Assembly (NCBI RefSeq): GCF_036321535.1
Contig: NC_087447.1
Location: forward strand, 248,001 to 312,000
Reading direction: 5' to 3'
Origin: Camelus dromedarius
Lineage: Eukaryota
Length of the DNA: 64,000 nt
The notes under the pieces are model-generated. The model saw only the letters and a list, made by a program, of their open reading frames with translations. It made no database searches and was not told where the DNA came from. Positions 1 through 64,000 of the stretch are shown here, one piece after another (positions within the stretch are counted from its first letter, which is position 1; each line of letters opens with the position of its first letter). The translations under genes were made by a program, and so were the position numbers.

Positions 1-851
1 GTCGGCCCTGCTCCGCTGCTTCTGCCGCCGGGTCTCCTTGTACCTCAGGGTGATGTCCCTGGTGGCAGCGGGGGCCGCGTCACCACCAGCTGGGCCCTGG
101 AGGTCCCTGCCACTGCCCCGCGGACGCGCCCCCGCGGGTGCCAGCGCGGGCAGGGCAGAGCCGAGCCGCGCAGGGCCTGGCGCCTCGGACCCGACCGGGG
201 AGAGGCCCGGAGGCGCAGGGCCGTGGCGTGCGGGCTCACCGCAGGAAGAAGCGCCAGACGGTCCAGGTGAGGGCGAGCACGGAGCCGAGCGTCCAGCACT
301 GCGAGATGTAGAAGGGCAGGGACAGCGTGAGCGTCTGCGGGTCATACTTGACCACGATGAGCAGCTCCGTGACCGTGATGGCCGCCACCAGCCAGGCCTG
401 CTGGCCCAGCTTCTTGTGGGGCTTCCTGCAGGGGAGGCGTCGGCTGAGGGCGTGCAGGCCAGCTCGGCCCGAGGGGCAGCACCGGCTCCCCCCGTGCCTC
501 CCCGGCCCCCGTGGCCCTCACGGGTCGTCCATGAAGTCGTAGATCTCCCGCATGGCCACGCCGCCCACGTTGACGAAGAAGACCAGCCGCAGGAGGACCA
601 GGCAGTGCTCGGGGGGCAGCCACAGCACGAACTTCAGGTAGAACGTGTTCAGTTCTGCCAACAAAAACTGGGGGCAGAGGAGGGTGGGGGTGAGCCCGGT
701 GCCCGGGGGCCGCGCGCGGGAGGCCGCCAGCCTTACCACCAGGACGATGCCGCACACGGCCAGCCAGCGGCGCAGACTGGACGCGGGCTTCCACTCGAAG
801 CGCACCCAGCTGTAGGGCGTGAACTGGAAGGCGATCCTCTTCATCTTGCCC
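1..851 (-). CDS. PTDSS2: Phosphatidylserine synthase 2, last four coding exons (about exons 9-12); last exon truncated by the window edge
   Basis: Exons 737-851, 522-667, 240-425 and <1-58, all GT-AG and in frame. They translate to [38 protein letters not shown] / [49 protein letters not shown] / [62 protein letters not shown] / [13 protein letters not shown], the recognisable PTDSS2 C-terminal half. Confidence 0.93.
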
Positions 852-1017
852 CTAGAACCAGGGCTGTCACCTGGGGCGGCACCGCCCCCGCCCCGCCCCG
901 CCCCCAGGCCTCTTCCTGGGCCACTTCCCCCAGGGAGGGCGGCCAGGGCGGGGTGGTCCGGAGAAGGGCCGGCAGGGACGCCGAGGCCCCGTGGGGCAGG
1001 GTGGCTCCTGGGACGTA

Positions 1018-1149
1018 NNNNNNNNNNNNNNNNNNNNNNNNNNNNNNNNNNNNNNNNNNNNNNNNNNNNNNNNNNNNNNNNNNNNNNNNNNNNNNNNNNN
1101 NNNNNNNNNNNNNNNNNNNNNNNNNNNNNNNNNNNNNNNNNNNNNNNNN
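1018..1149. other. Assembly gap (132 N)
   Basis: Run of N. The expected preceding PTDSS2 exon is not found on the far side of the gap. Confidence 0.99.
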
Positions 1150-1719
1150 GCCGGGGGAGGTGGGTGCCACAGACCCCACCCCATCCTGTCCGGGGCCACC
1201 ACTCCGCCTCCCGGGCCCATGGGAGAGCCAGTCCCCGCCCTACATGCGAGGCCTCAAATAGAAAGTTTAAAACACTGATATCAAAAAAAGCAGCCATATG
1301 CATGCCCAAGATGTCACCGTGCCTCGTGGGTAGAGACTTCTGTGGGCATCAGGCCACCCTCCTCCCAGGTCTCGGTCAGCCAGCCAGCCCTTTGGGCCAC
1401 AGCATGGGAGTCCTCAGGGAAAGATGTTGGAAAGCTAGGGACACCCAGCCCTGGTGTTGTTCCAGCAAAAGTGATGGCAAGTCCAGGGGTGACCAAGATG
1501 GTGAGGGCAGAGGGCTGCTCGGGTGCCACTGGGAGAGGACTGCAGGGAGCGCGAATCCCTCTCAGAAGACTGAAGGTGAACTACCGGGAACAGATCCCCT
1601 CTTCGTACCTGGGCAGGAAGTGGCCCAGGCCAAGCCAGGGGACCCTCAGGGGCTCTACCAAATCCCCCATGCCACCACCAGCACTCAGGGCACATTTCTC
1701 TACACACACAAACTTCTGG

Positions 1720-1810
1720 AAACTTCGTTAGCCTGCAGAACCTGTTTCCCCATCCGTAAAATGGGGACAATCGCAGCTCAGCTATGGGAACCCTGGTAGG
1801 ATTAAGGCCA
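1720..1810 (+). mobile_element. MIR SINE core fragment
   Basis: CCTGTTTCCCCATCCGTAAAATGGGGACAAT resembles the MIR core (..CTCAGTTTCCTCATCTGTAAAATGGGGATAAT..). Confidence 0.55.
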
Positions 1811-4284
1811 GAACCTAAGCAAAGCCTTGAGCACCCTGCCTGCACCACGAAGCCCGTGAGTGGTGACTGGTGCGTCCCTGGGGCCCCAGCACAGTCCTCC
1901 TGGGGGAGGAAGCATTAGCTTTCACATCTCGAGTGACAAGGAACTCAGCACTTCTCCCCGCCTTCCCTGCATCTGGGGGCCACCATGGGGGACCAGCCGC
2001 TGCCTCCTAGCCAGTCCGCTCTCAATCACTTCATTCTCCTCACAGAGGCTGACGTCCTTTGAAACACAAATCTGGCATGTCACTCCCCTACTGAAGCACC
2101 CCACACTGGTCCCCCACCCTCTTCCACGTCCCCATCCACTCATGCGCTCCAGCTGCCCTGCTCCCTTTTGGGTCCTCTCTGGGGCCTCTGCAAGGCTCCT
2201 CTCTCTGCCCCAGAGGAGTAAGAGGTCCTGGAGGCTCCTGGCAGCCCGGCCAGCCCAACAGCACCACTGCATGTCGGCTGCTGTGTCTGAGTCCCACCCG
2301 ACCCTAGAAGAGCTCCCGCGAGAAGCTGCGTCTGTCTCGGTCACACAGCTGGCCCAGAGCAGCACCAGCGCCTGGGAAGAGCTCAGAACCACAAGCGGTG
2401 GACGGATGGGCTGAGGTGCAGGCAGCGGATTGGGCGAGGGGGAGCTGTATCCCTCCATGACCTTCCCTACTGAAGGTGCACGACGCGGGGTGGGCGGCGC
2501 GTGGGGGATGCCTGGCCCCAGGCGTCCGCCCCGGGAGCCGGGGGATCAGGGGCGGTGCCGTGGTGCAAGTCCAGGAAGGCTCAATGGAGGAGGTTGGCCC
2601 TGGGCTGCACTTGGCGGGAGACAAGCCCTCAGGACTTTGGAAGGTTCGCCAGCGTGGGCGCAAGTTTGCCAACAGGAAGCGCCAGGACGCGCAGGGCTGG
2701 AGTAGCAAGACCGGCGCCTCCTGGGTCTCCGCGAGCGAGCGCGCTGCACCCCTACACCTAGCACGTCAACTCGTTCTGATCTGCCCCCACCCCTGCAGGC
2801 TGGGTGGCCCCGGGCAATCTACTTAGGTTCTCTGTACTCCAGCGCGCTCCTGAATTTTGTTTTATTTTCCTGCTTACATTTTCAAGCTTTTCTCCAGGTC
2901 CTCTGGTGCCTAATAGCCGTCCTCCAGCCTCTGAAAGGAAGTGGGGTGGGGTGCCCTCTTGATACCCCTCAGGCTCCGCCTGCAGATGCCTGGCAGCCCC
3001 TCACACCTGCTGAGTGCCCCTTGGCAGTGAGTGGCCCCCAGGTTACCAAAGTCAGCATCAGGGGTCCTCCTTCCATCCTGCCTCCTGCTCTGTCCCTCAG
3101 CCCTGAGAGCCATCCCGTCCACCACCTGCTGCTTACCCCCAGCTCCTCCTTCAGAAACTTCTGTAACAACTGCCCGGGGTCCCCACCTCCGGTAGATGCC
3201 TCAGCCCAGTCTCTAAGCCTGGTCACTTGGAGGGGTGTAAATGCTAACCTCCCCTCTTGGGCCCCCATAGCCTTTCCTTCTGCCTTCCCAGGGCAGAGTC
3301 CAGGCTCCCCCCTTCCACCCACCTCCCAAGGAGGAGCATCACTCACCTTTCCAGGCCCTCAGGTTCCAGGTTCTCAAAACTTGACAGTGCACCAAAGCAG
3401 ATCCCCAGGCCCTGCGCACACAGACGGACCTACCGCTTGTTTTCTAAGCTCCCTGGGTGAGTCTTCCTCCATCTGCCAGGGATACCCCTCCTCCAGAAAG
3501 TCCACCATCAAGCCGGGTACTGAATCCCCCTTGTGCTGTCTCCCCATGCACGGGCTCAAGGGAGAAGAGGACTCTCGTGGAGGAAGGAGCAGGAGGCTGG
3601 TCGCAGGGGTCGGACTGGGCTCTGAGCTTAAGGTGGGGACCTGTCCGAGCCATAGCAGGCCCCTCAGGCCCTGCAGCAGTTAGAGAAAGCTCCTGAGCTC
3701 TAGAGCACACTGAGCCACCAAGGCCGGAGATCGGAGGTGGGAGGGTCTACGTGTCCTCAGGGAGGCTTCTCACAGCCGGGGGCACCCGTAGCCTCTCCTG
3801 CCAAGAGTCCTCAGAACCAGCCCTGGGGACCCTGCAGGCTGTTGAAAACCAGGCCACGGGGTACCTGCCTGGTGCTTCCTCTCCCTCCCGTGGCTCCAAC
3901 CCCACCAAAGCCCATTCCATCCCTCTGCGGCTCCGTCCTTCCACCCGGGGCCTCTGCACAAGTCCCCTCCAGTCCCCACCTGCAGTCTGCCCTTCAAGGC
4001 TGGCTTCCTGGTCATGCAGCCCAGCCTGGCCTCCGCAGGCCCCAGGAGGCCCCGGGTGGACTCCGTGTGAAGGGCGGGTCCTGGCCCATGCCAGGCGTGC
4101 ACCTTCAGGCACACTCAGCACCGCACAAACTTGTCTCCCGGGATTTTTCCACACAAAACATGTCTCCCTGGGAAGCAACCGGTCTGATGAGCTGGCGGGG
4201 TGTGCGGGCGTTCCCACTCCTCCCTCCCAGGGCCCCCACAGTCCCATCCCACACCGAGGCCCCAGCAGCTGTGCTGGGCCCGGG

Positions 4285-4371
4285 ATGGAGCCCAGGACTC
4301 CTGGACCTCGACCGGCAGCAGTGGCCTCTGGGATGAGCCCCAGGGCCGGCGGTATCCGGACCACCAGCGGG
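4285..4371 (+). CDS. PKP3: Plakophilin-3 alternative first coding exon 1b (PKP3b isoform)
   Basis: GGGATGG start, 29 codons MEPRTPGPRPAAVASGMSPRAGGIRTTSG, then a GTAGGT donor at 4372 in phase 0. Resembles the human PKP3b N-terminus as I recall it (MESWTPRPSAVASGMSWEAGGIRTTSR). A matching in-frame acceptor (CTGCAG|CCC) lies inside exon 1a at 5932/5933. Confidence 0.75.
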
Positions 4372-5014
4372 GTAGGTCTACCACTGGGCACCCCTCCAAG
4401 AGGTGACTCCAACTCAGGCTTCCTCCCCAGGCTTCACCCTGACATTTCTGGGGCCCCTCCCCTCCCCCTCCAATCCCCCCTCCCTGACCTCTGATTCCCA
4501 CCCCTCAGTCTCCTCCCCAGCACTGACCTTACCACTAGGGTTGCCTCCCGACACCCCCTCCCGCCTGCCTCACCCCTAGGCCACTGTCCTCCAGCCATCA
4601 TCTCCACCCGGGACCATGTCCCCTGCCTTCAGGGGTCCGGGGCCCAGGGCAAGGGCTTCCCATGGGCGAGAGGGCCACTCAGGGTGGGCTCCATGACTTT
4701 CGAGGGGGAACCCAGGAGGTACAAGAGGCCACTTGATCCCCACCCCTCCAGCCCTCCTGAGCTCACCCCTTGCCCCACCCAGTCTGCCAGGGGCTTGTCC
4801 TGGATCCATGCCAGGCCTACCCCGGAGGCCTTGCAGTAGGCTGGTCCAGCTGAGGGGGCAAGCCCCACCATGCCTGGGCCTCCCCCCATCTCTGACCCTA
4901 CGCCCCCCACTCCCCACACTGCTCCAACCCCTCCTCGTCCTGCTCTCTCAGACTCCCAGGCTCTTCCCTGCACATACCAGGTCCTGCGCCCCGAGCCAGT
5001 GCGGGAGGGCCCTC

Positions 5015-5070
5015 TGAGTCAGCCCCCGGGGGCAGTCCTGCCTGCCCCTGCTGAGCTGAGCCCTGACTCA
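5015..5070. promoter_or_regulatory. Pair of consensus AP-1 sites upstream of PKP3 exon 1a
   Basis: TGAGTCA at 5015-5021 and TGACTCA at 5064-5070. Motif match only. Confidence 0.35.
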
Positions 5071-5700
5071 GTGTTGGGAACGGTTTCCCACCCCCACACC
5101 CTGGGGGGCAGGAGCACAGGAGGGGCTCCAGAGAGGGCCAAGCCAGTCCTTTGGAGGCCTCTGCAGAGGGGGGCGGTGGGGGGTGGTTTCTGGGGTCTAC
5201 AGGAGGAGATCTGGAAGGTCACGAGCCTGGGGGTGAGCCTCACACTTCCGGGGTCTCTCGGGCACCAAGGACCTGGACAAGGGCCCCCAGAGCCCCCTTC
5301 CACCCTAAAGCTCCACTCAATTCCTTTACCTTCAAGCCTGTCCACTACCACTGACTTGAAGCCGCACCACCCCTGCCCCCACCTGCCCCCGTCTAGGCCT
5401 CATTCCAGCCTCACGGTTGGGCCGCCTGGTCCGTGGAGTTACCTGGAGCCCCCAGCTCCTCAGGGAGGGGGAGGCCCACCCTCAGATTTCCAGAGGGGGC
5501 AGCCATAGGCTCCCCAGGGGCCTCTCTAGGCCCTTCCCTAACACTCAGGACAGCGGGCTCAGAGGACTTGCTATGGCCTTTGCTTGCTGTGAACAAAGGG
5601 CCTGGACCCCTCTGCCCGTCTCCTGGGTCGGGCGAAAGGAGGGGAACATGCAGGGCCTGTTCTTCCGCCCAAATTCCAGCAGGCAGCGGCCCCTCCCTCC

Positions 5701-5715
5701 CACCTGGCCCAGGTG
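5701..5715. promoter_or_regulatory. Bipartite E2-box (ZEB/SNAI-type) in the PKP3 proximal promoter
   Basis: CACCTG (5701-5706) and CAGGTG (5710-5715), inverted and 3 bp apart, about 190 bp upstream of the ATG. PKP3 is a known ZEB1-repressed gene. Confidence 0.45.
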
Positions 5716-5896
5716 TCCCCGCCCCTAGCTGAGCTCAGGGCTGGGCGGGTGTCTGTCTCTAGGCCAGCCCTGGGCGAGGCCAGCGGGGAGGGGACTTCAG
5801 GGACAGGGCCGCACAGAAGAGACGGCGGAGACAGCCCGGGCTGGAGGCGGCTGCCGGGCCCAGGCCAGGTGGACCCAGCCCCGCGTGCCAGCCGCC

Positions 5897-8800
5897 ATGC
5901 AGGACGGTAACTTCCTGCTGTCGGCCCTGCAGCCCGAGGCCGGCGTGTGCTCCCTGGCACTGCCCTCCGACCTGCAGCTGGACCGCCGGGGCGCAGACGG
6001 GCCAGAGGCTGAGCGGTTGCGGGTGGCCCGGGTCCAGGAGCAGGTCCGCGCTCGCCTCCTGCAGCTGGGCCAGCAGCCACGGCCCAATGGGGCCGCCGAG
6101 CCTGAGGGGGCCGCCGAGGCAGCCAGAGGAGGTAGGCGGATACGGGCAGGGTGGGCAGCGGGCGGTGGCGGCCAGAGTGGCCCCAGCGGGTGTGGTGGTG
6201 CGAGGGCCAGAGGCCGTGGTGCAGCCGACTCTGGGCTCAGCTCCCTGACTCACCCAGGCCATGACTTGAGTCACCGCCCCGCCCCAGCGGGCGTGGGAGA
6301 AGCCATAGGTGGGGCCTCCCACCTCCCAGCGGGGTCCCCTGGGTCCTCCCTGCAAGCCTGGTCCGGCCTCACCTGCCCCTTGGCCCTGAGTCCCGGCCCC
6401 CAGTTGGGGGACAACCGGCGGCGCAGCACATGGCACGCCAGCCAGGCCCATCTCTGCCGATAAACACGGAACACACACACGTCCAGGCCCCCATGACACG
6501 GGCTCACACACGGCCTCAGAGACACGCAGACACACATCAGTCCCACAGAGACACAAACACACTGAGACACGGACACCCAGGCTATAGTGTTCCTCCACCC
6601 TCACCCTGCCCCCAGCCCCCATGGGAATGAGCAGACAGAAAGATGAGGGGTGGGGTCTGGGGCTCCTGGCCCAGAGCCACCCACCTGTCTGGGCCAGGGT
6701 CTCCCCAGGGAATTGCAGTGGAGGGACCTGTTGGAGTGACCCACATAATCTCTGTGAGAGCAGCGGCTGGGGGACTGCCCCTCGTGCCAGGCAGCCCCCC
6801 GTGTAGGAATCCCAATCCCCCGGTGCATGCATGCGTGTGCGTGCATGTGTGTGATGAATGTGTGAGTACGTGTGAGTGTGTGTGCGTGCATGAGTGTTGA
6901 AGGATCCCACGGATGCAGCGAGTTCTGGGCACTGGCTCTAGAAGGGCCATTTCCTCCCTTCCAGGCTGCAGCAACAGGGATCAATGTTAGGTGGTAAGAT
7001 GAACCTTCCAGGAAGTCACAGGCCAAGACCTCGGGTCTAAGTTGTTCACAAGATGATTGGAGGGCCCCCACAGTCCTGGCCTCCAGCCTCTGGTCAGAGG
7101 AAGGAGGGTCAGCCAGGGTCGTCAGGGCAGCCTGGATTCCTGGGTACCCCCCTCCCTAGGCTTCAGCCTTGCTTATGGCCAAGTTGGGTGCCCAGGGGTC
7201 ATGAGGTAGAGGAGGGAGCAGGGAGGGGTTAATTACCACCCTGGCTACCCTGCCAATTAGGGAAAAGAGGATTATAATTTGGGGGTGGGGGTAAGGTCCC
7301 CAGGCTCGGGGCGTGCCCCCCCAGGCTCAGCCTCGCTAGCGTCAAAGGGTTAATAGCCCCTGCCCAGAAGCCTCATTAACCAGGGCGGGTCTGGGGAGCA
7401 TGCTGGGTTGGGGAGTCCCCCTAGACCGATGTGGGGCAGAGGTTGGGGGAGGGGCCAAGGCCCCTCTTCCCTTCACCCCCACCCTGAGTCCCATCAGCCA
7501 GGTCACTGTCCCCTGGCCTTTGGGGAGAGGGGACTCTTCCTCCTCCAGGTGTGGCCCCAGCAGGACTCTGGCAGAGGCTAACCACCCCCAGGAACTCCCT
7601 CCAGGCTTAAAGACCCAACCCCGGGCATCGCCCAGGCGATGCCACCCCAGCCTGTTGCCACTGCTCTACCTTGGTTTGACCCTTGCCCAGCTCTTCCAGT
7701 GCGCCTGACCAAGCACAGCCCACCCACCCGTCCATTCTGCATCTGACACATACTCGTTCAGTTGTCCCTTCACCAGCTCGCCATCCTCCCAGCTTAGTTA
7801 TCCCTTCACCTAGCAGTCTGTTCATCCACCCACCCATCCTTCCAATGGTCCAACTCGCCCTCCCCCCATCTCTCCACCCTCCACCCACCCACTCGTCCGT
7901 CCACTCACCAGGTAGTCAGGCTGGCGCCAGAGCCCTCAGTCTGTGTGTGGCTGGGGGCGGGTGTGGCTCTGCCAGGTGGGTCAAGGGACTGCCCCTCAGG
8001 GCACCAGTCCAGGGAGACTTGTGTCCTCGGTGAGTGTGGCATCACTCTGGGGTGACCACAGCACTGGACGGGCTCACAGGAGGTCAGGGTGGCTTCCTGG
8101 GGGAGGCAGCCAGGCACTGTACCCTGGCAGGGCTGAGAGCTAATGTAGGAGTCCCTGGCACACTCCCCAGGCAGCCTCAGGGAGGGAGCAAACACGGCTG
8201 GCAGGGTACAATGAGGCAATGGCAGAGACACTGGCACCTGGCCCTGGAGTCCACCCAACCTCCCTGCCAGGCCTCAGGGTCAGAGAGGAGTCAGGAGGCC
8301 AGCACTTGGCCATCAGCCCAGCCAGGCTCCGCTGTCCCTGTCCACAGGTGGGTCCCGGGCCGGGTACCACACCCTGCAGGCTGGCTTCAGCTCCCGCTCC
8401 CAGGGCCTGAGTGGGGACACCACCTCGGTGAGTGACACCCTTTCCAGCCCAAAGGGTCACATGAGGGGGGTTCTGGGGTAGGCTGAGGGCTTCAGGGTCA
8501 GGAGGAGGGGACTGGCGCCAGGAGAGCCGCCGCACCCCTCACTGTCCATCCCCCCCCCCCCGCCTACCCGCAGACCTTCCGGCCCATCGCCAAACCTACC
8601 TACAGCCCTGCTTCCTGGTCCTCCCGTTCAGCCGTGGACCTGAGCTCCAGTCGGAGGCTGAGCTCTGCCCACAATGGGGGCAGTGCCTTTGGGGCTGCCG
8701 GGTACGGGGCTGCCCAGCCTGCTGCACCAATGCCCACCCGGCCCGTGTCCTTCCACGAGCGTGGCAGGGTGGGGAGCCGGGTGGATTATGACACCTTGTC

Positions 8801-11800
8801 CCTGCGCTCCCTGAGGCTGGGGGCCGGGGGCCCGGATGACCGCTACAGTGTGGTGTCCGAGCAGCTGGAGCCGTCCGCTGCCTCCGCGTACAGGTCCTTT
8901 GCCTATGAACGCCATGCCAGCTCCAGCTCTGGCCAGGCTGGGGGTCTGGATTGGCCGGAGCCCACCGAGGGACCACCCAGCCGGACCATCCGTGCCCCCG
9001 CCATGCGAACCCTGCAGCGATTCCAGAGCAGCCACCGCAGCCGTGCGGGGCCTGGGGGGCCGCCGGGGGCCGTCCTGGAGCCTGTGACCCGGGCGCCATC
9101 CGTGCGCAGCCTCAGCCTCAGCCTGGCTGACTCGGGCCACCTGCCGGACATGCGTGCGCTGGACAGCTACGGTAGCCACCGCACACTGCAGAGGCTCAGC
9201 AGCGGGTGAGCTGGGCCTGGCTCTGGGAGGGGCTTCTGCCATGACCCTAGTCCGTCCCTGGGTCAGCCTGACACCTGCCGCCTGTCTCTGCAGCTTTGAT
9301 GACATTGACCTGCCCTCAGCAGTCAAGTACCTCATGGCTTCAGACCCCAACCTGCAGGTGCTGGGAGCGGCCTACATCCAACACAAGTGCTACAGTGACG
9401 CGACGGCCAAGAAGCAGGTGACCACCCTGCTGCCCGTGGCCCCCGGCCTGGGGACACCCTGCATTGGCCCCCCTTCGCTCACTGCCCTCCAGTCCCTGAC
9501 CACCCCTTGCAGATCCCCAAGCTGACTGGGCAGACCTGGTCCTGCTCAGAGCCTCCTCAGCAGAGGACGGGCAGGAGGGAGTGACTTGTGTATGTCTGCA
9601 CACACCTGCATGTATCCCCACACACCTGCTTACATCCGCACGTCTGCACGTGCCTGCGTGCACTGGGGTAACGTCCACACATCAGTGTACAAGCGCTATA
9701 CAAGTGCACATGTTCACAGCATCCGTACACGCCTACATACACTGGCACACGTCTACACACCTGCATCATTTACATAAGCCTGCATGCACGTACACACATC
9801 CACCTGCATACACCCGTGCGCGTCCACCCTTGCACGCGTGCTGACACCTGCATGCCTGTGCCTGCAGGCCCGCAGCCTTCAGGCCGTGCCCAGGCTGGTG
9901 AAGCTCTTCAACCACGCCAACCAGGAGGTGCAGCGCCATGCCACGGGCGCCATGCGCAACCTCGTGTATGACAGCGCGGACAACAAGCTGGCCCTGGTGG
10001 AAGAGAACGGCATCTTCGAGCTGCTGCGCACGCTGCGCGAGCAGGACGACGAGCTGCGCAAGAACGTCACAGGTGGCCCTGGGCCCCACCGCCCGGCCAC
10101 CCCGCGCCGCCCCGCCTGCCTCTTCCCTGGGTCCCCACCGCTGTTTCTGGGGCTTGTCTCTTTGGAGCTGACCTTGCACCCCAGACCCCAGGCCCCGTGT
10201 CCCCAAGTGTCCTCTCTGCTCTGTTGCAGCCCCGTGACCCTGCAGGTCACACTCAGGCTCTCCCCATCGAGGCTCTTGGGTGAGGCTGGAAGTGCCAGGC
10301 GGGGCCCAGGGAGAGAGAGGTCAGGAGCCTCCTCCCCACCATCCCTGGAAGAGCCAGAGGGGCTGGTGGGCTGCCCCTGACCACGGACTTGGCCCCCTGC
10401 CGCAGGGATCCTGTGGAACTTGTCCTCCAGTGACCACCTGAAGGACCGCCTGGCCCGAGACACGTTGGAACAGCTCACAGACCTGGTGCTGAGCCCCCTC
10501 TCGGGGGCTGGGGGACCCCCCCTCATCCAGCAGAACGCCTCAGAGGCCGAGATCTTCTACAACGCCACGGGCTTCCTCAGGTGCGCTGGGCGGGGTGGGG
10601 GAGGCCCGAGAAGGGGCCTTTGGGTCTGAGGTCTGAATGACATGGCGGAGGTGGCCGCGGGCTGGGAGATGTGGACAGACAAGCGAGGCAGAGTGCTGAT
10701 GCAGGAGGGGATCAGGCCATCAGGTGTGTCCCCCAGTCAGATGTCGACAGACTCTGGGTTCACAGGCTGAGGTTTCCTTACATCAGGGACTTGGTCTGAC
10801 ATTTATAACCTCTCTCCGCCCCCGGGCACTTTGAGGAGAGGGTTGGGGATGGGCAGGCAGAGGGGTCAGGGCCGCCGTGTCCCCCCCATCCCAGGACTAG
10901 GAGCAGGAGGTGCCTGGGGCAGGGCCCAGCTCAGGGGAAGGAGAGGGTTGGTGCTCAGGATCTCAGCCCTTGGTTTTGGGCCCCTGTGGCTGTTTGGGGG
11001 GGGGGGTCCCTGTGGGAGGTGAGCTCTGCCTGGGGTCCCTGTGGCGGTCTCTGATCTGCCTCCACCCACAGGAACCTCAGCTCAGCCTCCCAGGCCACTC
11101 GTCAAAAGATGCGTGAGTGCCACGGGCTGGTGGATGCCCTGGTCACCTATATCAACCACGCCCTGGACGTGGGCAAGTGTGAGGACAAGGTGAGGGTCGG
11201 CCAGTGCCTGGGGGCCTGAGGGGCTCCAGCCTGCTCTAACTGCTGCCCGCCCTCTGCAGAGCGTGGAGAATGCTGTGTGCGTGCTGAGGAACCTGTCCTA
11301 CCGCCTGTATGACGAGATGCCGCCATCTGCCCTGCAGCGGCTGGAGGGCCGGGGCCGCCGGGACGTGGTGGGGGTGCCGCCCGGCGAGGTGGTGGGCTGC
11401 TTCACTCCGCAGAGCCGGCGGCTCCGAGAGGTGGGAGTGGGCCTGGGTTGGTGGGAGCAGAGGTGCTGGCCTGCCCGCAGCTGACCCTCTGCCCTCTTCT
11501 CCCAGCTGCCCCTCATGGCTGATGCGCTCACCTTTGCCGAGGTGTCTAAGGACCCCAAGGGCCTTGAGTGGCTGTGGAGCCCCCAGATCGTGGGGCTGTA
11601 CAACCGGCTGCTGCAGCGTTGCGAGCTCAACCGGCACACCACCGAGGCGGCCGCTGGGGCACTGCAGAACATCACTGCGGGCGACCGCAGGGTGAGGGCC
11701 CCTGCGGACACCCGGCAGGTGTCCTGGGCACCACAGGGCTGTGCCTGGCCTGACCCACACCTGCCCACGGGTCGGGGATACGAGGGGTGAACAGGAGACA

Positions 11801-13015
11801 GGAGCCCACTCTCCGGGAGTTTACAGTCTGTAAGGGGAGCCAGAACTTCAGAGCGAGGGAGGAAAGGAGGCAGGAGGCAGTGGAGGGTGCCAACCTCCGG
11901 GCAGAGCAGGCGGGACGAGAAGGCAGGGGACTCTGAGGGGCAGCAAGAAGCATGAGGTCAGCATCCCAGACAGGCCCAGGGGCCTGTGAGGATTCAAGGT
12001 CTGCGCTGGGCTTAAGGGAGGTGCCAGGGAGGTTGGGGCCTTGAGGGCCGGCACCTGTGCTCACCAGCCCCTTTCTCACCTGCAGTGGGCAGGCGTGCTG
12101 AGCCGGCTGGCTCTGGAGCAGGAGCGCATCCTGAACCCGCTGCTGGACCGAGTTCGGACCGCTGACCACCACCAGCTGCGCTCACTGACTGGCCTCATCC
12201 GAAACCTGTCTCGGAACGCCAGGAACAAGGATGAGATGTGTGAGTCTGGCTGTCCCGGAGCCAGGGTTTTGCCTCACCCTGCCTGGCTGGGCTCACCCCT
12301 GGACTTTGCTGCTGCCCATTGGGCAGCTTCTGGGAAGCCAGAGCCGGTGGACAGACAGGCATGGAAGGTGCCGAGGTGGCTGGGGGGGCGGTAGAGCCTG
12401 ACCTTCCCACCTCCTGGCAGCCACCAAGGTGGTGAGTCACCTGATCGAGAAGCTGCCTGGCAGCGTGGGTGAGAAGTGCCCTCCGGCTGACGTGCTCGTG
12501 AACATCATAGCCGTGCTCAACAACCTGGTGGTGGCCAGTCCAGTCGCCGCCCGGGACCTGCTTTACTTCGATGGACTCCGCAAGCTGGTCTTCCTCAAGA
12601 AGATGCGGGACAGGTCAGGGCCCAACCTCACACCCGGCCCAGGGTGCCCCAGCCCACCCCATCTCTGGCCATGCCCGTTGCCCTGCTGACCCCTGCCCCC
12701 TGCCCCCAGCCCTGACAGTGAGAAGTCCTCGAGGGCGGCCTCCAGCCTCCTGGCCAACCTGTGGCAGTACAGCAAGCTCCACCGAGACTTCCGGGCGGTA
12801 TGTCCGCAGTCCAGGATGGGCAGGCCCCAAGCGCAGGGTGGGGGCCGGGGACGGCGGGGAGGGACGCGGAAGCCCGTGTGGCACCGGAGACCGGGGAGAC
12901 CAGGGTTCTGCTTCCAGCACACTGGGGCGGACGGGTGCAGGGCAGCACATCCTGACCCTGGGTTCCCTCTCCACTGCAGAAGGGCTACCGAAAGGAGGAC
13001 TTCCTGGGCCCGTAG
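5897..13015 (+). CDS. PKP3: Plakophilin-3 (desmosomal armadillo protein), isoform a, 798 aa
   Basis: Exons 5897-6131, 8348-8427, 8574-9205, 9294-9417, 9868-10072, 10406-10580, 11072-11189, 11260-11430, 11506-11691, 12086-12239, 12421-12613, 12710-12797, 12980-13015. All GT-AG; total 2397 nt, open. Starts MQDGNFLLSALQPEAGVCSLALPSDLQLDRR, contains arm repeats (FDDIDLPSAVKYLMASDPNLQVLGAAYIQHKC, ILWNLSSSDHLKDRLARD) and ends GYRKEDFLGP*. Confidence 0.98.
6246..6273. promoter_or_regulatory. Pair of consensus AP-1 sites at the start of PKP3 intron 1
   Basis: TGACTCA at 6246-6252 and TGAGTCA at 6267-6273. Motif match only. Confidence 0.35.
6826..6896. repeat. Imperfect (TG)n/TGCA microsatellite, PKP3 intron 1
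   Basis: GCATGCATGCGTGTGCGTGCATGTGTGTGATGAATGTGTGAGTACGTGTGAGTGTGTGTGCGTGCATGAGTG. Confidence 0.8.
9588..9865. repeat. Degenerate CA-rich low-complexity repeat, PKP3 intron 4
   Basis: Recurring ACACCTGCA(T)/CACAC/TGCACG units fill most of the intron up to the acceptor. Confidence 0.75.
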
Positions 13016-13333
13016 GCAAGGCCTTCCTTGGAGAAGGAGGACGGAACGTGACCCGGCCTCCGAGGGACGGGCTCAGCTCAGGGCTGCTCGCCAGCCAGCT
13101 TGAGAAGGTTGATGATGGCCCAGGGGCCTCTCAACGGAGCCCCATCCATGTGCGACTTGAAGGCATGGGCCATGGGGGAGGGGACAGGGGCTTGTGGCTA
13201 GGGACTTGGCTTCTGCAGGGCAGGGAGTGGGGCAGGGCTTGAGGCTGATCTGATGCGTGGGGTCGTGGCCAGGTGACTGGCAGAGGTGGGGCTGGCTGTG
13301 GCCCAGGAGGGCCTTGGGACAACCAGCGCTGGG

Positions 13334-13339
13334 AATAAA
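13334..13339 (+). terminator. PKP3 polyadenylation signal
   Basis: AATAAA about 320 nt after the stop codon. Confidence 0.8.
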
Positions 13340-14217
13340 AGTGGCCGTGAACACAGCAGCCACAGCCCTGCGTGCTTCTTGGGCTGGCCAGACCTGGGGG
13401 TTGGATCCAAGGATTCAGCAGTGTCCTCCAGCACAACCATGCCCACCCCTGAGGACACCCGCCCTGAGCCCACACACAGGCGTCTCCGTGTCAGGAGACC
13501 CAGGACAGGGAGGAGGGCGTGTCCAGCAGTGGGAGGCCAAAGAGTGGAGGAGACGGGGCAGCAGCAGTGGCAGCCTCAGCCCAAGTGAAGCACTGGTGCA
13601 GCAGAGCTGGGGACCTCGCGAGCAGAGCAATGACCGCTCCTGGGACAACTGGAACTGCTGCTGGCTTTGGTGCTGCCCTGCTGGGCTGGGCTCATGTGGC
13701 ACATGCACCCAACACCTCTCTGCCCTGCCTCACTGGGCCTGGGGGTGCCCCGACAGGACTCATGCTGTCTGTCTGAGGCTTGGGGTCCAGTAGGTGCTGG
13801 GCCCCCTCCCCATCTCACCAAGTTAGGCCATTTGGTTGTGAACCTCCCACTGATATTTTTACAACCAAAGGCTTCTTCTGCAAAGTTTAGAATCTGAAGT
13901 CTCTAGGGGCCTGCCCCCCCAGGGTCTGTCTGGAGCGGAGTGAGACTGGAGATATCACTCCCCCAAGCAGGGAAACCTGAGGAAGCCACTGCAAAAGATG
14001 TGTCTGGCTGGGTCAGGGTAGAGGAGGACGGGGAGAGAGTGGGTTTGTGTGGTTGGCCAGATTTGGTGACCGAGTGGCCATGTGGTGAGAAAAGGGAGGG
14101 GTCCAGGGCCCTGGAGGGCCTGAGACAGAAGTGAGGGGTGCTCTGCCCAAGACACTGGACGCCTGCTTCCTGCCCCAGGAGAGGAGAGACCAAGACCCGG
14201 GTAAGATTCAAAAGGAC

Positions 14218-14223
14218 TTTATT
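14218..14223 (-). terminator. SIGIRR polyadenylation signal
   Basis: TTTATT on + (AATAAA on -), about 145 nt after the stop codon. Confidence 0.8.
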
Positions 14224-14367
14224 TGTGGCACAAGACTGGAGTCACTCCCTTTCCCCGAGGTCCCAGGGCCACAGGTAGATGGGGCTCGTGGTCCTGCTAA
14301 ACTAGGGGAAAAAGCCACCCTGCCCTGCCCCTAGCTGTCCCTGGTGGTCCTGCTGCTCCAGCCCGGA

Positions 14368-17300
14368 CTACACGTCTTCCTCTGACACCAGACAGTAGAA
14401 GTCCGTGCGGGCACTGTAGTTTCTGGAGCCGAGATCCGAGATATCCACCTCACTGCCGCGGCCTTCTCCAAGTGAGACCCCACTTGCGTGCGGTGGAGCT
14501 GATGGCTCCCCAAAGACAGGTCCTCGTACACCTGGGGAGGGGGTACCGCCAGGCCTGAGGCTGGGCTGCTCACAGCCTGCCTCCTGCCAGTCACTCCCTG
14601 CTGCCCCTCCTGCATGGTAGCATTTGAGGTCCCAGAAGTTCCCAGGCAGGCCCTGGGCTCAACCTCCTCCATGGAAAGAGGCAGCCAGAGGTGCTCGGCT
14701 GCAGGGGGCAGTCCCCACCTCATGGACACCTTTCCCAGCTCCTCCACCTTATGCAGTCCTCCTCCAACCAAGGCTGAGCTTCCCAGGGTCAGGGGTGGGC
14801 ATACCCAGGTCCCCCTCGGGGTCAGGGTCCAGCTCTGGGTCCAGGCTCCGACCTTCCGGGACCCGGCTTCCCACAATCAGCATGGGGTCTTTGTCATCCT
14901 GCAGCCGGGTCTGGGGGTCTCCCTCCATCGCTCTGTACTGCACCTTCCGCGGCAGTGCCAGCTGTAGCTCTTTCCAAAAATCGGAGGAAGGCATCTGGCG
15001 GCCAGGGTGGGGCAATCAGCGTGTGTAAACACAGCGTGTATAAACACATGGGGGTTCCCAACGCTGGAAGCCCCTGGCCTCCTTAGCCCCAGAGTACACC
15101 TCGCAGCGCGCATTCACCTGGCTCCAGGGACCTTCAAGCAGGGTCCCTCCTCTGGGCACCTGGCCACAGAACCCCCGCCCATGGGGTTCCATCCACAACC
15201 CCCCTCCCCGCCTCTCCGCACCACGGAGCCGGGCCTCCAGAGCAGCAGGGTCACCAGATGGCGGTGCTGGCGCAGCAGGCGAAGCGCGGGGTGCGCCGGG
15301 TCTCGCCGCTGGCCCTCGAAGGTGATGAAGATGGGTTTACGCGTGAGCTCCAGCAGTCGGCACAGGCCCTCCCTGCGGGGGAGGGACGTCAGGGGGGGCG
15401 CGGCTGGGGCCCACCCAACCCCGCGCGGGACCCACCGGAAGCTGTGGCTGCACCAGGCCCGGCCCAGGAAGGCGTCCGACAGCACCACGACGAGGCGCCG
15501 GCAGCGGCTCAGGTTCACCAGGAGGTCGGCGGACGGCTCTGCGGGAACAGGAGCGTAGGCAGGCGCTGGGCGGGGCCCTAGACGGGGCGAGGCCCGGGCC
15601 TGGGGTGGGGGCGGGGCGCCTCGGTACCCGCGCGCGGCAGGAGGTCGCGATCATCCAGGAAGAGCTTGTAACCCCGACGCCGCTCCAGCTGCGGCTTCAG
15701 GATGAAGTTCACGAACTTCCGGTCCTCGGGGCTGTCGCTGTAGGAGATGTAGGCGTCGTAGAGCTTCCCATCTGCGGGCGGCGGCGGGTCAGCGCGGCCG
15801 CTTTCCAGGCCTGGGCCCGCCACCCTCGGGGTCCCCTAATCCTCTCCCAGTGTGCAGCAAGGGCCAGGTCTGCGCCCCAGACGCAGATCCAGCAGATTCC
15901 CCGGCCCCAGTCGTGCCTAGACCCCTCCCTCACACGGGATTCCAAGTGGAGCCCAGGAACCGGGATACCGTGTCCCCCTTCCGCCAGCCCTGTGCCTTCC
16001 TGGGCTGCATGGAGACACCCGTTTCCTGGACTCCGTGCTCGCCAGAGCCCTCCAGGGATGGATGCCCCCTTGACCCCACCTCCAGAGCTGCTCACGTTTG
16101 TTGGGGGCAACCCCCCCCAACCCAGACCTGAGCCCAGGGAGGCCCCGTGGCTGACTCCTCATCCCCGTCCATCTGGGACCCACGCACCGTTCATCTCCAC
16201 CTCCCCGTACGTGTCTTGGTACCAGAGCAATACATTGAGTCGACACTTCACATACAGCAGAGCTGTCAGGAGCAGGACCAGCAGGACTAGGAGTGAAGCC
16301 AGCACCGCAGCCACATGTCCAGCTGGGCCTGGGGACAGAGCTACAGCCTGAGCCTCTGACCACCCCAGCACCCTCCAGGCCTAAAGGCTTCCCAGGCCTC
16401 CCTCCTACCCTCTACCCCAGTGAACCCCCCTCACCAGCTCTCCAAAGAGTAAAGGAGGAGGAGCTGACGTTCTGGATGGAGCAGGTGAAGGTCCCAAAGT
16501 CCTCCGCACTGGTCAGGTTGACCCCCAGGACACTGGACACAAGCACCTCTGACAAGTTGGCCTTGACCCTGGGGAAACCAGGCCCCACCCCCTCACCTGG
16601 GGCCCGAGAGCATCACTGGATGCCCCTTAGCCCCATCTGTCTGGGACTCATCCAAAGAGGCTGCAAATTTGGGCCTCCTAGGCAGTCCTTGGGCCACAAG
16701 CTAAGAGAAATGGCCAGAATCAAGGGGGTGTGGATCTGTTTGGAGATAGTTACCCTAATCCTGCATATGGGTCCTGGGGGTCCTCTGACCCCTGCTGGCA
16801 CTCATGGCCCTGAGTGGACCACAAGGTGTCTAAGGGGCCATCTATTCCTGCAGTCACTGATGGTTAGTCTGCATCCAGAGTGGCAGTCTGCTCGTGTCAC
16901 ATCTGGGCAGTCACTCCCCAGCCCGTGTCCAGGTAGTTGTAGACCAGGGTGTAGGTCAGAGAGGCCACAGGCCATGGGTGTATCCAGCGTGGTTACCTGA
17001 CCCTGGACACCCTCCTCTCTTACCAGGAGTCCTCGTGGAGGGCATGGTGTCTTCCACTGCCCAGCAGCAGCCCATCTTTCAGCCACTGGACTGAGGGCAG
17101 GGGGCAGTGGGGCCCAGAGACCACCGAGGCGGTGCAGTTCAGAGTGACCGCACTGCCTAGGGCAGACCCCAGCGCCTGGTGTCCAGATGGGGAGAGGAAG
17201 TCAGGGGCCCTGTTGCAGACTCCTGCAGAGAGAGGAACCTGTGCATTAGCCATGCTTGCAGTGCCAGGCTCCCATGGTCCACAGATGGTCTGTGGTCCGG

Positions 17301-18134
17301 GAAAAAACCAAGCTGGCTAGTGGCACGTGTTGCATGGTGGCCACACCATGTCCATCCACGAGTCCTGTGGGGGACAGGGCCTGGCATTTGGCATACCTTC
17401 TTCCCCCAGCAGCAGCTGGTTCTTGTGTGTTCTGCCTGCCCTGGCTCCGAGGGGATGTTAGCTGGAGGGCATTTCCGGAGTCAGAGCTGAGCTGACCCAA
17501 CCCCACCCCAGCCCAGCAGGGCCCACCTAACTGCTCATCCACCCAGGGCATAAGCCTGGCCCCCACATTTCCCATGTGCACCTGTTGCCCATTGCTGTGA
17601 GGCCCAGGCCCTGGCCTTTCTGCTGGGGGAGCTACAGTGAGTGTGGACACTGGTGGTTTAGGGGATTCAGGGGTTGGGCATGCCAGCACGTGTCACCTGG
17701 TGTGGGAGTCTGGGGTTCCAGGACCCTCTACTCCAGGCCACAAGCAAGCCTTCTCACCTCCTGGAGATCCAAACTTTCTCATCTTTAGAATGGGGGGATG
17801 AGCCCCAGGGGGAGGTCAGAGAAGACTGTCATCGTCTTGGTAGTGTGGTCTCCCACCCATCCCACCCCCAACAGCCCCTACCAGTGCCCGCTCCCAGTAT
17901 CCCTGGGCTTTACCCCACTAGCCTGGTCTAGAGGCCTTGGGCAGGAGAGGGTTCAAGGCCCATCCTAACGGTGGGGTCAGGACCCTGGGCCATGAGGGTG
18001 GGGTGAACAGAGGCCTTTGTACCCCTGGCTTGAGGCCAAGCAGAGAGCCGGGCAACATTGCAGGAGTCAGCCTGAGGGGCAGGAGGTAGGAGTGGAGCCC
18101 GAGCCGATCCCTCTCTGACCCATCTACCTGCCAT
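14368..18134 (-). CDS. SIGIRR: Single Ig IL-1-related receptor (IL-1R8/TIR8), 410 aa
   Basis: Coding exons 18128-18134 (ATGGCAG; exon probably starts about 18290), 17024-17222, 16435-16568, 16188-16328, 15628-15771, 15436-15538, 15222-15372, 14805-14994, 14368-14531. All GT-AG; total 1233 nt, open. Ig domain ([30 protein letters not shown]), TM ([21 protein letters not shown]), TIR ([29 protein letters not shown]), tail ending [13 protein letters not shown]. Confidence 0.98.
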
Positions 18135-19837
18135 GGTCTGGCCGGGGCCTCCTCGGGGCAGGCTGGGTACTGGGGCCACCCACGGCTCCACGGGGCTCCT
18201 TGGCCGAGCAGACTGGTCCCCCAAGGGCTGGGCAAAACTCACTCTCTGTCCTTGTATCAGGTCAGTCAGGGCTCCAGGACGGGTCGGAGGCTGCCGCCAT
18301 CCCCAGGGAGCAAGTTAAATGAGAACAGGGTCAGTTAACGTGTAACTTTGGCTGCAGAAACACTGCCTCTGCACCAGCTGCCTAATGGAAGCCGGCAGAG
18401 CGTCAGGCACCCGCACAGCACCCGGTCCCTTACACGTGGCGGGAGTGGCGCCACCTTGCACAGCCCAGGGGGTTGGTCGGGGCCCTCGGGCTGAACTTCT
18501 GCTCCAGGGCCACCATGACGGCCCAGGGTGGGGCAGTGTCCCCAGCACCCCTCATGAGCCTGGGAGTTGGCCTCTTCCCACGTCCCCTGGGACGGGGCCG
18601 CCGCACTTAGCTGCCCTGAGGCTGCCAGACTGAGCCACGCTCCCAGCTGGGGCTTTGTTCTGGGCTCAGTCCTGGGTGCGACATGCCCTCGGGAACGCGG
18701 CACCTGAGGCTGAGGCTGAGCTGGGCCGAGGCGTCAAGGCAGGAGAGGCAAGTGGGGCCAGGCTGGGCCTGACGGGGCATCCCTCTTTCTGGGTCCTGTG
18801 CCGGCGCCCCCACCTGTTTGTCATCTTCAAACCCAGAGACCTTTGTCCACACTGTCTAGTTCTCCAAGGGAAGTCCCCACCCACTCATAGGTGACCCTTC
18901 TCCCCTCCGTGGGCTCTGGGGCCACTTCCAGCCAGTCAGCAGCCTCTTGGCACAAAAATCTCTACAGTGAGCTGGGCTGAAAGGCCGGGGCATGAAGCCC
19001 CAGCGCAGGGGCCTTCGCGACAGCCTCCTTGGCAGCTGGGCCCCGGCTACCTCTTCCTTGTCACCGAGGTCCACCCTGTTAATCCAGTGGGTATCCATCC
19101 ACTCCACTCCCTCCCTCCCTGCCAAGTGGACACACTGGGGCCCAGCTCCTTCAACACTCCCTCCCTCCCCACCAGTAGGACCCCTGAGACTTTGCAGGGA
19201 TGAGTCTCAGCCTGCCTCCCACTCCTGCACGGATGACCCCCTGTGGACCTGGCCCAGCTTCTGCCCCTGGTTTGGAGGGGCTGGAATTTCCTCACTAATT
19301 AGTGGAGTGTCAGGCTTGATCCCTTGGGGGCTAGTGCAGAAAGTCCTTCCAGAAGCCCTTTGGAGTGAAGGGCAGGCCTGGGAAGGTCCTTGAAGCAGGA
19401 GAACCAGCCACTGAGGGACTGTGGAAGACTGGGCAGCTCACACCCCCTCTCCCAAAAGGAACTTCCTGCAACCCAGCAGGTCCTAGGGCAACTCCTGCAG
19501 TGCCTCCTTGGCCTCCCCAAGCTCAGAAGACCTCCCACCCCTGGAAATGCAATCTCAGATCCTCCTGGAAGTTAAGACCAAACTGCATGGCCAGGAGACA
19601 GGTGTTCCCCTGCATACCCCTCCCTGTACAGTCTGCCCTGTATACCTCTCCCCTCCACACCTTCCCCTGCAGTCTCCCTTGCACACCCCACACACACCCT
19701 GACCTGCACAACCCCCTGCAGCTTCTGTGCTGCACACTCTCCCTGCCATTTCCCCTGCAACAGCCCCTCTGTACAGTCGGCGCCATACACCCACCCCCTG
19801 CACCCCACACAGGCCTACAGTAAGCTCCTGGCCCCTG

Positions 19838-20046
19838 TGTACACGTGCACACGCCCCACACTCACACACACTGGTGGTCTACACACCTGGCACACACAGC
19901 ACACACTTGCCACAGCTCCCACAGGGCACACAGCCACGAGCATCTGTACACACCTCACACCACACTCACTGCACCTCACACACCCCTCAGCCTCCCATCA
20001 CCCCTCACTCTCACTGGTGCACGCACATGATGCACACATGTGCCAC
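19838..20046. repeat. CA-rich low-complexity tract
   Basis: Interrupted CACAC/ACACCT runs across about 200 bp. Confidence 0.65.
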
Positions 20047-21749
20047 ATGCTTTGCGGGCCTCTCCTTAGCCAGGCCTGATTTTGAGGACAGGCCTCAGGC
20101 CAGGAAAGGCACCCAAGGACAAGGACACTGGCTCACGCCGAGAAGCAAGGCCACTGTGGGAGGGCACGAAGTCACCTGGTTCCAGCTCTTTCCTCCTGAG
20201 TCGGGGAGGTCGGTCACTGAGGGCACTGACTTGTGCTTTGGAGCAAACTCTTTGCTCAGCTGGGCCCCCGGCCCAGTCCAAAGCACCACGGCTGCCCCGG
20301 ACGCATTGCCAAGCACGGTGAGGACCTGGCTTTTGTTTGTGTGTTTTATTCAGAACTTTCCCCGTAGCTTCCTGGCTTCGCAGTCACATCCTCTCCTAAA
20401 CCCAAACCCCACCCAAGCACCCACCCTCCTCTGAGGCGGGCTGGCGGGCAGTTGGTGGTTCTCCCCGTTGGCCCCGCCTGCCCCGCTCTTCCTGTAACTC
20501 TGAGTCAAGCGGCTCCTTCCTCTGGGGCCCACCCCAGTCCATCCAGGCACCGTCCTTCCGCAGGCCAGACCTGGAAGGTGGGCAGAGGCTGCACCAGTAC
20601 TCGGGCCCAGGGTGATATGTCAGGGTCCTGGCAGGCAAACCCTCCCCCCATCAGGGCCGTCCTGCACACACACAAGGAGCTGGGCAGTATGGCCTGCTTT
20701 CTGGACACCCCTACGATTCCAACACCCAGGAGAGGGCGGAGTCTCCACGTAGCTCCTGGGCCCAAGTGAGCAACCCTAAGTACCCCTGACCTCTGACCTG
20801 TGGGGGTGATGGGGCTTCTGTGGAAACTCTCACCAGCAATGGGGCCTTGGGCTGGGTTCTTTGGCTCCCTCCCTGTCCACCTCCCAGGTGTAGCCCCCAA
20901 ACAGTGAGCAGCTACAAGGGGGCTGGGGTATCACATGGACCTTAGTTTCAGGCGGGGAAGGGAGAGAAGTGCCGCCTTCCCTAGACAAGGAAGCAAACAG
21001 GAGGCCTCAGCAGAGGCGCCCAGCTCTGAGCCCAGTGTGGGGGGATGGGCAGCCAGCATCCCCTGTTGCCACCACCGATTCCCGCGCCCCGACACCAGAC
21101 TGATGAAGGACTCAGGGCCCAGCGACAGGTAGCTGGTATCGCTGCCCGCAGAAATCAGGCAAGAGTCCCCTCCAGCCCCTGTCCCTGCCCCCACCCACAC
21201 AGGGCAGGGCCTTCCAGGGGCGCATCCTCAGGGCAGCACCTGCTTCCCCACATCCTTAATCTGACCCCGCCCAAGCCCCCCTGCTCAAAGCCCTGGTGGC
21301 CTTCAAGACTCTTAGGTGACAGCGCATCTTGGGCTCAGGGTCTCGCAGAACTGGAGGAAGGCCTGACTGCACCTCTTCCCCACTGATCCTCAGCTTCCTG
21401 GACGCCTGTTGGAGCTGGTAGGAGCCCGTCCTGCAAGCTGCCCTGGGGGCGCTGAGGCCGAGTAGGCAGCACAAGCACCTGACGGACAGGTTACTGGCCG
21501 CCAGCAGTCAGTGACCTGCCCAGGAGCACCCAGGCAGGAAGCAAAGAGCTCTCGTGTCCCCAACCAGTCTTGCTGCCCCTCAGAGGTCCTGGCAGACGGC
21601 CTGCTGCTCTGGATGCCCGTCTGTACCGGCATCTCACAGCCATAGCTGCACGCCCCGCTAGCCGGTAACCGCCACGCGTACCCTCCCTCGTCCCCCAGGC
21701 CCACTCCCCAAAGAGAGCATAACCTCCACGTTGCCTCAGGCGCTCTCCA

Positions 21750-22950
21750 GAACAGCCCTTCCGCGTCCGAGCCCGCCCCCTGCACCGCCCACCACACTCT
21801 GTCCCGCGCCGTGCGGTTCCTAGAAAGCCCAGACCCTTCCCACCCTCCGGCCTCGCGCTGGAGCTCCAGTGCCTCCGCCAGCCCCCGCCCAGCGCCGCTC
21901 CCTTTCCCCGCCCTGCCGTATGGTCTGCTGCTCCGCACCCCACAGTCTCTGAGCGACTCCCCCTCTTTGGGGGCGGGCAGCCCCTCTGCGCCTTGTGCGT
22001 GCCGCATCTCCTGAAGGGAAGAACGTGCACAAACGCCTGGGCCCCACAAGCCGAGAGGCGCCCACGACACCCGGGTCTCCCTCGCCGCACACCCCGCACC
22101 TGCCCTCCGCCTTCCCGGAGGGGTGGACAGGCCTTAGCATCGCCCACCCTCCAGGTGCGGTGAGCGGGCGGGGCGGGCCGCGCGCGGTTGGGGGGCGCGG
22201 ACGGCCCGCAGGTCGGGGGCGCGCGCAGGCGGCGAGGGCGCGCACGGAAGGCAGAGAGGCGCGCGGACGGCGGTAGCTCCGCCCGGAGGCCGGCGCGCAG
22301 CGGCTCCAGCCGGCTTCACTGTCAGCCCCCGGCGCCCTGGGAGGCCTCAGACCTGGGCGCCGACCTTGGGGCGGAGGTGGGCGTCCCCTCGCGCCTCGGC
22401 GCTCTCTTCCCTCTCATGGGCGAGGGCCGCGAGGAAGCCACGGCTCACGTCAGGCGGAGCGGGAAAGAGCGGCGCTTGCCCCCACGAGGCTCAAGGGACC
22501 GGGACGCGGGCGAGCTCGGGCTTCCGGGCGACGTGGGCAACGAGCCCGGCTCCGGCGCACTTCCTGCGGAACCGCACCCACCGCGGCCCAGAGGCTCCCC
22601 GGGGCGAGAGGCACCCCGGCCCCCAGGCTTCAGGCCCGGTCCTGGCTCCCGGAAGCCGGAGACCTCCACTCACCTCCGTGGGTAGGAGCCACGATTGCCA
22701 CACCTGCTGCCAAGACCCGTGGCCCGCGCGGCCGCGGGGGTGGAGCGGCTCACCTGGGCCAGGCGGCGGCGACAGGCCCAGCGGCAGCTGCAGGTGCGGC
22801 CCCGCCCAGCAGCCAGGGCCGAGGGCGGGCCGAATGTCCCGCTTTGCGCCCAAGGCTGGTGCTTTGGACTGTCCCGCGCTCAGTCCTCAGCAGCCGCCGC
22901 CGCCGCGCCGGGGGGGGGGGGGGGGGGGCAGAGGCCAAACCGGCCCAACT
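21750..22950 (-). promoter_or_regulatory. CpG island, likely SIGIRR promoter and non-coding first exon(s)
   Basis: Dense CpG/GC boxes upstream of SIGIRR exon 2. Several minus-strand donor-like sites (GTGAG at about 22448, 22673, 22753) and a TGACGTGA CRE-like motif at about 22445. The exact exon 1 cannot be resolved. Confidence 0.7.
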
Positions 22951-23266
22951 AGCCCGGAGGGTCTCGGTGCCCCGGGGACTTCTCGGAAATCCCACCGTCC
23001 CCAGGATCACTTTGTGTGGTTCTGCCCCTCCCCCCAAGCTCTACCTCTTCCTCTAGGAAGCCTGCCTTGACTCTTGCCCCTAAACTCCAGGTGCAGTGAG
23101 GCTAGGACCTCAGTAAGGCGCCCCTCACCTGGAAATCCATGGAAACCCAGAGGAGGGCCAGGAGGCCACCACATTCCAGGCCTTTCCCCATCAGGGCCTC
23201 AGTTTCCCATCTAGCCCTGAGGGCAGACATAATCCACCAGAGGTCCAGAAATCAACACAAAGATGT

Positions 23267-23277
23267 TTTATTTTATT
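23267..23277 (-). terminator. ANO9 polyadenylation signal(s)
   Basis: Two overlapping TTTATT (AATAAA on -) about 370 nt after the stop codon. Confidence 0.8.
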
Positions 23278-23645
23278 ATAGAAAGTTCTGATGCTTGAGG
23301 GGATCCAGAGGGGTGGGGCAGGATCTGGGGCCCAGAAGTCAGAGGGAGGCTGGGGAAGCTGCGCCAGTTTTCCTGCGCTGTGACTGCATGAGAAGCTCCC
23401 CCCAGTTCTGTGGGTGGTGGGGTCGCTCAGAGTTCAAGTCAGGCAGTACCAAGCCTGAGCCTTAACAGGTGGAACAGGCCTCACAGACACTCCAGACATA
23501 CGTGGGCTCCCAGGACCCCACAAATGCCTGGGCCTTCTTAAAGCACCGCCCCCAGCACACAGCCAGGGGTGGGATGGGGTGGGGTGGCGGCAGCTCCGAG
23601 CCTGGGCCCCTGGGCACCACCGCCTCTTGCCCAGCTCTGGGTCCC

Positions 23646-26600
23646 CTACACGTCCGTACTCCTGGAGCTGCAGGTGGGAGTGGGACAGAACGGGACTTGG
23701 GCCAGCCCTACCCCAGGCCTGGGGCCCAGCCCCCCCGGGGCCAGCCTCCACCTTACCGCATCTTCTCTCGGAGTCTCTGGTCCTTCTTCTCCAGGACCGT
23801 GTTCTTCACCGACTGAGGGATGTCAGGCACGAACCAGGCAGCAATGAGCTTGATGCATAAGGCCACGTGCTGGGGGCAGGGGCAGGGGCTGAGTGAGGAG
23901 GTCTGAACAGGCCGAGCAGGGACTTTAGGGGTTGGGAGCCAAGGAAGGCTGGAGAGAGCTGCTCCCTCGGGCAGTTCTGGCTCACCTCAAAAAGGATCAG
24001 GAAGGCCAGGCGGATGGCCAGGAGCACCCAGGACTGCTCAGGGAAGTTGTGGTCTTGAGCATTGCCATAGTCCCGGTACCTGGGGTGGGGAGCACCTGTG
24101 GTCAGGGGTCAGGAGTTCAGAGGGCACTCCCAGGGGATGGGGGTCCAAACCTGCACTCAGTCACATTCTCTGAGCCCTCTTTTTCGACAGGGTCCTGGAA
24201 GTCCTTGGTGTAGAACACAGGCAGAGTGTAGTTGATGTAGCCTGTGAGACAGCTGGGAGGAGGGAGAGAGGAGCTTGGTGTGGCCCCTTCAGGCTTGTGG
24301 GGTGCTTGTTTGGAACTAGTCCCTGCCCAGCAGGGCCCATTAGGGTGGGGCATGGACCCCCTCCTTCATTTCCATACATGGGAGAGGGGCTCCTGGGGGA
24401 GGTTGGCAGAACTCACAGGTGCCACCACCTGCTTTCCTTGCCAGGGGCTGCAGAGAGCTTTCTGGGGGAGACCCCAGGAGACCTAGTCTGCAGGTAGAGT
24501 GGCCCCCTGCAGGGCTGGAGGAGCAGGTCGAGGACCTGCGCAGACCACAAAGGGTCTGACTTCGAAAGGGGAGCCGTTCCGATAGTATCTGCTTAGAAGA
24601 CAGCTAGTTCTGGGACATGAATTCCCCACTGGGGTCCCAGTCAGCACTCCTAGGCTCCAGCCAGGATCTGCAGGCTGGTGCCAGGGGGGAGGCCGCCCCA
24701 GGCGATGTTGAAAGCATTGAGCCCTTCCCTGGGCTGGCCTGGGCTGTGGTTGGGCCAGTTTCCCAGGGGTCCCTGGATAGTGAGGATCGCCCAGGGGCTG
24801 GGCAGCAGTGTCCCCTTACTCGACTGCAGGGTGGGCCCCTTGCCGGCACGGGCCATAGCGGTACTTGTACAGCATTCGTGGGATGAACTCAGAAGTGAAG
24901 GCGATGACCATCCCATTGGCAATGACTGCCAGCACGCCGATGATCTCCAGCACCTGCAGCCAGGTCCCTAGGCCACCATAGCGGGGTGAGGCCTTGTCCG
25001 CCTGCACATGTCCACTCCCAAGGCTAGGGGAATTATGGTCACCGGCCTCATGCCTGTGGTAGCTGTGGGGCCAGGTCCCTGACAAGGAGGGCCCAGGCCA
25101 AGACCGACAGAGCACAGCCTTCACTCTGCTGACCCCTCTTCTTGACAGGGACAGGGAGAGGTTCAGGTCTCTGCCCCCATCTTAGGTGTGGGTTGTTAAG
25201 CTGCCCCAGGCCTGCTCCACCTCCTAGGTCCCCACCCCAGGGCAGGCCCCCTAAACCTGGGCCCCATATGGGGGCCTCCCTCACTTCTCTTCCGCTCTGC
25301 CCACGTCTGGCACCTCATCCCCTTTGTTTATCCTTCACACCTGTCCACCTCAGCAAGGCCAGTCTGGGGGACTGAGGTCATCTGCTCTCAGTCCCTGCCC
25401 CCAGCTGCTGGAATCCTGTTTCCCTCAGCTCCCTGCTGTCAGAGTCCAGCCCTTCTGCAGGGCCTCCCCAGGACGGCTGTGGGGCCCTTCAGGTAGATCC
25501 AGGCATGAGAGGGAGGGGCCTGCAAGGTGCAAGCCAGCGCCGCCTCTTCCTGGGGCCAGAGCCCACCAGGGGTCCAACCCCCAACCTTGACATACCCTGG
25601 GGCAGGGCTGGGGGCTGTCTGTGGGATGAGGGGGCTGGTCTTGCCCCACCACTTAGAGTGATGTCCCAAGGGGCCTGGTGTGGCCCCAGTGCCCCTGCGG
25701 CCCCCGCCCCTAGCTGGAGGGCCCTGCTCTTCCGGGCCATCCCAGCAGGCCCCTGACCTATATCCTTGGCCTTGCGTGGCACCAGGCGCCGCTGCAGCCT
25801 GACCATCTTGATGGCATCCAGGCGGATCTCCACGAGGTTGCTGAAGAACGCGAGCAGCGGGGCGAGCGGGAAGGCGGCCACAAAGATGGTGGTGAAGCCG
25901 TACTGGATCACTGCAAAGGGGTCGGCACCGTGAGCCCCCAGCCTGGCTCCTTGGCTGTCCCCAGCCTTGCCGCCCCCAGGGCCGCCCGCGTACTCATCTC
26001 CATGAACTCGTCGAACAGGCTGAAGGTGTTGACCGGGTTCAGCAGGTAGTTTTGCTGCCAGTGCCTCAGCTCCGGGCCCTGGGCCGTGCCACCCAGCTTG
26101 GCCCGCATTGAGCGACACTTGTGGGCCAGCCACCTGGGGGCAAAGAGAGTGGGGTGGGGGCGGGGTGGGGGCAGAGAGGGGCTGAGGGCTCTGAGAGACA
26201 GGAGAAGGGGAGAAGGGTGGCCAGCGGGATGGGGTCCTGTGGTGAGGGTGGGACCGGTAGTGCCGGGGAAGGAGGGGTCCTCACGGGCCCAGGTACTCCA
26301 TGCAGTTGCTGAGCGTTTGTTTCAGGCCCATGATGATGGCCATCTGCAGGAACAGGTCCATCATGCAGCCACTGAGATGGCACTGCAGGGGGCAAGGCTG
26401 GGAGGTCAGGCGTGGGGTCTGAAGGGGAGCCCAGGAGGGAGGGTGAAGGGCAGGAAGGCATCCAGGACAGACCAACCTCCTCCAGCTTCCACACCCCCAG
26501 CAGGCGCACAGACTTCCCGGGGTGACCGTTGATCCTAGGAAGGAAAGCCAGGCTGAGGGCGGGGGCAGGACGGAGGGGGAGCGGGGAGCAGTGGGCAGTG

Positions 26601-29600
26601 GTGGGGAAGGAGCGACACCAGCCCTGCAGGTGAGCGGAGGCTGGTGCTGGATGCATGGCTTCTGCCCAGACACACCCTGCACATACCCCTGGGCACATGG
26701 GACCACCCTGCTGTGCAGGGCTGCTAGGAGGGGCCTCAGTTCTCCCCAGGGTAACTGCACAGAGGGCTACTTTGTGTTTAAATCATCTGCTTTCCATGAT
26801 AAAAATATACACTATGTTAAACCAAAGGTCGGGCTCGTGCTTAAAGGTGAAATCCTACACTCCTGTTACAGCTCATGACAAGCATCACTCTGGGACAGTA
26901 TAAATTTGCAAGGGGAAAAATTACTATTTTAGAAAATATGATTATGTATCTGGAAAACCAAAATAAATCAACTGGAGGACTCGGTGGATAAATCAACTGA
27001 AAAATGCTCGGAGTGGATACAAAATTGATATCATGCTCAACTCGCTCTCCAAGGTGCAGCAAAACCGCTGGGAACTGTAGCAGGAGGAAGTGTCTGTCAC
27101 AGCAGCAAAAATGATCAAATAACTGGGGTGAAATTCACAAGAAATCGGGGGGACCCATATGAAAAAAACCAGAAAAAAGGTAAAGAACAGTAGAACAAGA
27201 CTTGAATTGAGAAAACTTGCTCTTTGAAAGAAAAACTCAGAATTGTATTTTTGTGGTTGACCGAATGACAGGCCCTCAAAGACATCCACTCCTAGTTCCT
27301 GGACCTGTGAATTCACACCGAAGGCGGTGTTAAGGTTGCTAATGAGCTGACCTTAAAGTGGAGAGACCATCCTGGATTCGCCCAGCGTAATCACGAGGCC
27401 TAAATGAGGAAGGAGGGCCAGAGAGGTGGCAGCAGGAGAGGGACTCAGCCTGACACTGCTGACTTTGAAGACTGGGGGAGAACAGGCCAGGAACCAAGGA
27501 ATTCAGGCAGCTTTAAAGTTCACCTAAGAGTAAGAAACATGTAAATAACTATAAAAAAGGAAAAGTGAAAAATAAACTTAATGCTAGCCCTATCTGACAG
27601 TGAAGTGTAACACAGTAATAATGAACACAGTAAGGTACTAGGCTGAAATGATCAGAATCCACAGAAAGACCAAAGTATTCAAGAGAGTGATGGAACTTGG
27701 TATGTGGCAGAAGGAGAGTGGTAGAGATGAAACAGCCAATAAATGGCTGGGGGACAACCGGCTGTCACTTGTAAAACAGGAAAACAGGCTTCCTTCCTTT
27801 GCCCCTTGCAGCAAAACAAATTCCTGTGAATCAAAGGAACTATAAAGGATCAACCTTGTGACATTAAAAAAAATACCACCTCCAGGCTAGCACGGGTAAC
27901 TGGAGAAACTTTTACCTCCTGACCCGGAGACCCCACACACGGGCAGTGCACGGAAGGAACCAGGCTCTGGCTTCTATATGCTGCGCCACCTGCTGACTAT
28001 GTGACCCTCAGATGGCTCCTTAACCTCACTGTGCCTTGGTCAACTCTGTAAAATGGGGACAGAGCGTCCCTACTCCATAGGGCTGTTGTGCAAATTAGAG
28101 TCGATGAATGTGAGGCACTCAGGAGAGAATGTGTGAGTGTGCAGTGGATGTGAGTTATGATTATAAAGACATAGCCCGTCCTGCCAAGGAAAACGACTCG
28201 GTCCTTCGTTCTTCAGTGCGAACGGACAGCTACAAACCTTCAGTCACGAGGAAGGCCAGCTGCTCAAGAAAGAAGGACTACAGTAAAGAAACAGGAAGAT
28301 GGACCCTTTAGGACACGAAATAATGAGGAAACATGAGAACTTAAGGGAAAAAAGGAACCTCAAGAAAGTCCTGCACCTATGAAAACAAGAAAAGGATGCT
28401 GAAAAAAAAAGAGGACAAAAAAAAAAAAAACCCTTGGAAATTAAGACTCTAATCGTTAAACTTTAAACAAGAAAACAATTCCCAGGGAACTATATTCAAT
28501 ATCTTGTAATAACCTTTAATGGAAAAGAATCTGAAAACAAATGTGTGTATATGCATGACTGGGGCATTGTGTTGTACACCAGAAATCGACACATTGTAAC
28601 TGTATGTACTTCAGTAAAAAAAAAAAAAATTAATAAAATAAAATAATAAACCTCAGCCATTATCTCTTCATTTGAAAAAAGAAGAAGAAAAGAAAACAAT
28701 AGAAAGGCAAAAATACAAAGTGAAGGAGATCTCCGCAAATGTTGAGTGTAAAGACACAGAGGTGGGATAGAGGAGAGAGAGATGAGAAACACAGAGGACA
28801 GGCCCAAGAGGACCGGGAGTTCCACAAAGAGAGACAGAGGAAAACAAAGGTTTTAACCTAAGAAAAAAAAAGGAAGCAAATTTAGTGAGCTTAAATAGGA
28901 CATGGGTGTTTTTACCGGAAGGTGCCAACAGTCAACCAGGACAGCGCATGAAGAAACACCCACTGGTATTGTTCCCCAGTTTAAAGAGAAGATCCTGAAG
29001 CTCCCAGACGTCGGCCAGGAGGAAGCAAAACTCAGGTCTTCCGCACGCTTCCCACCACCCACTTCGCATGTTCAGAGACAATGGAGCGACGCCTGTGAAG
29101 CTCTAGACGGGAAAGTTGCTTTGAAGTCAGGTTTCACGTGCGAGGGTAGAATAACGAGACCTTTAGACATACAAGAGCTCAGGAAGTTTGCCTCTCCAAT
29201 ATACCTTCTTAGGTAAATGAAAGCAAAAAATCAAGAAAGAAGCGGGCTTGGCAATCCAGGAAATGATGGTCTTAACCCAGGGGAGTGGCAGGTGGAAGTC
29301 TCAGGAAGACAGGCATGCAGGGGGGCAACCAGCCCAGTGTGGGGAGGAGGCTGAGGGCTCCCCAGGAGGGTCTCTGTGAGAAAAGGGACTCTACGCAATG
29401 GGCAGTTTGACACCGAGAGGCTGGATGAACTTGATTCGAGGGAGACACACGAGGGGAAAAAGGCAACTAGAAGCAGGAAAAATACAGAGCTACGCTATAC
29501 AACCAAGAAATGGTCAAATAAGAAGCGAGATGAAATGTGACGTGACTTTAAGAAACTGATAGAGTCGAATAAAAGAGAATCCAGTTGACCATGATACAGA

Positions 29601-32600
29601 AATGCTCAGATGATTTGAACAATTTATAGGAAAAGAAATGCAATGGTCAGTAAATATCTGGAAAGATGCTGGACTCTGATAGTTTTAATAGGGCACCTTT
29701 AAACGTGAAAACCCTGTGTGCGTCGGACTGAGATGGAGCGTGCAGTCACACACACCATGTGGCTTTGTGAGTCAGCATAGCATGTTTGGAGCTTGCCTCA
29801 GCCACGTCTGTCTGCACTCAAATGCGCGCTCCCAACTTTCAATTAAAACGGCTGACTGCTGGCACCCACTACACGGCCTCACCTCATAGACAGAAGGGAA
29901 CTGCAGGGGCCTGCTACCCACTCCAGACATCACTCTGGATCTGAGCCCACAGGGCACGCAACCCTGCCCAGGAGCCTGGACAGCCCAGGACTTGGGCACC
30001 CCTGGTAGAGCAGGGGCACCCGCTGAATGGGGTGCAGGCCCGGCTGAACCTCTGGGCCTCCTCCCCACCTACCCCAAGGCACACACAGGAAGACAGACAC
30101 TTCTAGGGGCTGGAGCAACCAAAGATTCAGATCGCCAGGTAGTGCCAGCACCCTGGGACCCTGCACTGGCCCTTGCGCAGCTGGGCTCCCAGCATCCCTC
30201 TGCCTCCAGACTCCCTTTCAGGGACCAATAGAGCAGGAGGTCTTGCGGAGACACAGTTCAGAGCAAAGCCACTGGCACACGCCTTTCTCAGTTATAGAAG
30301 GTGGCCAAGAATAAAGGACATCAAAAGACAGTCTCTAACACCAGAATCAGAGACCAATCAAAGAAAGAGCATAAAAAAAACCCAGAAGGAACAGAAGCAA
30401 TGCCAGAGGAGAAGAAAAAAAGGGGGCCACATCCTCAGACAAGAAGAGCCCCAGCATCCAGAAGAGGGGACTGTGGAGAACCTGCAAACGTCCAAAGGAG
30501 CACTCGGAAGTTAAGAACACAAGCAGAAGGGATGCGTTCAATGGAAGGGCTGAAAAACAGAGTTGAGAAAAAAATCCCAGGAGCTGGAACAAGAATGGGA
30601 GAAATTAAAAAAAGTAAAGAAAATTAGGTGATCGATTCAGAGGTTTCAATTTCCAGGCAAAAAGGATTCTATTGAAGGGAGCAGAGGGAACTGAAGCAGG
30701 AGGGTGTCAGACACAAGATGCATGAAAATCACTCAGAACGGAATGACCTGAGGCTCCAGGCCCAGTGGTGCCGGCAATTTCTTTTCCCTTGAGCAACACT
30801 GATTCTCCGTGCCAGGCCCACGGCAGGTGCTGGGAATTCAGCAGAGGACATGCACCACAGTTCCCGCCTAGGGAGCTGCCGTTTCTGTGAGTGACACTGT
30901 GAACAAATAAATGCATGGCACGTCCTGGGTGGCGAGGGCGATGGAGGGCAACAGGGCAGGAGCGGGTTACCAGGGTTCTGGGCCAAGCAGCTAGGAGGTG
31001 GAGCCGCCGCACGAAGGAGGAAACCTGGGGCCAAGCTTGTGGGCAGGGAAAGGATGGGGTGCCTGCCGGACAGCGGAGTGGAAGTGTCAAGCAGGCAGCT
31101 GGATCTATGAGTCTGGACGTGAGTGAGAGGTCCGGGCTGGAGACAGGAGAGGGTCTGTCGGTGTATCTAGATGGTGTGTGGGATGGAGCCTAAAGTCATA
31201 AAAACAGACCCTGGGGCACGGTGACATTTAGCGGTCGGGAGAATAGCAAAAGCCAGCGGCGGGGTCTGGGGAAGTGGGAAATTGTGTACCATGGTGAGAG
31301 GATTTTTTGAACGAAATGTGACAGCGTGTTTGTGTGGTGGTGGAAATCATCAGTAGAGCAATCAGACTGGCGTGTGGAGGAGAGAGATGTGAAGTGCTGA
31401 AGCGTGCCAAGTGGAAACACACACCGAGGCCCACTGCTGAGAAATTTCAGAAGACTGAGGACAGCGAGGGGACGCACAGAGTTGGGACTGTGACAGCATC
31501 AGATCTGTGGAACAGAACCCTGGAAGCCAGAGGCAAAACAATCCTCCAGCAGCCTGAGGAAAATGATATCCAACTTAGAATTCTGTCTCCAGCAAGCGCT
31601 CAGTCAGGCCCCCAATAAAGAGGAAACTAAGCTTGACTGATTTCCCACGGACCCTTTCTCAGGAAGCCACTGGAAAACTTGAGGCCCTACAGGGCAGATG
31701 GTGACGGGCTTGCCAGGATGAAAGGGCCAAGCACAGCCCCGAGGGGAGGGGACAGATGCCAGGAGGGCGTCTCCAAGGACCGCGTGACGTCTTTGAACAA
31801 ACTGGGAGGAGTGGGTTTCTTCCAAAGTTCTGTAGAGAGTTTGGGACTGATTGGCAATAAGTATGTAACTTACAAAATTTAAGCAAACACAGAGAATACA
31901 TGGAGCAATTAGTTTCTTCAGAAAAGACGAAAAAAAGTGTGTTGATTGAACCAAAAAGGTTCATTTCTCACTAACTAGAAAGGTGAGGGGAAGTGTGTGC
32001 ATATGTGTCACGTGGGATGCCCGCTGCAGCATTCTATAAAATTCAAAACTGGAGTTAACCCAAATGTCCACCAACTGAAGTGGTTAAATAAACTCAAGGA
32101 CCCCCCACAAAAGAACGCTCATGATATGGTTTTAAAAACTAAGCCTCGCCACCCATGCAGACGTGGAAGATGCACGTAGAACATTTTCTGTGCAAAGCAG
32201 ACATAATTATTTACACAACAAAACCGTGCGTGTCAATAGGTATGTGTGTATGTGCACTTAAATGTGTGAAAAATGTCTGGGGAGAACCAGACAACAGTTA
32301 CACTGTCATCTCTGGGGACATGGATTGGACAGCTGGGGGTTCACTGTGGTCTTCCTTCACACCTATCTGTATTGGGTTTCCACATGTTCTGAGAATGATT
32401 TACTTTAAAAGTTAAAAAGACAGGTATTTCCCTTTTTAAGCAGGGGCAGACTGAGTTAGAGCAAGGCAGGTGGGGGCAGGTGGCTCTTACCTGCCCAGGA
32501 TGAAGGCGATGTAGATGAGAGAGGAGAAGTGGGCAAAGAACTGCAGAGTGAAGAACTTGACGGTGAACTTGCTCTCTCGCTCAGAGAAGGTCCTGGGCTT

Positions 32601-35600
32601 CTCTGGAATGAGATTTGAGGCTGTCTTTGACAGTCCCATGCCCAGCCTGTCAACTGACAACTCAGGGACACCTGCCACCCTCACCTGCCTCCCAGGCCAA
32701 ACCCCTGCCCTCTCGTAGGCCCACTTCCCCAACCCCAGGGCGCCAGGACCCCACCCTGAATCCTCCCCCCAGAAGCCAGAGAAGCTCCTCTCACCAAATT
32801 CGCAAAGCTTCAGGGCCACATACTTGTTGATCTGTGGGAGGGGAGAGAGAGGGCTCACCTTGGACCTCAGCAGAGCCCCATCGCCGCCTGCACCCTCCCC
32901 CCAACCCCTACCTTGGTCATGATGAGGATGGTCACATACTGAACCAGGGCGCCGGTCACCACTACAGCCGTGGTCACCTGCTTCTTCGGGAAGGCCGAGT
33001 TGAAGAGTGCAACGGCCAGGACGCGGTAGACCACCAGGGCGTGGGCCATGCCAATCAGGAGGCAGATCTGCCGGGGGCGGGCAGGACGGCCGGGGCCTCA
33101 GGAGAGCGGCCCCGCCTGGTGCAGCACCCCCACCCCGTGGCCTCTCCAGGGGTACCATCAGCAGAGACACGATGAGGATGATGGTGCTTCGCACGTAGGA
33201 GTGCTGCTGCAGCGGGAGCTGGTAGTCAGGGCAGTTAATGAGCTGGAGCGCCATTTCCTCCTGTGGAAGGCCCGGGGCACTCTCAGAAACAGGACAACCT
33301 CAGAACGAAGCCCGCTCAGACACGGAACTGCCTCAGACACAGTAGACCGAAGTGTGGGGCCACACAGGGCACTGGACCTGGTCACCCAGCTCAGCCTCAC
33401 CTGGTCCTCGTCCCACCCGTAGAGGTCCCAGTGCAGGACCACATGGGCCCGCTTCCGCTTCCATAGCTCCAGGAACACCGTGGCTGCAGCCAGGAGAAAG
33501 TAGAGGCCTCATGGGTGTGTCCCAGACTGGGTCCAGGGCCCATGTGGCCCTGGAGCTCAGTCCCGCCCCCCCAGGTGTCCCCAGCAACTCACCCCACCCA
33601 GCCATGAAGATGGCAAACACCACGGTGCCCTCATTGTCGAAGAGGTGGGTGAGCTGGGGAGAGGGGTGCGTGGAGCTGGGGTGGCCTTCCCCGCCCACCA
33701 CCCCGCCCCCCGCCCTCGGAAGGGGAGCTAGCTCTAGGAGCCGAGCCTTGGCTTCCTCTTCTCTAGGAGGACCGGCCGGCCCCGTCTCCCCGCAGGTAGC
33801 AGCCTGAGTGGCCTCCCCGGGCGGCAAACCTTGGCGAAGGTGCAGGTTTCCGAGAGCGGCTGGTACCTGCGGCTGCCGTCACCACGCGGGCACATGTAGA
33901 TGTTGTGGGCCTCACAGATCTCCTTGCTGGGGGTGCAGGGACGAGGTGACACTTTTCTGTGGCCCCTCGGGGGACCCTACCCACCCGGCCCTCCCCTCCC
34001 CTGACTCCGCCCCACACCAGCCCCGCCCACACCGGGCCCACCGCTTCCCTGACTCCGCCCCACTCCAGCCCCGCCCACACCCGGTCCCACTCCTTCCCTG
34101 CCCTGCCCACCCCTAACCTGATCTGGCTGGCGTCGAACAGGGAAAACCCGCTCAGGAAGATGATGAGGCCCACCACTGCGGCGGGCACCAGCATGCGGGT
34201 GTACCAGCAGAGCCAGGCGAAGTACAGGGCCACCTTCTCACCAAAGTAGTCCCTGCGGGCATAGCCGCCCTGTCAGGGCCACTCCCACCAGGGTGACGTC
34301 GGCGCCAACACCTGGGGGGAGCGTGCCACATGTCCGGGCAAGGAGTGTCTGTACTGACCGCATCAGTGTGTCTAAATGGAAGCTCAGACATCTGTCTGCA
34401 GGAGGCGCGGGCGTGACTGTGGAGGGCCCAGCCTGTCTGCGGGGCGCCAGTGTTACCTGATATCATCAAGTGGCTGCTCTTGGAACATGTTTCCCCACTG
34501 GGCCCACTTCTTCTTTAGGTCTTCCTCTCCCTGGGCACAGGTGACAGACAGTGAGAGCTTCCTGCCTCAGGTCCTGCCCTCAGGTCCTCTCCCTGCAGGC
34601 CCACCCCTCACCTTGTGTAAGGGGAACATGGCCTCAAAGACCCCATCCTTCACCAAATCCTGGAACGTGTCTGGCGGTCAGAAGGGAGTGAGGGGTGAGG
34701 GAGGACTCTGTCCCATTCTTCCGGTGGGACTGCCCCTCCCGGTGGACTGCTGCATAGCCCATCCGCCCACCCTTTCCTTACCTGCTGCTGCCATCTTGCT
34801 GCTCAGAATGAAGTGGACAATTCGGATTCTAGAACACAAGAGGCCCCATGTGACCTTGGTGGACCCGTCCTCTGTCTGGCCAGGTCCCAGACCACCTGCC
34901 CTGACTGCCTGACCAGAGTCCAGAATCCAGGACTCATTTTATTTCCACTAGTCCACTTCCCACCTCCTTAAATCCTCCCAGGGTCCAGCTGTCCCATGGT
35001 TCCAGGGTGGAGCTCCCTCAGGGGTGGTCCCTCTCTTCCCAGGGCCCTGATGCTCAGCCTAACACTCTTCCCTCACAGACCCCTCCCAGATCCTGCACCT
35101 CCAATCACACCTCCCACCTGGAGCCCCCACCCACCCAGAGCACACCCTTTATGTGCTTCAATCCTCTTTACAGCCCTGTGAGCCATTTTGCTTATGGGGA
35201 GATGGAGGCTCAGAAATACTGAGTAACTTGGCCAAGGCCACACAGCCAGGAAGTGGCACATCCGGGCATCTGACTACAAAGCCATGCTCCTCTGGAACAT
35301 CATCCTATGAGACACAGCCCCCCAAGGGTTCCAGGGCACCCCCCACAGGCTTCTCCTCCCAGGACACACTGAGGTCCTGCCCAAGACCAGCTAGTTCTCC
35401 TAAATAGGAAGCCCCTCCATTGCCTGGTATCCAAATTCCAGGAACCTTCTTTGCTGATCTCTACTGACCAGACCCCAGATTAGTTCAGAGGGCGGGGACT
35501 GGGGCCGGGAAGGTGATAGAGGAGGGATGTGGGGAGGGCAGGTGGACTGGCTTGGAGGGCTGCAGGATCCATGGGGAGAAGCAGGTGCTTGGAGAGAGAG

Positions 35601-38600
35601 GAGGTGTTGGGTGCCTGAGAGGCAGGGGATAATGTCCAGGGAGAGGCATTCAGTCTGGAGAAAGTAAGTCGGGACCCAAATCCAGGGAGTTGACCTCAGA
35701 GTCTGGTAGTGATGTCTGGGAGGGTCCTCTCATCCTCTCCAAATCCTGCCCACCCTTTAAGGCTGCCTTCTATTCTCCATCTGGGGGACACAGTCACATG
35801 TACCTTCAGACACTCCCAAGAGGTGAGAACTGTCATTTTTCTTTATCACAGACATGGAAACTGAGGCACAGACCCCTGCCCCTGGGGCCTCTGTCCTGAG
35901 ACCACGCCTGGGAGCCTGGCTGCCTGTCTAGGACAGGCATGTGGTGGGTGGGGGTCCTTCTGGCCCCAGCTGTGGGCCAGCCTCTCACCTGGTGGTGGCT
36001 AGGATGAGAGTTGGCTTGGCCAGCTCCACTCTGGGCGCAGGCCCCTCGGGCTCCGTGAGAAGTGTGCAGTACAGGTCAAAGAGCCTGCTGTCAGCTCGGA
36101 TCCCAAAGAACATCTTCTCCTGGTCCTCCATCACCTGACGGTGTGGCAGCATGGGGCCCTCTACTCCACCTTGGGACCCTCCCCGTCATCCAAGCCCAGT
36201 GGCCTGTCGCCTCTAACTCAGGCACAAGGCCACAGACCACTCTCCAGACGCCTCCCCAGGACCCATCCAGCCCCCATGACACCTGCACCCACGTGAGGCC
36301 CCCAGCCGGCCCACCTTGTAGTAGAAACCCTTTGTCTTGAGCTCTTCCAGGAACTGCTGCTGCTGGTAGACCTGCCTGGGGTTTCTCTGGGTGCGAAGAT
36401 TGGCCACAAGGACATAATCCCACTGCTCAGAGGCCTCAGTCTGGAGAAGGAGGTGTGGGGGGTGGGGCTGGGACCAGGGCAGGCCGGGTGCAGGGCATGG
36501 GGGAGTGGGTGGCAGCAAGCCCAGGACGTGTCAGAGTGGAGACTCACTTCACAAGTATTGATTTCCATCAGTGGGAAGCTGTCCCCTTCCGTCCCCACCA
36601 GGATCCGGAGGCTCTCTTCACCCTTGGGGGAGCAGACAGAGATGGGGCTCATCACTGCAGCAGGGTGCCTCCCGGCCCAGGTGCTCCAGGACCAAAGGGG
36701 TTAAAACGTGAAGCTGGGGTGGGGGTGGGAGTTGGTGGGTGGGGACTGAGTGCTTGCACTGAGGCTACAGCCCAAACAACAGGCAGAATTTTATGTGGAA
36801 ATATATACAGAGCGCTCCCGGGATCCATAAGGAAAGGCAGCCTAAAATGGGCCAGAGGTGGGAGTCTGCCCTTCACAGAGGTGGAGCCCTCAGAAGGCGA
36901 AGACAGAGCCATCAGGGAAAGACTGGTCAGGTGACCAAAGGGACACCACCTTCTACCCATTTGGTAGCAGACATTTTACTGGTCAGACAGCTTCAAAAGC
37001 CTGGGTGACCTATAAAAATATTGCATCACTATGTAGTACACCTGAAACTAACGCAAGATGGTAAATCAAGTATACGCAAAAAAAAAAAAGCCCACGCAAG
37101 TCAGCAGGATCCCCATGTGTCGCACAGGCACATGCACCGGTGCGTGAATCTGGGGAACAAAGCTGAACATTCTAGACACCACGGTCTGCCACCATTGGCG
37201 AAGTTCCAGGGAGCTCAGAGTAGCATGTTCCATATCAGAATTGTAGAAGTAAACTAAATTCCCATCGACAGGCAGGTGGACAGACACTGCTGTCCCCACA
37301 CACTACAGGATCGTGAGTGGGCCACAGCCGCACGCGGGCCCTGGGCCAACGTGACTCGGCAGGCACTGAGTTTCCTAAAAGTATGTCTGGTGCGGACAGT
37401 GTAGGAGTGACCGCTGCAGCTATATCCGGGACGGATGACGGCCACTGAAGTCAGCGGGCAGAACCTGGAGGGGGAGGTGGATCTGTGCGCAGCCCCTGAG
37501 CCTCCCCGCCTGACTGTTAGTGATTGTGGCAGCTGTGGGAACATCACTCATTCCTCCACACTCCCCTCTGGGAGGTGGAGTGTCATCCTCCCTTGCTGAG
37601 CGGTTGAGTGTGAGCTGGACTCAGTGACTAATGGAGAAAGTGTGGAGGGGAAAAGGAGTCACTTTACAGAGGAACCTGGCAGATGCCCCCAACCCAGGTG
37701 GTGAAGGTCAAGGTCACGGTGATGTCATTCAGATGTCAGGGGCCCCCTGCCAGAATGTGACATAACGTATGAGATTCCCCACCCGAAACCCACAGCCCTG
37801 TCTTGGCGTGAGAAGATGTCAGGGGAACTTTCATCAGAGCCCGAGCAGACAGGTCAGATGGCCACGGTCAGGGAGGGACAGGGGGCCATGGAGACGTGAG
37901 GGGGAGTGCCGGAGGGCTCCTGCAGGTCGGTGGGGGGGTGCAGGGCACAGGGAACCCGGCACCCACTGTCTCTACAACTCTATAGGAATGCTTACAGACA
38001 GAGGGACAGGAGGATGTGGGAAAGCACACAAGCAGGAGAGCGGGGAGGGAGGGTATTGTGATTGGCATCCAGGTCAGGGCGGAGGGGTGGGGGCGGGTCT
38101 TGGGGCCTCATTTACTCCCAGTGAGAAACAGCAGGCTCTGAGGGCCTGAGACAAAGTGACCCAGGGCCCCTTCTCTGGAAGAGCCACGCGTCTGAAGGAG
38201 GTGGGGGACAAAGGCAAACAGTCAGAGCAGGCCATGTGGGGTGGGGGGAGAGCCCTGGGGCCAAGGTGAGGGGAAAGGGGGTAGCTTTGGAGCCAAGAGC
38301 CCAGCAGACGCCTAGGCTGCTTGTCCTCGGGCGAGATCCCACCTCTCCCAGCCTCAGGCAATGATGGTGTCTGCCCCATGGCTGGAGGTGATGCATGAAG
38401 CTTCCTGTGGCCCCAGTACAGAGCTGACCAACCTGTGTGCTTGTGAAGAGGGACCCCACCTGTGTCCCAGCTAGCAGCCCCCAGGGAGGCTCAGGGACCC
38501 CAGAAGGACAGGGACCCTGCATGGTCCCCAGGGGAAGGATTCGCGGAGCACCCTGAGAACCACGTCCACTGGAGCTCCCGCCTTGCCCTGAGTGGTTTGG

Positions 38601-41600
38601 ACGCCACCAGCCCCACGGTGGCCCCCACTGGCCCTGGGCTTTGTAGTGGCCTCCTGCCAGCCTACCACCCCCTACCACCCCACGGTGGCCCCAGCCCCTC
38701 TCCTGGCTCCCAGGGCATCACACCCTACCCCAGTCACCCCAGTTCTCTCTGCCCTGCCCACCATCAGGGCTTTGCCCCTGCTGGTCCCCCCACCTGCTCT
38801 GCCTTCTCTGCCCAACCACATTCCTGCCTAGCTCAAGACCGGCCTCCTCCAGAAAGCCTCCCTGGACTGCTCCAGCCAGTCTGCCCTTGAGGGCTGCCGG
38901 GTAAAGTCAGGCCACCCAGTCATATGCAATAAGTGGGACATACTTATACTTTAAAAAAAAAATTGTTGTTTATGTGAAAATCAATTTAACTAGATGCCTG
39001 TTTTTTATTTTGTTTCGCTAAATCTGCAGTGCCACTCCCACCTCCCACCTCCCCCATAAACACCAGAAACTGTGGGGTCCAGGACCAGGCCTGAGTCTGC
39101 CCCCTCCGCCGTCTCAATCACAGAAGCCAAGAAATGCATCAAATCCAACCACAGAACAGCAAACTCTAGGTCATTGGACACCAAGTCATGGGGCTAACGT
39201 AGACACGGTCTTTGTGGCCTGAAGACGCGGTGTAGCCCCACCTGGGTGCTGAGATTCTGGCCCCAGCAGCTGTGGGGCTCACCAGGCCCACTGTCCCCGC
39301 CTCCCTAGAGTGCCACCAGCCCTCCTCCGACAGCACCCCGCTCCTGCTCCGGCTCCAGGCCCCTGCCCTCCCACTGCCCACAGAGGTCTGCACGCAGGAT
39401 GACTGGGTCTCCTCTGGTCTCCAGCCAGAGGAGGAAGCTGCATTCTTAGACAGGTGCATAGTGGCGGGGGGGGGGGGGGCGGGGGGGCGGGGCCGGCCTG
39501 GGCCAAGCGCCTCTGTCTCGGGGAGAAAAGCAGAGTTTCAGGTAGCTGGGGACAGGGCCATGTGCGTCCCCCACAGCCTGATCTGTGCCTTGCCCACCGC
39601 AGGGCCTAAGTGCCATGCTGGACAATTTGTGAGTGGGGCTGATCCTCGTTGGCCCTCGGACCTCTTCCTCAGGCCCAGGACCTCCTGCAGGAGGACCCTT
39701 TGAGGGTCCCTTGGGGGCAGTCCCACAGAGGCTGAAAGGAGAGGCTCCCACACGTTAGCGCCAGCCTGAAGCTGAAGACATTTGCCGAGGGGACCCCAAG
39801 GTGGAAAAGGGCGGCACAGGGAAGCCAGACTGGGCAGGACTTTGGGATCCGGACAGGAGGAGAGAGCCTGAGGAAGAGGACTGGGGAGAGGGAGGCTGGC
39901 CCTCAGATGGCCCCAGAAATGGTGCTGCTAGACCTGGTGCAGCTCTGGGGTCCCCCACCATGAACATCACACAGCTCTGGGATGTGACCTGGACCAGAGT
40001 CACTGACCCCCAACATTAATTCAGGCCACTGGACAGGGAGACACAGAGATACCCCCCGGGTCCCCTGGTCGTGACCTGGTCACCCCTCGGCAATGGGCCA
40101 GCAGTCACAGGGGCAGCCAAACCAGATCCCCTGGCCCAGCCCTAGTCAAGCTACCCCACACCCCACAGCCAGATGGGAGCAGGTTCTGAGACTGCTTCCC
40201 GCACACTCTGGGCTCACCAGCCCCACCCCCAGGCCAACTGCTACATGCGGGGCCCCTCTCTGGGCCACAGCCACAGCCCCAGTCTCTAGATCAGGCTGTC
40301 CACCTGCCCACCTGTCCCCCAGAGAGAGAGACCTTCACGGATGGGAGCCAGGCTCATCTGAAGTCGCCCCCACCTTCAGCCAAGCCGACTGCTCAGTGCA
40401 CCCGAAACAAGGGGTCTGGGACCCCTGTGTCCCATCCATCAGGCCCCACCTCCAGGAAGCCACATGTGCCCATCAGGCTCCCAGACCCAGGGCAGGAGGA
40501 GCTACCCCAGCAGACTCGGTGCTGGGGATCCCAGCCCTGCCACATGCAGACCCCCGGCAAGCTCCTGCAGGTGGGCAGGGGGGTGTGGGCTCTGGGCACC
40601 CAGCTCTGGGCTCTCTGTTGCCCTCCCTTCACCTTCCAGCCCCAACCCCTACCAGCCACACACCCAGCAGGCCGGGGCCAGAGTCCCAGGGGGCTCACTT
40701 ACTGGTTCCAGATGAGGAAACTTCTTAAGATGCTGCAGTTCCTGGGAGACCTTCCCAGCCTTGGGGATCTGAGCTGGGGGAGTCCTGCCTCTGTCCGTCC
40801 CTCCCCAGTCCAGCTTCCAGGTCACTGGCGGAGGCCATGGAGGCCATCGTGCAGGTGTGACTGCCGCCCAGCTCATGACCAGTCCTGGCCCAGTGTGCTC
40901 CGTGGAGCACACACATGGGACATCACCCCAGCTGCATACGGCACACATGGACCTCCCCTCATTGTTCAGGGCCTCCTCCCTCTGAGGGTCAACCCACAGG
41001 CCTGGACCATGCTCTGGGCCCACCTGGCTGGGCCCCAGGAGCACGTTGCAGTTGCAGCGGCCATCCCACCCCCACCAAAGAGCACAAACACGGAGAGGCC
41101 CACCCTTGCTTGCTGGGCCCCTGACCCCTTCCTGAGCAAACCCCCTACCTGGCGTTGCCTCCTGAGCTCTGAACCTCGTCGTCTGCCCCTCACCCTCCTT
41201 CAGCCCCTCCTGCCCTCCATCCCTTCTGCTGTCCATCTGTCTCAATTGTCATCCTTCCACATGCCTGTCCATTCATCCACCCCAGACACCAATGATGCGG
41301 CCGGCTCTGGGTGCAGCCCTCACGGGCCGTGCACGGTGTGAGTGGACATAGGGGCCTGGAGCGGCAGGTGCCTCCTCGGCAGGGAGGCAGCCTAGAGCTT
41401 GGCCTTGTAGTGTGGCCAGGCCCTGAGGGGCAGCGTGCAGTTGGTGTCCAGGGACTCGGTACTGAGTACCTTCCAGAGACTCCGTACTCAGCACCTCTAA
41501 GGACTTGGCACTCAGCACCTCCCGGGATTTGGTAGTATGCCCAGGGATTCAGTACGCAGCACTCCAGCTTTGCAGAAGCACAAAGGGCAAGAAGGCAGCT

Positions 41601-42601
41601 GCCAGGAGGTGAGACTGGGGGTTGGCAGAAGCCAGATCACAGAGGGCTGCTCAGGCAGCTGGGGGACCTGGACTTGAGCTGGGGCCACAGGGAGCCTGGA
41701 AAGGACTTGAGTGGCGGAAGGGCCACCAGGTTCGCTGCTGTCTGCAACAATCCTTTTCTAAGGATTGATTCTCTTGCCTCAGTCAAACCAAGTGCTTCCT
41801 CACCCTACTCCCCGACCCCCAGCCACCAGCCCCAGTCTCTCTTCCACCCCAGCACAGGGCTGCATGGGAGGGAGGGGCAGGCCAAGGTGTGCTCACATGC
41901 TCGCCTGAGCAGCCAGGGCTCCAGAGCTGGTTCTGGAAGGGCCCAGAGGGCCTTGGGCAGAGGCAGAGTGAGAGGCCACCTGTTTGGCCCACACCCGAGT
42001 GCCCTGAGGAGGGTGAGTGGGAGGCTGGTTTCGTTCTCCACCTGAGCACGGGTCTCCTCCCAGGGACGCCCAGACACAGCCCTGGGTGCAGAGACCTCTC
42101 CCCTGGCAGAGGGAAGAAGGGAAGTCTTCCTAGGGTGTTCTCCTGCCTACCAGCCTCCTGCTCTGCCCCCAGAGGCAGAATCCAGCAGCCCTTGGCAGAC
42201 CCCCGGGGAGTAGGGGCCCAGCTGGCCACCCTGGGCCTCCCCAGCCCAAAGTCAGCCCACCCTGGAGGCCACATCCCACTCCCCTCAGGGCAGAGCTGCA
42301 AGGTCTGGGGTCCCCACCCTTCCGCCCAGCTCAAGGCCCCGGGGGTGGCATGCCTTCTGTATCTAAGCCCCCTCACTCACTAAGAGCCCCGCTGGACAGG
42401 AGAAAGCTGCCCTCCTCTGTCCTTCCCCAGTCCCAGCTGGCTGGGAGCTCTGGCCAGGCTCTGACCTGCCTCATTGCAGGGCGGGCTGGAGGGGACCCCC
42501 ACAGGCACTTTCCAAGTGAGGCAGGCAGAGCTGGCAGGAGGGACCTCAGGCGAGGACCCCTGCCCAGGTGGGTGTGGCCACAGGCTCAGACTCACCTGCA
42601 T
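23646..42601 (-). CDS. ANO9: Anoctamin-9 (TMEM16J), 748 aa, 24 coding exons
   Basis: Exons 42596-42601 (ATGCAG), 36548-36622, 36315-36440, 35989-36134, 34782-34828, 34612-34670, 34457-34530, 34118-34252, 33830-33926, 33593-33653, 33401-33483, 33156-33260, 32912-33067, 32795-32831, 32491-32602, 26477-26534, 26285-26382, 25994-26133, 25758-25910, 24820-24967, 24151-24252, 23986-24079, 23757-23869, 23646-23667. All GT-AG, phases consistent, total 2247 nt. Motifs: [66 protein letters not shown]. Confidence 0.96.
26880..27230 (+). mobile_element. Ancient L1 (L1M-type) ORF2/RT remnant, ANO9 intron 15
   Basis: TTAGAAAATATGATTATGTATCTGGAAAACCAAAATAAATCAAC..GGATACAAAATTGATAT is a decayed version of the ORF2 segment FADDMIVYLENPKEST..GYKINIQ. 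Confidence 0.7.
27252..27512 (+). mobile_element. MLT1-type (MaLR) LTR fragment
   Basis: Starts TGTGG..AATGACAGGCCCTCAAAGACATCCAC; contains AAGGTTGCTAATGAGCTGACCTTAAA..ATCCTGGATT and GACTTTGAAGA..CCAAGGAATTCAGGCAGC, typical of MLT1D/E/F. Confidence 0.75.
27975..28125 (+). mobile_element. MIR SINE
   Basis: GCCACCTGCTGACTATGTGACC..TTAACCTCACTGTGCCT..CTGTAAAATGGGGACA..TAGGGCTGTTGTG. Confidence 0.75.
28481..28650 (+). mobile_element. Younger 5'-truncated L1 3' end with poly(A)
   Basis: CAGGGAACTATATTCAATATCTTGTAATAACCTTTAATGGAAAAGAATCTGAAAA..GTACACCAGAAATCGACACATTGTAACTG followed by an A-rich tail; laurasiatherian-type L1 3' UTR. Confidence 0.85.
28650..30690 (+). mobile_element. Scattered ancient L1 (L1ME-like) 5'/ORF1 remnants
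   Basis: Strongly A/G-skewed decayed tracts (for example 28650-29650 and 30330-30690) in an otherwise GC-rich gene. Boundaries are approximate. Confidence 0.4.
30880..31195 (-). mobile_element. L2 LINE fragment
   Basis: GGAAGTGTCAAGCAGGCAGCTGGATCTATGAGTCTGGA..GAGAGGTCCGGGCTGGAGA resembles the L2 antisense consensus. Confidence 0.6.
31990..32420 (+). mobile_element. Ancient L1 (L1ME-like) 3' end
   Basis: AAAACTGGAGTTAACCCAAATGTCCACCAACTGAAGTGGTTAAATAAACT.. matches the L1M 3' region. Confidence 0.6.
33999..34112. repeat. 2.3-copy 48/49-bp C-rich tandem repeat, ANO9 intron 8
   Basis: Unit CCCTGACTCCGCCCCAC(A/T)CCAGCCCCGCCCACACC(G/C)GG(C/T)CCCAC..TT begins at 33999, 34047 and 34096 (partial). 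Confidence 0.85.
35158..35285 (-). mobile_element. MIR SINE
   Basis: CCATTTTGCTTATGGGGAGATGGAGGCTCAGA..GAGTAACTTGGCCAAGGCCACACAGCCAGGAAGTGGCA. Confidence 0.75.
37002..37085 (+). mobile_element. Short L1 3' terminus with poly(A) and 7-bp TSD
   Basis: ATCACTATGTAGTACACCTGAAACTAACGCAAGATGGTAAATCAAGTATAC plus an A-run, flanked by AAAAGCC at 36995-37001 and 37086-37092; TTC/AAAA endonuclease-type site. Confidence 0.8.
37093..37830 (+). mobile_element. Ancient L1MC/MD-like 3' region
   Basis: AAATTCCCATCGACAGGCAGGTGGACA.. and GGAGGTGGAG..GAGTGTGAGCTGGACTCAGTGACT..ACTTTACAGAGGAACCTGGCA..GGTCAAGGTCA follow the L1MC 3' UTR pattern. Confidence 0.6.
38890..39033. mobile_element. MER53-like hAT DNA transposon (internally deleted)
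   Basis: AGGGCTGCCGGGTAAAGTCAGGCCACCCAGT..GGGACATACTTATACT..TTGTTGTTTATGTGAAAATCAATTTAACTAGATGCCTG..GCTAAATCTG matches the palindromic MER53 consensus as recalled. Confidence 0.75.
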
Positions 42602-43944
42602 GCTGGTGGCCAAGGTGCAGCGCCGATGGGAACTGGAGTGTGGCTGTGAGACCGCCCAGTGCTCTTACCTGACTTCCGCATGGGACTCACCCCTCCCTCC
42701 TTCCTCCTTGTTCTCCTGCTCAGGTTCCTGCGCTGCCAGTGCAGCCAGGGAGGAGCCAGTGGCCCGTGGGCCGGAAGGCACACCCCTCACCCCAGGCCCC
42801 ATGGCCTAGGACACCTTCCTGTGGACCCCTCCCCCAACCAGAAGCTATCACCCTCAGTTGCAGAAGGGTGGCTCCCCGGCTCCCTGGCTCCCCGGTAACT
42901 CGGTGTTAGGTTGGAATCCTCTTCAGAGGGAGGGGGCATCTGCGCATTCTCCATGTCTCCCTCTCCCTGAGGACCTTCACTCTTCCTGACCCCAGGGCAC
43001 ACCCTCCCTAGGGGCCCCTCCAGAGCACCCAACCTCCAACCCTCCCAAGTCCAGTGCTGACTCCCTTAGAGGGGAAACTGGGGCCTGCAGGATTGAGGAT
43101 GAGCCAGACCCCAGGAGAAAACAGTCTCCTCCCACCCTGAGCCCCGGCTATGTGGAGCTCAGCTCAGGGAGGAGAGCCCTCAGGGCCCTGAGGACAGGCG
43201 GCTGTCCCTGGGCCGTATGGAAGTCTGAGAGGGCAGCTCTGCCACACCCTGTGGTCTGAGGGCAGCAGCTGGAGAAGGCTCTGGGCCATGTACCTGACTA
43301 TCCTCTGGGACAGCTGACTGCCCCCAACAGGGAAGTCGGGTATCTGGGCTCCAAAGTCTGCTGGGAAGCTGAGGACACAGGGCCTGAGCTCAGCAGCAGA
43401 GGTGTGTGGAAATCCTGAGCAGCAAGGGGCAGCTGGAGGAGAGCAGGGAGCACCCACAGTGTCACCGCAAGCACATGGACCCACCACATGGTTCAAAATG
43501 GCTGCTCAAGCTCCAGGCATCACATCCACATCTGAGCAGGAAGAGCAAAGGATGAAGGAGGGGTGCTTCACCTGCGCGTGGTTAGTCACATGGCCAGTCA
43601 CCCGGCCGTACCTTATTGCAAGAAGGCCTGGGCAGTGTGATCACTTTTCCTAAGAAGAAGGTGGAAGGACCCCAGGGCCACTTGGCAACCTCTGTCCCCG
43701 GCCAGGGGGCCTCGAATGCTGTGCTAGCTCTCAGGGACAGTCAGCAGGGCTCTGAGCGTGAGTAACCGACCTCAGGATCCGCATTACCGACCAGCGCCTG
43801 GACTGTCCATCTCAGCCTGCTCAGGACAGTCTGCATTCACACTTTCATTGCGTTAAAACAACCCACTAGCACCCCAGACTCGAACATCATCGCAAGAGCC
43901 TACACGGCTGTTCTCTTTTTCAGTGTCTTTATTCAGCATTCCCA

Positions 43945-44034
43945 TTTTTTTTCTTTTAAAGAGAGGTATTGGGGATTAAACCCAGGACTTCATGCATGCT
44001 AGGCACGTGCTCTACCACTGACTATACGCCCCCC
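43945..44034 (-). mobile_element. Vic-1-like camelid tRNA-derived SINE
   Basis: Reverse complement reads GGGGGGCGTATAGTCAGTGGTAGAGCACGTGCCTAGCATGCATGAAGTCCTGGGTTTAATCCCCAATACCTC plus an A-rich tail (A and B boxes, no CCA-type tRNA end). Confidence 0.8.
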
Positions 44035-44439
44035 ACCCCCCAGCAGTCCCAATTTTAATGCCACAGAAACACTGCTTCTTCCCATTCCCACCTTCCAAGG
44101 GTGTCAGGGAACCTGAATGATATACAGCAGCCTTGCTTCTCAAGAGCCCGCACGTGGCCCTTGGGGCAAAGGCAGCATGCCCAGCCTGGCCTCACCCCAC
44201 AGGGGACGTTCCCCTACTTGTAACGAAGGATGGAAAGTAAGAGTGAATCTCATCCAGTCCTCTCTGGAGAGGAAACCCTTTTGGAAAGCAGTTCGGCAAT
44301 AAGAATCAAAAGCCTTGAAATTGTTTATACTTTGGTCCATTAATTTAACTTTCTGTGAACTGTCCTAAGAAAAAACCCAAAATAATGGAAGTAAGTATAA
44401 ATATGTCCTTTGAGGCAAAAGTTATAAACCACGCAGATG

Positions 44440-44720
44440 ACCAACCATGGGGAAACGTCTGAGCAAGCATGGCGTAGTCACACGCTGATTAGGCAGCCGT
44501 TCAGAATGCTGCCTTCAGAGTCACAGCTCCCTATGAGAACACAGGGAGACGCGTATGTTACACTGTGAGGTGAAAAAACTTAGATTGTAAACACGTGTAC
44601 ATTCTTCATCTCAACTAAGTTAAAGTGCATTAAAATACCGGATGTTTACATTTGCATGTGGATGGTAGAATTGTGATTTTCTTCCTGTGGTTTGCTTTTT
44701 TTGAACTTTCTAGAAAACAC
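44440..44720 (+). mobile_element. Ancient L1ME-like 3' end
   Basis: AACCATGGGGAAACGTCTGAGCAAGCATGGCGTAGTCAC..ACACTGTGAGGTGAAAAAA.. is a decayed L1ME 3' pattern. Confidence 0.5.
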
Positions 44721-46062
44721 ATCTCTTTCGTAAACTTTATAATCATATTAGTCTGTTATTACGAACTTCGCTTCCCCCAGACTCAGCCGTGCTCTCTGGT
44801 TTTGAGAACTCCTGGTGAAGAAGCCACACCCAGCACAGGCACCACGGCTGTTGGTGGAGCTGACCCTGCCCTGCCTGGGCACCCACGTGGGCCTCCTGCT
44901 CTTCCCCTGTGAACCCTGGCCCCTGGCCCCTCTCCCTCCTCCTCCCAGTCTGGAGAACCCTGCTCACCTGGTGTCTTCCCTGAGAGCCAAAGTGCAGCAC
45001 GGTCTCCAGGGCACCTCGGGTCCTTTAAACTGGGGATGGGGGGGCCAGCGGCCACCCCGAGGGAGAGGTCAGAAGGACAAGTTCACCAAGCTTGCCCCAG
45101 GTGAAATTCCACAGGCAGGAGCGAGCACTGCTCACCCTCACGTGGGGAATCTGTCCTCCCAACCCCGATGGCCTGAAGTGGCCAGAGACCCTCTGGTGTC
45201 CCGCTGAGGACGCTGCTCTGGGGCGTGCAGCCTGGTCAGCTAGGGCTGGGGCCTCCCGAGTCCTCTCCAGGCTGTTTCCAGGCGCTTCTCCAGCTGACAC
45301 GTCCTCTCTGGGGCTGCAGACCTCCCTGGCCCCAGGTCCTGCAGGGGAGACCCCTCTCCCAGGTTGGGCCTCTGCCTCTCTGGTCTGCAAGCAGCTGGCC
45401 ATGACTGGCATACCAAGATGGCAGCGGGGTGGGGACCCAGGCCCCTGATGTCCTCACCCTAGGGACACTTCTGTCTCCCTGCTGCCCCCCACCAATGCCT
45501 CTGGGCCTTAAATTTCCACCAGTTCCTGTTTTCTGTCTTAGGGAGCAGAGAGCTGATCTTGGCTCTGCGGTCCCCAGTCCTCACCACCCTGAGAAAACTC
45601 CCAAGTGGCAGGTGTGGTGGGTGGAGTTCTCTGTAACCCCTCACCTTTACAGATTTACCACTCCAGTGGAAAATAGCAGTCATTGCTCCTTTACAAGTCC
45701 GCAGCTTTTTTTCACTTCCCTGCCAGGGAAGCATTTCTGCCAATACTTACTCTATTTACCACCATAGATGTGTCCTGCAGGCCTAAGGGAACCTTGGGAT
45801 CAGAGGCCAGGCCACGCCCACATGAACTTCCACCTGGCTCTTTGAGGTGTGGTCTGGGGACTCCAGCTATCCCTGAGCAGGGCCAGATCAGGCCACCTTT
45901 AAAGTCCCTGGCCTCACTCTGGCAGCTGAGGAAGGTCAGGGTCTCTGCGCCCTCCCTCAGGTGTGGGGGACCCCGAGGTCCGGCTGTCTGGGGCAGCCCC
46001 ACACGTCCCCAGGACCACAGTGGACTATGTCCTCAAAGCTGTTCTACGACTCGTCACTCCTG

Positions 46063-46427
46063 TGTCAACTTTTAAAAATGAAATAGCCAACAGTTTATTT
46101 TACCAGCAAATTGAGTTTATCCAGGAATGGCAAAGCAATTGCAGCTCTGGAAACACAAACTATGACCAACTGCAGTTAAGTCTGGAGAGGGACCGTGGCT
46201 TCACTGGGAGGGGCTGCTTTGAACTGGAGGGTGGGGGCAGGGAGAGTGCAGGCTGCCCCTCGCGGCTGCGTGGTGGTAGTTCTCACTGGCTGGGCTGTTG
46301 CTGGCAGGATGACAGGGGCTTAAGTGTCATCCTGCCCTGGAATGTAAAGTAAGGTACAGGCACGAGAGCGCCCCCTTCAGGGCTCCCCGACTGTTTTAAA
46401 TCATGTTTCCCTTTATTAATTTTCACA
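46063..46427 (-). mobile_element. Solo ERV1-class LTR, same family as the provirus at 48230-54615
   Basis: On - it starts TGTGAAAATTAATAAAGGG and ends GCCATTCCTGGATAAACTCAATTTGCTGGTAAAATAAACTG..AAGTTGACA, matching the provirus LTR ends. Perfect 4-bp TSD CCTG at 46059-46062 and 46428-46431. Confidence 0.85.
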
Positions 46428-46679
46428 CCTGCCACCTGGCCACTTGAGCCACAAACTATGATGGGTCTCAGAGGTGCCCTGCCCCCTCACGCTTGGGCCT
46501 GTCTCCAAGTCTTGCAGTGGGAGGGGTGAGAGAGGCTGAAGCATAGTGGTCTGGACAGGGACTGCATGGAGGTGAGACCTAGCTATCAGGCCCCAGGTGC
46601 AGTGCTGCAGGTGGAGGGGTCCCTGCAGAGTGCACAGCTCTGGGGGAGGAGAAGGGGCTGGGCATGTGAGTCTCCAACA

Positions 46680-46805
46680 TTTCTGTGCCTCAGTTCCTTA
46701 TCTCTAAACCGGAGAGAAAAACAGAACCTGAGGGATGTAAAGATGACAGTAATTACCACCTGCAAAGCTCTTGGGAGCTCTCCTTGGCACGTGGCCAGCG
46801 CTCCG
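46680..46805 (+). mobile_element. MIR SINE fragment
   Basis: TTCTGTGCCTCAGTTCCTTATCTCTAAA..CCTGCAAAGCTCTT..CTTGGCACGTGGCCAGCGCTC. Confidence 0.55.
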
Positions 46806-47734
46806 GAGTCCAGCCCCTGGCAGAGGGTGCCTGCCCCGCCTCAGGCCTGGCCTTGCCCCTACGTGGCCACACCCCATCTCACCCCCAGTCCCACCCCTCC
46901 AGTCCCACTCCTGCCACCCCAGCTGGTCCTGAGCCCAGGGCAGCACCCTCGACCCCAGGGTACATCTCCACCCTGGGCCTCTGCACCACGGGGAGGTGGC
47001 CGTGGCCCCACTCGGCCTCAGGAGTTGGGCGCAGTTTGGGGGAAATACCTGTCCCTAGGAAATTATCCCAACGGCACCAAGATGCACCTGGAATGTGAGT
47101 CCCGCCCCTGGGTGGGATAAGAGGGGCCCTGAAGGATGGCTCCAGGCCCCAAGGGCAGGAGAGGTGGGAACCAGGCCTGTGGGGTGCTTGCTTGAAACAT
47201 GGGGTAGGCAGAAGGGGCCTTCTCTGGGCACTTCCTGATCAGGGGTTCAGCATCACAGCCCTGGGCAAAGTGGGTTCCAATGCATCAGTCTGTGTAGACC
47301 AGCGCCATGGGGACCACATGTCCCAGTCCCCTAAAACGCAGCCAGGTGATGCCAACCTCATCAAGACTCCCTATGGCTTTCAGGATGGAGACCAATGTCC
47401 AGCCCCAGCTTCCTCTCCAGCCTCAATTCCACTCACTGGCACATACACTTACACACACACTTGAGGATGGCCACAGTGAAACTGACTCTGCAGGCACCCT
47501 GAGGACCCCAAGTTGATGGGGCCCTGGGATAGGGGTGGGCTCAGGGGCAGGCAGAGGGCATCAGCCAGGCCTGGGAAGTCCTAACAGCACACCTCCTGGG
47601 GCCGGCATTTCCTGGCACATCTGTTGGACTGTGGACTATTCAGAGACCACACATTGTGGTCAAGAGCTGAAACTCAGAGTCACATCACAATCAGGCCCCA
47701 TGCCTGTTGGGAGGGGCTGCAAAGGTGGGGCCAG

Positions 47735-48229
47735 GAAAATACATATATGTATATTAATAACAGCTTTGTCGCGGTATAATTCACATACCATACAATTTAC
47801 GGATTTAGAGTGTGCAGCTCAGTAGTATTTAGTATATTCATAGACACATACAACCATCATCACAGTCAATTTTAGAATATTTTCATGGCCCTGCAAAGAA
47901 ACCCAGTACCCTTTGGCAGTCACTCCCCATTCCCTTCCGAGCCTGTGGGGACCACTAATGTCTCCATGATTTGCCAATTCTGGACATTTCACATAAGTTG
48001 ATCNNNNNNNNNNNNNNNNNNNNNNNNNNNNNNNNNNNNNNNNNNNNNNNNNNNNNNNNNNNNNNNNNNNNNNNNNNNNNNNNNNNNNNNNNNNNNNNNN
48101 NNNNNNNNNNNNNNNNNNNNNNNNNNNNNNNNNNNGCGGATATACCACATTCTGTGCATGCATTTGTCAGTCGGTGGACATTAGGTTGCCTCCCCTTTTG
48201 GCTATTATGAATTATGATGCTATGAACAT
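47735..48229 (-). mobile_element. L1MB-like 3' end, left part (interrupted by the provirus)
   Basis: AACAGCTTTGTCGCGGTATAATTCACATACCATACAATTTAC..ATATTTTCATGGCCCTGCAAAGAAACCCAGTACCC..GGACATTTCAC..GGATATACCACATT..GCTATGAACAT matches the antisense L1MB 3' consensus. Confidence 0.85.
48004..48135. other. Assembly gap (132 N) inside the L1MB element
   Basis: Run of N; the L1 sequence is collinear on both sides. Confidence 0.99.
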
Positions 48230-48685
48230 TGTGGAATTAATTAAAGAACCTTTGGCTAAAGTTGGAGTTGGGACAGGCCTCCCGGAGGGGGAAGTCTCTC
48301 ACGATCACCATGCATCATCAGTTACCCCAAACAGTAAGCGATGTCCCCTACCCCTCTTTCAGGAAGGTGACTCTACGTACAGTCAGTCAGGAAGAAGGAA
48401 GTTTCTCTCCACCCCATGACAGTCCAGCCAGCTGGGGACGCAGCAGCCCCGCCCACAGGAAAGCTCCCTGCTTTGGGCTCCCAGCTCCCCCTGTGCGCTC
48501 TGGGTATTACAGCTCCTCCCAATACCCCCCTTTCCCCACAAGAGCAAGCTCCCTCGCCTCGTTCTCTGGATGTGCCAGTGGCCCACCGTGATTCAGACAT
48601 TTCAAACTGAAGTTCCTCTGCTATTCCTGAATAAACTCACTTTTGCTGGTAAAATAAGTGACTATTTATATTACTGAAGGTAGCG
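48230..48685 (+). mobile_element. 5' LTR of the provirus
   Basis: TGTGGAATTAA..CAGGAAGAAGGAA..CCCCGCCCAC..TTCCTCTGCTATTCCTGAATAAACTCACTTTTGCTGGTAAAATAA; the end is approximate. Confidence 0.85.
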
Positions 48686-48689
48686 TATT

Positions 48690-48707
48690 TGGTGTCAGAA
48701 GCGGGAT
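48690..48707 (+). promoter_or_regulatory. Primer-binding site, tRNA-Leu(CAA) type
   Basis: TGGTGTCAGAAGCGGGAT versus TGGTGTCAGAAGTGGGAT (reverse complement of the tRNA-Leu-CAA 3' end): 1 mismatch, directly after the 5' LTR. Confidence 0.85.
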
Positions 48708-49057
48708 CTGGAGGTGCACCCCGAGAGACGAAATCAACTGAGGTACTGCAACAAGCCCCAGCACTTACAGCTTCTGTGAGTCACTGCCAGCTTTTGATTC
48801 GGTGAGTCTCTTCTCAGATTCGGAGCTCTGTTCTTTTTGTGTCTCGAGCTCTCCCACTTCACTGAGGACGAAGGCTTTGTTCTTGCGGAGGAATGGGTTC
48901 GCCCTTGGTGAGCACCTAGCTGTTTTCGGGAGGGCAGGTCAGTGAGGCTCTCTTTTGGGGATTGAGGTTAGTGGGATCTAAGAGTTTGCTTTATTCCTTT
49001 TGGAATCTGGGCTGGGACTCTAGCAAACTTCTTGGGTTTTCAGCAGAACTTAGGGAA

Positions 49058-49262
49058 ACAGGATCCTGGTCAGCTAAATGCTCTGGGGGCAGCCCTCCTT
49101 TGGGGACTCCAGCTGGCTTCATGTTCAAGATCTATGAACTTCCACAATACACATTTTAAACTAAGTGGGCCAAAGAAACTAAAAGTAACCTAGAATTATA
49201 ATGCCCATTATGGGAAACTTTCAATCTCCCCAGACTCATTTTTCTTAAGATTAAGTTGGAGG
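49058..49262 (+). pseudogene. gag matrix remnant
   Basis: (T)GSWSAKCSGGSPPLGTPAGFMFKIY..*TKW, then TKSNLEL*CPLWETFNLPRLIFLKIKLE. Resembles ERV1 MA (PAGFM..W..WPLWGTF); has stops and no start ATG. Confidence 0.55.
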
Positions 49263-49490
49263 ACTGCAGTTCTAATATTAAACAAAATGAATGATACATT
49301 TATTTTCATTGGTATCTGGAAGCTTCCAAATATGCACAAAACTCTAAAATTGTCTCTTTGCCAGATAATGCTTCTAAATAGCTGAAACAACTAAAAAACT
49401 GGAAAAGAACCAAATGAAGACTTGTGCTCCTTGTGTTCCCCTCCCCCACTTCTTTGCCTTGGGCACCATATTATGTGTCTTCTCCATAGC

Positions 49491-49612
49491 TTTTCTCAGA
49501 CTCCACCTCCTTTATTTCAGTCTCCACCCCTTTATTTCAGACTCCACCTCCTTTATGTCAGACTCCACCCCTTTATCTTGGACCCCAACTCTTTATCTCA
49601 GACACTACCCCT
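49491..49612. repeat. Six-copy 20/21-bp tandem repeat inside the provirus
   Basis: CTCCACC(T)CCTTTATTTCAG(A/T) units, alternating 21 and 20 bp and decaying rightwards. Confidence 0.85.
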
Positions 49613-49726
49613 GACAACATTCTCGTGCTCAGGCCCCACTCCTAATGCCATCTCCATTTCTCCAAATCTACCCTTTTACAATAAAACCCTCCAAGAATCC
49701 AAATGCTAAACTCCAAATTACTGTTT

Positions 49727-49868
49727 CTGTTTTACTTTGTGGGGGAGGGGGTAGGTAATTAGGTTTATTTAGTTAGTTAGTTAGTGGAGATACTGGGAAT
49801 TGAACCCAGGACCTCATGCATGGCATGCTAGGCATGCACTCTACATTGAGCTATATCCTCCCCCTGCC
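49727..49868 (-). mobile_element. Vic-1-like camelid SINE inserted in the provirus, with 11-bp TSD
   Basis: Reverse complement GGGGAGGATATAGCTCAATGTAGAGTGCATGCCTAGCATGCCATGCATGAGGTCCTGGGTTCAATTCCCAGTATCTCCAC plus tail (TAAC)n-TAAATAAACCTAATTACC; TSD AATTACTGTTT at 49716-49726 and 49869-49879. Confidence 0.88.
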
Positions 49869-52353
49869 AATTACTGTTTGTAAGTTAACTAGAGCAAATA
49901 ACCAGAAAGAAAGATTAAAATAGTAATTGACCTCGATTTAAAAAAAAAGCTGCAAAGGCCTCCTTCCCCAGGTGCACAGGGTTTGGGCAGTGCCATGGGG
50001 GTGGTCCTAGGGTGCAGATGGCCTCCCCCGAGAGCGGCCTGCGTCTGCTGTGTGCTCTGCTGTGAGGCCCTAGCAAGGCTGGGAGTGGGTGTGGGCTCTG
50101 GGCCAGGACCCCCAGCAGCATCCCGGGAGGCTGAGTGCAGTCTCTCCTGGCTGCCGGGCTCCCCAGCTCCCTGCAGTGAAGGAAGAGCGGCCAGCTGCCC
50201 TGACCTCAATTTTTGATAATAGAAAATATACTGCAAAACTCCTAGGAAAAACACACTCTGTTTTTGTCTGTCTGTTGAAGCCTTTTTGGCCCTAAGTCCC
50301 CCATCCTGTTCAAAAGAGGGAACCTTTGTTTTAAATTCGTGCTCCTTAAGGTGCGCCCGTAAAAGAGAGGGCTCCAAACCTCTCAGGAGACCATGCAGTG
50401 CATTCCTTGATCGTATGCAGAAGCTGCTGAAAGACAAACTGACTCAAAAAACAGCTCTCAAAGGATCCTTACAGCATACAAACGCAGCTTGGATCCAACT
50501 GTTGAGTTTGTATCTGAGGTGTGATGAAATATAAAACAAAACCATAAGGTCCCTATCTGCCTCTGTCTATATACTCGTGTGTGTGTGTCTACATGTGTGT
50601 ATATATGTGCTGAAGATGTGTGTTTTTAACCTACCTCCAGATGGTATTGCTAAAATTAATTTGTAAAAGAGCTCTATTTAATTGGCTTATAAACGAACAA
50701 GCACTTATGTAAATTCAAACATAACAGAGGGGGGCCTGGGTACTTTTGGAGTTTACGTGATTGGGGATAATGTTGGTGAATTAAAGCTAGTTTGGGGTTG
50801 TTGGTTTAATTAAAACAGGCATGTCTTTAGCGTTATCAATGCTGAAAATAGTGTAGGCATACAATTGTGGTTCTACCTGGGTTTGGTGGCCAGATAAGTT
50901 CGTGTTACCTTTGTTACCAAATTTGTCAGCAAAAAACAAAAAACAAAACAAAACCAAAAAAAAACTTGGTATGATAACAATTTTTCATGAGTGATCAAAA
51001 ATGACCCCTGAAGACAAGGGAATTGAATGGGTGTGGGAACAAGGCTTTCTCAGTCTAAAGGTCCATTTCTGATAAGAGATTGTGAAAGGGTTTCCTTATC
51101 TTTAAGTAATCTGCTTAGAAAACTAAGATTTGTGTTTTACCAAAATTATTTCCCGTGTTTCCTGTTGTCTTACTCAAGAAAACAGAATCTTTTCAGTAGT
51201 AACTTTTGTTCACAACTATGTAACCTTTTCTATTTGACTTAGAAATCTTTTATTGCTATTATGGCCAAAGAGAAATATCATTTCATAATGATCTGTGGTT
51301 CTGTTTGGTCAGCTGTCCAAAACTTTGATAATTTTTCACAAACTTCCCCCAAATCAGGTTCTAAATGAAGTTTTTCTGGCCTTGAACCAATTCTGGGCTC
51401 TTCCAGAGGGCCCCTGGAGAATCTCGAAGGATTTCTGTCTCACTAGGTAATGTGTTAAACTAGCCAGGCTTTTTGATATGCTGAGTTACACAGGAGGCTT
51501 GTCAAATAAGTAGGAACACTAAGTTCTTACCTTATGTCTGAGTAGATGCATGTTAATGTAAGTGTTCCAAAATTGTGTGAAATTTCTGAGATTCTGAGAT
51601 GTCTTGATATGTTATCAGTCATAATTTTAAGTTGTATGTTACAGAGATAAGCAGACCCCCTTATTAATTCCATTATAATGAACTTTCATGAGGCCTTTAG
51701 TAATGAGCATTTTCAAGTCTCTTTGTCTTTCATGGACAGTTATTGCTTTACTCTGATGCTTTTGCAAATGTGTTTCACCTTCAGAGAAATTCATGGAAAG
51801 GAGCGACAGGCACTCTGGAATACAGGTTTTGGATAACTCCAAGATCATAAGACTGAACTAGGTAAGAATTTATAAACTTCTAATGGAAAACTGATTGCTT
51901 TAACATTTTATTTTCCAGATGTCAAGGATCCCTTTTCTCCTTTGAAAACTATAACTTTTAGCAATTTGATAAAGTGTATCTTCCCAACAAAGGCTGAAGC
52001 ATTTATCTCTTTCTCCCTACCTGATTCTGCAAGTTTTGAAATGCTTATTAAATATTCTTGTTTTTCGTGACAATGTTTGTTTTTGCATGGGTTCGCTGGG
52101 AGTCTGTTCTCACTGTAACAGGACACCCAAGGCACGTGGCCCTGCTTCTTCTGATCCACAGCCAAGAAAGGGAGACTTACGTCTGCACGGTAGAGACCTA
52201 ATTACATCCACAAAAAACAACCATCTCTGGTAGAGCACTCTTTTCACAGTGTGCTCCCAGAAGGTGAAAGCAAGTGGCCCAGCCTAAAGCCTGGAGGTTC
52301 TGTGCACCGGAAAGGGCATCTCCAAAAGGACTCTCTGTCTAGCCTCACCAGGA

Positions 52354-52446
52354 GGGCCCCATCAGGTCCTGTTGACTAACCTTTGTGCTGCCAAAGTCTG
52401 AGGAGTAGATTCCCGAATCCATGTGTTGCACCCAAAGAAGGCACCA
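52354..52446 (+). pseudogene. Integrase C-terminal (GPY/F) remnant
   Basis: GPHQVLLTNLCAAKV*GVDSRIHVLHPKKAP matches the gamma-type IN tail W-x-GPY-x-VLLT..A-x-K..G..WIH-x-SH-x-K. Confidence 0.8.
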
Positions 52447-52921
52447 AACCTCAACTGGGCCTGTGTGCCGTCTGGCGAGCTGAAGATGAAGCCCACTAGG
52501 ACCCAGGGAGATGACGTCTGAGGCTGGCAGCTTCCCCAAGGTGCCGGGCCTGTCTGTCTTTCTTTCAATACTGGCCCTCACCTTGTTTCTTCCCTCCCTT
52601 CCATGGAAGGACAACGTCCTCGTCCATATTTCTCAATCCCTGGAGAAAGGGGGAACCTCTCTGATCACTGGATTTGTCCAGGAAAGCAATGGCCCTTTGG
52701 TTCACTTTATAAGTAACTTCACCGGGGTTCCAACTGCTGTTGTGTGTCCAAGTTCTTCTGTAGGCTCATTTTATAGAGTCAGGGTGCTAAGCCCACCTAA
52801 ACTTATTTCTTGCTTCAATTTGACCCTACTCTGGGATGGGAAAAATAAATTGTTTGAATATTTGCATGAAAAGTTCTGTGGAGCTGCCAATGCAAGTAAC
52901 ATCATCTGTAAACTTGCTAAC

Positions 52922-53066
52922 GTGTGTGTTTGTTTGTTTCTAGTTGGTACAAGGTATTTCTTTTTTTTTTTAACTTTTTTATTGAGTTATAGTCATTTTA
53001 CAATGTTGTGTCAAATTCCAGTGTAGAGCACAATTTTTCAGTTGCACGTGAACATACATATACTCA
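52922..53066 (-). mobile_element. Young L1 3' terminus inserted in the env region, with 16-bp TSD
   Basis: On -: TATGTATGTTCACGTGCAACTGAAAAATTGTGCTCTACACTGGAATTTGACACAACATTGTAAAATGACTATAACTCAATAAAAAAGTT plus poly(A). TSD CTGTAAACTTGCTAAC at 52906-52921 and 53067-53082. Confidence 0.88.
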
Positions 53067-53379
53067 CTGTAAACTTGCTAACTAACATGTTTATATGTGG
53101 GGTAACCTGTGTGTACAACCTACCGTCTGAGCCTTGGCCAGGTAACACCATCACGTCTCTGCAGTGAGGCAGTACTCTCCCGTGTTTGGGGCTTTATGCA
53201 CACCCCTGGTTATACCTTCTCGTGTGGAAGTTTGGGGAATGGCCTCCGTGCATGGATACCCGGTTGCCTTGATGGCTGGAGAATGCAGGGTTGTGTGCCC
53301 TGCCGTGTTCACTGTCCTGTCCTCCCTACTTCACTGGACAGAAGCCTTGCTTTTGTCCATCCCATTGAACCTCCATAGC

Positions 53380-53927
53380 CACCTTAATTGAGAACTTTCA
53401 GGAGGCATACACCATTCTGGCTTTGCCCCGTAGGGATGTTTTCTTCCACGAATTAGAGTGAGCACCAATGAACAGGTGATCAGAAATCTCTCCTCACCCC
53501 TAGGAGAGCTAGATGACTCCACAGCCAGTGCAGTTTCAGCTCAGTGCACTCACCTGACTCATTGGCCAAGGTGGTTCTGGATTATCATGTAGCCTGTGAT
53601 TACCTGCTTGCTGAGCAAGGAGGTGTCTGTGCAATAACAAACACCTATTGCTACACGTGGACAGATGCCTCTGGGGAGGAGATACCCAGTTACATAAAAT
53701 TAGAGCAAGCACATTGGCTGCAGCAAATTGCACCTGACAACCCACTGTCTTTTTATTTATTCAGCTGGATACCTTCAGGGCTGGACTCCTGGCTTAGCAC
53801 CATTTTGGAAACTGGGTTTACTATGTTGTTTTTAATTCTGCTCTGTACACTGATTCTGCAGTATACTGCACCTACTATTTGTCAAATCTTTGGGAAAATG
53901 ACATACCTAATGAGATTGTGGCGCTAA
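53380..53927 (+). pseudogene. env transmembrane-subunit remnant (gamma-type, with ISD)
   Basis: Frame 1: LN*ELSGGIHHSGFAP*..EQVIRNLSSPLGELDDSTASAVSAQ. After a frameshift, the open frame 53544-53927 reads SLAKVVLDYHVACDYLLAEQGGVCAITNTYCYTW..LFSWIPSGLDSWLSTILETGFTMLFLILLCTLIL (ISD, degenerate CX6CC, TM helix). Confidence 0.88.
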
Positions 53928-54188
53928 CTCAGTGCTTTGAAGTAATTTCTAGCACTTACAACCGTTTACCTAAATACGGACTTTTAACAAGAAATTCCTG
54001 AGGGTTCTCCCTACTACCTTTATTTGCTACTCAAATGCTGCCTCATGAGGTTTCTGATTTACGTGCTCTGCCTCTGAGATGGGACATGATGACCAGAAAA
54101 GGTCCTTCCTGGCACTGAGGGACAAAACCACTGCATGCAGAGGTCCTGACTACTTGACTGGTGATCCTCCTGAGGTAGGATCTTCATC

Positions 54189-54200
54189 AAAAGGGGAAAA
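54189..54200 (+). other. Polypurine tract
   Basis: AAAAGGGGAAAA immediately before the TG of the 3' LTR. Confidence 0.85.
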
Positions 54201-54615
54201 TGTGGAATTAAGGAAGTTACGCCACAGTTGGAGTCAGGACAGCCCTGTAAGGGGAGCTCTCACACCTGCCATGCATCCTCAATTACTGCAAAGAGAAAAA
54301 GAGTCCCCTATGCCTCTGACAGGAAGGCGCCTCTACCTACAACCAATCAGGAAGAAGGAAATCCCTCTGCACCCCAGGACAGCCCAGCCAATCCAGGCCT
54401 GCAGCGGCCCCGCCCACGGGGAGCCTCCGTACTCTGGGCTGCCGGCTCCTGCAGCTCCCCCTTCTGCCTGTAAAGGCAGGTTCCCTCCCTTGGTCTCTGG
54501 ATTTGCCTGCGGCCCAGCGCGGTTCGGAGGTCCAGAATTGCCGTTCCTCTGCTATTCCTGAGTGAACCCGCCTTTGCTGGTGAAATAACTGGCGGTTTTA
54601 TTATCACAGTTGACG
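54201..54615 (+). mobile_element. 3' LTR of the provirus
   Basis: TGTGGAATTAAGG..CCAATCAGGAAGAAGGAA..CCCCGCCCAC..TTCCTCTGCTATTCCTGAGTGAACCCGCCTTTGCTGGTGAAATAACTG..GTTGACG. Confidence 0.88.
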
Positions 54616-54619
54616 ACAG

Positions 54620-54720
54620 CCGTGTACACGTTTTCATTTCTCTGGTGGCTATACCTAGGCGTGGACGTGCTGGGTCACACGGTAACTCCTTTTCAGTTGC
54701 TGCCGGACTGTTTTTCAGAT
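54620..54720 (-). mobile_element. L1MB-like element, right part (continues after the provirus)
   Basis: CGTGTACACGTTTTCATTTCTCTGGTGGCTATACCTAGGCGTGGACGTGCTGGGTCACACGGTAACTC continues the consensus directly after GCTATGAACAT at 48229. Confidence 0.8.
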
Positions 54721-54869
54721 GGCTCAGGGCCCTGTCTGTGTTAACAACTTGAGTCAATTTTGAAATCAGCGCGTGTACTCCTTTCTTAAGAACTACCCTC
54801 TGGCCACCAAGAGGACCCCATAGGCTGGAGTCCGGAGCCCCCAGTGGAGACTGGGGGGGGGGGGGGGGG

Positions 54870-55620
54870 GAGACACACCTGAGTCTGGCGGGTCAGGAAA
54901 GGCCTGGGCGGGAGGGCCTGGGGCGGGGCTCGCGCAAGCTGCCCGGCTAGAGGAGGGTCTGGGCAGCCCTGCGCTGGGTACTGAGAGACGCCGCGCCTCC
55001 CGCCCACGCGCTGGTTACCTAGCAACCAGGCAGCATCCCTCCCAGCAAGCACCGCTTCGAACGCAAGACACTGGAGACTACGAGTCCCTGCATGCCCCGC
55101 GGCCCGGGCGCGCGGACTACAAGTCCCACAACGCATCGCCTGTCCTCTCCTGGCCGCCCCCCGCCCCTGCGCTCCCGAGACCCTGCGGAGCGAGCGCGCG
55201 ACCCCTTCCCGACGCTCCCCGCGCCGAGTGCGGCGCGGTCTCGCGGTGACTCGGGAGCGTGGGGGCGAGGCCCGGAGGAGCGGCTGGGCCGGGGCGCCAT
55301 GCGGCGGTGCGAGCGCGGCGGCGCCGAGGGGCAGCGGCCGGGGTCCCCCGTGCCCGTGGGCAAGGCCTCGCTGGAGGAGCCGCCGGACGGCGCGCCCGCG
55401 GGCCGAGCGGGCGGGCCGGGCGCGGGCCGCCGCAGCAACGAGTCCGAGGTCTACGACGACGGCACCAACACCTTCTTCTGGTGAGGGACGCGGTTCGCTC
55501 CGCTGCCGGGATGAGGGGTGCCCGCGGGACGCGGGGCGGCCCAGCGCCTCCTGTGCGCGCTGCCCCAGAGGGAGGGCTGGAGGTGAGGGGGGCAGGGAAC
55601 TCGACTCGCGGTCTACAGAA
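54870..55620 (+). promoter_or_regulatory. PTDSS2 CpG-island promoter with ZNF143/THAP11-type motifs
   Basis: CpG-dense. GC box GGGGCGGGGC at about 54921; TCCCAGCAAGCAC at about 55040; ACTACGAGTCCC at 55077; ACTACAAGTCCCA at 55116. Confidence 0.8.
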
Positions 55621-58600
55621 TCCTTTAGCAGTTTAACGTATACCCGAGGAGATACTTTTGCTTGGGAAAAGTGATCCTGAGGCTGCAGAATCCCGCCGGC
55701 TTAATCTTGTCTCTGCAAAGTGTTCGCCCCACCGAGAAGCACGAGGGAGGAATGAGCGCAAAAAGGGCAGCCAGTGAGACGACAGGAAGCCTCAAAGAGC
55801 AGATGGAAGGACCCAGCGAGACTCCAGGGGTGCAGTTCTTCTCTCAAGCTCCTCGTGCTTCCTCCCAGTTGGTGGGCGAAAACCCACCTTTAGCGGGATC
55901 CCCATTCTAACAGGGAGACTTCCGTCCTCTAACAGAGGGAATGCCCGGGGGACCCCGGGACCAGCCTCCTCCCAGCCCCAGCCCCTTTTCCTGGGAGGAC
56001 TTTGCACAGAAGTCACCTCAGAAAGAGTTTTCCTGACCTCCCATCCAAAATTCACTTCTGCCCTCCATGCGTTGCCTTGGAGAGTGCTTGTGCTGCCTGA
56101 GGTTATCTTCTGCTCCCCCAGCGCGTGGCGGGAACAGCTCACTGCGTGCCAGGAGCTCAGGGGGCGTTTGTGGAGTAAAGGTGCTTCTTCTCTTTAGTTG
56201 TCCTTGGCAGGCCAGCTCTTTGACCCCTGCACAGCTAAGTCCTAGACAAGCCTTGGGGTCAGGCTGTCCTCTAGTCGGCCTCCAGGGGCAGCCCCTCCCT
56301 GCCAGGGCCCCTGTTGGAAGACTTCATGATGTTGCTTTAGGCTGAGTTTGGCACTTTTGTGCTTGAAGATCCAGGAACAGCTTGGGACCAACAGGTCCCA
56401 GGCGTGGCTCCTCCACCTGATGGCTTAGTGACCTTGGGCTGCCCTTCACCTGCCTGAGCTTCCCTTTCCTTGTTAGGGAGACAAACCCCATACACTAGAA
56501 AGCCTGCTTCATGGGAGGAGGCCTGTGGCTGTTCTTTGCGGCTCAGTTCATGTCCGGCTGAAGTTGAGTTGTGTAGTGGGCTCCGGGGACAGGGGGAGAG
56601 TCAGTGTGGCTTTGGCCCCCAGGGAGCTCATGGTGCCCAGATGGACGTGTGGTGTCTGGCAGGAATGCCACGCGGTAACAGCTCTGCAGAGTTGTGGGGC
56701 TGCCAAAGGAGGTGTGATCTGGAGGTGAGGAGAGCCTGAACGGTTCAGGGAGGCAGTACGGGGCCAGCGGTGTCCTGGTTGTGTCTGACCCGGGAGAGAC
56801 GGGTTGGGCAGTCCTGTGTCTGCCTGGCTGTGGAGGGAGAGAGAGACAGATGCCCTCCTCAGTGGGGGTGTGGCCCCAGAGCTGGTGGCCCTGCTGGACA
56901 TCCTGTAAGTGGCTCAGGCCTGTCAGCTGCCCTGCCCCGCCCCCTCAGCCCGCAGCCCTGCTGGCGGCCACTGGAGGCAGGTCCTGGTGCGGCGGCCAGG
57001 CTTGCTTCGCTTCTTTCCCGTTCAGTGCAGGTTTCGGGGTGCTGGTTGCTGTTCTAGGGATACACAGAACTAAACGAGCTTAGATTCTGGCGCACACCTG
57101 GACCCCCAAGGGCACGGTGTGTCGTGGTGCTCACAGAATCCCGAGGGCACACCCCTCACCTGGGGCCGTGGAAAGCGTGTGCTGGTTTTTTAGAAGCACA
57201 GACAGGTGACGCTCGGGTCCCTGTAGCTGAGCTTACCGCAGGGAGGGCTGATGGGGGCCAGGAAGGCTTCTGAGGGCGACTGGACTGTCAGTTTCAGGTT
57301 CCTGCTCGGAGGTCTCCCGGGGGGGTGTCTCCGCCCTCCGCCCCCTGCCCCCCGCCCCTGGGTAGAGGTGGGCTGGTGTGTGGGGCTCTTGCCTGCCTGT
57401 GCAGGGGAAGGGGCGTCGCGTTTCCTCAAGGCAGGCAGGTAACCAGATGCCTGCCTGGTGAGAACTGCTTATTTTTCCTGGCAGGGTCTAGCTGCTTACC
57501 TTTTTCTGAGTCTCTAGTCGTTGGCTTGCTGTATTGGGATTTAAAAACTCTTATTTTGTGTTTTAGAGAATCTTAATAATGAATGTTCCAAAAAATTAAT
57601 ATAAAGGCTAAAGTGTATGTATTTGTAGAAATGACTGTGTTCCAAAATTACTCACAATATCTCTTGCCTGGTTGAAAACCTTCTTTTTAGGGTTTTCATT
57701 TTCAAAGAAACTTGGGCTTCTTGGGGGCCAGTGACAGTGGTTGTGGTGGGCCACGTATGAGGACGTGGAGTTTCTTTGTCATTACCAGCCGCAGAGCGTG
57801 GAGTCCAAGGCTGGATTCCCCCAAACCGGGCCTGAGGGAGGGACCAGAGGTGGCATGGACACTGCTCCTCTGCCTGTTGTGGTGTCGTCAGTGGGGACGT
57901 CAGGGGAAGCATCCAAGACCACAGACACAGGAGCTGTGGGCAGACATGGCACCTTGTATGGTCCAACAGGCTTTCAGGATGCTCTTGGGGACTCGATGCC
58001 CCGAACAGGTGCTTCCAAACATTGCCGTCTGTGGGCGGGAGGAAGGTTACCAGGAGCCAGGGACAGCATGGGTGGTGGTGACATTTTGGCAGTGCTCTTG
58101 TCCGCAGGTGTCCGACAGCACGGAGCCTTCGCTGAGCACGCTTAGTGATTCACGGAGCTCTCCTGTCAGCAGCACATCTGCGGTAGCCAGGAGAACGTGT
58201 GGGCGGATTTTAGATGCCCCGGGTTCTGGAAGACGCCTTCCCCAGACATTGTGGCTTGGGCTTTGCCCGCTTCACCCACATCTGGGAAGCATGCCTTGTC
58301 CGCTGATGCCTTTTTGGTTGGCTGGTCTGAAGGCCAGGGGTTGGTGGCCCCAGTTGCCTCTTGCAGGCCTGTGACAGGCTCCGGTCTTGGCCTTTCCTGG
58401 ACGAGTCTCATAGCCACACCTGCTTGTCTTCACTGCGTGGCTCGCAGGCTGTTTTCCCGTGTACTCAGCATAATGGGCTTGCTCGTCTCTAGAGGGGCTG
58501 GAGGCCGGTCGGGTGTGTCCACGCCCCCCCCTTCCCGGCCCTGTCCACAGAGACCCACCACTGCCCCTCTCGTCCTGGGCCTGGATCCTGCGTTCTCTGT

Positions 58601-61600
58601 TAGCCACTCGGCCAGAGGGTGCGTCTGTCTTCCTGGGCTCCATGGCAGTGGAGGTGGAACGAGGCTGAGGCCAGGCCCGGCGCTTGGGAGGGGCCGGGAG
58701 TCTCCCTGCAGGTCTGAGGTCCCTCACGGCGGCTCTGGTGTTGTTGCTGGGTGGGCCCCTTGTGGCACAGTCTGTGTGCTGGTTGGTGTCTGAGATCCTT
58801 ACACTTAACTGTCAGGGCCACCGTTTCATGCCTCGTCTCTGCTCCCGCTCTTCCGTCCCTCCTGCCTTGGTTTAGTTCCGCATTTCACCTGACTACGTTC
58901 CCGGGTCACAGTGACCGTTCCCGAGCTCTCCCTGTCCAGGACTGCCGCTCTGCCATCAGGTCCGTGCGGCTCCCCCCTGCGCTGGCGGCCCCGTGGGACA
59001 GTGTCCATGAGGGTGGCTCCCCCTCTGCCAGGCCTTCCTTCCTGGCTGCCTGGCTTCCTGGTCTGATTTCCCTTCTGTCTGGAGGACTTCCTGCAGCAGC
59101 TCTTTTGGAGCGGTCTGCTGGCCCTGGACTCTGCTTCCTCCTCCATCCACAACTGTTTGGTTCATCTGCGTTCCTGAAGGGTATTTTTGCTGGATGTGGG
59201 ACCCTGGTTTAACGTTTCTCTCAGTGGAGGCCGCTGACCCGCGTGCTCCACCCACCCCTGGCAGGCATGTCTGGAGGCCTGGAGCTGGACGCCCCAGCTC
59301 TGAGCAGTGCTGCGCTGTCACGTTGGGCTGGCCTGGGTTCCACGTCCTGTCCCATCTGTCAGCTGGCCTGCTGTCTGTACCTTCTGGGCAGGTCCAGAAT
59401 CCAGCCACTCCCAGCAGCCCCATCACCTGCACCCCTCCCCCCTTGCCGGGGCCCCTGGGGTTAGCCGCGCTCTGCTGTCGGCCCTGCAGTGGCTCTCGCT
59501 CTGCCGAGGTTCTTCCGAGCCTCCTGCCACGCTGCCCCCCGTTTCTGGGACTGGCTAGGCCCGCCCGCGCTGCTGGCCTGGCCCTGTCCCTGTCCCCAGG
59601 CGTCCACCCTGGGTGAGGGCCTCCCTAGTTCCACGCTCGCCCACTTTGTTTTCCCCACATCCATCCTGTTTCTCTCGCAGTTCAGCTCAGGCAGGCAGGT
59701 TTGGGGTTTGTTGGCACGTGCCAGTACTCTGGACCACTTACTGTCTGTGTCACTTGGGACCTCTCGCCCTGGGTCTTGTCACCTCACAGTGAGGGTTTGT
59801 GAGGTGATGCAGGTGTGCTCGAGCCGTTCCCAGCGGGGTTCAGACCCCAGGCCCCCGCCGCTGAGCTGTGTGACCTTGACACTGCATTTACCAGCTGTGA
59901 CCAACCTCGGGGCCAAGGTGATGAAGAGGCCCATGCGTTGTCACTGTCAACCTTGTGATCCGGATGCCTTTGGCCCCTCATGGGTTCTCAGTGACTCCCG
60001 TTCTCCCTGCTAACATCTGATGTCCCCTGCAGGGAGGAAAGGGTGGGCGGTGTCCTGGGCCCAGGAGCCAGCTGAGCTCGCCAGTTCCCTCTCTTTTTAG
60101 GCTTAGGCAGAGGTTGAGTTTCTGGGTCACCGCGTCCAGGGCACCGTAGGAGTGAAGGTCTGAAATAGGATCTTATGAAGCAGTCTCTGTGTTGTAATTA
60201 TTCCACAGGCCTTTCGGGCAGTGAAATGTTTACAGAGTTCAGCTGAGGTTTTCCTGAGGGTCCCTATGGCCTAGGACTCAAATGTGAATGTATTTATGTT
60301 GAATTGTACTAAAATAGTTAAAATAGAAGTTTTGTTCACTTCTAACAATTTTAAATGCCCAGTATTGTGAAATGTGGTAAAAGAATGCACTGTTTTCTTA
60401 GCTTGGGGCTAATTTATCTAAACATGGCTGTCTTTGTTTTTGTTTCCATAAAGAAAATAAAATTTAATTGAAGGGCAGGAAATAACACCTAAATGGGAGA
60501 TGTTCCTTGTCTTGTGGATGGGGAACTCTTGGTATTATTCGCCTACCAATTCTTCCCGCACTAATTTATAAATTCAGTGCAATTCTAATTAGAATCCTAA
60601 TAGAATCATTTGTGGCCACTGTCGGACTGATGTCAAAAGTTAAAGTGTGAATAAATATGCGAGAATGAAAAGGCTGGGGAGGTAAGAGGGTTGGGCTGCC
60701 AGATGTCAGGTCTTAGGTCTCAGGTCTGCAGCCCCACCCTTGCTTTTTAAAAAATATCACTTGAATTGGGGTAGGATTTCACTGGATGACACACACCCAC
60801 CTGAGTCCACATCCCTTGAGTTACACACCATGCGCACTGCCAGGGGTGGGGGGAACGTCCCGCCGCTGGGAAGCTGCTGTTCCCTGGCCCCCCTTGTGAG
60901 TCATCGCAGACGGCAGGTGTCTTTCAGGGCTGGCTCTGTGGGCGTAGCGTTCACGTCCACACACAGGTCTGAGTGGACACGTCCTCTTTTCCCTTGAGTA
61001 AACGCTCTGGGCTGAGGCGGGGTGATGGGGAAGCCTGTGTGACTGTCAGAGCTGTGAGCTGCTCTAGCCCCTGTGCCGTGTGCAGCCCCCTCCCTCGTGA
61101 CGCCGGAGTGCAGTTGCTCCGTGTCCCTGCCGGCGCTTGAGCCTTCCTGTGCTGCACGCTTGCTTTCACTGTGGCTGGTGAGGCCGCACGTCTGTGTGCC
61201 GTTGGCCATTTGTTTACCTTTTCCTTTGAAGTGTGTGTGCAGTCTTTTGTCCTTTTTTTTTTTTCGAGATTGTTAGTCTGTTGTTGGGTTGTAAGAGTTC
61301 TTTATGTTTCTGGATACAGAGGCCTTTGTCAGACACGTGTACTGTGAATGTCTTCTCACAGTTTGTGGTTTGCTTTTTCATTTCTTTAGTGTATGTTTCA
61401 TGGTGGGAGACAGGGAGCTAACTCTTGGTGGCAGGTCCTCTGCTCGGCTCGATGCTTCTGTGTGTTTGTTCACTTGATCTTCGTGGTGTCCTTCAGGGGC
61501 TGGGGGCATCCTCAGCTAGAAATGGAGGGGTTACAGTGTCTCTCCAAAGACATGCTCTGCTCCTTGGGTGTAGGAACTGGGCCTCTGCCTCCTTTGCAGG

Positions 61601-62292
61601 CAGCTGTTGAAATGGAGAGGGGCCCAGGCGAGGGTGTGACTCAGGCAGTGTGCAGGCTGGTACTTGGCGCTTGTGGGCCCTGTTTCCAGGTGAGGCCCGC
61701 CCACTGGCTGCTGAGAGCCAGCCTCCTTCCTCCCACATCAGGGCTCTGAAAGCTAATACGGAAGGGGCCAGACAGAGGTGAGGAGCCTGCCCTCGCTCCA
61801 GCCACGCAGCCGTCTCTCAGCCAGGTCTCCTGGGTGTTCAGCAGCAGTCTGCCCGCCCGTCTTGCTTGGGGCCTCAGAGCCCCTCTCTGCCTCCTGTCCT
61901 CCACTGTCCTTGCGGTCTCCCATATGTGCTCATTTCATGCACCAGAGGTCGGTCTCAGCCCGGCCTTACTCCGTGAATAGAGCTGTGTTAACCTGCTGCC
62001 TGGTCTCTCCTACAAGAGATGCCAGCTCCAGGCACCTGGGGCGTGCTGGCGTGATGGACAGACTGGACAGGGTGACACAGCACACGCAGAGTGTGTAGCT
62101 CATGGTCAGTGAGCTCCCTCCCCTGGTGGCATGTCATGAGTGTGGGGTGGTGCTTTCTGGACCTGATGTGGCCATGTGCTTGCCTTTCAGGCGGGCCCAC
62201 ACCCTGACGGTGCTTTTCATCCTCACCTGTGTGCTGGGCTACGTGACTCTGCTGGAGGAGACGCCACGGGACACGGCCTACAACACCAAGAG
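55299..62292 (+). CDS. PTDSS2: Phosphatidylserine synthase 2, coding exons 1-2 (gene continues beyond the window)
   Basis: Exon 1 CDS 55299-55480 (GCCATGC; [49 protein letters not shown], donor GTGAGG) and exon 2 62191-62292 ([34 protein letters not shown], donor GTACCG); in frame. Confidence 0.96.
58350..59230 (-). mobile_element. Highly decayed, GC-shifted L1ME-like remnant in PTDSS2 intron 1
   Basis: CATAGCCACACCTGCTTGTCTT and TTCCTGAAGGGTATTTTTGCTGGATGTGGGACCCTGGTT correspond to the antisense L1ME anchors ATAGCCACTCCAGCTTTCTT and TTGAAGGATATTTTCGCTGGATATAGAATTCTGGGTT. Confidence 0.5.
60430..60680 (+). mobile_element. Ancient L1 ORF2 remnant
   Basis: GGAGATGTTCCTTGTCTTGTGGATGGGGAACTC..CAATTCTTCCC..TTATAAATTCAGTGCAATTCTAATTAGAATCC is the decayed IPCSWIGR..ILPKLIYRFNAIPIKIP segment. 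Confidence 0.75.
60745..61395 (-). mobile_element. Ancient L1M 3' region
   Basis: TTGGCCATTTGTTTACCTTTTCCTTTGAAGTGTGTGTGCAGTCTTTTGTCC..GTTGTAAGAGTTCTTTATGTTTCTGGATACAGAGGCCTTTGTCAGA matches the antisense L1 ORF2 3' end. Confidence 0.7.
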
Positions 62293-62451
62293 GTACCGGG
62301 CTGCCGGAGGTTGGGTGGGGTACTCACTCCCTCAGGCTGGCCAGGGGTCTGGGGACCAGCCTCCACTGCATGCCCGGAGCATCCTGCCCGTCCCTGGGGC
62401 CCCACCAGCACATCTCCCATGTGATCTGCAGGTCATGCTGCATTTGCACAT

Positions 62452-63209
62452 GTGAGACCAGAATGTGCTGCGGCAGCTCCCCCGACGGGGTTCAGGTCAG
62501 TTCCCACAGGGACCAGCTTCCCCACACACCCAACACTCAACACTCTAGGCACTGTGAGTGTCCTGCAGGTCAGCCCAGTCTGGACACAGTCCCCCAGACA
62601 GCGCCAGACCCCAGGGTTACGGCCGCAGTCCTGCAGGACAGCCCCACCTCCACCCCCAGGACCCCAGTAGCAAGTCCCGGTTGTCCTGTGCTTCTGACTG
62701 ACTGGCTGTGAGTCAGTTTCCCACCACCCCCTCCTCTTTGATTAATTTGTTAGAGCAGTTTACAGAACTCAGAGAATACGTTACTTACTTACTTTGAAAA
62801 GTTTATCCTAAAAACATGTAACCGAGGAACAGCCAGGTGGGAAGGACGTGTGGGACGAGATGTTGGGAAGGGCCTGGAGCGCCAGCCCCGCCCCCCCACG
62901 CCCCAGGTGGGCCGCTTTCTAGAACCCACTCAGTTCACCAGCCCCATCCTTCTGGATTTTAGAGAGGCCCCTCGCATAGCAGGGTTGATTAGAATCCTTG
63001 GCCGTTGGTGATTGGCCCAGTCTGTGCCCCGCCCCCAGAGGTCTGGGGTGGCACTGAGCTCTGACCCCCCTAATCGTGTGGTTGGTTCTCCTGGCAGCCA
63101 GCTCCCATCCAGAGGACACCTTGAGAACCTCAGCACTCTGGAAATTCCAGCTCTGGCCAGAAACAGATGAAGCCCAAATACATACGTGTTATAAATCACA
63201 GTGTCGCAG
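62452..63209 (-). mobile_element. MER21-type LTR in PTDSS2 intron 2
   Basis: GCAAGTCCCGGTTGTCCTGTGCTTCTGACTGACTGGC..GATTAATTTGTTAGAGCAGTTTACAGAACTCAGAGAA..TTGGCCGTTGGTGATT..TAATCGTGTGGTTGGTTC..TTATAAATCACAGTGTCGCA matches MER21B/C as recalled. Confidence 0.8.
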
Positions 63210-64000
63210 AGACTGAGTTGGGTGGGATGTACGGGTTTTTGTGAGGCCAGGGAAGGTTCCCACCAGCTGGCACCATCCTTCCACACTCTGTCGATACCAA
63301 GGCTCTTGGAAAATTTTAAACTGGCTTTGAGAGTCTGGTGGCCCATCTCGAGCTGGGCAGGAAGAGGGAGGTCTTTCTGTGTTGTCTCCAGAAGTAGATG
63401 AGCTGATGGGGTGCACCCTTCGCCAGAATCCCACGGATTCTGGGGCCAGTCTCAGAGGTGCAGGAGGAAGATTTGCTGGCTTCAGTACTCGTTTCTGTGG
63501 GTTTTCTACACTGGACGGATTTGCTGCTCCCTCAGGTTGCATGAGGCCCCCGTTGCTCTTCCAGTCCCGGGGCCCAGCCCCGCCTGCTCTGGTGGGGCAG
63601 GCGGAGGAGGCCAGGCGTGGACAGAGGCCTGGAGGGGCCAGGAGACTGCTGGTCGGCCAGCCTCGGGTGGTGGGACTGGGCTTGCGCGCCGTCGGCCCCT
63701 GCCGGGCTTGAGGTGAGCACCGTTTGGTACATCCTGCTGGACACCAGGGGGCTCCCACCAGGCTGTGGTGTGGGGTCTCCATGCTGCAGCGGGTGTGTCC
63801 AGGGGAGTCGGCTCAGGCCCCTGAGGACTCCCAGTGACTCACGTCCTGCCCTCACCCATGAGGCGCAGGTGTCCCGCCCGTGCTCCAGCTCCCAGCTCCA
63901 CGCTCGCTGGGGCTTCCTCCTGCCATTGCCTCCGGCTCCCGTCGGCATTGCTGGGTCTTCCTCTTTATTCTCGTCTGCGGGTGAGTCGTGAAGCCTTGCT

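Follow-up and report, generated by a model that had tools for sequence, protein, structure and literature searches.

The PTDSS2 exons that lie on the minus strand at the left end of the dromedary DNA analysed here very probably mark the inner end of a real and old inverted segmental duplication, which carries PTDSS2 exons 8–12 together with RNH1. The DNA analysed (64,000 nt, hereafter the window, in whose coordinates positions are given unless a locus is named) is 100% identical to positions 248,001–312,000 of the dromedary record CM070321.1 (assembly GCA_036321535.1). Two loci of this record were used for comparison: L001, which bears the partial copy of PTDSS2, and L002, which bears the full gene. 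Camelids would thereby have a second coding region for the ribonuclease inhibitor RNH1 and a headless copy of PTDSS2. Camel PTDSS2 itself is neither broken nor misassembled, which removes a false alarm raised by the initial annotation of the window.

A partial copy of PTDSS2 on the minus strand

The initial annotation recognised four intron-separated 3′ exons of PTDSS2 on the minus strand, and this part of it held. The exons (exons 9–12 of the gene; Table 1) are bounded by AG/GT signals and their phases are mutually consistent. In a Pfam search the first three matched the PSS family (PF03034) at profile positions 160–272 of 273, and the encoded residues match camelid PTDSS2 proteins at 100% identity, as compared with 88–91% for other mammals. 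Over window 1–1017 (without 233–274), five substitutions and two one-nt indels separate the partial copy from the full gene, the sole exonic difference being a synonymous CTG/TTG change at position 637, in exon 10 (C in the fragment and T in the full gene). Intron 8 of the partial copy contains, at ~895–915, a GC-rich repeat of the GGGGC type whose copy number differs among species and arms; that of the dromedary is 10–15 nt shorter than those of the other camelids.

These exons had been thought to end at a 132-N gap. The run of N found at that point is, however, a mask over real letters: in L001 exactly 132 letters, with no N among them, separate two flanks that are identical to the window (window 11131–1150 corresponds to L001:1–9982, at 100.000%, and window 1017–1 to L001:10115–11131, at 100%). 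Since the record has letters there, the run masks continuous sequence; the junction contains no assembly gap in CM070321.1, i.e. it is not an unread stretch between two contigs. A second run of N in the window is also a mask (Table 1). Exon 8, which was invisible in the initial annotation, lies under the first mask to judge by coordinates; a 240-aa dromedary product (P0212, of the same cluster as the C. ferus model P0001 described below) is annotated from L001:10001, which corresponds to window 1131.

These observations bear directly on the reading initially preferred, in which a contig block starting at 1150 would have been misoriented during scaffolding at an assembly gap, cutting PTDSS2 in two. 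The N run does sit exactly at the apparent break in the gene, and flipping the block would set exons 1–2 on the same strand as exons 9–12. The record is nevertheless N-free at this point, the plus strand carries a complete PTDSS2 that extends beyond the window, and the junction recurs in the assemblies of four species and in independent short-read data (see below). A scaffolding error is accordingly rejected as highly improbable.

Table 1. Coordinates of the features discussed (window positions;., no strand)
Feature	Position	Strand	Basis or remarks
Exon 12 start, partial copy	58-1	-	AG acceptor 60-59; in frame with exon 11; cut by the window's left end; no difference from the C-terminus of camelid PTDSS2
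Exon 11, partial copy (186 nt)	425-240	-	AG/GT; PSS profile 248-272; 100% to P0001
Exon 10, partial copy (146 nt)	667-522	-	AG/GT; Pfam PSS, E = 7.8e-13
Exon 9, partial copy (115 nt)	851-737	-	AG/GT; Pfam PSS, E = 3.1e-07
N run, partial copy	1018-1149	.	Mask over 132 real letters; exon 8 predicted beneath
Exon 8, partial copy	about 1019-1137	-	Predicted from product start and exon length (coordinates only)
Inner duplication edge, intron 7	~1176-1193 within 1150-1193	-	Alignment starts at L001:9939 = window 1193
Upstream exon N2	2878-2931	-	P0001 residues 38-55, 100%; acceptor TTTCAG|, donor |GTAAGC; C. ferus and C. bactrianus models
Upstream exon N1	3348-3413	-	P0001 residues 16-37, 95%; acceptor GCGCAG|, donor |GTGAGT; C. 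ferus and C. bactrianus models
First coding exons of PTDSS2-like models	3485-3915 zone; C. bactrianus ~3508, C. ferus ~3915	-	L006/L008 mapped onto the window; approximate
Second N run	48004-48135	.	Mask; L002:2913-3044 has 132 letters and no N, flanks 100% identical
Exon 1, full PTDSS2	55092-55481	+	P0236 residues 1-130, 100%; annotated start at record 303,092
Exon 2, full PTDSS2	62186-62293	+	tblastn of P0236 on L002

The full PTDSS2 gene lies on the plus strand

The longest dromedary PTDSS2 isoform (P0236, 556 aa) is annotated at 303,092–327,478 of the record, on the plus strand. A tblastn search with this protein placed all 12 exons in order on that strand, from 55,092 to window-equivalent 79,475. 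Exons 1–2 are within the window, as had been noted, while exons 3–12 occupy window-equivalents 68,178–79,475, some 4–15.5 kb past its right end. The search thus yielded a second, plus-strand copy of exons 9–12 downstream of 64 kb, the finding that the initial annotation had named as the sign of a duplication. The claim that PTDSS2 is split does not stand: the gene is whole because exons 1–7 run on into the exons 8–12 of the other arm of the duplication, past the right end of the window. Intron 7 of the full gene is 156 nt long. Downstream of the gene, at a distance of 1,887 nt and on the opposite strand, is an RNH1-like gene (527 aa; LRR_RI_capping).

A second reading of the window, a real inversion with a breakpoint inside PTDSS2 that would have inactivated the gene in camels, starts from the position of the 3′ exons, which are inverted and lie some 54 kb 5′ of exon 1. 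Against it stands the full-length, 12-exon gene beside the fragment, as do the full-length products (479–579 aa) annotated beside the fragment in all four camelids compared (dromedary, Camelus ferus, C. bactrianus and alpaca, Vicugna pacos). An inversion of this kind, also raised initially, is thereby excluded.

An unplaced contig of the same assembly (L003, JAZARU010000114.1 in GCA_036321535.1; 37,293 bp) contains PTDSS2 in full once more, together with a portion of RNH1. It is 99.992% identical to the full-gene arm of the chromosome (two mismatches, one gap) and is a redundant leftover contig, which shows that the region was not cleanly resolved by the assembler. Its presence is the reason why dromedary PTDSS2 proteins appear under two NCBI accession series.

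Arms, inner edge and contents of the duplication

Alignment of the two loci showed L001:9939–21236 and L002:33088–44383 to be 99.673% identical over 11,306 nt (19 mismatches, 6 gaps). This alignment reaches the ends of the DNA fetched, so that the arms are at least 11.3 kb long. They are opposed in orientation, lie on the same chromosome ~77 kb apart (from 249,193 to 326,179 of the record), and have a defined inner edge. An inverted partial duplicate, the third-ranked possibility in the initial annotation, is therefore what these loci contain.

The inner edge falls in intron 7 (Table 1). When the two copies were read side by side at the edge, the visible part of intron 7 was found to be identical only for its final ~27–44 nt. 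The copy retains the last ~56 nt of the intron, and exon 8 thereby keeps its acceptor. The partial copy is flanked by PKP3 on its near side and by an RNH1-like gene (527 aa) on its far side, the latter again at a spacing of 1,887 nt, as in the full arm. The two RNH1-like genes, one per arm, are at L001:13123–21236 and L002:36274–44387, outside the window. In each of the four species, the annotation gives both genes a product of 527 aa (the loci of the other species being L004/L005 in alpaca, L006/L007 in C. ferus and L008/L009 in C. bactrianus).

Between the arms, the spacer contains a PKP3-like gene with Arm repeats on the plus strand and an ANO9-like gene of the Anoctamin family on the minus strand. 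SIGIRR, stated to be present in the initial annotation, was not confirmed by Pfam in the twelve minus-strand ORFs at 16.8–22.3 kb.

The same arrangement in other camelids and in independent reads

Comparison of gene order with other camelid assemblies, one of the checks initially proposed, gave the same layout (RNH1, exons 12–8, PKP3 ... full PTDSS2, RNH1) in C. ferus (GCA_009834535.1), C. bactrianus (GCA_048773025.1) and V. pacos (GCA_048564905.1). The arrangement is thus not private to a single assembly, but is seen in four assemblies of four species. The partial-copy loci of dromedary and alpaca are collinear across the junction, with 95.7% identity over 21 kb. The inner edge of the alpaca duplication (L004:10112 and L005:32863) coincides with that of the dromedary within 7 nt; camel and alpaca therefore have the same breakpoint, as expected of a single old event.

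Independent reads were assessed by the share of 31-mers found, rather than by spanning reads, in window 1150–4200, which spans the edge of the duplication: run X6 (from 2017, of a sample and a study different from those of the assembly) contained all of the sampled 31-mers (305/305), and run X10, from organism B, 97% of them.

The second arm might still be an assembly artefact, such as an uncollapsed haplotype or a graph tangle, in animals that have a single copy. The close similarity of the arms (99.7–99.96% identity) could be taken to indicate this, as could the redundant unplaced contig that covers the full-gene arm. Yet a haplotype copy could not give rise to the unique junction between the region upstream of PKP3 and intron 7; this junction is kept in alpaca at 95.7% identity and with the same edge, is found in the annotations of both C. 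ferus and C. bactrianus, and its k-mers are present in independent runs. In addition, a few arm-specific variants (at window ~167, ~134 and ~119) are common to C. ferus and C. bactrianus. A false duplication is quite improbable on these grounds, and a true one remains the preferred reading.

The arms evolve in concert

The divergence between arms was expressed as substitutions over 9.9 kb of their RNH1 part. Within species, it was 0.010% in alpaca (one substitution in 9.9 kb), 0.091% in dromedary, 0.172% in C. ferus and 0.262% in C. bactrianus, while any camel arm differed from any alpaca arm by 2.6%. Paralogues within a species are thus closer than orthologues between species. In the tree obtained, the two dromedary arms were paired (support 0.996), as were the two alpaca arms (1.0). 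Both dromedary arms carry 11–13 derived substitutions in common, and four derived substitutions occur on every arm of C. ferus and C. bactrianus; 15–17 sites are fixed on both arms of a lineage. In the PTDSS2 part, too, nearly all camel-alpaca differences are common to both arms of a species, the variants at window ~167, ~134 and ~119 being among the few that are specific to an arm. All of this is explained by one duplication that preceded the split of camels and alpaca, with gene conversion between the arms continuing thereafter. Conversion from the working copy, and not selection on the fragment, is the likely cause of the perfect reading frame of the latter; we infer that arm-to-arm conversion could have kept this frame intact over millions of years with no need for selection on the fragment.

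Some sites show a mixed pattern. At window 887 and 883, the full-gene arm of the dromedary has the alpaca state (T and A, respectively), while the dromedary fragment and the four C. ferus and C. bactrianus arms have G and G; the change apparently arose on one arm and spread to the other in one lineage only. In the RNH1 part, the full-gene arm of C. ferus is nearest to the partial-copy arm of C. bactrianus (12 differences, versus 21–23); the two are also paired in the tree and have three derived sites in common (L001-equivalents 16368, 18999 and 19971). Near the 3′ end of PTDSS2, by contrast, each arm goes with its positional counterpart in the other species. Arms may have exchanged sequence in the past, the sites being too few to call it.

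Product and possible transcription of the headless copy

Human PSS2 is a homodimer of subunits with 10 transmembrane segments, in which His200 is catalytic and Glu225, Glu228, Glu240 and Asp249 are the Ca2+ ligands (PMC12107096). In the 487-aa camel isoform, whose exon 8 starts at W246, each of these positions has a one-to-one counterpart. The fragment encoded by exons 8–12 belongs to the PSS family (PF03034) and to PTDSS2 by sequence match, and its catalytic site is incomplete: of the five residues it keeps only Asp249, lacking His200, Glu225, Glu228 and Glu240 as well as the N-terminal ~45% of the domain. The product of the plus-strand gene (P0243) has all five. Because four of the five catalytic-site residues are absent, the fragment cannot form an active phosphatidylserine synthase.

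The fragment is present in NCBI as 'phosphatidylserine synthase 2-like' in C. ferus (XP_032346299), C. bactrianus (XP_074229078), dromedary (XP_064347979) and alpaca (XP_072826766). A search with the exon-11 peptide retrieved P0001, a 297-aa 'PTDSS2-like' model of C. ferus that comprises exons 8–12 and two small upstream exons; in the models of both C. ferus and C. bactrianus these exons, N1 and N2, which have consensus splice sites (Table 1), are spliced to exon 8. The start of the C. ferus model and that of the 815-aa form of PKP3 (~4285) are about 370 nt apart, in a head-to-head arrangement. In window 3915–4285, the starts on opposite strands fit a bidirectional promoter at an alternative first exon of PKP3. 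The gene models suggest that the fragment may be transcribed, through N1 and N2, from a promoter region shared with PKP3. In RNA runs, the k-mer share of 2878–3413 was 0.08 and 0.29, reaching 0.59 in runs guessed to be RNA, as compared with ~0.12 expected from the exons alone. These shares are compatible with unspliced RNA or with DNA carry-over, and are ambiguous as to expression of the fragment.

Orientation of the block between the arms

The nearby end of the chromosome, 220–260 kb away, provides a reference for the orientation of the ~77-kb block. Read from it, the three Camelus assemblies have the order arm, fragment, PKP3 ... PTDSS2, arm, while the alpaca assembly has arm, PTDSS2 ... PKP3, fragment, arm; that is, the block is reversed relative to Camelus. 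Exchange between the arms may have truly inverted the block, or the difference may stem from a choice made in assembly. As a flip of the block makes no new junction, sequence junctions cannot settle its orientation. PTDSS2 is whole in either case. The initial proposal of a flip holds only to this extent.

The block might, then, be wrongly oriented in at least one assembly, or its orientation might be polymorphic, the duplication itself being real; this would be compatible with the explanation favoured here. Reads that do not span a whole arm cannot anchor the block, given how alike the arms are; those of alpaca differ by a single substitution in 9.9 kb, and the alpaca orientation is opposite to that of the three Camelus assemblies. 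On the other hand, these three assemblies are independent and agree with one another and with the human order, in which PKP3 is, by established knowledge, distal to PTDSS2, and the dromedary arms, with about one difference per 450 nt, can be phased by accurate long reads. Overall, a wrong or polymorphic orientation is possible but not what we would expect. For assemblers, the orientation of this 77-kb block calls for long-range data.

A more speculative extension of the duplication model, offered tentatively and judged rather unlikely as a whole, is that the arms act as a hinge: the block would be truly inverted between alpaca and camels, and perhaps still be polymorphic, with either arm supplying exons 8–12 to PTDSS2, while the headless copy would be transcribed from the head-to-head promoter of PKP3 to give a C-terminal PSS2 fragment of 240–297 aa that could pair with the homodimeric full-length PSS2.

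A model for the origin of the arrangement

In the proposed sequence of events, a block consisting of PTDSS2 exons 8–12 and the whole coding part of RNH1 would have been copied in reverse orientation. The copied block would begin ~56 nt before exon 8, within the 156-nt intron 7, and the copy would have been inserted about 3 kb upstream of PKP3. The outcome would be a pair of inverted arms, each 11.3 kb or longer, around a block of ~77 kb that contains PKP3, the ANO9-like gene and PTDSS2 exons 1–7. Gene conversion would have held the arms near identical since before the camel/alpaca split. At most, transcription starting in the promoter region head-to-head with PKP3 may run through two new exons into the fragment, a step that relies on gene models.

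Comparison with known systems

In kind, the arrangement is an unremarkable if neat inverted segmental duplication, visible in NCBI as the 'PTDSS2-like' models; a literature search found no paper describing an inverted duplication of PTDSS2/RNH1 in camelids. The NCBI models comprise exons 8–12, with or without the two upstream exons (3413–3348 and 2931–2878). The annotation calls them genes or isoforms and is silent on their being the truncated arm of an inverted duplication; for annotators, 'PTDSS2-like' would be better labelled a truncated duplicate.

The established gene order at human 11p15.5, B4GALNT4-PKP3-SIGIRR-ANO9-PTDSS2-RNH1-HRAS, agrees with the camel order PKP3 ... ANO9-like ... PTDSS2-RNH1, also as regards strands. 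Camelids differ in having an extra, inverted block of RNH1 and PTDSS2 exons 8–12 just distal to PKP3, where the human chromosome has sequence of the B4GALNT4 side; that the duplicate is lacking in human is read solely from the established gene order.

Gene conversion between the arms of large palindromes, such as those of the primate Y chromosome, was reportedly described by Rozen et al. in 2003. The camelid locus resembles these palindromes in that the identity of the arms within a species (99.7–99.99%) is far above that between species, and in that lineage-specific substitutions are found on both arms. It differs from them in being autosomal and subtelomeric, in showing no amplification of testis genes, and in having a spacer (77 kb) that far exceeds the arms in length, as far as these are known (at least 11.3 kb).

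Another parallel is the FLNA-EMD region at human Xq28, where, by the accounts attributed to Small et al. 1997 and Caceres et al. 2007, a block of ~48 kb is said to lie between inverted repeats of ~11 kb that are >99% identical, and to have been inverted recurrently in eutherians. In both systems, a block of tens of kb with genes in it is flanked by two long inverted arms that are almost identical; the arms are homogenised by mutual exchange, and the orientation of the block apparently differs between lineages. They differ in that the orientations of the camelid block are known only from the comparison of camel and alpaca assemblies, and in that the edge of the camelid arm cuts intron 7 of PTDSS2, so that one arm completes the gene while the other is left headless.
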